NCBI GenBank assembly: GCA_028534125.1 | Contig: CM052832.1 | Span: 8,556,001-8,620,000, forward strand | Length of the DNA stretch: 64,000 nt | Origin: Lama glama | Taxonomy: Eukaryota | Direction: 5' to 3' | Shown here: piece by piece, positions 1 through 64,000 of the stretch | Position numbering within the stretch: position 1 is the first letter of the stretch | Layout of the letters: every line of letters begins with the position of its first letter | Position numbers and translations under genes: made by a program | Notes under the pieces: generated by a model | Database searches by the model: none | Told to the model about the DNA's origin: nothing | What the model saw: only the letters and a program-made list of their open reading frames with translations

Positions 1-35
1 TGGATTTGTCACTGCGCGTGATTTTTCCCTTCCAG

Positions 36-3000
36 TTTCCATATCCTGGGGAAGGCAGGCCCTTCCATGCAGCAGGACTTCTACACCGTGGAGCACCTGG
101 CCACGCAGCTCCTCAGCTCTGCCTTCGTCAACCTGAACAACATTCCTGACTACCGGCTCAGACCCATGCTTCATATCCTTTCCGAAGTCCTCTCGGTGTG
201 GAGTAACCACACTCACAGGACAAGAAGATTGACATAAATAGCAGAAGCATGAGAGCAGCCCCGGGGGCTTGCGAGCTCTTTCTCCTTAGGGGTAAATCTT
301 TACCATCCTGTTTCTTGGCAGGATGAAAGATGAAGCTTTTATCCCTTTCCTGCGCTTTGTCAGACGCTCTCATACTGCATTCTCAGACTTTTGTTTGGGG
401 AGTATCCTTCTTCCCTGAAGTTACACTCTAAAGAGAAGCGTGGAGGAGGGTTTATGACAAGGGTGTCTCCTACTTTTTCCCTCTTACTTTGAGGCAACCC
501 AGTGCCCATAATTTGTAGCTGGCAGAAAGGACAGTTAAACTAAAAATACAATTGACTGAGTACCCATACAGCTTAGGATTTTTGGGAAAAGCTGGATTTT
601 TGCCTGTCGACACAGGATGTTGCTGGCCTGTCTGGGGGCCTGACTGCCCAGGTGCCCAGCCGGGGGGTGGGGTGCTCGTGTGCTACGGCTTCTTAACATG
701 CTGCGGCATGGGTCTTTGTGAAGCCTCTGGTGCTCTTCTGCCCCCCGGAGCACTATGAAGCCCTGGTGTCTCCCATCCTTGGACCTCTTTTCACCTACCT
801 CCACATGGTAAGAGAGCCGTCAGGAGAGGGTAGCAAAGAGGACTTTTAGAGTGGGTGGCCCCTCGTGAGTCTCACAAGTCAAGGGCTCCTGAAGTGTTGT
901 CTCCTCCCTGCTGGGCTGGCTGCATGGCTTCCTGAGAACCAAACCAGTTCAGCTGCCTACAGAGCACCTGCAGACTCAGATTCTGCTCTTAACCTGCTGT
1001 TAACTGAGGAGGTGACCAGGGGAGCGCCTTTCCTGGGTCTGTTTCCCTGACTCTGGAATTAAGCAGGGGGACCAGCCGGGTGAAGAACAGATATTCTCCT
1101 GGGTGGAGAAACCCAGGAATTCTTAAGTGTTACTGATCCTTTCCAAGCAAAGAAGTGTTGGACATGCTGCCCTCATCGTGGGTGTGGGAGAGGCTACAGA
1201 AACCGTTATCTGGTTTTTTAACCTTATGGTGTCTCCCAAGACTCTGTCATGGTTTCCTGGACTCATCCTTGGCTAATTCTAATCATGAAGTGGCCCTTAG
1301 GTATTTGTTCCAACCTTCTCCCTAGTTGTAGCACTTAATTCCTCTTTGTTTTCCCAGAGGCTTTCCCAAAAATGGCAAGTCATCAACCAGAGGAGCCTGC
1401 TATGGTAAGGGAGTCGCTCCCCTCCTGGGTGGATGAGCCAGCAGCCAGGTCTGGGTGGGAGACGGTGGACAGGGCAGAGGAGGGTTCTGCCATCCCAAGG
1501 CTGGAACAGCAGTGGGTTACAGTCGTGCTCAGGTGGAAGATGGCTTGTCTGTGACCATTAGGCAGACTCAGCTCAAGCCTTCAGAGGGCACCTGCGGCTC
1601 CTTAGGAGAATGCTGAAACATTCTCACCTACTTTGGATTGTGATCCAGTACCTCAAGCCAAGTAAATACAGTTACAAGTAATAATGCTCCTCAGTGGATC
1701 ATTGCTGCCCATTTCTGACTTTGAATGGAATGTAGACCAGAAGGCAGTGGGCACCACGGGTCTGGTGAGGGTCACTGCTGCTTTTGCACACCCATGCAAC
1801 TTGGCCCCTGGTGTTCTGCAGTGGAGAAGATGAGACAACAGAAGAAAACCCAGAGTCTCAAGAGATGCTGGAAGAACAACTGGTGAGGATGTTAACCCGA
1901 GAAGTCATGGACCTAATCAGTAAGTGGCATGTTGGAGAACCAGGGGTAGAAGAGAAGCCTTTTTCTGAGGGAAAAAAAAGTGGTCACTCACCCAACATGT
2001 TTGCAGTAACACTGACACAGTAATAAGCAACAGTTAACAGACGGAAACTAGGTAGTCCTTAAGTCAGCCTGAGAACATTTTATGAATTGTGAACTGAGTT
2101 ACAGCTGTACAGACTAAGGCCGGAATATGAAGAAATCGCCTAAAAGAGCAGGAGGAATTTGGATTAATAGTAGGAATAACTTCCTAGCTTTGTCAAAATA
2201 GGGAAAGTTAATTCTTAGACATGAAGGTGGTTATATTTCTTTATGCTTTGGTTGGTTCACTTGAGATCCAAAGGAGAAAATTACATATCAAGCATCCTCT
2301 GCTGGTCATTTACTCTCAGATAATTCTGTAATTTCCCTCCAATTAATTGAACTTGAAGAGGGACCAGAACAGAGTCTGGTCAAATGCCTCTGTTTCTATT
2401 GGTGAAGCTGATTTTGTGCCTGGAAAGTATCCCACCCTCCCCGCTCCCCACCTGCCCCGAGACAGTTTGGGATCCACTGGCCTGAGCTCTGGTGCTAATT
2501 AGCCCAGTAACCGTGCTTTCTCGCTTCAGCTGTGTGCTGTGTTTCAAAGAAAAGTGCTGACCACGGTGCTGCCCCCGGGGCTGATGGAGATGGTGAGTGA
2601 GCCTGCTGCACCTCTTGAAGTGGGCCGTTAAACTCCCAAAATTGTTACTTCTGTAACCAGGTCAGCTCCTACAGAAACTGTTTCTAGCAGTCTGGCTGAG
2701 GCCTGGAGATGTCTACATGGCTTTCATCTGTGCTGGCCCCCCTGCTCTGTTCCTCCAGCCCAGCCCCACCTCAGAGCGTCTGCATAGGGTGTTTCCTCTG
2801 TCTGGACGATGTTTTCCCAACTGCATACGTGGCCCGCTCCTTGATTTTTATTCAGGTCTCTGCTCAGAGGTCACCTCTGAGAGGCCATCCATGAACAGCT
2901 TATCAAAAGTAGCAGCGCCAGCCACTCTAGATTCTTCTTGTACATTCACTCTTCACAGCCTGAGTGCTACCTGACATTGTTTTATTTATATATTCATTTA

Positions 3001-4548
3001 TTACTTGTCTCCCTCACTAGAATTTAACTCCCAACAGGGAAGGGACTTTGTCTTTTTCCTGTTACATCCCCAGTAACTAAATCAGCACCGCTGCAGCGTG
3101 TGCTTAAATATTTATTCAACAACAAAAGATCCTCAGCATTTGCAGCTTTTAAAGTAACTGTCCAGAAAGTCCTCTGTTTTGCAAATGTACAGCTAGATGT
3201 CTCTCTAGCCCTGCCGTGGCTTCTCCACCCTCTCGTGGGGTACCATGCCACCTCCAGTCAGCCCAGGACACTCACCATTCCTTTACTCTGCGGGCTTCTG
3301 TCAGGACAGGACAGTCTGTTCTGAAAGGATGGAGCTTAACATTCTGCTCTTTGCTTACAGATGAAGAGATGATGGCCACAGAGGTCACCCCCTCAGCCAT
3401 GGCAGAGCTCACAGACCTGGGGAAATGCCTGATGAAGCATGAGGTGGGTGGCAGGGCAGGTGAGATTTTCTCCCTGCCCAGCTGGGGAGCCCGTTTCCAC
3501 TTTCTTACTTTCTGGTGCCACCAGGAGGCTTTGTTTTTTGGTAATAGTCCTTTTATAAGTTCCTGGTACCTAAATCCCCCAGAAAACAGTAGGAAAGGCT
3601 CAAGGCCAAGGCAGAACCTCTCAGAAAAACACTCAGGCTCACCCATGCTGATCCCTGGTGCTCAGCCTCCCTCAGGCTGAGCTTTGTCTCCTCCCGGCAC
3701 GTAGGTTTTCTCTTCTACGTTGGTTAGCTTTCCTGTTTACCTATTAAAACTCTAGCTCCTGGTACATAAAATACAGAGCCCGTTATGCTGCTTTTCCCAT
3801 TGTAATCCTTCACCCTTTTCTGTTAGGATGTCTGTACAGCGCTATTAATTACAGCCTTCAATTCCCTGGCCTGGAAGGATACTCTGTCCTGCCAGAGGAC
3901 GACCACACAGCTCTGCTGGCCTCTCCTCAAACAAGTACGGTTACTCACCCTTTTCTCCTTGCCCCTTATGAGACGTTTGGGTCAGGAGGACTGAGCGAAT
4001 CAGCTGGAAGGATTGGGGTGCTGGGGCCTTGAGAGCCCCACTTTGGCCCTGAGCACAGCCGTCTCCCCAGGTGCTGTCAGGGACGCTGCTCGCAGATGCT
4101 GTCACGTGGCTTTTCACCAGCGTGCTGAAGGGCTTACAGACGCACGGGCAGCACGACGGCTGCATGGCCTCCCTGGTCCACCTGGCCTTCCAGATCTATG
4201 AGGCGCTGGTGAGTGGGGGAGGTGTGAGGGCAGGACGGCTGTGGCTGCACCCCTCACAGCCTGCTCCCAGTCACTCGGGCCTTATACTAAGGCACTGCCT
4301 CTGAGAAATGGGTGTGGCAGAGAATGGGGAAAGTGGCAGGGCCCAAACCTATACGACTGAGCGGGTTTATCCCTACTTCTCAGCGTCCCAGGTACCTGGA
4401 GATCAGAGCTGTGATGGAGCAGATCCCTGAAATTCAGAAGGACTCCCTGGACCAGTTTGACTGCAAGCTTTTGAACCCCTCTCTGCAGAAAGTGGCTGAC
4501 AAGCGCCGGAAGGACCAATTCAAACGCCTCATTGCTGGTTGCATTGGG
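36..4548 (+). CDS. XPO5: Exportin-5, C-terminal coding exons (gene starts upstream of the window; last coding exon hidden in N-gap 4675-4862)
   Basis: Exons 36-172, 710-807, 1358-1404, 1822-1919, 2530-2592, 3361-3443, 3827-3934, 4071-4208, 4384-4548 splice in frame: FHILGKAGPSMQQDFY...RPMLR/VFVKPLVLFCPPEHYEAL...RLSQKWQVINQRSLLC/GEDE...QFKRLIAGCIG, matching exportin-5 as I recall it. All introns are GT-AG except 173-709 (U12 type). Confidence 0.96.
173..709 (+). other. U12-type (minor spliceosome) intron of XPO5 with AT...AT termini
   Basis: 5' splice site ATATCCTTT at 173-181; branch point TTCTTAAC at 690-697; intron ends CAT at 707-709. This junction gives the in-frame M-L-R(C|GG)-V-F-V-K. 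Confidence 0.9.
2740..3123 (+). mobile_element. L2 LINE 3' end
   Basis: ...CACTAGAATTTAACTCCCAACAGGGAAGGGACTTTGTC...AAATATTTATTCAAC, typical L2 terminus; boundaries approximate. Confidence 0.7.
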
Positions 4549-4674
4549 GTAGGTCACACACCTTCCTTAGTGCTCCCATCCGCCACTGCAGTCTTTTTAG
4601 ACCACATGTACAGGCAAACCAGGAACCAGCTGTGGTCATTACCATTACAGTGAGAACAACCCCACTACTCAGGA

Positions 4675-4862
4675 NNNNNNNNNNNNNNNNNNNNNNNNNN
4701 NNNNNNNNNNNNNNNNNNNNNNNNNNNNNNNNNNNNNNNNNNNNNNNNNNNNNNNNNNNNNNNNNNNNNNNNNNNNNNNNNNNNNNNNNNNNNNNNNNNN
4801 NNNNNNNNNNNNNNNNNNNNNNNNNNNNNNNNNNNNNNNNNNNNNNNNNNNNNNNNNNNNNN
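4675..4862. other. Assembly gap (188 N) covering the last XPO5 coding exon; other gaps at 13876-14023, 17326-17457, 18664-18819, 47656-48005
   Basis: N runs read directly. Confidence 0.95.
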
Positions 4863-6415
4863 ATGCCTCCTCGACCTACTGTCATCTCTTCTTCCCCTTT
4901 GTAGCTAATCTCTAGGCCTCTCTCCACTGCCACCTTGCTTTCCACCATCGTCAGCCTGGAGAGAGATCCAGGTCTGGAGCTGGAGAGAGTGGGCCCTGTA
5001 CCAGGCCAGAAGTCATCATACTAAGTCTCATGGAAGGGAGTTAGGGCTTATACCATTCTGTCCAGATTTTCCAGGTATCTCCCATTCTACCTGGACTTTT
5101 GGCTTTTCCAAGAGAGAAAAGCTAGAGCAGAGCAGCCCTGCTCCCCATGCCCTCCTGCCCCCAGGTAGCCAGACACCTGTGCAGAGGTAACTAGGGGTGC
5201 TATGCCCAGTGCTGTGACCAGCCGGGCTTGTAGTGAGGGCTCAGCCCCGAACTACGTGCACCAGGGCTTCTGGACCACTGACAGTCCCACTGAGCCACGC
5301 TGCTCCTGGGCTGGCAGGGAACCTGCCCCATCCCCAAGGGGCATGTCTGGGTCAGGTGCTGAGTGCTGAACTGAATTTGGCCAGTTCCCACTTTGTTCTG
5401 AGCAAGAATCTGGTCACTTGATGGTACAGGCTACTGCTAAGCTCTGGGCACAGTTATCAAGTGTTAGTACCTTCGGGAGCCAGGGCTGGGCCAGGGCCTA
5501 TAGTGCGCTCTAACATCCCCTGGAGCTCACACATTTTCTCTTGCCATAAACGACCCCCCAGTGTGGTTTCTCCAGCCTCCGGGTCCACTCAGGCATGAGA
5601 GCCACAGTACCCTATCTCATGTCACCTGATGCCACTGGCATCTAAGGGTAATCCAGACCAGCTAGGCTACATCTGTGACAAGCAGCTAGCAAAGCCACTG
5701 GTCTCCCCTAGGACTAGCTGAGTCCAGGTGCCTTAAAAAAAATCTCAGTCTTTTAGGTCCCTGGTCACTTCCCTCCTAGGCCATTTCCAAAAGAAAAAAC
5801 ATGCCTTCCCAACACAACCTGTATTGTGGGTCTCCAGCCTGTTCTAGACATCACTGGATGGCCCTGAAAGCAGAGGGGACATGGTCATGGGACCCTGGCC
5901 TTGAGGTCATTGCTGCCCATGTACAGACTGCATCCACACAGAAACCACACTGTGTCCGTCCATGTGCCCTGCATAGAGGCCTGGCATCACTCCAGTCCAC
6001 TGACCAGGGTGTCAGTGAGGACTGATGGAGCAGCCTGGACTGAAGCTACAGCTCTCAGCTGGTGTGGCCCAGGCAGGGAAGGTAGAAAAGGCAAAGCTGG
6101 GGAAACAACCTGGAGTCCCGTGTAGCTCTTTCTACTGCACAGCCTTGCTCCGGGCCCTCCTCCTGGGTGGTGCTCTGGGTTTCTTGTCGACTGTGAAGGC
6201 CATCTCAGCATGTTTCCCTCCAAACTGGTTAGCTGCCTACTCTTCTCTGCAATGGGGCTGTGGAGGGTATAGTTGTATTTATTGTGTTGTAATATTTTTA
6301 ACATTCTGTGACTTCATGCTAGAAGTTTTCTATTGTTTATAGAACCTTTTTGTAGAAATGTTAACTCTAAAGCACATCTGCATGTCAGTAAAAAAAAAAA
6401 AAAAGTCAATTTCGT
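4863..6415 (+). other. XPO5 3' UTR with variant polyadenylation signal AGTAAA (6387-6392)
   Basis: Follows the gap that holds the last exon. AU/U-rich stretch at 6270-6365, then AGTAAA. The 3' end is approximate. Confidence 0.6.
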
Positions 6416-6945
6416 AACAGAAAGGGTCCCATCTGCCTTTTTCAAGCCAGTGACATACTCCAGGGTCACTGTTCTTATGAGCATCCTCCTATAGGGACTG
6501 GACAGGAGAAACTGACTGATGGACCAGCCCTGTCAAGCCCTCTGAAAAAGCATGCCAGCTACAAAAGATGTCTACTGCTGACACATAGATCAGGCAGCCC
6601 CACACTCTCGTGTCGTTGGTGGCCACCGGACCTGACCCAGAGGGACTGCTGTTCTTCCTTGTGTGGCTCTTGACAGCAGTGTGACTTGACTGCCATGGAC
6701 CACCCTTTTTCTATCAGGAACTTCCTCTGGTACCCAGGAAATAGGTTAAGCATCACACAGGCTGGCTGTACCCCCAGAAACCACCTCCGTTTGGCATTTC
6801 TCATGGGGCTTCAAAGGGACTTGACTCTGAATTGCAGTGACATCTGAGCCCAGTGTTCCTAACTGCTAAATAATGCTAGATCTGTTCTGAGGTGAGGCCC
6901 CATATTTTTGGACAAACTGAAGAAGTGGTCTCCAACGAAAAGATT

Positions 6946-6967
6946 TTTATTTGGACGTGCATTTATT
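6946..6967 (-). terminator. POLR1C polyadenylation signals (two AATAAA on the minus strand)
   Basis: TTTATT at 6946-6951 and 6962-6967, about 190-210 nt past the POLR1C stop. Confidence 0.7.
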
Positions 6968-7158
6968 TACATTAAGGCCTTACAAAGGCATAAAAGTCAC
7001 ATTTTGTGGCACATTTAACAAAATGTATTGTCTGAAAATAAAGCTGGAATTGTCCGCAGAAAACTCAGGACCCATAGTCTCACTGGGCTCTCTACAGGGG
7101 CAGGGCAGAACCCAAAATCTTTAGCTTGCCTCAGGAACATCCAATCCCAGTGCAAGCC

Positions 7159-14910
<7,752 letters not shown>

Positions 14911-15211
14911 CCCCACCTGAGATCCTTGGCTGGCCCCTTTTCCCCCAGCTGCAAAGCGGAGGAAGATTAAAGACAGTACTGATTATATGTGTCTCTTTGA
15001 TGAGGTCTGCAGCTGCCCCAGAGCTGCAGCTCCTTAAGCCTTGATGCCTGTTGGGCTTCTGAAGGGCACAAGGCCAGGAACTCCTGACCAGCACTGCAGG
15101 GCTCTGCAGCCAGTGCAGAAAGTGGGTCAGCTCCTCTGAGGCTCTCTCACCACCTACCCCTTCATTCCTCTTTATCTCTCCCACATTGTCTTGCTAAATA
15201 TAGACTTGGTA

Positions 15212-15217
15212 ATTAAA
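15212..15217 (+). terminator. YIPF3 polyadenylation signal ATTAAA
   Basis: ATTAAA about 300 nt after the YIPF3 stop. Confidence 0.6.
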
Positions 15218-16179
15218 ATATTGATTGACGTCTGGAACTGCAGCCACCGTTCCAGTGGTCCTCCCTGCCACCCTACTTCCTATACATTTTCCTGTCCTAT
15301 CAGTGGTGGTTATGTCACATGCTCCCTCCATTATACCCCTATCCAAGCAGAATTAAAGTGGGACAGACTACACTGAAAGCAGACTGAATATGGAACCTGC
15401 GCAGGAGACAGGGGACACCAGACCATACAGCAGCAGGGAGGCCTCAAACACAAGAATCATAAGTGATGGAACAGTGCACTCAACAGTTAAGTCTGGGCTC
15501 AGCCTCACTCTTGGGATGCCGGTGGAGCAATGAGAATTGGTCAAAAACTTCTGGACACATCATGTCATTACAAGGCCCTTATGTACCTGGGCCAATGTGT
15601 AGGGATAATTTTGGTGTGGGAGCTCATATTTGCCCTGGTTATACTGAGGCCAGAGGAACAAAGCTTTCTTTGGTTTTCTCAGTTCTCCCTCTTTAAGAGT
15701 GCTGTTTACTCTTAAAAGCAATAACCACCCCAAACAGCACCATCCACACCCACTACCCATTTAATCTGTTCCACTTGTTAATTCAGGTGGTTAATACAGG
15801 GAAAAGAAACTAACCTCCCTTCTCTCCATTTACATTATTCATTTTTCCTACATTCATTTATCCTAGTAAATCTAGGTCAGCATCTTGCCCTTCTAATAAA
15901 GGGACTAAGACAGACGTGCCCTTCGTTTGTCCTATGTGACCCTTTGTGGTGTGAGGCCCCTATGCTATTGCCGGTGGACAGTTTTAAGGGCACTGCTTGC
16001 ATTGTCCAGTCTGCCCTAGCTGGAAGCTCCAGCCCACTTTCCACGGCCCCACAACCACTCCAGGTCGCTCATCCTGGCACCCGCTTTATTTTGACTACCC
16101 TAGTCTCACTGGTGCTGAGAACATCACAGCATCAGCAGTGCCCTAAGCGCCTGGAAAAGGAAAGGCGCCAGCACCTTTC

Positions 16180-17330
16180 ATCTACTACCGGCTCACCTGC
16201 CCCAAGGACCCTTTAGGGTTCCGCTGAGCCTGGCAGCTCCGGCCGCCTCCACCGGGCCATGGGCCCTCGGCAGCAGCTGCGAGGCCGCCATCTTGGCGAG
16301 GGGCACGCGGGGAAGTCCTCGCGGCTGGAATCCCGGTGCACTCAGCGCCTCTCGTCACGGGGGTGGGAGGGCGGGGGCGGGGCGCCGGTTAAAGGGCCCT
16401 AGGAACCTACAAACCGGACGCGAGGGGGACGTGTCTGGGATACGGGAGAAGGGACCGAGGCGCTGGCCCTTAGGAACGGGGAATGAGGAGAAAATGGGCA
16501 AAAGAACTCCGTAATAGTCTCAAACGCCATCTCCACGAGACTTGCCTCTATTCTCCCCTCCCCACCCTCTGCCTGCCCCAGGCTTCCATCTGGCTACCTA
16601 CTTTCCACCTGTTGTCTGGCCCCACACCCAGGGCAAGAGCGTCCTCACCGCTCCTGAACACCAGGTGTGCACAAACCTCGTGGGCCCGCGTGGCCCAGGA
16701 CCGGCAGGGGGCGGGGCGAACGGCGGTGACGCGGCCGTTGCCATGGGAACCCGCCGCCCGCTCGGTTGCAGCAGCCTGAGCCGAAGCTACCGCCCGTCGC
16801 CCGCTGCTCGCCTGCCGGCCGCCCGCCCGCCTATCCGCCTTGGACTCTACCCGCGGGGCGGTTGGGGGAGCCGGGCTGGAGGAAGGGAGGGAGCGGATGC
16901 GGCCTCCGAGAGGAGACCCGTCCCACGCGTCCTAAGCCAAGGCCACTGAGCCGCCGCCGCAACCGTGAGGAACGAGGACCGGCGCGGATCAGCGCCCTCC
17001 CAGTCCCGGATCGCGCGCCCCGGCCCGCTGCCCCGACACGGACGGCACGGTCCGCCCCAGCCCCAGCGCCTTGCGGTCTCCGCCCGGCCAGCGACCTCGG
17101 CGCCTCTGCAATTCCAGCCAGCTCCGGCCCGGGCCCCGGCGCTCCTCTCCGCCGCCGCTACCGCCGCCGGCCCCGCCGCCGCCGCCGCCGCCTGCGCCTC
17201 TGCCTCCCCCTCTTCCCCCGCTGCGTCCGCGACCCCAGCCCGGGCCCCGACCCCGGCCCCGACCTCGCCCGCGGCCCCGCCAACCTCGGCCGCGGCCCGG
17301 GCCCCGGCCCCGAAGGCCCCGCCGTNNNNN
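16180..17330. promoter_or_regulatory. LRRC73 CpG island, promoter and GC-rich 5' leader
   Basis: Dense CpG; GC boxes GGGGCGGGG near 16375 and 16708; RFX X-box GTTGCCATGGGAAC 16737-16750; YY1 motif on the minus strand at 16283-16294. Confidence 0.8.
17173..17192 (+). repeat. (CCG)n trinucleotide repeat in the LRRC73 5' leader
   Basis: CCGCCGCCGCCGCCGCCGCC, with further GCC units at 17151-17169. Confidence 0.85.
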
Positions 17331-17332
17331 NN

Positions 17333-20193
17333 NNNNNNNNNNNNNNNNNNNNNNNNNNNNNNNNNNNNNNNNNNNNNNNNNNNNNNNNNNNNNNNNNNNN
17401 NNNNNNNNNNNNNNNNNNNNNNNNNNNNNNNNNNNNNNNNNNNNNNNNNNNNNNNNNCCGCGACTTCGGCCGCATCTGCCGAGCTCTGGCCGGGGCCACG
17501 TCCCTGGCACAGCTCAACCTTAACCTGGGCGTCGTGTCCAGTCCCAGCCGCATCAAGCAGCTGGCGGAGGCGCTGCGGACCAACCGTTCCATCCAGTCCC
17601 TCTTGTGAGTGAGCTCCCTCGCAAGGGGTCCCGGGCACTGCACCCCTCCTTGCACTCCCCCTGCCACCTCCTGTTCCTCCCCACACCCTCTTGTACCTGT
17701 CTTTGCACCAACGTACCTTCTCACCCCTTATTAGCACACCTCATTCCTCTGCCCCTGTCTCTACAACCTCCAAGCTCATGCCTCATTTCCAGATTCTGAA
17801 CTCCAGCCCCACCCCAAATGAGATGGGATACTCACCCCTTCCTGGCAGGGCCCTGTACCTCCCAACCTAATCACCCGCACTGACTTCTCTGGGACTAAGT
17901 CCCTGACCCGGCATTCTGTCCAGTGAAGAATCTTCAGCACGCCACCCACACACCCCTTCTCTGTGTTCTGATCTGGATCCCAGTCCCTGCCCAGGAAAGA
18001 AACCAAATTTCCTTTCTACCTGCATTCTTTAAAATCTAGAATTTTCTTTCTTCCCAAAGCTTCTCCCCAGTGCTGTGACTGAATGTCCTCCACACCTCTA
18101 GGGCTCATGTAAGGGAGGGCGCCCCTTCCCCCTTACAGACAGGGCTGATGACTGCAGTAACCTCTGCTCTCTGGTCCCACCCTGCAGCCTGCACGGGAGC
18201 CCCCTGACAGATGCAGGCCTGGCCTTGCTGAATCCAGCCCTGGCCCTCCACCCTGCCCTCGTGGCTCTGGACCTGGGGGACTGCATGCTGGGTGATGAAG
18301 CAATCAACCTCATCTGTGGCCTCCTTCCCCCAGACGGGGCCAAGTCTGGTGAGCAGGGCCCTGCTGAGGGTATGCGCTGCTGTGGCCTTGATGAAAAGCT
18401 AAGTGCAGAGGGCAGTGGGCCTGACCTGGAACTGAGGGCTCTGACCTCATAGGTGAGAATGTTCTTCAAATCCCCTCAGGAGAGAGAAGGATTGGGGGCT
18501 GAGCAGGATGGAGGCTCAGGAATCCAGGCTTCAGCAGGCAGGAAAGGCATGGGTCTCTAATGGCCCTGGAGCTCCATGGTGGGGGTGGGGTGGGGTGGCT
18601 CCCAGTCACTAGGGACACCCCAGAGATCTCTGGGTGGGGGAGGGGCTTGAGAAAGGCCTGACCNNNNNNNNNNNNNNNNNNNNNNNNNNNNNNNNNNNNN
18701 NNNNNNNNNNNNNNNNNNNNNNNNNNNNNNNNNNNNNNNNNNNNNNNNNNNNNNNNNNNNNNNNNNNNNNNNNNNNNNNNNNNNNNNNNNNNNNNNNNNN
18801 NNNNNNNNNNNNNNNNNNNTGGGTGAGGCTCAAGAAAGCCCCTTTTCATTCTCACCTCCCTTCATCTCCATCCAAGAACCTGGGACCATCAGTTGCTATG
18901 GTAACCCCCACACTGGAGGAGGGAAGAAAAAGGGAGGTCCTGGGAAGAAGTAGAGGAGCCACCTGTGTGGAGGACCAGATTACCAACAGGTAGATCAAAG
19001 CATCCTGCCCTGCGTCCTCCTCTCCCATTTCATCCTCCCTGTGTGCCTCAGTCTCCTATGGGAAGAAATGGGTTGAGCCCCTTAAAAGGGATAGGGGAGG
19101 GCCTGGAGGGTTCCACCCACTCCCAACCCCAAGCCATAGGGGCTCCAGCCAGGGCCTGGGAGAGGAGGGAGCTTGATGTGTGACGTAGCTGGCCCCATTA
19201 CCACTGCTGCTGTCTCACTTTAGCCACCTCTCCTGTTCCCTTCCTCTTTCCCACTCTGTCCATGGTGAGTAGGAGGGAGGTGCAGTCCCCAACCCCTACC
19301 CACCAGGTCTGTGTTACTTGGTTTTTAAACAACTGGTTGGGATAAAACTTTCAGTGGATACCAAAAAAAAAAAAAAGAGAGAAAAAAAAAAAGAAAAGGC
19401 CTCCTGGGCCTGGCTTGCTTCATCCATTCACTTGGCAGTCACAATGCTCCCCACCTGGCTACCTACCAATTGCCAGCGTTTCCTAGACTGCAGATGAGTG
19501 TGTGCTGTCTCCCCAGGTGACCACGTGGCAGGGATGCTGGCTGTAGCTGTGGCCTCCAGCCGCACCTTAGAGGTCCTAGACTTGGAGGGCACAGGGCTCA
19601 CCAACCAGTCAGCTCAGGTGAGAAGTCTTCATGTTTGGGGAAGGGCCAGGGTTTGAGGTTAGCCAGCGTGTCTGTGGACCTACCGAAGGGGTGGAGTCTG
19701 AGGAGCTGCCTTAACTGTGTTCATCCTTTTCCATACTCTTCCCCACCGCAGACCCTGCTGGACATGGTAGAAAATTACCCCACAGCTTTGCGGAGTCTGG
19801 TGTTGGCTGAGAACAGCATTAGCCCGGAGCTGCAGCAGCAGATCTGTGACCTCCTCTCTGAGGGGGAGGAGGAGGAGGAGGTGGCAGGAGGGGCTGGCGA
19901 CACGCAGGAAAGAGAGAGAGGGCGGGAGCCTACTGCCCAGAAGAGGGGCAGCAGCTCCTGGATGTGCCCAAGTGGTAAGAGCCCCAAGGGTTGTTCAGAA
20001 CCAGGTCTGAAGAGGCCTGGGACCAGAGAGTGGGTGTGGGAAACCTAGGTCACTACTCACCTATTTGTGGTCCCCAGTGGAGGAACACATGGTGGTCTGA
20101 ACACCCCTCTGCCCTTCCACAGATCCCAGCTCTCAGATGGTGCTGATGACATCAGGACTAGGGGACAGTCTGTTGGCTGAGACCGAGATGTGA
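17333..20193 (+). CDS. LRRC73: Leucine-rich repeat-containing protein 73
   Basis: Exons ~17333-17604 (ATG inferred inside N-gap 17326-17457), 18188-18348, ~18700-18822 (mostly N-gap), 19517-19617, 19752-19974, 20123-20193. RDFGRICRALAGATSLAQLNLNLG...LHGSPLTDAGLALLNP...LVALDLGDCMLGDE...LEVLDLEGTGLTNQ...GDSLLAETEM*. Confidence 0.93.
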
Positions 20194-20514
20194 CTCTCCA
20201 TTTGGGCTTCTGTGCACCTTTACATTTGTCTATGTCCCCAGCACCTTGCCCTAAATAGGGTCAGACCCTGGGGCTGGGGAAGGGAGGGTGCCTGGGCTCT
20301 GGCAGCTCCTGGCAATGTGGTGGGAGGCTCTGGAAGCTGTGACTGAGCAAAATTCTTGGGGGCACTTGAACCCAAAGCAATGCCTCTGGACTTGTTAGCA
20401 GCTCTGGCTGCAGCCCGCTGGCTCGGAAGAGATTTTATGAACTCTACAACCTGGTGTGTGGCTCTGATCACTGGGGGCTGACCGTAGGGGAGGAATTCAA
20501 ACTACCACTAGACA

Positions 20515-20528
20515 CCACTAGAGGGCAG
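20515..20528 (+). promoter_or_regulatory. CTCF consensus site
   Basis: CCACTAGAGGGCAG matches the CTCF core motif; it lies between the convergent LRRC73 and TJAP1 ends. Confidence 0.65.
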
Positions 20529-20902
20529 TACCACCCCACAGCCCAAGCTCCAGGCAGTGTCCACTGGCCCCAAACGACTCCAAGTCTGGCTCAGGTCTCC
20601 AACTGCTAGGACCCAGGGTTCTGGGATGACACCTTACATAGGTCCTGTAAGGATCATAACTAAGGTCAAGAGCCCTTAGAGCTGGGCTGGATTGGACCCT
20701 ACCTTAAGGAAAGATTCAGGGGCCCTGCCAAGTTTACCTGAGGTGCACCCTCTCCCCCTGCCTGATGCTCTGTGCCCAGGGAAGCCCCAGGCAGAGTAGG
20801 GGCAAGGGGAACCACTAGCAAAGACTAGGACATGACTAGGCCTGGGAAGAATGGCAGAAAGAATGTCATTACTAGACAAATTAGGCCATACCAGTAAAAT
20901 AG

Positions 20903-20913
20903 TTTAATTTAAT
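20903..20913 (-). terminator. TJAP1 polyadenylation signal (tandem ATTAAA on the minus strand)
   Basis: TTTAATTTAAT about 650 nt past the TJAP1 stop. Confidence 0.6.
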
Positions 20914-21566
20914 TTTAAAATAGTTATTGATGTGAAAATTTCCCAAAGGTGGGAGTAACAGTCTAGAGCCAAGGTTGGGAGCAGGGCCAGGCTTCCTAGA
21001 GCTCAGCTTGAGGCCCCTGAATCCCATCCTCCACTCCCTTCCAGAGGGAGGAAGGAAACAGCTGAGGAGAGCCCTGAGTCAGTCCTCTCCCTCATCCCCT
21101 GAGGGCCTGCTGTGCTAGGTCCCTTGAAGGCAACAGCTCGTGCAGAGGACTTGGGGGGAGAGGGAAACAGGTGAAAATAGAAATTAGAGGTTAGTAATCC
21201 CAATGACCCACGCCTCACGCCCCGGGGGGGAAAAAAAACTGGTGGATATGAAAAAAGGATGGAGGATAAACACTGATGTAATAAACCCCTCAGCTCCCCC
21301 GAACAGACCAACTTGGGCTGACGGGAAGAAAGGTCATGAGCCCAGCTGCAAGTTACCTTTGAAGAATAAATATTCCAGAAAGGAAAAACCATGAGGCAAG
21401 CTGGTATCAGTTACAGTCACTGCAGCTGAAAGGCCTGCTGTGGCCTGACCCTATTCGCACAGGGAGCAGAGTTCAAGGGCTGAGGCTGGGCGGGGACCCT
21501 GAGCTGCAAAGGTCGGGGCGCCCTGCAGCCCCAGTGCAGCAGTGGCAGAAAGCCAAGCAGGGGGCC

Positions 21567-24500
21567 CTAGTTGAGCAGGTTGCCCTGCTCCTGGGCCTGG
21601 GTCAGGCTGTCTTTGCGGTGCAGGTGGTGCACCCCCATCCTCTTGGGGCTGCGCTGGGGGCGGCTGGAGCTGGGGAGTGCCCAGGCCCTGCCCTCAGAGC
21701 GGGGAGTGCCAGGCCCCTCTTCTGTGTCACAGTCACCGGACAGCAGGCTCTGGCGCTCTTCCTCGGGGCTGACGGGCAGGTTCAGCTCTTCCTCTTCCTC
21801 CTCCCTGGGAAAGCCAGGGTCAGCTTCTGTTGGCAGTAAAAGCCCGCTTTCACCAGGTAGGGAAGAAGGTGCCTGAACCTCCTCATCTCCGTCAGCGGGG
21901 CCTAGAGCAAAGTGGCGCTGCAGCTCAGGGAGCGCATCACGTCCGAAGGCTGTGCGCTGGGCCACAGCAGCCGGGGGCGGAGTGCGGTCCACAAACGCCC
22001 GCTGCCAGCTGGCCAGCAGGTCCTCCTCAGAGCTGGCAGAGCTGGCCGGGGCGCTGGGTGTCGGGGGGGCAGGGCTGGGCTGGTGCTGGGGTGAGGCCTG
22101 GGCTGAGGCAGGGCTGCTGGGCATGGGGCTGGGGCGGGCCCGCTCTCCGCCCTCCTCCACCAGGCTCAGGGAGATGGCCTGGCGGGTGGCATACGTGCAG
22201 TTGGGCAGGGGGCTGTTGCGGGGTATCCGCACCTTATCCTCAGAGAACTCTATCACCTTGCGGCCAGAATACAGAGGGTGCGGCGGAGACGGGGTTGGGT
22301 AGGGGCTCAGCTTCTCAAAGGCTGGCAGGGGCGGCTCCTCCTCTGGGGAGCCCCCAGCAGTGCCCAGAGAGCGGCACTCCCCATTGGGTTGGGGGGTTGG
22401 GCTGCCAGGGGCTGGAGGACCGGCCAGGTCACCCCCACTCATATCCACATGCACAAAGACGTCCTCAGCCAGGGGGCAACCGGCACTGCCTGACTGGGCT
22501 GAATTGAGCAGAAGAGACTCTGGCTTCTCCAACACTCGAGCAATGACCGAGGTGGGAACCACAGCCCCCGGGGCCGGGCTGGGGGCAGTGCCCAGGCTGG
22601 CAGCCTCCTGACCACTGCGCAGATGCTTCCGAACCATGTCCTGTAGCTCACAGGGCAGCTGGGGTAAAGGAGAGAGAAGGAAAGAGAGACATGAATGATC
22701 CCAGCCTGACAGCTCTCTCCCTGGCAAAAAGTAACGGCTACCATGTATAAGGACCACAGTGTGCGGGACACTTGCTATCTATCTGTTCTTACAGCATGCC
22801 AAGGTATATCCTCATTTCGCAGATAAACTGAGACTCAACAGGGGTAAAATAACTTGAAGCTTTTGATTAACACAGCCATAATTTGAACCCAGTACTCGTG
22901 CTAAGGCCCATGTGCTTTCAAACGCCTAACTCCCCCATCCCAGCAGTACCTTCTGCCCAAACCAGGCACGAGCTTGATAATCAGTACTGATCAGAAGCCT
23001 TGGAAATACCTCCATTCCTTCTGCAGGCCTGAGCTTGGGCCTGAGCTCTGGGATCTAGAGTTTCTTCCTGGGGGCAAGAGGCCCTCTCAGTATTCTTATG
23101 GCTCATAGCTCTGGCCACTCCCTCCTGCACAGGATCCAGAAATTGAGACCCTCTCTCTGTGTCTGTTCCAGAAATACCAGTAAGGCCAGCCCCCACCCCA
23201 CCCCATCCCTAGTGATGGGCCTTTGATAGGACATAGGACACTAACCAGTGGCAGAGTTGACCAGCTTGAGAGGAAACAGGGAGGCAAGGGGATGACAAAG
23301 AGGGAGCTGAAGGCAGGAGAATGGAGAGAAGTGTAGGAACTGGAGTTAGAGGGGCCCTAAAATATGTGGACTGGCATTGGCAAGGAGGGCACCCTACTCA
23401 CATCAGCGAACTTGTGGTTACGGAAGTGGGACTTGTTGCACTTGAGGAGCTGCACAGCGAGGTTGCAATCCAGCCGGTACCGCTCCTGCAGACACAGACA
23501 GGGTTCAGAGCCCAGCCCTGCCCGGGGGAGCACAGGCGGGGAGGACCCGAGGCGCACGTACATTGAGCTCCTCCAGCTTGTTGATGGTGTTCTTGGCGTC
23601 CAGCAGCTTGTTGGTCAGCTCCACGATCTCCCAGTCCAGCGTCTTCCTATCCATCTCAGCCTTCTTGATCTGGGGCACAGGACTCATGGTGAACCCAGCC
23701 CGCACTCAGCCAGCCCTTCCTCACTTCCCCCTCCTCCCAGCCCAGAGACACAGGAAGCCACAGGTGCTAGGGCAGCCAAGGCGGACAGAGTAGACAGACG
23801 ATGGACAGACAGAAGGAGACCAGACACCTCCATAGTCCAGGCTGGCTGTGGGGTGGGGGCCTTTCTGAGCATGATCGATGGCCGCTGGGCCCAGGACAGA
23901 GTAGTCTAAGAGCTGCCCAGCCCTTGAGGGAGCTCAAGGGGCTCCACACACCAGGCGAGGCAGCTGGTACCTTAGAAGCAATAACTGTGCAAACCCAGAA
24001 GGTGGGAGGGAGCTGCAGGCTCAAAAGCAGCCTTCGGACCATCAGCTCCTGAACTAGATCCACATTCCCCTTCCCCCAGATGGCTTGGGCCTGCTACCGC
24101 TGCAGCTGAGAAGCTGTGAGCATTCAGTGGTGACCTCTGAATCAGTACCTCTGCGCAATCCAAGAGCAGCCTCCCCAACCATCCCCCAAGAGGGAGGCAC
24201 TGACTGCTGAACGGGCCTCACACGAGGAAAAGGAAAGGAGTGGGCAGAGGGCAGTGGCCAGCCCCCAGCAATTCCAGATCTCAGCTGAGGAGGAGGCCAG
24301 GGCAAGGGAGAAAACACACAAACTCAGACGCAACTGCAAAAATCCAGCTGTGGCTAAGAGAGGCCTGAGAGGAGAGTGCGGCAGCGACGGTGGCAGCATG
24401 AGGGGAAGACGAGGAGAGAAGAGAAACAGTGTGAGCATTAAGACAGTCCTGACTTGCACAGCACACTGCGGGCCCCGCCCCACCACGGCCCACCCGCCTT

Positions 24501-27500
24501 CCCAAGCCCCAGGGCAGAATGGCAGTCCCCAGGCAAGTCCCAGCCCCCGGCTATGCTCTGAGTGCAGTGCCAGCCCAACTGCCCTCCTGGACAGATTACC
24601 AGCGTGTGCAGCTTGTCCTCCAGCTCCTGGTTGGTCCTCTGGGAAGCCGTGTAGCTGTTCTGCAGCCTGTAGAGGAATACAAGGAAGACCCTTGGACAAG
24701 GTCCTATTCTTCAGACCCTGCTCAGCCCCTCCCTGATATACGATCTTGGGCAAGTCATTCTCCTCTCAGAACTTCAGTTGTCTCATCAGAATCAGATGAG
24801 CTCAGGCCTCTCTCAGCTCACCTCCTGTGAACAGGGAGGCGTGTGCATGTGTGTCCCAGCCCCTTGTCCCCACACCTGCGGAACTTGTCCTTAAACTTGT
24901 CCAGCTCCTCGCGGCTCTGGCCCAGCTCCAGCTCCAGACAGTCCTGTCCAATTTCCAACTCACGCTCCAGGGCCTCAGTGCGCCTGGTGGCCGAGGCCAG
25001 GCGTCGGCGAAGTTCCTCATTCTCCTGCTGCAAAAGCCTAGTGAGTTGAGGGGTCAAAGACAGAGGGCATCAGAGGTGGAAGGGCCAGCCATGGAGTCTC
25101 AGGTTAGATTCAGGAAGGAAGGAGTAGGAGTGACATGAGGACAGGCAGCTGCAGGCAGGGGACTCCTTGAGACTCGGCCTGAGTCGGGGGCAGCATATCC
25201 CATAGGCTTGCCAGCCATGAGAACAGCTTGGCTTGAAGGGCTGGGGAGGCAGACAGGATGGGAGAGGACAGTCCACACCCCCACCCCCTCACTGGAGAAG
25301 AAGGAGAAGACAGAAGTGCATGGGGTACAGTTCCTAGTCTGTCTCTGGTTACAACCCAAGCCAGCCGGTCACCAAGCCTCCAGCTCCAGTTTCCCCACTG
25401 CACAATCAGGCTACTCCATTATTCATTTCTGGGAAATCCAGCCCAGTGCTTGTCCTTCCCTCCAGAGGCCTCACAGGAAGGGCTACAGGAAGGCAGCTGG
25501 CACAGGAGGGCCAGGAGCTGGGGAAGGGCTCTGGCAAGAGCAGGCCCCTCAGAGCCACCCACCTCCTTGATTCCAGGTTCTCCTGTAGCCCAAGGAACAA
25601 ATCTCTTTTTCTGGAAGGAATATGCACAATATCAAGCCTCCTCCCAGAGTCCCTAAAACACCCCACGTTAACCTTTATCTCTACCTAATCCAAGGAAAAG
25701 CCCAGCCTTGCCTGGAGCTAAGAGGGACAGAGTTGAGGCAGGGCAGGCTCTTGAGCAGCAGATACTCACTTCATCCTCTCTGCGTCAGTCAGGGGCTCCT
25801 GGGCACAAAAGAACAGAAGCTTGAGGCTCAGCTCTGGACCACTGGCCTCCTTCTTGCCCCTACCCCCTCCAAACAGTCCTGGAAAGGGCCATGTCTGGAG
25901 CCCAGAGACTCTCACAGCAGAAGTGGACTGCAGGGCCCTGTAGAGATGCTGGCAATCCAGTTAACACCCAGACAAGCCCAGACTACTCTCTCCCATGCCA
26001 ACCGGAAGATTAAAGAACCCCTTCAAACCCTCACCCTCACCAGCCCCAACCCCTCTTAATCCCAGAGTCAACTGCAAATGGGTCCAGTACCCATGCTGCC
26101 TCTTCCAGGGCTAAATGAGAGGCTCCCAGCTGTTCACTGGGCTCCTCATGGGCCCTGCAAGCATGACTGAGACCTTCCAGAGAAGTCATGTGAGCTAGAG
26201 TAGGATTCTGAGCTCTGACAAAGCCCTCCAGGGCCCCCTGGGCAGACGCAGGCCCTCAGAGAGGCTTGGGAAGAACATGAATAGGGGAAGAAGAGCCTCT
26301 GGGCTCACCCTGAGTGAGAGAAGTGAAATGTCCTGCTTTTACCCTCCTGCCTAATCTTCCTCAAGACTCCATGTTGGTCATGACCCAAGAGCCAGAGCTC
26401 AGCTAACCGCAAGGAGAGCAGATAAGTGCTACGGCAGGAGGGAAATGTCAAGGGGCTCACTTCACATGGAACTGCTTCAGGATGCCAATCACAGGCAGGG
26501 CAGTGAAGTGGGCAGCCAAGCCCACAGACTGGGGAGCCACTGACACCTGGATTTGATCCTGTTCTACCACATGCTGGCTATGGTTACCTTGCCGAGCCCT
26601 GGTGGCCTCATCTACAAAACCAGGTGACTGCCCAATGAGTGGCAACAAGCTCAATCTGGCCTTTTTATTCACTCTTTTCTGAAATGAAAATAGGCAAGTC
26701 ACGGAAGGCATTTCTGCCCTGAATCTGATCAGAGCGGGCCACGGTATGCCTGACGCTTGGCACATGCCAGCTGTCTCTCAAGTTCTTTAAACATGTTCCA
26801 CGCAGTGCAACAAGGTGGAAACACAGGAGCAAGGTGAATGAACTGTAGTCCCCGTTTCCTCCTGCAGTAAGCTTAAGGAGGGAGGAGAACAGATTTGGAG
26901 AGTGTTTTGCAGGTGCCTGAAGGAGGCTTCCTAAAAACCTAACGCAGTTCCAGCAGGGAACACATATTTAATCAATGTTGGGCAGACAAAGCAAAGTGGA
27001 AGGGCTGGACTTCTGGGGACAGCAAAGAACAGCTAGTCTGGCGGGAAGGAGCTGGAGAGCCACCTCCTAATGCCCCCAGAAGGGCCACAGACTGTTCGGC
27101 CCTCCCACACCAGTGGAAGACCAGAGTCCCAGCCTCCTGCAGGTTAGGAGCCCTCAATCTGGTGGACTGCATCTTGCACAAAGAACAATACTGCATGAGA
27201 TCATTTCTGCTAAGCTACAGAGACTCTCGAATTCCCTGACACATGACAGTGCCACAGCTGTCCTCTACGAGTCTATGTGGCCCCTACCAGCACTGCTGCA
27301 GCTGAGCCCCCGAGAGTGTATCAGCAATAGCACACCCTCACCCTGACTTAGGGAACCAGACATCCCCTCAGGCAGGACAAGTCAGCCAGATCCCAGTCGT
27401 AGGGGCTGCACCTGCCAGCCAGGGCAAGGCAGGGGGCGGTGTGTGGTACTCTTGCCCACCTCCTGCTCCAGTCGGGAGCCAGGAACCTCCAACCGCAGCT

Positions 27501-27558
27501 CCCGGTGCTCAGGTGGTGCCTTGCGGTAGGGTTTCTTAGCAGGAGCCGCACTGGTCAT
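21567..27558 (-). CDS. TJAP1: Tight junction-associated protein 1 (PILT), 556 aa with the microexon
   Basis: Coding exons (minus) 27558-27460, 25798-25770 (29 nt), 25037-24876, 24666-24600, 24364-24335 (30 nt), 23669-23562, 23485-23402, 22658-21567 total 1671 nt. MTSAAPAKKPYRKAPPEHRELRLE...coiled coil...ERYRLDCNLAVQLLKCNKSHF...AQEQGNLLN*. Confidence 0.96.
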
Positions 27559-28548
27559 TCTGGGAGGTGAGGGCTTCTCAACCTGCTGAGGGGAACAAGG
27601 AATGAGGAGGCTCAGAGATGTGGCAAGAGGCCTCTGGACTGAGGGAAAAAGGATAGTAAAAGAGGAATGTAGGAGACACCAGGCAAGCACACAGGCCTGG
27701 GCCGCTGCTGGGGTCATTAGAAGGGCTGGACTCTGGTGTGTTGGTGCCCACCAGTCAGAGGCATGATGGAGAGGTGCCCAGGCCCAGCGGGAACAGACTG
27801 GGGGTAAAGGCAGGGCCTTAGGGACTGGGTACAGGGAGCGTGGACTGGGCTTGAGGAGCGGCCCACCCCTGGCCCCAGTGGGCTCGGAAGGTGGCCTCAG
27901 AGGGAAAAGCTGCTCGCCATGCACCAGTTTCCTTGACTGAACTGGGCTGAGAATGGCACCAATTTCACAGAGTTGTTATAGCAAGTATGTAAAGCAGTAA
28001 CAACTGCAGCTGGCACTTGGGAAATGTTCGATAAATGTTAGCTTAAAAAAAAGGTCACCAGAAAGTAAGGGTTTGAGGATGTGCACCCAACCCAGGCTCC
28101 CTGCAGAGGGGGCAGGGGCCTCCACGACTCTTTTCACCAGCCCCCATCAGGAGTGGCTGCCTGCTGCCCCCTCACCTGCCAGCCTCCCCAGGAGGGAGCC
28201 CAGTGGGGTGCAGGCCTCAACATACCGTCAGCCTGTCCGCAGCTCTGTCTGTTCCACTGTCCCAGAGTCAGCCAGTGGCTCTCCGCATCCCACAGCCCCT
28301 CCACTTCCTCCAGCCGATAGCTCCTGAAACCCAAGAAGGGAAGAAAGTGGAAGCCAGGTGTCAGCTGCCTGTCTGCCAGTGCTCCCACCCCGGGAGAGCC
28401 AGGCAGAAGAGCCGTGGAACAGGGGGTCTGAGGGGAAAGCAGTGGTGGCTGGACAGGACTGGAAGCACTGGCCCCCCTATGAAAGCTCTGTCACAGGGCC
28501 AGAGGAGACACATATGTGTCTGCGTCCACGTTCATGGTCTCAGCTTAC

Positions 28549-28620
28549 CACGTGCCTGACTCTAGAATAGGTCTGGTCCTGTCCTGTTCATCTCCCCCAC
28601 CTCTCAAAGTCTAGAAACAG
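28549..28620 (-). other. Candidate TJAP1 non-coding 5' UTR exon
   Basis: Good donor TG|GTAAGC at 28548 and a pyrimidine-rich acceptor ...TCTCTTAG at 28621-28622, about 1 kb upstream of the ATG exon. Confidence 0.4.
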
Positions 28621-28834
28621 CTAAGAGATTCAGGAAACATGGGTTTGCAGAAGAGAACACCAGGAAAAAGCCAAGTGGAGGCCCAAGAAGATGCCAGAAA
28701 AGCTCCTAGCAATGTTTCCAGAAGGACCCCAAAAGCTGGTTCTGTGGACAATGGTGGTGAACAGACTGGGTGTTCTGCTCTGCAATAAGGGGTAGGTCCA
28801 GGAGAAAAAAATCTGAAAAGGCAGCATTTTAGAA

Positions 28835-29065
28835 CAATGAGGGTTCTCAATCAGGGTGATTTGGTCCCCTCTCATCCCCTCCCCCGACCAGATATGTGGC
28901 AAATGTCTCAAGACATTTTTGGTTGTCACAACAGGGGTAGGTGCTACTGGCATCTAAAGGGTGGAGGCCAGGGATGCTGCTAAACATCCTATAAGGCACA
29001 GGACAGCCCCAGGAGAAAGAATTATCGGCACAAAATGTTGATAGTGCCCAGGCTGAGAAACCCTG
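28835..29065 (+). mobile_element. MER20 (hAT-Charlie) DNA transposon
   Basis: Characteristic GACATTTTTGGTTGTCACAAC...TGCTACTGGCATCTA...GAGGCCAGGGATGCTGCTAAACATCCTA...TGAGAAACCCTG, with terminal inverted repeats. Confidence 0.85.
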
Positions 29066-32000
29066 TGTAGAAAGCCCCGCCTGGGGAGCTGAGACACCAG
29101 GGTTCCAGCTCAGCACTGCTTCTGACACACTGTGTGGTCCTGGGTCAGTCCTCTCCTTGCTGGATAAGCTTGTTTCTCACCTGCACAGAGGTGGCGGGAC
29201 TGAGTGACCTGTGAGGTCCCCTCCAGGTTTGTGGGGTTCCGGCCTCTGCCCCCACCTGTAATAAACTGGGTTGCAGCACGAGGGCAGCAGCCACCACAGG
29301 GACCAGTGCAGGCAGTAACCTCAGGTGGCCTTCTGGGCATAAACAATCTTGCCACTGCCATCCACCTAACCAGAGCTGGGAACTGAGGGAAGCCTCGCAG
29401 GCTAAAGCATGTGTTCCTACTGTTGGGACATGCCCTGGCCATGACTCCTGTCGCATTCCAACGGGGCCTCAGGCAGGAAGAATGGTGAGGGGGTGGGGAG
29501 GGAGGGAAGCAGGAGTGGCCCCCCTCCTCTGTCTGGGCAGCCTGGCCTCTGGCTTGGGGTTCTGGGGCGTGGCAGCAGGCACGAGCCGCCAACCTCTACC
29601 CCTTTGATGGTGAGGCAGAGCGTGTCCCCACAGGGCACAGGCAGCTTGCTGTGTCGGGCTGACTCCCTGTGCAGGAATCTGGGCGGGCCTGAAGGGACAG
29701 CACATTCCTGAGGTGTGGGGAAGCAAACAAGTCACCCCGCAGGTTCCCTGGGGCCACCCCTCCAGAGGGCCCCAGGGTAGGAGCTCCTCTGGCCTGGGGG
29801 AGAGTGTCCAGGAAGTCCCAAGCCAGCCTGGGCACCTAGGTCCTGACACTCAGGGGGTCCAAGTGTAGGGGTGTCTACGAGTTAGAAAAGGGGGTAGAGC
29901 CAGAGACGCAGGAATGAGAGATACAGATAGCCAAGAGCTTCTACGAAACCCAGAGGACGTTCCAGAGCTGGCCTCTGCCTTCTCCCCTTCTCTATGGAGA
30001 AACCAGGTCCCCACTCCCTTCCCCACCTGCTCCCCAGTCAGCTGAGGGGCCTTTATATACCATCTATTCTCAACCGCTTTTCTTCCCTATTCCTGCCAAT
30101 GCCACACTGTCCTCTAGGCACTGGGAACTCATATGGGCAGTGGGCAGGCAGGGAGGACACTGACCTGCCCAGGTGTCTAGTAAGTCTACCTGTAAGGAGA
30201 GCAGCCTCCCCTGGACCCTGCTGCCCTAGCTCTAGATGTGTGACAACTAGCCCGTCACATGAGCTCAGCCTGCTTCATCTCGACCTCACGGCCCCACAGC
30301 ACACATTCCCAGGGCTTTCATGACCAGATAATCTGGTTCACTGAGGGGACAGACAGACAGTGTGGATGTGGCTGGCAGTGAGATGGGCAGTAACTGCAGA
30401 CTCAGACTCTGGGATGAATGTCAGTGGTGATGGGAGTTTCTCCCTCCAGGCCAGAGACTGCTCTTTCATATGTAGCATCCTCAGTGAAAACAGTGTCCGA
30501 GTCACAGGGAGGGAAGTGACTCCCAACTAGGGAAGCAGAAGACAATGCCCACCCGGGAGAGAGTCCACCAGGGAGCCTACAGAGGCCCCAACACAAGTCC
30601 ATGAGGAAGAGTCCATGCCACTCCCTCCATGCGCCATGCCCATAAATACCAGTGTGCGCTGGGGCCCTGGCTCCAAGTCCTGAGACGGTAAGTGCCTCAG
30701 ATCCAGCCCAGAGGGGACCACAATTCTGGTACTGAACAGGGACACGATGTGCCTGGCAGGCTGCTGTCCTCGACTGGAAGCGCTGCAGGGAAGGTCAGAC
30801 CCAGCGGTGAGAGCAATGCCAGGCGCACTAGAGAACACAGTGAGAAGCAGCTGGAAAGCAGGTCCACAAGCCGGAGAAGAGAAAAGGTGAGAGGGACGGC
30901 GGTAGAGCAGTCCCTCCAGGAAGACCCAGCTACAAGGTGCAGCCTCCACGGGCCACCTCTCCTTCACTCAAAGATTCCCAGGTTACCTTGGAGTGTTTCA
31001 GCCCAAGGAGACTCCCAACCCCACAGTGAGAGGAGGAGGCCCCCAGAGACAACTCAATGGGCCATGGGCCATAAAGAGCAAGCAGGAAGCCTTTGAGGCC
31101 TCTGGATGCTGAGCTGGCTCCAGGGCATCTCCAAGAAAAGAGTCTTCTAGAAGGTCTAGAAATTGACAGGGAAGAATCCCACTCCCATCCCTCACCACAA
31201 ACTACCTGAGTTTCAAGGAACTGGAGGCAGCTGACTCAGGATGTGGGGCTACCAGATCACATGCTGGGTTTGTACTACAAGAACAGCTATGCTCTGGGAG
31301 AAAGCTTGGGGCCTAAGTTAAAACCCCTGACTAACCCAGTCTTATCTGGGGCTCCTCGGGCTGGACCTGCAGGCACTGCTGACGGAGATACCCAGAGCAG
31401 CAGGAAACCCTCCCTGTCTCATGGAGGTGAGGCGAGAAGGGAAAGCAGTTCTCCTCATGGCCCCCACCCCACCTAACCCCGCCGCCTCCTTCCTCTTCCA
31501 TATAGTACTCACTCAAAATCAGTTCAGAGGAGAGACTCAATAGCACCCCCCATTATCTGCTGGGGCGGAGAGAGGGGTGATAGATTCGTAATTGCCATGT
31601 TGCAATCTGCCAGTAGGTGCAGGCCGCCTGTTGCCGCCTGCCCTGTATTAAATACCTTCTCCCTGATTACAGCCCATGGGGCACGATTAGCTGCCTCTAG
31701 AGAACAAAGTCTACTTTCATTAGATGGGACTCGGCACACACAGTGAACCTGCGCCGTGAACCCAGTGAACAGCTGAGCAGAGCGTGTATCAGGGACAGAT
31801 ACAAGGAGAAATGCGCACCACAAGTTGGCAATATCCTTTAACCAAAGGACAAAAAAAAATCTGCTAAGCATCTCTCCCAAACCAGGATATGTGGCTCAAA
31901 CCCGCTCCCCTCTGTGGAAACGGAGAGTATGCGTATGTGATCAGGAGCTTCCCCCGTGGTCAGGGATCACGCTGCTGGAGGCGGAGTAGGGTAAGGAGAA

Positions 32001-32420
32001 ATCTCTTCCAAATCCTGACTCTCTCCACACGATTACCCTTTCTCTTACTCCCTACAAACACCCACAGGAGGCATCAGGATGCCTTCTTACTTCCCTCTGC
32101 CATCCTTTCCATGGGTCTCCCAAGACCCAGGGCAAAGTCAAAAGTGCAGGAGAGGAGGGGAGGTCCCAGCATCCAGCTTTCTCCCTGCTCAGGACGCAGA
32201 GGCTACCCCCTTAACAGCCCAGCAGAGGGAGAGAGAACTAAATCCAAAATGTGTGTGACTCTTTGGCTTTTCAAACTCTGCCTTCCCCTACCAGACGTCT
32301 CCTCCAGCTCCCAAGTTATGCACTATACCTCTTCCACCTGCCCATTCAACTGCCTGCCCAGAGAGACCACCTGCCTCCTCTGCACCCCACATCACCCACA
32401 CTATCTTTAAGAAATTATGG

Positions 32421-32510
32421 GGAGAGGGAGGGTATAGGCCAGTGGCAGAGCACATGCTTAGCATGCACAAGGTCCTGGGTTCAATGCCCAGTACCTCCAT
32501 TAAAAAAAAA
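32421..32510 (+). mobile_element. tRNA-derived SINE (camelid Vic-type), short form
   Basis: tRNA-like head with A/B boxes (GGGTATAGGCCAGTGGCAGAGC...GGTTCAATGCCCAGTACCTCC), poly(A) tail, flanking TSD AAATTATGG. Confidence 0.8.
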
Positions 32511-35500
32511 AATTATGGTCCCAACAGTTTATCTGGGTTCGGATTTCTGAACCTACTGATAATACCTGCTCCCAGTTGTTACTGAATGAAGCAAGCAAGG
32601 AAACTTGAGGGGCCAATGAACCCAATCTTCTGAATCAGGGAAGGCACATGTATCACCACAAAAATCATTAAAGCTCTTCTTCATAATTTGCTCAAAGAAA
32701 GTCAAATGAAGTTAGCATCACTACTACTTTTAAAATGGAAGGAAAAGTGGCCCCTTTTCAGAATACTCCCACTGTGTTGTACACTGCCTTAACCCAGCAA
32801 GATACAAGTAAATAATAAAAACAAATAGGGGCCCTTCCCAAAGCCCCTAAGCAACTGCTGACCATGAATGTCTGATCACAGGGCCTGGCACCTCCCCTGC
32901 GGGAAGCCCCCTCAGCTGTAAGCCCTGCAGTAGTCTCTGAACTCCGCAGGCCTGGAGGATGCTGTGCCCCTGGGGGCAGGACACACTCCTGCAGCACAAG
33001 TCTGGCTGCTTCTCAAGACTCTAAAATCCAGGCTCTGTCTCCAGCTGAGGCCCAAGAAACACAAACCACCACTCTGCAAGGGCTAGCTCTGTAACCAGGT
33101 GACCCACCAGGGGCCCTTGGGACTGTCCACAAGGCAGCCCCCCCACATCAGTACAGCTCCTCTCTACCTCAACTGTCAGTGAACAGCCACCAGCCAGCCA
33201 GTCCTACCAGAGCAGGCTAGGTTCAGCCTTCCCCACACAGGCCCCCAGTTTCCGGAGCAGCTGTTCCCGAGATACCTGAGCAAAGCCCTCAGCGATCCTG
33301 GGCGCGTGGCAGGCAGGCAGCCAGCAGAGAGCGGGGTGGGGCCCAGGAGGGCTCTGCTCTGGGCCGAGGACGAGGCTGGAAGATGCCAGTCTGTGCCCAG
33401 ACCAGCCTCACTGCCCCTCCCCCAGCCAGGCCTGCCACCCCACTGGGCAAGAACAACCTCACCCTCCTGGGACATGCTGCCTGCGGCCCTGATCTGGCCC
33501 TCTGCCTGCTCTAAGCGGAACAGACTGACAGGTTTTTCAAAGCCAAAATGGGTGGGAATTATTCTGCCCCAGAGTCATCCTGGGGCCTCAGAATTAGTGA
33601 TGGTGACCTGTGAGAGCTCACCTGGCTCCCCACCTGAGCAAATACCTCACGTCTATCCACGTGGTCTCTCGTTCAAGCAAACACTTGACAGGAATAAAGG
33701 GGCTGAAGACTATCGATGATGATGATCTAAGCAAACCAACCCCTACCCAAAGGGAGGGCCAAAACATCCCCAAGCTCATAACTAGCACTGGACCTTAGCT
33801 CCCATGCCGTCTCCTATGGAAGGGTCAAGTGAGGGGTGGCCCTGAACCAGCCTCCACTCCAGGCCCCTTCTGCTCTCCTGGTCAGAGCCAAGCCACAGAC
33901 CCCTCCAGCTTGTTAATTCCTTATTCAAGGTCCCTACACATCCACATAGCATCTACACTGTCTCTTATTTACACACTCCCACCCCACGGTCACAGGCATC
34001 CTGGCCCAAGGCAAACAATCCACTTGGAGGATCTTCAGGTTTCAAGTTGCTCCATCCAGCCTACCCAATGCTGCACTGCCTCCCGACGCAGGAGTATCTG
34101 TCTGCAGTGTCTGTCTACAGAGTTACCTATGCAGAACACCAGGGAGCCCAGAGTAATTGGCCTTCCTGTTATCTCCAGACCCCTCTTCTCCTTTCCAAGC
34201 CTGGGGGAAGGACGGAGTTGGGCTGAAGCTTCTCCATGGCAAGCTGTTCACCAGTCTCCCAGTCTGAGGCAAAGGCCTCCCCTAGGCCCACTGTGGAGTC
34301 CAAAGCCAGGTCCTGCCCCCTCTCGTTGAGGCGCCCTTCCCAGTTCTTCTCGGCTAAAGTCCACCTGAAGCTCCAGGTGGAAGCGGTGAGGGACAAACTC
34401 CATCCCCAGAGCAACAGTCGCCAATGATAAGTACCTGGTTCTGGGTTCCAGCTTTCAGTTTAAGTAGCTTCACTCTTCTGCCCTGAGAATTCCCCACAGC
34501 CAGGCCAAGGTTTTCCTCAACCTCCTCACCCCCAAGGAGAACCTGCAATTCACCCTAAATTACTATCTTAGGATGAGAATAACGGGGACACCATTCAATC
34601 TCCCCCTCTTAATAAAGGGAGGAAATTATCAGTTCTAGCAGAAAATTCCCTTCCCACTCTGATTCCATCCATCTCTGAGTCATGAAATCAATAGCTGGTA
34701 ACTGAGGGATGTTCTCAAACTCCATGGAGCAGAGGAGATGGCATGATGTAAGCTAAGAAGAGGAGGCAGCCAGGCTGGGGATGGAAGGGAGGACAGAGAC
34801 AGGCTGGTGGTACCTCAGGGCAGGTTAGCTGGCCCAGGTCAGACTCACAGGGTTAGTGTCTTCTCCCCAACCAGCCAGCTCTCCTGGTTAGCATGGTTAG
34901 CGACAGACTCATGGCAGACGCCCTCCAGGCACTCCATACAAACAGACAGCTTGGTTTGTGAGCAGCCCAACTCCGGAGCTGCAAAGAGAGAGCAGAAGGA
35001 ATGCCAAGCTGTAGGGTGCCCGAGGGTACACACTGCACTCTCCTGACAGGGAAGCTCCTCCCAACTTACCACGAGACCCTCAGGGGCTTTCTCCCATCTG
35101 GAAAGTGTGCCAGGTGGAAGTATAGTACTCCCCCTGCCAACCAGTTAGCCCAGCCTGTGACCCCAGGTAACAAGGCCTCCGGTTGGTCAACAGAAAGAGA
35201 GGACCGCTACTGTGGGGGGCACTGCTACTGGAGGGTGGCTCCCCTGTCTCACTTGTTCCAGGAACTCTGCTGCCAGGCAGTCCCAGAGCCCTGGAAGCTG
35301 GGTTGTAAGAACAGAGTCAACCACAGCTGCAGCTGCCACCCAGCCCATGCCTGTGCTGACAGAGTTCACCCCACCACCTCCCACGGGCTCCCAGGAAAGG
35401 GGCTAGGAGAGAACTGGCCCAGGGACCGGAGGCTGCAACAAGAGCTGCATGGAAAGCACAGTACAATGGGGCAGTGTGCGCCCAGGCCTGGAGCTGGGCC

Positions 35501-38500
35501 AGTCAGGGGAACGGGTGACATTGCCACCTTTCAGTTTCTGAAAGGGCTAGGGACGGCACTTCCCAGGGAGCTGGCCCCAGAGGAAACCACGGAGCGAAGC
35601 TAAGGGCTATACTAGGGCCAGGCTCCCCAGACTCCGAGAGGGACTATCCCACTTCCTCAGAATGAGCAATGCCCAGGAGGACTAGCGTTCCTACACAGCC
35701 AGCCCGGGGAACAGCAGAAACCACTCTTTCCCGAAGCCTCCAGAACCACCTCGGGGAAGTGACACACCCTGGCTTAGCGATCTCATGGCAAATGCATCAC
35801 AGCAGTGGAGGCCCAGAGACCCTATGGGATACAACTCCTGGGGCAGGACAGAAAAACTACGGCAGAGATCAGCAAATACAGCTTGTGCTTCATAGAGAAG
35901 GGCAACATGTTGGCAGGGAAAAAGCAGGAGGTTCTCCCTTTTGTCTGAAAGGCCTGTAGATGATATGACACGGGGTAGAAAGGGGAGAACACCCTGGCCC
36001 CACCGATAGGCCTGACCTTCTCCCACGCCCAGGCCAGCGATAAACACAGACAGAAGGCTCCTACCAGCTTCCCAGCTGCCTCCTCACGGGGCTCCCCACT
36101 TTGCTCTGATAGCTCCAGAGGCCAAAAAGCCAAGGCCTGACCATGGAGGATAAGATGACCATCTAGCAGGGAAGATAACAACTCTTTCTGCAGGCTCTGA
36201 CATCTTCCCTAGACTGGTAAGAAAGCATGGCCATGGACTGGCTACCTTCTGAATCCTCACCACACACAAAGCAATAAGTAAATAAATAAACACCAGTGGG
36301 GTCTGGTTTGCTCTCAAAAGGTAGAGAAGCAAGTGACCTGGCTAATCCAAGGTTTCAGAAACCAGAGGGGACTGTCTGCACTGAAATAGGGATTGAGAAA
36401 TCAGGTAAGTCTACTCTCTACTCAGCCAAAGATGAAACAAGGGGAGAAACACATGTGAGATGGAAGTGCTGATGCCTGAGTCAAACTTACATCCATCCTG
36501 ATTCCCTATCAAGGGCACTCCTGCTAGACAGTTTCATCTCAGAATAAAAAACAATCCCTCAGAGACAAGCAGGTGTCTGCTGTGGCGAGAACCTCTAGGA
36601 AAGCTGCCCCATCCTCCCCAAGGAGCCAGCCCCTGAGGAACACACCAAACGGGGAGGGAGGCTGCAACCAGGCTCCTCAAAGGCTCTAATAGGGACTATT
36701 TCCGCACCAGGTTACTTGTTAGGAGGCAGAGCAAGTTGAAGAACAGGATGTATTATTATTGAGCTCTGTTTATTTTACAGGCAGTACACGATGAGGGATG
36801 TCTGGAAGGACACAAAAATGATTAGAAGGATTCATGATAAACAGTTAACAAGGGTTCCTTATTTTGGGGAAAGAACTTAGACAGGAGCAGTGGGAGAAGA
36901 AAGGGAAGGCCTTCTTACTTTTTATTTTGTATGTTTTTCTGTATGGTTGGCATTTTATATGAGGACATATACTGTTTATGATGAAAACATGCAATTCCTA
37001 CAAAAAAGGACAAAACCCTCCATCTGCAAAGTGCCGTACCATTCCAGAAGTGATTTCCCTTCTATTATATTTCCTTTGATCCTTGTAGCCTAGTAAGGCC
37101 CATAGAGCAGTTAGTGACGGAGAGGACAAGTGACTTGCCCAAGATCATGGACACACTGGGACAGAACCCTACATTTCTAATTCCAGTGCAAAGCCTGGAA
37201 AGCTGTCTTCTCCAGGGAGCCACAGAAAAGCCACAACAATTCTGCTTTGCTGTAAAGATCCTCAAAGACTTCTGAGATTGAATTCTCAACTTGGCTTCAT
37301 GGGAAGGTGCAAAGAGGCCACTGTTCAGTATCCAGGGCGAGAAGCACAGAGTTGTAACCCACTGGCTGGCTGAGAGGAAGCACAGGGCTTTCGGGTCTAG
37401 GCTGTCTTCCCACAAGGCAGTCCCTCTCCTGAGGGAGTTCCCTGCCACAGTTTACAGGAGAGCACAGAAGCTCTTCATAAACAGGGAGGCCATGACCTTT
37501 ATAGATCCCAGTGTCACCTATCAGACCACTGGCACTTATGAGATAGGCCTAACAAAGAAGAGGTCTCACTCTTCCATTTGTGATCAGTCCACGGGACTCA
37601 GTCCCTCTGAAGCTGAAAAGCACACAGCACAATCCAGTCCAGATGGCTCACCCAATCTCCTCTCAAATCTGCTTTACATACAATGCAGCTGATCGCTCCT
37701 GCCAAGATGCTATCAGTGAAGATGTGCCATACTACAGTGCGCTCACACACCCACACCCCACACCAAGGGACGACGGGTAGAGCCAGGGGAAAACTCCTTC
37801 AGTCCACTTCTACCTACTATTTTCATCCTTTTGATCATCAGTCCAGGCACTAACAAGGTTGTAGTAAGTCCTGGCTGTGAGCGTGGGGCACACCGAGATA
37901 GGACTAGTGATACAACAGAAAAGCAAGCAGGTTACAGTGGGCACTAAAAGGAGCTTAATGAATAGCAAAGAGGATTCCAGCAGCCAAAGACTTTTTAGAA
38001 GATGCTAATTAAGCAAGAAAATACACCTGTGTATATTTCACCTCCTCTTTTAACTCCCTCCTGCTGGCTTAGGATGTGTGATGAGAACACAAGAAGGCTG
38101 AAAAGGGAGACTGCTGAAGCCAAGCACCTGGAAGATCATTTAACCACAGTAACTCAGCTCTGGAAAACAATTAGTAATACAATTGTTAACACTATCACTT
38201 TTTGTTTATGCCGGACCTTCCTTCCGGAGAGTTCAAAAGGTTTTGCCAAATAGATCTCACCTGCTTTAGTCTAAGGACTAGGCTGGGCCACCCAGGAACC
38301 AAGACTGCTCAGCCTTCAGTAAATGACCTTGCCTCTAGGAAGCTTCTAAAAAGACCCTGCCCCTAGGTGGGAAGAGACAGGTTAACAGCCACCTGCACTG
38401 CAGTGTGGTATGTGCTGAGAGCAAAGAGGAGAGATGCCTGGCTGGGGAAGGGGTTTAAGGACTAGAAAAGAAGGCTGCCCTCCTGAGAACCCAGACAAAT

Positions 38501-41328
38501 TTTCCTCTGATTGTAAACTCACACTGGGGCACCACGTGGCAATATTCAATTAAGAGGTCTAGATTTCTGGAAACAAATTCCTTTGGTGTTTCTTGGGAAC
38601 TGGTGCCCTAAGAACTACCCCCCATCAACTATACTGACAACAAAAAGACAAAGAATGGACAGCGGCTCTCAGCTACAATCCCCATTTCTGGGGGACACCA
38701 GAGTTAATACTGTTCTGTGGCAAAAGAAGATCATCAAAGCCCTAAGAAAACTGGGACAAGAAGTCTGGCTTCCTCAATGCCTAGATGTGTTCCATCAGCG
38801 TCCCCCAACATTTTTCAGTCCATAAAACATGGGGGAACATGGATCTTCAGACACCCCATCCAGTCATCCACAGCCTTAGCTACATCACAAATCCAACACC
38901 TACCCGACCGCACCTGTATCCAGCAAGGTCACCACCAATCTCATACCATGTCATGATCCATCAAAGGAGTCATTACAACATAACAGATGGAGACGCACCA
39001 ACAATCTTATTTTGCACATTGACAATGTACAAAATAAGATCTCACCCTTTTTATTGCTTCATCACAAGAAAGGAGATTCTCTCAATTTTATTCCCACTTC
39101 AAAAATGTTCCTGGCTACCTGGCAAAAATCAAAAGGCTTAGTCTAGCTCGAATAAAACAAAGCCTCTTCTTATTTACTGAGTTTTCAAAAATGAGATTCA
39201 TTCAGTCAACACATATTTACTGAGTATCCTTCATATGCCAGGTACCATGCCCCATGCCGTGAACTCATTATCTCTAATGTTCAATACTCCTGCAAAAAAG
39301 AATGTCACCTTCATTTTCTGGGGGACAAGACCAAGGATTCTACTGCTTAAGTAACCAGTCCACAGTCACACAGCTTGTAAGTGGCAGAGTTGGGACTGAA
39401 ACCCAGCTCCCAGATCAGACTCCATCACATTGCTCACCCCTCTTCCAACTCCCCCCACCCCCACCCTCCTTGTCTCCCCTATTCCCTCACCCCGACCCCA
39501 TAATTAGGAAGGGACCCCCTCTACAGGGGGTCAGCTCAGCGAAAGAGACAGTGAGAAATAGAGAACTCACCACACAACATGGTGTGTGCCCGAACAGAGG
39601 TTTGCAGTGCTGTGGGGGCCAAGAGGAAGAAAGGAAAGCAGGAAAGTCTTCTCACCAGAGGCGACAGAGGAACTGGGTCTCAAGGAATGAGCAGAGTTTA
39701 AGAGACAGATGAGTGTTAAGGAGAGAGTGAAGTGCACAAGCAAGAAGAAAGTAAACAGACAGCCAGAACAGGTTCAGGAGCAAGGAAACACAGGACAGAT
39801 GAAGTAGAGTGGCAGAAACTCAGGCCAGAGGGTTGAGTTTGGGACAGAGTGTAAAGAAACTTATTGCATGACGAGCTAAAGAGTGTGGACTTTATCCGAA
39901 ACAAGGGAGAAGCCATGGCATTTTTATGGGAAAAGACATCATATTTTATAGGAAAATAATTTTTACAGCAGCACGTTAGGTAGATTAGAGTAGGGGGAGA
40001 CTGTCCACATTTCATTCGTTCTAAACCTACCAAAACATTATAAAGCATCTGCTATGTGCCCTGCGCTATCCTAAATGCTAGAAGACAACAGTGAATGAGA
40101 CACAGTGTCTGTTCTCAGGGCACTGATGGTCTTGGGAGAGTCAGACTAGTAAACAGGCAATTACAATACAGTAAGTGTTGAAATAGAAGTATGCACAGAA
40201 GGACACTCAAGGGTGGTGGGATCCCAAAGGAAGTGACATCTAAATTGAGATCTCAAGAGCAATAAGGAAGGTAAAGGGAGTCTGAGATGTCTGCACTCCA
40301 GACAGAAGGACCCACACGTGCAAAGGCCCAGAAGTTGCAGAGAATGAGATAAGTTTAGAGAGCTGTTAAGGGGCTGAGTCCAGATGGAGAAGGCCCAGTT
40401 TTCCCACAGGTCCTGGGCACTCAAAATATGGTGGTGAGGAGGAGGTAAAAGGATTCAATTCAAAGATAATACGTGAATACAGGGTGTTATGAGAAGAAAC
40501 TGACTTAGATAACAACAAAAAGAAAACAGTAAAGGGGGAGAATTGGCTCAAAATCCATCAGCCTTGGCCCTGCAGTTCAATCATGTGCTAAAACGTGACC
40601 TGAATCCAGAAAGTCTGAGGACTTTTACCAAAACACAAAAGTGTACTCTACAGAGATGACACGTTTCAGCATGCTGACTGCAGCACAAATCAAGATAAAG
40701 TACATTATCCTGAGATACGTGGCTCCTATAGTGAAGGAGGAGGGGAGAGACTGACAGACGCCGTCTAACTCTCAAAATCACATGTGCCACAACAAACGGA
40801 AAAGTTCATCACAGGGCTGGGTCAGAATTCTCAAGGAAAGCCCTAAGTCCTGAGCCCCTGATTCCCCAAAATCTGGTCAAACACCAGGTGTATGCCTACT
40901 CTTCTGGCAAAGAGGAGTCATTTACTGAAGAAAAAGATGGGCCCTGAGGGCGTGTTAAATAGACAGGACATGACTCAGAAGGAGGGGAAGAGTGAGTCTT
41001 AAGTACAGGGCAAAGGAAAGCCAGTCAATCAATCCTTGGACACACCTCTGCCCCAAGGCCGCACACGGCTTCCTGCCTGGCTAAAGGGAAAGAGACTTGG
41101 GCGCTGCATAAGGGCCTTCCTCAACAACACAGCACACTTATTTTCCATTTTCCTCTCAAGTTGGAGGGAGAGCTCTGCTTAAAATGCCATTTTTTCGCCT
41201 GTGTAGTTTGCTGCTTGTTATTTTTAAAAGATGAATCCAAACTGTCTATGAATTTAACACTATGTCTACTTCAACTGCCCATGTCAGTAATCAAAGTCAG
41301 AAGTGAGCCTTATACTTCCATCTACATT

Positions 41329-41350
41329 ACACACACACACACACACACAC
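41329..41350. repeat. (AC)11 microsatellite
   Basis: Read directly from the sequence. Confidence 0.95.
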
Positions 41351-41694
41351 AATCTTTAAGGCATGCTAAGAATGGATACAAATGTCACTCTGTCCGCTCA
41401 CCCAACCCAACCTGCTTTCCAGAGGGCAGTCACCAAGTTAAATCATGAAGAGAGAGGCCAGACTTGGTTAACAGGTCACAGGGGGCTGCCTCACCGGTCC
41501 TTGCACTAGTTATTATCTTTGAGAAGGAGTGAACTGAGATGAAGAGCTCAGCTCCTAAAACATTTCTAAAACAATCAAAAAATTTTTACTACAATATGGG
41601 CATACATTGAACCATTGTGACAAACAAACAAGAAATACAAATTGCCAGTAAGCATATTTTAAAGTTCATACCAAATCCAAAAAAAGAAGCTCAA

Positions 41695-41925
41695 ATGCTA
41701 AAGCCAGATTGCCTGAGTTCAAATTCCAGCTCTGCCACTTACTGGCTGGGTGACATTGAGCAAATTCCTTAACCACTATGCACCTCTATTTACTCATCTG
41801 TGAAATGGGGATAATAACAGCATTACATCAGAGGGTTGTTGTGAAAATTAAACCAGTGAATACATGTAAGGCACTTACAACAGTGCCACATAGAATGTGC
41901 TCAATAAGCATTATTACTATTATCA
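41695..41925 (+). mobile_element. MIR SINE
   Basis: GAGTTCAAATTCCAGCTCTGCCACTTACT...CTCATCTGTGAAATGGGGATAATAA core and ATT-rich tail. Confidence 0.85.
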
Positions 41926-42169
41926 TTCAACTGCAAATTAGATAATTCTACAGCCTCACAGCTTCAAACTGGAAATCACTGGCATTTTACATCACTTTAA
42001 GTACTTAATGAGGATGGTCTCACACATGCAAAAACCTATATATACTTATCCAAAAGCTGTGCCTCTTCTCTCTAACATCAGGATAGCAGCCCAAACCAGT
42101 ACTGGTCCTCCACAGAGAGACACCAAGTTCAATCATGAAGCAGAAATCAGTGCTGAGATCTGACTCGCA

Positions 42170-42410
42170 TAATAATAATAATAATAATGTATTGAGTGTC
42201 AGGCACTGTTCTAAACACATTAATGTATTAACTTATTTAACCCTCACACAACTCTATGAGATAGGTACTCTTACCATCCTATTTGACTGATGAGAAGGCT
42301 GAGGCATAGATTGCTGTGCAATTTCTAAAGGTCACAGAGTTACAGATGGCAAAGCCCAGATTTGAACTAGGCAGTCTGGCTCTAGTGTCAGTGCTCTTAA
42401 TCTCTAATGT
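42170..42410 (-). mobile_element. MIR SINE
   Basis: (AAT)n tail, then reverse-orientation MIR core ...GATGAGAAGGCTGAGGC...ATTTGAACTAGGCAGTCTGG. Confidence 0.8.
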
Positions 42411-43899
42411 GCACTCACCACACTGTCCTTGCTGATCACAATTTCCTAGGGCACCCACAAATTGTTCTCAGAAAGAGAAGGTTCTCAACCTTCTAGAAAT
42501 GGAGTCACAGCTAAATAACATCAGTTCTTCAGATACCTGAAGGTACTGAAGCTAATCTAGTGACAGTGACTAGTATTGGTCTGCCTTTTGGGGGCGTGGG
42601 GGGAGTGGGGAGCAGGAGATGGTTAGTGAGGAGTCCTAGATCAAACCAGACTTTCCAGTCCAATCATGGAGCAGATGCAGATCCTGAAAGAGGCTTCAGT
42701 AAGAAACATGCTCCCAACTCTAGTTTGGGCATAACCACAGGGCATCAAAGGAGTGAGGATCATACTCACTGCCTCTATGGCTGCAGACCTCTTCTCTTTT
42801 CTCCAACCTCAAGTCCACTATCTCTCAAGCCATGCTTAGTTTGGCTAGTGAAACTGATTTTCTTTTTTAAAAAACAGTTTGTTGGGGAGAATATAATGGA
42901 AAAGAAGAAAGCTATTAGAAAAGAAAAGGGCAAGCTCTACAATCCTTTCCTTCCAACACCACACTGGTCCAGGCTGTAAAGCAGCTCTCAATATCACACA
43001 GTGATGTGAAAAACATTCGCAGAGCTTTACGCCAGTCAGCTTGACCTCTTACCACAGACTGATACAGGTTTCTTCTCCGTAATTCCAACCTGCCTTCCTT
43101 CCTCCTCTGACCCCACCTACCCAACAAATCCATACCCCTAAAGAACACTAATGAGCCCTTCTTACCAAAAGAAAAGATCAAGAGGTAGACATGCTGTAAG
43201 AGTGATTTCCAAAATTGGTGACAGCAAGTACCTAAATAGCAAATACCATCAGAAATTTGTTTTCCTATGACTCCCCACCATCTTTCACCCACAAATCTCA
43301 CTTCAGGCAGGATACCAAACTGAAGATATGATGGGGAGACAAGAAAATATAGTGAGCATGAAGGAAGTTGCTTGTGACAGGATGTGCTAAAATACTTTCA
43401 GCCTGATCTCTAGGCTCTTGCCCACGTTCGCTTTTACAAGTGAAAGCACACAAGGCTCAATTCTACACCCAACTCTCAAAATCTGCGTGAGATCTAAGTA
43501 GAACACTAAGGGAGCACAGGCAAAGGGCAGCCTCTACAGAAGAGTGCCTTTTTCAGATTAAATGATTTTCAGCATCACTCGGAGCCCATGCATCCTGCTC
43601 ACAGGGAGCATGCCAGCCTGTCACCGGAGGCCACCTTACCCGCTCTGGGGTTGAGCTGGGGCAAGTCGCTACCTCTTCTTTCCAAGTAGGCACTGTGATT
43701 TCTTCCAGTCCCTGGGGCCCCTGAGTCTTCAGCTGAAATTGGGGCAGATGCTGCTATAAGAACCGTGGAAAGGCTGATCTAAGTCTGGAAGAGGGTCATT
43801 TGACTGGTTTTAGTTCCCTCCTTACCGAAACTGCCTAGCATGCTTCAGGTCTCTTTTCCCCTCTTTCCGACTATCCTCCTCTACGGAAAAGACCCCCTT

Positions 43900-44420
43900 T
43901 TCCTCTCCCACCCGCCTGCTGCCATCGGGCCTCGGCCCCACGCTCCAGGCTTTTGACTCTCGGTTAATAAGTTCCGCTTCAATTCGTGACTCTGCTTCTC
44001 CCGGGCTGCACACCTACTTCTGGCTCCCCCGCCTCGAACTCCCTCCCCCAGGACTACCAATGGAATCTAGGCCCCCTCCCTTCCATCCCTATCTCCTTTT
44101 TTTCTCTCCGCCTCCAACCTTTCACCATTCCATTTCCTCTTCTCAACCCCAGAGGTAGTCCCAGCTCCTCCCCAGCTCCATGCTGGTGTCCCCACGGTCT
44201 CCCCCAACTCTAGACTCCCTGCCCGGCTATTCCAATCCCACAACAAACTTTTGCCGCTGCCCACTGCCTTCAGACCGCCATCTTGCCGCGGGGCAGGCCG
44301 GGTAGTGGCCACAGCCGCGGGAATCCCCACGCACTGGGCGCGGCGCGTCATCGTGGGCGTGGTTATGGGGGCGTGGCCCCGAGCTGGGGAACTGGGGCGC
44401 TGGACCGTGGGGAAAGATTG
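43900..44420 (-). promoter_or_regulatory. TJAP1 CpG-island promoter and first non-coding exon(s)
   Basis: CpG-rich; YY1 AAGATGGCGG (minus) at 44275-44284; NF-kB-like GGGAATCCCC 44319-44328; two GGGCGTGG Sp/KLF boxes near 44354-44377; GTAAG donors downstream at 43825 and 43639. Confidence 0.7.
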
Positions 44421-44789
44421 GGGTCTTCTAAGAGCAGGATTTGGAGTTCTGGTCGCAGGGGAAGGAAGGGTCTGGAGTAGGGCGATAGCAGGAAAGCGGG
44501 GTGGGGGGGGAGATTCGAGTACTCAAAAAACAAACAAAAAAGAATGGGGGTGGGGAGGAGAAACAGCACAAAAATATAGTGAAAGAGTTGCAGCACTGGT
44601 TCCCCAGGGATCACCCGAAGGATGAAAGGCAGCTTTTCAGCTTGCCACACGGAGATAGGCAAGACCCAGCCTCTTTGACCTTGACCAGCCTCATTTTCCA
44701 TCTCTCCCAGGGACTGAAGTATTTCCAGTTATCTTGTTTTCAGGCCATCAGGCCTTAAAATGTTCAAACCCTCTCCTCCCCTTACATTA

Positions 44790-45420
44790 TGAATTCCTAC
44801 TCCTCCTTCAGCCCTCTACACAAATTGCCACCTCCTCCAGGAAGCCTTCCCCAATTTTCCAGGTTGGATTTTGTGCTCCTTTTGCTAAGTATCTCTAGCC
44901 ACTTACACATAACTTCACTGTAGCTATCCCGTGCTATAATTATTTACATGCTCTGTGCCTTACTAAGCTGCTGCCCCTTTGGGGCAAAAACTATGTCTGA
45001 ATGCCTGGCACACAAGAAATACTTAACAAATAAATACCATAGCATCCTCCAACACTATAAAATGTTTCAGCCTCAGGGCTTTTAGGTTTGCTATTCCCTG
45101 TGCCTGGAATGTGCTTCCTCCAGATATTTCCTCTCATTTGTGTCTCTGTTCAAATGTTACTACTTCAGAGAAGCCTTCCCTGGCAGTCTATCTAAAACAA
45201 CATCCAACATCCTCAATCACTCTCCCTTATCCTGTTTTAAAATTTTCTTTCATAGCAATTTTCATTATCTGACATATTTTTCTTTGTTTATTGACCATCT
45301 CCCACTAGAATGCAAGCTCCAGAGCTGGGACTTTTTCTGATTTGTTACTGTATCCTCAGTATCTAAAACAATGCCTGGCTTAGTGGGTACTCAATAGATG
45401 TTTATTGAATGAATAAATGA
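44790..45420 (+). mobile_element. L2 LINE 3' fragments
   Basis: CCTCCAGGAAGCCTTCCC, CCCACTAGAATGCAAGCTCC and ...TTTATTGAATGAATAAATGA L2 tail. Confidence 0.7.
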
Positions 45421-46679
45421 CATGGAGATTAGTGATAGATGGATTCTAGAATATAGTGATGGGGAGAAGGGGGTGAAAATACTGTACAACAGGGGAATGC
45501 ACAAATGGAAGATATAGGTGCCCACGGCCATATCAGGGATGGGAGGAAAGACTCAGCAAGGGAGGGAGGGAATAGGATGAGAGCCAGGTGGAATTCTGGA
45601 GCTGGGTCCTCAGGGAGCGGAGCTCTCCTGGGAAAGCCACAGCTCAGGTAGAGGAAATGGGATGGGCTGGAGCCTGAGGAGGTTACTCAGATCTAAAGAC
45701 AATATCCACCCCAAGCCCAGGCCTCTTTTGGCCAGATGGTTCCGGAGAAACCTTAGCATCTGTTCCTCCGTAAATTATCCAGTGCTCCCTCCTGCCTGTC
45801 TTCTCTGGTGACACCCGGAACAATTGTCCAGGAATTCCATCTGCTCCCTGGTCCTGCTCCCCTCCAAAGCTCATCAACATTGCAGAGTGGAGAGGTGTCC
45901 CATTTCCCAGGGCCTGCGGTTGGGGGCTGGGTCTGTCCCTTGATGGAGCTGGCCTCAAGCACTCGCTCCTCTAACAACACAAACAAATAAAGCCTCAGCA
46001 GAGAATCCCAGGCCCCTGGAATTTAGTTCTCATCCTGTCCATGCTTTTCAATCTGATAGAACTTTTTATTAGTAGTAATTTAATAAAATTACACTAAATA
46101 AATCAATTATGTTGATTTTTACAGAACTTTTCAAATAAGAGTTCCCAATCATTATACATTTCCACACAGTTCCCTTTAAATTGCTCACACAATACTTTCA
46201 AAATGTGACATTTGTCATGATATAAGACCACAAGCTCAGATTTTTTTTTAATGACTTTTACAGTTTACTAAAAGGAATCTGCCTGAAGGAAGAAATAGAA
46301 AAGAAAAATCCTCTCTCCACCTTTCCTGAAATTGTTTTGGGAGGAGGAAGGGAGGCTCATGAACTGTCCAGTAAACATAGGGTATATAAATCTGAAAAGC
46401 AATTCAAGGTTATATTTTGTAAAAAAGGAAGGTACCAATAAACATAAATATACCTTTGAAAAGAAAGGGAGTCCCAGTCTTCCAGCGTTTTTAACTTTTA
46501 GGATATATAAGGTAAAGTTCTTTTTCCTCTGAGGAGGCTGGTTGACCTCATCACTCCCTTCTCTGTGGATGCACAAATGCGTGTGTGTGCCTACTGTTCC
46601 TTCGGCCACAGTTACATGATTGTTCACCATCGCTATAAGAGAACTATGAGAAAGGTGGTAAAGATTTAAGATCTCTTCT

Positions 46680-47590
46680 AGGCTTTCAGGGTTTTATGAA
46701 ATAGGTGTATTTGTGGAAGAGTCAGGGTTACTACATTTTGATGGCAGTTTTCATATGATTGTGCCTTGGTGTCCACAGGGCTATGGGGGCTGTAGAGCCC
46801 ACCTGCACAAACATGGTCAAGTATTTTCCAGAGCACAATCCACCCAGATCCAAGACAGTTCTTTCTTCTGATTTCATTCATGTAGATCCAGTCTCCCAGC
46901 TGGAATGAGTGTGTTTGTGTGGAGTCCAGGCTTGGCAGAGAGAAGAGAATAGAAGTGGGTCTTGGGATAAGACAGCAAGTTGAGCTCCAGCTATTGGAGG
47001 GAATTGCTGGGGAAAAAAGTTGAAACCATCCTGGGTTCAGCTCCATAATCCTTTGAACTGTTCATTGTGTCAGCTTAAAGGGCCCTAGCCCATGTGCAGC
47101 TGTTTCAGTTGCAATTGACATTAACTACTAATAGTTTTTTGTTCATTTGCTTGCTTTTCCATTTTATTGCTAAGTGCTTTATTTTTTAATTTTTATAAAG
47201 CTTTTTAAAGGTTACACTCCATTTACAGTCATTACAAATATCTACTAATAGTTTGAAGCCAGGAGGCTGCCTATCTCTCTCATTTGACCTGACTGGACAT
47301 GCTGAACCCTATTTACATGGTTGTTTTGACAATGCTTTCAAAACCTCAAGAGGTGATAACTTCGTCTGCTTCCCTAGATTTAATTTCTACATATTTCCTA
47401 ATTCTTCTGTCCGTTAATAGAAGTCCACAGCTGCCACCCTGGTGGGTAAGCTTTTATTATGTATAAATGTTTCTTTTCCTAACTCTGGATTTTGAATTTG
47501 ATGGGTGTCTAAGATGTGTAATTTTAAAGACCTTGAAACCTCGTGGAATCTTGCATTCCTTAATATTCTTAGAGCCACTTAACTCTTAAA
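46680..47590 (-). mobile_element. Degenerate endogenous retrovirus internal (integrase) remnant
   Basis: Minus-strand HSFQLGDWIYMNEIRRKNCL resembles the retroviral integrase C-terminal HxFQPGDWV motif; KLSPLEVL near 47345-47365 resembles LSPFEIL. Confidence 0.4.
47138..47241 (-). mobile_element. Short 5'-truncated L1 3' end with a 13-bp TSD
   Basis: Perfect TSD CTACTAATAGTTT at 47125-47137 and 47242-47254; T-rich tail and L1MA-type AAAGGTTACACTCCATTTACAGT. Confidence 0.6.
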
Positions 47591-48599
47591 AGAGACAATG
47601 AAGGCAGGAACTCAAATAAATATTTCTGTACCCAAATATGCAATAATGCTACTCANNNNNNNNNNNNNNNNNNNNNNNNNNNNNNNNNNNNNNNNNNNNN
47701 NNNNNNNNNNNNNNNNNNNNNNNNNNNNNNNNNNNNNNNNNNNNNNNNNNNNNNNNNNNNNNNNNNNNNNNNNNNNNNNNNNNNNNNNNNNNNNNNNNNN
47801 NNNNNNNNNNNNNNNNNNNNNNNNNNNNNNNNNNNNNNNNNNNNNNNNNNNNNNNNNNNNNNNNNNNNNNNNNNNNNNNNNNNNNNNNNNNNNNNNNNNN
47901 NNNNNNNNNNNNNNNNNNNNNNNNNNNNNNNNNNNNNNNNNNNNNNNNNNNNNNNNNNNNNNNNNNNNNNNNNNNNNNNNNNNNNNNNNNNNNNNNNNNN
48001 NNNNNGTTGCCCAACAACATGAATATTGGCAATCAATGTTAATACCACTGAAATGTACACTTAAAATTGTCTAAAATGGGAAATGCTATATATTCATCCC
48101 ATATATCTTTATATGATACCAAGTCTTGTTTTCTGGCTTCTGGTAGAGTCCCACTTCTGCCAGCTCTAAGGCAGGGGCTTGCTGAGGGCAGGGCTTGTCT
48201 CCCCACTCAGACTTTGGGCACCCTCAGGTGAAAAGCTGTTCCTCCCCTCTCAGACTTCAATTTTGAGTCCTGGGGAAGCTGGAAGGTTTTGAGTAGAGAT
48301 ATGATTTCGTCTAACCTCTATCTTTTAAATAAACTTTTAATTTTGGGGTAATTTTAGATTTACAGGAAAGTTTCAAAAATAGTAAAGAGAGTTCCCATTC
48401 ACCCAGTTTGCCCTAGTGTTAACACTATGCATTACCGTGGTACATTTGTCAAAACTATGAAGCCAACATTGGTACCTTGTGTAAACTAAACTCCAGACTT
48501 TACTCAGACTTCACCAGTTTTTTCACTAATGATATTTTTCTGTTTTAGGGTTCAATTTAGAATACCACATGGCATTTTGCTGGCTTCCACTTTATCATG

Positions 48600-50150
48600 A
48601 TCACCCTGTCTGCTATAGGACAATAGAAGACCCATTAGGGAGCTGTTGTGGTGGTCCAGGCAAGATATAGTGCGGCTTGGACCCAAGTGTTAGAGGTCAG
48701 ATTGTAGAAAGTGGACAAATTCTGGATGAACTTGGAGGCAGAGTCAACAATATTTGCAGGACACCAAATGTAAGAGAGAGGAGTATTAAGCATGATGCCA
48801 AGGATTTTGGCTTAAAACACTTGGCCATTCACTGATGTATCTAAGACTGGCACAGGAAGACTGTTTGGGGCTGGAAATCAGGAGCTTGCCTTTGGACATG
48901 CTAAGTCTGAGTTGCCCATTGGACAAAAAATCCAAGTGGAGATATTGAGTAGGCAGTTGGATACACAAGTCTGAATTTCAAGGATAAATCTTGGTTAGAA
49001 ATATAAACTTGGGAGTCATTAGCTTATAGATAGTATTTAAAGCCATTAGACTGGAAGATACCATGAAGGAAGTGAGTTAAAGTAGAAAAGAGAAGAGGTC
49101 TGAGCCCTCTTGAGCCCTGGGACTGTGGAAGAAATTGGGAAGATGAGGAGGAAGCAAAGGAGACTGGTGTGGCCATTGTGGTAGGTAGAAAAGCTCGTGA
49201 GATTGATCCTAGAAGCCCAGTAAGCCCATGTATCAAATGCAGCTTACAGAGCCATGGAGATTAGGACTGAGAAGTCACTGTTGGATTTGGCAATGGTGAG
49301 GGCACTGGTGACCTTGACAAGAGTAATTCTGATGGAGTGATGGGGCCAGAGTGGGTCCAAGAGAAAATGAGAAGAGAGGAGGTGAAGACAGCAGATATAG
49401 ACACATGTTTTTTGAAAAATGTTCAGTAAAGGGGAGCAGAAAATTGTAGCTGGAAGAGAACATGGGATTGAGGGAGGTTATTTATTTTAAGACGGGAGAG
49501 GGGATGGTGTAAATGATCCCACGGAGAGAAAACTGATGAGGCAGAGTGGATGGGGAGAACTGCTGGAGCCCCATAGTGACACAGGTGAGAAGGGATGGGA
49601 ATTCGTGCCCGGGTGAAGGGAGGGGTTCCCCTATGTAAGGATGCTGGTGGCACAGCTATGGTAACAGGAGGGAAGAGAGTATATGGAAACAGATGCAGGT
49701 GGGCGGAGGAGGCGTGTGGAAATACTCTTCAGATTGCTTCTATTTTCTTCATGAAGTTGGAAGCAAGACCACCAGCAGAGCAACGAGGAAGGAGGAAGGG
49801 TTGGGGGTTGGAAGAGCTAAAAATAGTTGTCGGGGAGGCTGAGAGAGTGCACTGAACTGGGAAAACGCAACACTGGTGACCAACACAAAGGGTGTTTGAG
49901 AGAATGAGTTTAAGTGAGACCCGTCAGCCTGGATATGTGTTTTTTCCAGCCTCATTCAGCTGCTTGGGTGCAGGTCAGAGAAGTCACCATGGTGGGGTTT
50001 TACCAGATGGATAGGTTTGGTGAGAGGGGCCAGGGAGTTGGTATATGCAAGGAGATGATTATAATGAAAGACCATGGAATCAAAGCTGGGTAAGGAGGGA
50101 TGCGTGGATGTGAAGGGATGGGGTCGCTGAAAAGGGGGTGGATCAATAGA
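48600..50150 (-). mobile_element. Long L2 LINE fragment
   Basis: GA-rich L2 motifs (TTTGGACATGCTAAGTCTGAG, GTAGGCAGTTGGATAC, TTGGGAGTCATTAGC, TTGGATTTGGCAA...GGTGACCTTGACAAGAG). Confidence 0.75.
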
Positions 50151-50157
50151 TGTGAGA

Positions 50158-50410
50158 CAGGGCCAACTTATGAGGTACAATTCCTAAGGCCCCCAATTCT
50201 TTTAGGGGCACACAAAATGTTTTAATTTAGTTTAAAATCAGAAGAAAAAAGTAAATATAATAAAAATGAATATATAATAATGAATCCAGTCTGGATTATA
50301 TTCATCTTGATACCAAAGCAATGATAAAATAGTTTTTAATATTCTTTCAAAAGGAAGGGATTCATGAAGGCTAAGTGTCTAAGGCCCACAAAAGTTGTAA
50401 TGTGAGCTTT
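50158..50410. mobile_element. hAT-family MITE (MER96B-like)
   Basis: CAGGGCC start, AT-rich core TTTTAAAATCAGAAGAAAAA...AATGAATCCAGTCTGGATTATATTCAT, degenerate terminal repeat. Confidence 0.5.
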
Positions 50411-50671
50411 ATGGGTGATCTTAGTGGGTCCAAGTTCAATATTTGTTGAATATATTTATAATGGCAAAAATGTAAACACAACCTAAGTGTCCAGAATTCT
50501 TTGAGTCCAGGTACTATGGGCTGAAAAGATGGGAGCTGGTGATAGGAAAGTGTGATACTTAAAACTGAGATTATGGATTGTGTGAATCAATTGGTAATAA
50601 CAAGGTTTGGGTGGGAACATCCTTCTCATTGGTGGAGAAGAAGAAATCAAGGATAAAACCAGGGAAGCTGG

Positions 50672-51186
50672 TTTTATCAGTTACCTATTGCCATATCAAC
50701 AACACCCCAAAATATAGTGGCTTAAACAGCCCACCCCCAACTTATCTGCTTATCACCATTTATCTGGTAACATGGGCTGGGCTCTGCTGAACAGTTCTTC
50801 TGTTGGTCTTGCCTAGGCTTACTCATGAGGCTGCAGTCATCTGGGTAGGACCTCCCATGTGGTGGATGTTGGCCAGGTTACCTCAGTTCTCTTCCATGGG
50901 GCTTCTCATCTTCCAGTAGGCCAGACTGGACTTCTTTACATGACGTTGGAAGTTTTCTAAGAGGGCAAAAGGGGAGCTGTGAGAGCTCTTGAGGCCCAGA
51001 CTCTGGGGACTCACACAGTGTCATTTTGCCACATTCTATTAGTCAAAACAAGCCATAAGTCCAGCCCAAATTCATGGGGTTGAGAAACAGACTTGACTTT
51101 TTGCTAGGAGGAGCATCAAAATGACTGCAAAGGGTCATGTGGGACAGTTGGAAGTGGAGTGGCCATCTTTACAAACAAACTATCAC
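50672..51186 (-). mobile_element. MLT1 (ERVL-MaLR) solo LTR
   Basis: CACCCCAAAATATAGTGGCTTAAAC...TCATTTTGCCACATTCTATTAGTCAAAAC...CCAGCCCAAATTCATGGGG, typical MLT1 reverse sequence. Confidence 0.7.
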
Positions 51187-52649
51187 GGTCATTGGAGAAA
51201 TTGGTCCTGAATCAAGAATCACCAAGAATTTGACAGAACTGAGCGTGAAAATCATGATGATCTTTAAAGCATGAGGGAGTAGTGATAAAATCTGATGCCA
51301 TCATCTTCCAAAGCTTCAAATATGTTTATTGTTTCATCAGTGAATGCCAATGAGTTTCATTAACAAAAAGGAACTGTTCATTTTCCACAACTGCTTTGGC
51401 TCAGTCACTCACCAATTCAGACTCTATCTTAAGGAAGGAACCTAAAATATGGAAAAAGCTACATGCATGAAAATTTGTGACATTACTATTTATCTGGGAG
51501 CTGTAGCCCCAGTGCCTAGGATGATGTCTGGCACATAGGAGTAGTACATGGGTGCTCAGTAAATACTTGTTGAATGAATTCATAATGGCAAATAGTAAAT
51601 ACAAGCTAAGTATCCAATAAAGGACTAGGTTAAATAAATCATGGTGTATCTATTTAGGGAATATTATGCAGCCATAAAAGATTATGCTTTTTGAGGACTA
51701 TCAACATACGATGTGGAGTGAAAAAAAAAGGGGGGGATATCACATTACAGTTGCTGTGTATAAACATCTGGATAGGAAAAGGAGTCAAAACAACAACAGT
51801 GGTTTTACCAAGCTAATAGGATCATGGGTGATTTTTAAATTTTTACTTTATACTCAAAGTTCTTTAATGTTACTGAATTTCTTTAATAATAATAAAAACT
51901 GAGTATGTTCATCATGAAAAAAAGGAAATGCTGGAAAGCATCAATAAGAAAAAAAACCTATAATTCCATTATTTAGAGAAAAAAACACTACCAACTTTTC
52001 AGATATGTTCTGCTTTGTTTCTTGCTTCTTCCCCTCCACCTAACATATTCTTAATTTTTTTGATATCTTTTGATTTCCAAAAGGTGATTTTAGTAGTCAC
52101 ATAGTGTTGATATATCACAATCTCTTTGGCCTACAGTAATTTTGGACATTATAGACTGTGAAGTTTTTCAATGAAAAAAATTAAACGAAGTAAATGGTTA
52201 GAGCTGTGGCATTATTCATCTCAAATTCAGAAAGCTCTTCAGGAAAGAGGTGATCGGAGTTTCAGAGAAGGGAGATGAGGTATGGCTGTTAATGCTCAAT
52301 AGAGACTGTAAGAAAAATTAGTCCAGGGGCTCTGATCTGTGGGGGTGTCTGTAGGAAGCTGGCACGGGCTAGGGACTCCTTCCCATATTTTGAACTTAAA
52401 GATAGTGAAATCTTGATTTGGAGGACTAGAGATGGGCAGTGGTGGTCCTGACCTCTGCCTCTTGATCTGCACAAACAAGAAACTTCCCTGCCCTTGCCTG
52501 GCACAGATGTCTCTGAGCCATTAGCCTGGAAAGGTAGGGGTCCCCCACTCCCTGTAGATTACTCTTAGTCTGAGCTCTGGGTTTAGGTGGTCCACGATTA
52601 GCCTGAGGTCATGAACGGATGTGATCAAGGTACAGAGGTCGGAATTTGG

Positions 52650-53506
52650 GCGGCACATTTACAGAGTCGGAGCGTTCCCAGTGCAGGCAGTCTTCCCAGT
52701 AGTGGTCGCGGAAAGGAATGGGGTGGGAAAGACAGACTCCCAACACGGAGGGAAGAGTGGAGAGGGTGGGTGAGTGCCAGGCTAATGCTTAGGCGGGGAT
52801 GCATCCTAGATGGCTGTGGATGAGGAAAGAAGCGGACGGCGCGGAGGAGGAGAGGAGCAGACAGATGAAGCAGGATTTACAAACGGAGGAGGAGTGGGCT
52901 GTTGACAGGAGGAGGGCCGGGAGCGGCAGGTATGCCCTGAGCGTGCACGGGTTGTATATGAGAGGCGTGATGGGAAGCGGATTGGTGAGAGGAGAGGTGG
53001 GGCGTGGGGAGAGCGGCGCGGGTCAAGAGAGCGGAGATGAGAGATGGAGAATAACCGCTGCGCACATTTGGTCGACCTTCTACAGTCTGCTCCCACTTAG
53101 ATTCCCATAATTTCCTACTGTTGGAGTGAGCAAGGTTCGGAGAGGTCGGGTGTCAACAGAGGATGTGGGGGCGGGTGTGCGCGGTGCGTCGCCGGGGGTG
53201 GGCGCCTGGCGCAGGCGGTGGAGGGCGGGCCGGCGGCGGCCCGGGATGGGAGGGGGGAGGCGGGTTCCGCCGGCACACGCCACCCCTGGCAGGCTGCCTG
53301 AGCGCGTGTGAGGAGCCGCCGCCGCTGCCGCTCGGGGTCCCCTTGAGCCCCAGATTCCCCAGCGCTCGGCTCATATGGCAGCCGCCTCGGCACCCGGACC
53401 CGCGGCCCGCTAAGGGGCGGCCCCGCGGCCCGGCCCAGCCCTTCGGCGGAGCCCGTCGGATCCGGCCCCGCTCTGCGCCCCGGGGAGCTCTGTCTCCGAG
53501 CCCGAG
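52650..53506 (+). promoter_or_regulatory. DLK2 CpG-island promoter and non-coding exon 1 (donor at 53507)
   Basis: CpG-dense; ATTGG (CCAAT) at 52981; GC boxes; GAG|GTGAGG donor at 53506/53507. The next exon starts at 54005. Confidence 0.7.
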
Positions 53507-54059
53507 GTGAGGACCAAGAGGGCAGAGGCGCGCTGGGCTGGGGGCGCTCAGAAGATCCCAGGCCCGGCGCCGTGGCTGAGCCGAGAGCGGCGGAAATAGG
53601 AAAGGGACGTGAGAGCAAGTCCTACGAGGAGTTGGGGATGCGGGGCTGGGAATTCTTGCCGCCGGGAACCGGCCCCCGCGTCCCCTCCGTCCTCGAGGCC
53701 GCCTCTCGACGCTGTCCCAGTCCCCGCAGACTCCGTCCCGACTGCGTTCCCAGTCCCGGCCCATCCTCGCCCAGACCTTTCTCCAGTCTGTCCATCCTTC
53801 ACCTCCCTCCTGCAGAGCCTGCTCCCGGTCCCTGTCTCCAATTCCTTCGCCTGCTCAAACCTTCCTCGCCCCCGCCCTCTCGCTGCCCTCACCTCCTTCT
53901 TCTGTCTGGACGCCCCTTTACTCCCTCGGCTCCTGTCACTCGAAACAGGAATCCATGCCACTATCCCCGGGTCCGGCCGCCTCCCAGCCTGTGCCACCCC
54001 ACAGGTGTCTGCACGCCCGTCCGTCCGTCTGTCCCTCCCTCCTGGGGCTGGCACTGACC

Positions 54060-57000
54060 ATGCCCAGCGGCTGCCGCTGCCTACATCTCGTGTGCCTGTT
54101 GTGCATCCTGGGGGCACCCGTTCAGCCTGCCCGAGGTGAGTGCTCCCCCACGCTCGGGTCCCGGCCCTGTCCGGCCGTCCCTCACTTGCACGTTGACCTC
54201 TGCAGGCCAGAGACGGCACTGCAGCCGCTCCGACTCGCTGGATCGGCGACACCCAGGACGTCCTATTGAAATGCAATGAGTCTCAGTTCTACCCTGCCCC
54301 AGAGCTGAGCCCACCCTATTGCTGGGACCCTGCATCTTTTCCCGACCCCTGCATCTCAGACGAACCCTGACCCCGGGTTCACTCCTCCCACATCAATCTC
54401 TTGCAGCCGATGACTGCAGCTCCCACTGTGACCTGGCCCACGGCTGCTGTGCTCCTGACGGCTCCTGCAGGTACCTTTCCTGAGCACGTGCTCCCAATCC
54501 CTCTGCATTTTCTGGGCCTCCACACCCCCAACCAGATCAGGCCCCAGAGCAAAGTGACTAGGGGCTTAAGACTCTGCTGCTCATTCCCTATAACGTCAGG
54601 TACAGGGCACAGGGCACAGGACAAATGGCCAGCCCTGCACCCGTCCCCCACCTCCAGTTCCTCTTTGCCTTGCCTCTCCTTTGCCTCTTTTAGCTTATGG
54701 CTTCCCACGTTACTCTCCCAAGTCTGACCTAGGAATTCTGCAACATTCCTCTTCAAGACACCAACAGAAAGTCCTAAAGCTTGAGGAAGTTTAGAAATTA
54801 GAAGCCATGAGGAAAGGGGGAAATAAAGGAAAGCTACATTGAGACTTGGTTTAGCCTGGAAAAGAAAGGCTGTTGCGAGGGTTGCTGGGGAGAAACACTT
54901 GTGAAAGAGGGTCTGTCTTGATGAATTTGAGTAATTGACTCACTGGGGTTGGGGGTGGGCAAACTCTGTAGCAGGAGGAACGTGTATCTGGACACAAGGA
55001 AATGAGCTGACAGGGCAAGCTGCTGGAGAGTCTGGGGGTGCATGGGATGCTCTGAAATACATTGGTCTTTGCCCTGGAATCAGGGTGGGAAGATAGTTCT
55101 GATGACCTTTCAAGGTCACTGTTTTTACAAGACCTTTCTAAGCATCTCAGACAGGCCAGGAATGGTGCTGGGGGCACTTACAGAAATCATCTTAATTTCT
55201 TCCTCAACACATCCCTCCAAGGTGTATCCCAGTTTACACATGAGAAAACTGAGTCTCAGAAAGGTTAGACAAAGTGCAGAACCAGGACTTGATTGCTGGT
55301 GTCTGATGGTCTGATTCCATATATGTGTCCTGTGACCCTGCACAGCCCTCTATCTACCTGGGGTAGGCCTGCTTTCCCTTAGGGGCTGTCACGTTTGTCT
55401 CCTGTTACCCAGAGACTCTGATCTTGCCTCCTCCATTTCCTCACATCCCCCGACCCACAGCCCTGACCCTGTGCTTCTCCCCATCAGGTGTGACCCAGGC
55501 TGGGAGGGGCTGCACTGTGAGCGCTGTGTGAGAATGCCTGGCTGCCAGCATGGTACCTGCCACCAGCCCTGGCAGTGCATCTGTCACAGTGGCTGGGCAG
55601 GCAAGTTCTGTGACAAAGGTAGGGGAGTAGAGAGGATATCTGTGGGGCTGGGGGCTCCATGTGTTTTGGGAGAACATCAGTCCTTATTTACTGAGCACCT
55701 CTTCTGTCCAGCTCAAACCTTCAGATATATGGTATTTTATAACTACAGACTTTACACCTATCTGTTGTCTGAATTGGTCCTCAACACAATCCTGCATGGC
55801 AGGCAAGGCAGCTGCTGAAAATTGTACTCATGTTACAGATGAGGAAACAGCTCCACAGATGAGATACAACATGCCCAAAGTCACTTTGAGCCAGACTGAC
55901 AGTGCCAGGGCTGGGCACCTCCTGACTCCAAATTCAGTGATGATGTTTTCCCCCACTACATCCGTACCAGCCCAGGATGGGATTGTAGCACAAGCCACAC
56001 CCACAGAGCTTTGGGTGGGGCCTGGGCAGGTCAGGGTGCTATCCCAGAGCCCTCCTGGTCTCCTCTCCAGATGAACACATCTGTACCACGCAGTCCCCCT
56101 GTCGGAACGGAGGCCAGTGTGTATACGACGGGGGTGGCGAGTACCACTGTGTGTGCCCATCAGGCTTCCATGGGCGTGACTGCGAGCGCAAGGCTGGACC
56201 CTGTGAGCAGGCCGGGTGAGTGCAGGTCCCAGGTTAGATGAGAATCTGGTGACACGAGGGAGAAGGGAGGATTGTTGAGAGGGTGGTGGTGAAGGGTTAG
56301 GGGTAAGGGTCTTGGAGGCACCCGAGGATAAAACCCCAGCCTGCCAAAGTATCCCTCGGGTTCTTAACTTTCTTGGTACCATTTGACCCATTTCTCCAAC
56401 AAAAATCTACAGGGGCTGGGGGTGTAACGCATCAGTGTGTGACTGCCCCGGTTGGGAAGGCTGAGGACCTGGGTCTCCCCTCATCCTCCCAGGATCTTGT
56501 TCCACACAGCAGCCTTTATGCCTCATGGTGAACGAAGAAATGGCCTGCAGGGCTGGACTTGTCCCTCAAACTTCCACCGCAGACCTGAGAGCCTGTGAGG
56601 ATAATAATAGTACACTTGCCTTGAGCCTTGTCTCTTGGTCAGGCCCTCTGCTACATGCTTAACTTCAGATTATCTCGTTTAACCCTCACAATTTGGGAAG
56701 CTGGGTACTGCTCTTATCCCATTTTTAAAATGAGGCATTTGAGGCTCAGAGTGGCTCAAGGTGACACAGCTGGAGGTGATCAGGATGTTGACCTCGGCTA
56801 CCCTGCAGGTGGAAGTCAGTAAAATGCCCTCTCCCACCCCACCCAGGTCCCCGTGCCGGAATGGTGGGCAGTGCCAGGATAACCAGGGCTTTGCCCTCAA
56901 CTTCACGTGCCGCTGCCTGGCGGGCTTCGTGGGTGCCCGCTGTGAGGTAAACGTGGATGACTGTCTGATGCGGCCTTGTGCTAATGGCGCCACCTGCCTG

Positions 57001-57582
57001 GATGGTATTAACCGCTTCTCCTGCCTCTGCCCTGAGGGCTTTGCTGGACGCTTCTGCACAGTCAACCTGGATGACTGTGCCAGCCGCCCATGCCAGAGAG
57101 GGGCCCGCTGTCGGGACCGCGTCCATGACTTTGATTGTCTCTGCCCCAGTGGCTATGGTGGCAAGACCTGTGAGCTGGTCTTATCCATCCCAGATCCTGC
57201 CACCACAGCAGACATCCTCCCAGCGCCCACCTCAGCTGTGGTGGTACCTGCCACCAGGCCTGTCCCCCACAGCGCAGGGGCCGGTCTGCTGCGCATCTCT
57301 GTGAAGGAGGTGGTGCGGAGGCAAGAGGCCGAACTGGGCGAGTCTAGCCTCGTTGCTGTGGTGGTGTTTGGGGCCGTCACTGCCATCCTGGTCCTGTCCA
57401 CAGTGTTGCTGATCCTGAGGGCCTGGCACCGGGGTGTCTGTCCCCCTGGACCCTGTTGCTACCCTGCCCCGCACTATGCCCTGGCACGCCAGGACCAGGA
57501 GTGTCAGGTTAGCATGCTGCCAGCAGGACTCCCCCTGCCGCCGGACCTGCCCCCCGAGCCTGGGAAGACCACAGCACTGTGA
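54060..57582 (+). CDS. DLK2: Delta-like non-canonical Notch ligand 2 (EGFL9), complete, 383 aa
   Basis: Exons 54060-54135, 54407-54470, 55488-55618, 56071-56215, 56847-57582 total 1152 nt. Signal peptide MPSGCRCLHLVCLLCILG, six EGF repeats, TM LVAVVVFGAVTAILVLSTVLLIL, tail ...PEPGKTTAL*. Confidence 0.97.
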
Positions 57583-57713
57583 TGGAGGCGGGGGCTTTCC
57601 GGCCCCCTCCTTCACCTCCTGCACTGCTCAGACTGGAGTGGTCCTTTCTTACCACCCCTCAGCTGGGATTCACACACTGGGGCACCTCAGCCTCACACCA
57701 GAAATGTTATTTT

Positions 57714-57719
57714 TTTAAT
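57714..57719 (-). terminator. ABCC10 polyadenylation signal ATTAAA
   Basis: TTTAAT on the plus strand, about 300 nt past the ABCC10 stop. Confidence 0.6.
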
Positions 57720-57748
57720 ACACAGAATGTAAGATGGGAATTTTATCA

Positions 57749-57754
57749 AATAAA
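57749..57754 (+). terminator. DLK2 polyadenylation signal AATAAA
   Basis: About 165 nt after the stop. Confidence 0.75.
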
Positions 57755-58022
57755 ACCATGGAAGTGCATGTGGGCTCCTTTGCCAGAAAAATCCACCTGA
57801 AGTCCCAGATGCAAGAGGGCCAGAGCACAGACCTGCTTCTAAGGAAACTATGGGACTCTGCCCCCCAAGAAGGAGTGGTTTTTAAGGAGGAACCCAGGTT
57901 ACCCCTTTCTCCTCTGTGGAAGGGAAGGAGAGGTAGAGCCACAAAGGAGAGTGTAAACAAGCAGCCCTGCACAGTCCAGCAGTGGGAGCACAGAGGGGCC
58001 TGCAGGGCGAGGACGCGGGGCC

Positions 58023-61000
58023 TCAGGGAGAGGAGCGGGCTGCCTGCTGGCTGCTCTGCAGCAGCTGCTGAAACAGTGAGTGGGGCCGGCTGCGCAGGGC
58101 GGCCGGGGAGTCCAGCTCCACGACCCTCCCTGCTTGCAGCACCAGCACCCGGTCTGAGTTCAGGATCGTGTTGAGCCTGTGTGCGAGAGGGTGGTTAGTG
58201 TGGGATGGAGGACAATGCCCTAAAGAAGAAAGCTGACCTGCTTTTCCTCCTCTCCTCCCCTGGACAGTACCGGGCTGCCCCCCTAGGCATCAGCCCCCAG
58301 GCTCTGCACTGGTAGGGGTGGGGCTGCAGATTCCCTCAGACAGTGTGCTACAAAGGGCCTGGGTCAGTGTCTAGAGAATGAGGAGCTGAGCTTCATGGAG
58401 GCTTGGACTTTCTAGAGCCCTGACCCCTAGGGTCCCTGAAAGGAAGGGAGGCCCTGGGTCCCTGACACCACAGCCCCCCATCAGATTCTCACTCTGGACG
58501 CTTACACACCTGTGTGCAATGGTCAGCACTGTCTTGTTGGCAAAACGCTGGCAGATGGTCTGCTGGAGCAGTTGGTCTGTCTTCTGGTCCACGCTTGCTG
58601 TGGCCTCATCGATACACAAGATCTGGAACATGTGGAGAAGGTTAAGGAGGAGGAGGAAGAAGAGAGTTAGCTTTGGCTGCTACCCAGGTACCAGCCCCTA
58701 CCTGCCAGCCTGGCCCAGGCGAGCCCACAGCTCCCTACCTCCAGCTCTAAAAGGAAAACTAACTTGGTCCCTTGAGACCTCTCCCCAGCCCACTTCCTCG
58801 TGCCTCACCCCTGACATGTCCCCTGCCTCCTTCCTGGCCCTCTTGAATGTCCCTTCCTCTTATCTTACCTTGGCATCCGTGAGGAGAGCCCTGGCCAGAC
58901 ACAGCAGCTGCCTCTGCCCCAGAGATAAGCTCCGGCCCCCCTCGCCCAGCTCACCATCCAGACCACCTGCAAAGCACAGCATCTTCACCCTCAGGTTCTG
59001 GGCCACCCTCCCACCCGCTTCCTGCTCACTCCCTTTGCCACCATGCAGGCTAGGACCTAGCACTCACCCAAAGATACGATCACCTCACTCAGGTGGCACT
59101 GCTCCAGGGCCTGCCACAGGGCCCTGTCCTCATACAGGCCCCGGGGGTCTAGGTTTTCCCGAACAGTCCCACTGAACAAAAAGGGCTCCTGGGGGATGAT
59201 AGCCAGCTGGGATCTGGGGGATAAGGAGAGGGCAGGACATGGGGTCTAGCCTGGAGGCGTGGCCACTTCTGCTCCCAGGGCAGGTTTTAGCTATAGGACC
59301 AGCACCTCAGGAAAGCTCAGGGATAAGACCTGAACACAAACCCCACTCTGCTCCCCAGTTGTCAGCCATGAACCTAGAATTGTGCCAGCACTATGAAACC
59401 AAAGGCCTAGACTCTGCACTTAAGGAGCTTACATTTCACTGAGGGACAAAAAATAGAACAAGCATGAGCTAAACTGTGTGGCACTAACTCCAGTGGGGCA
59501 GCAGTGGCTGGCAAGGAATGACCAGAGGGTTTGAATGGGTAGGGGATGCTTCAAGGTTGGAAGCGGGTCTAGAATCGGGTCCCGAGGAGCTATATGGTCA
59601 GGCTATAACATAAGGCCAGCACAGGTTGAGAGACGGAAAGAAGGACAGGGCCAGGGTTGGGATCAGTAATGGACTTTAGGACAGAGCTTCCCTACCTTTT
59701 TCATGCCTTGGAACTCAGGGAAAATGATACTGGGGGAATGTGGTTGGTGAGGGGCGGGGGAGATATTTAGCTCCAGGTGAGGCCACCTGTGGCCAGGTGC
59801 AACTGGCCCAGGTCTCCAGCTGTCCCAAGCACCGCCTGCCGAGCTCCAGGGCACAGCGCCTGGGAGGCTCTGATTCAGGAGGTGATGACTGATGGTCCAG
59901 AGCGTATGCTGGGAAGTACAAGATGAAACTGGAAAGGTGGGCCTGGGTCGGACTGACAGTCTTAAGACCATAGCTATGAATTTGGACCTGAGCACTGGGA
60001 GCTCGCTTTCCTTGCCTGCTTGTCCCATTCTCCGTCCCGCCTTCTGATTGGCCCTGGCTGCTCTGACGTTATATAAAGCCTTCCTCTGACTTTATATAAA
60101 GGTCCTTCCTCTAAGTGCCAGTAGTCTGGTCCCCTCTCCTCCCTCCCTCAGACCTGAGCTCAGCCAGCTCCAGCTGGCTGGTGTCCACGCCATCCAGCAG
60201 CACTGTCCCAGAACTGGGCTCCAGCAGCCGGAAGAGCACCAACAACAGGGAAGATTTGCCAGAGCCCGTGCGGCCCACGATGCCCAGCTTCTCTCCAGGC
60301 TGCACGCAGAAGGTCACCCCATCCAGGGCGTTGGGTAGCCCTGGCCGGTATACCAACACCACATCCTGGAACTCCACGCTTCCCTGGGTCAGCCAGCCGA
60401 TGCCCAGCTGGTGGGGTCCGTGGGTGGGAGAGGGAGGGAGATGGATGAGATGGGGAAGAATGAGGGACTGGGGGCTTAGATGGTGGAAGGAGGGGAGGGT
60501 AACGAGTAATGTATGGTGTGAGAGGAGAGGTGGCGGGAATGAGGACGGTGCAGGAGGAATGGAGCAGGCGGACACAAAGATGAAGGACACTGAGAGGAAT
60601 TGGGAGGTCACAGGGGACAAGAGAGGAGCTGAGAAAGGTGGTGAGGGGCACAAGGAACTGGAGGAGAGGCTGGGCCATCAGGAGGGTCCTGCAAGGTCCC
60701 AGTACCCAGGCTGGGGTGGGGGCGCAGACTACCTGTGGCCGCCGGCCCTGGGGCTCCTGGGGCAGGTCACAGGAGTACTCCTCCAGCCGCTCGACGCTCA
60801 CCAGCATGGCTTCTGTCTGCGTGAAGCTGCTCACCAGGCCTGAGAGGAGGCCCGTCAGGGACAGGGCGTAAGACAGCGACAGGCCTACAAGTCCTGGGAG
60901 AGGGAAACACCAGCACTAGGGGAGGCTTGGATGCTGGGATGCATGTGGGGAGGGCTGGGGCGCAACAGGAGAATCCTGAGCTGTGGATTGTGAGCATTTA

Positions 61001-62209
61001 AAGGAAGCCAGCATTGAAGCAGGAAGATGCAGAACCCAGACCAGCCCACAGGAGGCCAATGCAGGGGAGTGGGGTGACCTGGAGAGCCTACAAGGGAGGA
61101 CAGGTGGGAGGCAGGTGGGCCGGGTGGGGCGCCGAGTGCAGGGGACAGGGTGAGCAAGTAAGGGGAGATCAGATTTGTTCTAGCCCCAGATCCACCACCA
61201 CCTGGGAGAGGGACTCCTTGAGACTCAGTTTCCTCAGCCCTAAAATGGGGGTGATGAGAATGACAACACATCCTCACAGGGAACCCTGGGTGCAGGGTGA
61301 AAATGTTGGAGGGACAGTGCAAGTCACCGGCAGGGACTGGGAGTGACCAGCTTCTGAGGTGATAGTGAAGGGTCCTGGGGTGACACCTGGGTTGGCAAGG
61401 CCCTGCTGGTGCTGCACCAGGGCGATGCCTGCGATGGCGCTGACCACTGCGGCCCCCATGAGCTGTAGCCGAATGTCCAGCCACTGCATTGTGGCACTGG
61501 CAGCAAACTGGCACCTCTGGTTTAGGTCCAGGAGTCTCTGGTTCTCCTCCTCAAACCTGGGGGAAGTCATGCCATGGTTGCACTGACCCGCCCAGACTCC
61601 TTCCCTGCAGAAGGCATACTCCTGGGAGCTGACCTGCACCCCCACAGGCCTTACCTCAAGAGGAGCCAATGTGCTCTTTCATAGTGGGTCTGCTCTGTCT
61701 CAGTGTCCCTTTTTTCTGTTTCTTTCCTCTCTTCCCTAGTGCCCTCACCCACACTCCCCTTTTCAGGAGACCTGGAACCCCCCTTCCTCTCAGTGGTCCC
61801 TCTCCTCCCCATTCCCCGCACCTCCACCCACAGGGCTCTGGTCAGAAGAGGCAGACCTCACATACCTGTAGGAGGCCCCGGCGGCCCGCAGCACAGGGAG
61901 GCCAGCCAAGGTGTCGGCCAGGTGGGTGTAGAGGGGAGACAGTGTGAGGCTGCCCAGGCGCCGCAGCTCCCGTGAGGAGGCCCTGTAGCGGCGCTGCACG
62001 CGATAGTAGATGATGCTCAAAGGCGGCAGCAGCAGCAGCAGCCAGGGCAGGCCAGAGCCCAGCACAGCCAGGAGGCCCAGCAGGCCTGCTGCGTTGGCCA
62101 GGAGGATGTTGAGGATGAAGGGCAGGCTATCATCTGTACAGGCCACGTCAGAGGAGAAGCGGTTGAGGACCCGGCCCGTGGGCGTGGAGTCGAAGAAACT
62201 CACCGGCGC
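58023..62209 (-). CDS. ABCC10: ABC transporter MRP7, last eight coding exons (end of TMD2 and NBD2); gene continues beyond the window
   Basis: Exons (minus) 62209-61866, 61556-61387, 60893-60733, 60407-60154, 59213-59068, 58966-58869, 58622-58510, 58176-58023 are in frame. FFDSTPTGRVLNRFSSD, Walker A GRTGSGKS, Q-loop IIPQEPFLF, signature LSLGQRQ, Walker B ILCIDEATA, H-loop TIAHRLNTI. Confidence 0.96.
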
Positions 62210-62619
62210 CTGGGAGAAGGGGTCAGGTGGTTGGGCAAGGGCAGGGCCTGGTGGAAAAGAGGTGGGGGCAGGCCTGGGGGCAAGGTGGGCTCAGGAGAAA
62301 GGCCCAAGGTTGAGAACAGGAAAGGCGTAAGGTGTCCCCAGAGTTTGCGGGCACAGAGGAGGGGCTGGTGGAGCTTGGAGGAAGAATACCCCAGGGTGGG
62401 AAAGACAGACTCTCCCATCCTTCTGGCCAGTGGTGACCCCGAGAGGCCAGGCCGGCCATCCCTCTACCTCCGTGCTAGATGTGCTACTCCCTCGGCAAGA
62501 GCAGGGAGCTAACCTCTCTCCAGAAGATGGGGCTTCAGGCCATGAGTGAGATTTAATTGGATGTCAGGAGGAACATCCTGATTGCCTGTGGCTGGAGAGA
62601 GTGGCGAGGGCAGTGGTCT

Positions 62620-62890
62620 AAGTCAGCACTCATGGTTAAGCGCTCAGGCTCTGCAGTCGGACTGCTCCTTGGATTCTAGCCCTGCCACTCACCAGACGTG
62701 AGACCCCAGGCAAGGGGCTTAATCTCTGCAAGGCTCCTGTCCTTCATCTCAAAAAGGGGGACAGTAATGGAACTGCACCTCACGGGGCTGACAGCAGGAC
62801 TGAAGCCAGAAGCCACATAGACACCAATCAGGAGCTTAGCACAGTCTGCCTACCACAGAGTCAGTGTGCAGTCACTGCGAGCTATTTAGA
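62620..62890 (+). mobile_element. MIR SINE (other MIR fragments at about 22780-22930, 26535-26640, 39200-39420, 55130-55310, 55680-55930, 56600-56790, 61200-61290, 63140-63400)
   Basis: MIR core motifs such as CTCAGTTTCCTCA / CTTCATCTGTAAAA and ACAGATGAGGAAAC; boundaries approximate. Confidence 0.65.
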
Positions 62891-63736
62891 CTACTTACTA
62901 TTGGGAGGTACAGTCTCAAAGACAACCCTTTCCCTTTCCCTGCCTTCCCCATCCCCCAACTCTCTGTCTTTACTTGGAGCACAGTCCTATCTTAAGGCAA
63001 AGCACCAGGTCAAAGGACTTGCTAAAACACCTCCTAATGCCAGCTTATGAGAAATGAATTCCTTCACAGCCTGAAACGTGGGCAGACAGTGGGCAGCTGC
63101 CCCCTGAGAGGCAAGGGAAAGACCCGTGTGGTGCTGAGTTCACAGCCTGGCACTCCACAGAACCAGCCCTGCCCAGGTCACTTACACTCTGAGTCTGCTT
63201 CTTCATCTGTAAAACAGGGATAACAGAACCCACCTCACAGGGTTGTAATGAGGCCTCAATAAGAAAATGGACAAGAAAGGGCTTTGTAGTAACAACATCG
63301 TTAAAAACAACTGCTAACTGAGCACGTAGTTATGTGCCAGGCACTATCCTAAGCATGTTTCATGTACTGATTAATCCTCATAATGAACTAAGGGGTAAAC
63401 AACCGACTATATAAACACATAGCAACAGGGATGGATTTTAGAAAGAGCTCTAAATAAAAACTAAGAAAAGGAATGTCATTTATAAAACTGCATGCACACA
63501 AAACATAGGCATTCTGCAAAGAGACAAACGAAAAGATACACATTAACGCAACTAGAACGGCTGCTTATCAAGGAAAGGAGGGGAAATGAAAACAGGGTTT
63601 GCAGATTAAAAGGGATGGGTCAAAAAAATAAAACAAAAAAGGGACCTTGCATGAACTAAGGGGTGATTAACTCAGCCCTCTGTGCTTGAAGTCCAAACCG
63701 GAAGTGACTCAGGAAGAGTCTCTTCTCCCCCTTTAT

Positions 63737-63923
63737 TTTTTTTTTATTTTTTATTTGTTTTAAGACAAGTAGTTCTTTTTTTAAATGAAGCTTATTTTTT
63801 GCTGGGGAGAGGTAATTAGGCTTATTTAGTGTTTATATACACTTAGAGGAGGTAGTGGGGACTGAACCCAGGACCTCATGCATGCTAAGTATGTGCTCTA
63901 CCACTTGAACTATACCCTCCACG
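63737..63923 (-). mobile_element. tRNA-derived SINE (camelid Vic-type), long form
   Basis: Reverse tRNA-like head GGAGGGTATAGTTCAAGTGGTAGAGCACATACTTAGCATGCATGAGGTCCTGGGTTCAGTCCCC, CCTAATTACCTC extension, A-rich tail; 16-bp TSD TCTTCTCC(C/T)CCTTTAT at 63721-63736 and 63924-63939. Confidence 0.85.
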
Positions 63924-64000
63924 TCTTCTCCTCCTTTATAGATGAGAAAGCTGTGGGCTTAAGTAACTGGGTTTGAACCCAGGCAGCCACTTAGCTCTCA

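Follow-up and report, generated by a model that had tools for sequence, protein, structure and literature searches.

The XPO5 gene in this Lama glama assembly contains a conserved minor intron with AT-AT termini, whose human counterpart ends in AC; its final T probably arose through deamination at a CpG, and the U11/U12 spliceosome would cut the intron at 172/710 much as it does in human. This A-type U12 intron spans positions 173..709 on the plus strand of the window (the whole 64,000-nucleotide stretch that was analysed), is 537 nt long, and interrupts the reading frame in phase 1.

Structure of the XPO5 minor intron

The host gene was identified from its translation. Positions 712–807 encode a segment identical to residues 894–925 of human Exportin-5 (32/32; PDB 3a6p chain A), the protein matches to the XPO5 exons of the window carry PF19273, and the locus is single-copy in the assembly, within a long contig. 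Identity to the human protein and a single intact locus thus mark it as the gene of Exportin-5; a pseudogene was rejected on account of the intact frame, and a search of the assembly for a retrocopy showing the XPO5 junction found none. Nine coding exons between 36 and 4548 were mapped by eye on the plus strand, of which 36..172 (open frame, preceded by AG at 34–35) lies on the 5′ side of the minor intron and 710..807 on its 3′ side. Those that follow are located at 1358–1404, 1822–1919, 2530–2592, 3361–3443, 3827–3934, 4071–4208, and 4384–4548, and the join of all nine gives a 312-residue frame with 0 stops. GT-AG ends are present in seven of the eight mapped introns, the exception being 173..709.

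Exon 36..172 closes on C, the first base of a split arginine codon that corresponds to human R893, the numbering being taken from the alignment of exon 710..807 with the human protein. Exon 710..807 begins with G, likewise in human, and the sequence downstream of the intron's terminal CAT reads GG GTC TTT GTG AAG. Joining 172 to 710 therefore gives C/GG (Arg) and regains L-R-V-F-V-K-P-L, so that the conserved RVFVKPL which the initial annotation had proposed across this junction is read in frame. Since the bases flanking the junction differ, its position is unambiguous, and sliding of the boundary was rejected.

The 5′ splice site ATATCCTTT at 173..181 agrees with the U12 consensus RTATCCTTT, as given in PMC1635337, and is identical to the donor of human XPO5. 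A branch-point motif, TTCTTAAC, is located at 690..697; it is close to TTCCTTRAY and lies a short distance from the 3′ end, with 12 nt separating position 697 from the end of the intron, and both motif and spacing are common to human XPO5. The branch adenosine would accordingly be 696, from which the intron runs on for another 13 nt. The 3′ splice site at 707..709 is CAT in the assembly sequence (CAC in human), which makes both terminal dinucleotides AT. The donor, the branch point and its spacing, and the CAT end had all been described in the initial annotation, and each was found where it had been placed. Within 63 kb of the plus strand, ATATCCTY occurs 3 times and the branch-like motif 20 times; from the window frequencies, a given pair of exon borders would carry both signals by chance with a probability of approximately 1e-7. 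Other RTATCCTY sites are present at 22806, 31831, 39224, and 45350 on the plus strand and at 55639, 12397, and 3882 on the minus strand. None of the remaining sites of the RTATCC or branch-like type was assigned to an intron or an exon border, and their numbers fit chance.

Protein models were also compared at the junction. The comparison covered 199 XPO5 proteins, namely 120 of the 212 matches listed and 79 cluster members (at most 15 per cluster), and 144 of them span the minor-intron junction. R-V-F is aligned there in 132 of the 144, including a rat model that carries an insertion, while 11 run into the intron as H-I-L and one is otherwise odd. The read-through models (P0026, P0028, P0029, P0030, P0046, P0052, P0093, P0126, P0140, P0183, and P0188) come from camel, sheep, deer, cow, shrew, and others; because read-through is spread over such different mammals, from cow, deer, and sheep to shrew, it is taken as a failure of gene finders and is uninformative on the AT-AT end. 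Among the compared proteins, only the Camelus ferus model P0026 has the T-T-E and the S, G, and A residues of the window, from which it differs at a single position in the exon and at another in the read-through part. It reads into the minor intron itself, and the 199 proteins include no correctly spliced camelid model. When metagenome contigs were searched for orthologous XPO5 introns, the exon motif gave 0 matches; the branch-plus-exon motif gave at least 121 loci, with no XPO5 among the matches listed.

Two further features were observed downstream of XPO5. An LTR-like stretch with AATAAA and a promoter-like tract was seen by eye at approximately 10260–10950; it is intronic to the next gene after XPO5, which is on the minus strand and which we take, from human synteny, to be POLR1C. 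Two head-to-head gene starts lie approximately 300 nt apart within 11300–11725, one of the minus-strand gene, presumably POLR1C, and one of a plus-strand gene, presumably YIPF3, that begins at 11644.

Orthologous introns and the frequency of AT-AT ends

The rows for XPO5 in human and mouse catalogues match the position of this minor intron, which is thus conserved, and together with the exon identity they bear out the initial call of a U12 intron in XPO5. In their supplementary tables, de Wolf et al. 2021 (PMC8280824) class the human intron as U12 AT_AC, with a length of 1762 nt (chr6:43528926-43530687, minus strand) and the terminus CAC/GT, i.e., AC followed by an exon G; TTCTTAAC scores 0.94 as its branch motif. 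The supplement of Olthof et al. 2019 (PMC6717393) lists the intron as minor in human and in mouse (911 nt), and gives no terminal bases. The window's intron resembles the human one in position, phase (split R893), donor, TTCTTAAC motif, spacing, and first exon base G, and resembles that of mouse Xpo5 as an orthologous, catalogued minor intron. It differs from the human intron in ending AT instead of AC, which is the outcome of the ortholog comparison that the initial annotation had called for, as carried out here for human; it is shorter than in both species; and where the human intron has CAG, three bases upstream of its last triplet, it has CGG. The accessible portions of the supplements of PMC10639083 and PMC7367187 contain no XPO5 row.

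The splicing of the human intron has been measured. According to the same tables of PMC8280824, its retention is 0.127 in healthy lymphoblasts; in HeLa cells, loss of CENATAC for 48 h raises it from 0.199 to 0.414, with a log2 change of −1.18 in XPO5 mRNA, and in ZRSR2 mutants it goes up from 0.155 to 0.612. An alternative donor inside the intron, listed without its position, also increases on loss of either factor. The human XPO5 intron is thus already inefficient and dependent on the minor spliceosome.

AT-AT ends were described as very rare in the initial annotation, which is an overstatement. Larue and Roy 2023 (PMC10639083) rank AT-AT second among the non-canonical ends of animal minor introns, with 701 introns (0.952% of the conserved ones), while plants have 4. 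Sheth et al. 2006 (PMC1557818) counted 6 such introns in each of human and mouse; their Table 3 records AC/AT switches in 4 of 24 human–mouse pairs (ERCC5, Gpaa1, Zc3hdc6, and Slc9a8). The first table of PMC8280824 contains 8 human U12 AT_AT rows, namely ERCC5, UBR3, KCMF1, SMC3, IK, SRSF12, TCTN1, and HNRNPLL; a ninth match came from the U2 sheet and was dropped. The XPO5 intron shares with this group the U12 donor and branch motif, AT at both ends, and the G after the junction that is seen in 5 of the 8, and differs in its host gene. As in the human–mouse switches, a single letter at the last intron base differs between mammals, whereas XPO5 is absent from that Table 3 and the lineage here is camelid. 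A minor intron in XPO5, the AT-AT subtype, and AC/AT switching between mammals are therefore already known, and the camelid XPO5 end is likely an uncommon but known, tolerated, and fairly ordinary variant. A search of the literature, conducted outside subscription papers and the intron databases that may list it, found no paper on AT-AT ends in XPO5 or on camelid minor introns.

CpG decay as a candidate source of the AT end

Comparison of the two sequences suggests that a single C-to-T change at the CpG spanning the junction (AC/G to AT/G) likely explains the difference between the window and human. A methylated CpG across the intron–exon border would have been deaminated to leave T at 709. 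Only the change on the intron side would be free, because its counterpart in the exon would alter the arginine codon. The observed/expected ratio of CpG is 0.27 in this part of XPO5. The initial annotation had proposed such a CpG transition from an AT-AC end, and the human CAC/G now fits it; the direction from AC to AT, and with it the CpG route, we infer, AC being the likelier ancestral state because AT-AC makes up 84% of A-type introns.

The first exon base of other AT-AT introns hints at CpG decay as a more general maker of this end. Of the 8 human AT-AT introns, 5 are followed by G, against 10 of 56 AT-AC introns (Fisher p = 0.014; p = 0.010 without the near-duplicate GATD3A), a comparison in which the 56 rows are about a third of all AT-AC rows and not a random draw. 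These bases were read by eye from supplement rows of PMC8280824; the AT-AC sample consists of 12 + 23 + 22 rows, from which a duplicate of TM2D1 was dropped and XPO5 was left out. Individual genes point both ways. SLC9A8 is AC/G in human and its mouse orthologue AT-AT, and in the human rows HNRNPL is AC/A and HNRNPLL AT/G. On the other side, 3 of the 8 human AT-AT introns have A, not G, after the junction, and ZC3H6 is AC/A in human although AT-AT in mouse. The bias toward G would arise equally if AT ends were spliced better before G.

Other human AC/G minor introns were located in the llama genome by Pfam search and named by matching the human rows. All four, STX10 (L125, 1679–1830), TCEA2 (L130, 1154–1498), MCMBP (L149, 3681–7009, minus strand), and IPO5 (L150, 3598–4755), are still AC/G. 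Two TCEA paralogues (L131 and L151) also have AC-ended minor introns, one before C in what we take to be TCEA1 and one before A in what we take to be TCEA3; a paralogue of STX10, presumably STX6, was left out of the counts as its acceptor lies beyond the stretch fetched. XPO5 alone has thus switched among five AC/G sites (1/5), and with the other four unchanged, decay is not their usual fate; the Cs of AC/G junctions may be under selection. Many plants have gene-body CG methylation and are nearly without AT-AT introns despite it, which argues against a CpG source. Taking both sides together, it is possible, at a little short of even confidence, that mammalian AT-AT minor introns come mostly from CpG decay at AC/G, with camelid XPO5 as a fresh case; the base that opens the following exon would then determine the last intron base through mutation pressure, and selection for slower splicing would not. 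A literature search outside subscription papers found no report that connects CpG decay with AT-AT ends.

Acceptor choice, splicing efficiency, and competing readings

In U12 introns whose first base is A, the last base can be any nucleotide (AT-AN), and it is the branch point, not an AG, that determines the 3′ cut. Between 2 and 48 nt past the presumed branch adenosine, the window offers four A-N dinucleotides, ending at 699, 709, 722, and 723, of which only 709, 13 nt from the branch, keeps the frame; acceptors 699, 722, and 723 were rejected, as each shifts the frame into a stop within 11–28 codons. The CGG at 704–706, which replaces human CAG, leaves no AG between 659 and 723, and the loss of a competing AG beside a weaker AT end could be permissive or a matter of chance. 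In the proposed mechanism, U11 and U12 would bind the donor and the branch motif, and the 3′ cut would be placed 13 nt past the branch point at the AT ending at 709, free of a competing AG. The spliced RNA would encode an intact Exportin-5. A retained intron would add 21 residues before the in-frame TAA at 235..237 on the plus strand, which is reached after 21 codons and which the initial annotation had correctly noted as the stop met upon retention; decay of such RNA is predicted because seven mapped introns follow this TAA. Splicing efficiency is predicted to be near normal, since AT-AT ends are a known and tolerated variant.

Other readings of the intron end were weighed against this one. 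It seems unlikely that the species has an ordinary AT-AC intron here and that an assembly error, or a rare allele in the animal sequenced, accounts for the T at 709. This T is read from one assembly in which the locus is single-copy, the four other AC/G introns are unchanged in the same genome, and 709 falls at a CpG, a class of site known as a polymorphism hotspot. Against an error stand the long contig, the single copy, and the unbroken frame of 312 residues, as well as the fact that no real change is commoner than C-to-T at CpG; six runs contain 0.92–0.97 of the sampled words of 40–2600, which fits an accurate assembly at a resolution coarser than one base. Highly improbable, in turn, is the use of another acceptor or of the major spliceosome, or an AT that is the old state in many mammals with human AC derived. 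An AG is present 27 nt past the branch adenosine, and the comparison of intron ends covered human only, but splicing at 723 shifts the frame into a stop after 11 codons and the high share of AT-AC among A-type introns argues against an old AT. The pyrimidine content before 710 is 0.55, the lowest of the eight XPO5 acceptors (0.65–0.85 in the others); with the ATATCC donor and no in-frame AG near the exon, a U2-type AT-AC or GT-AG intron was rejected.

Quite unlikely, too, is that the AT end weakens splicing into a lineage-specific throttle, in which retention or use of an inner donor at 402 would lead to decay of XPO5 RNA and less pre-miRNA export at low minor-spliceosome activity. Summaries in PMC1557818 and PMC4176328 describe AT-AN introns as spliced productively, with AC preferred over other A-N ends, and a tandem reporter in PMC8280824 has G-type sites beating A-type sites. 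The inner motif GTATCCTTC at 402..410 on the plus strand, a putative G-type U12 donor, lies 229 nt past the real donor, and splicing from it would leave the TAA at 235 in the RNA; the alternative donor activated in human XPO5 by CENATAC or ZRSR2 loss also speaks for such a route. However, the chance expectation for a motif of the GTATCCTTC type over the length of this intron is approximately 0.017, and as the motif was spotted post hoc, it may be a chance occurrence. Basal retention in healthy cells has a median of 0.074 for 8 human AT-AT introns versus 0.109 for 45 AT-AC introns (Mann–Whitney p = 0.82), in rows sorted by effect and including two AT-AT rows with low counts, and 6 of the 8 are retained less than human XPO5. 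These rows thus give no sign that the AT end by itself raises retention. The initial annotation had suggested that, were splicing inefficient, output of the pre-miRNA exporter would depend on minor-spliceosome activity; the dependence is real, but it is common to human and not created by the T.

As a single case, XPO5 matters little and adds one more AT-AC to AT-AT switch to the published list; it would gain weight if a measurable loss of efficiency were shown for the AT version, in a gene by which microRNA export is set. It also serves as a warning that gene finders misread the minor-intron junction (11/144 models). If the CpG origin is true, HNRNPL (AC/A) and HNRNPLL (AT/G) would represent two ways of losing one CpG, and a comparison of orthologues of one intron that end in AC and in AT would be a natural test of the effect of the last base on efficiency. 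The CpG bias, if true across mammals, would be a simple neutral source of the second commonest non-canonical minor-intron end.
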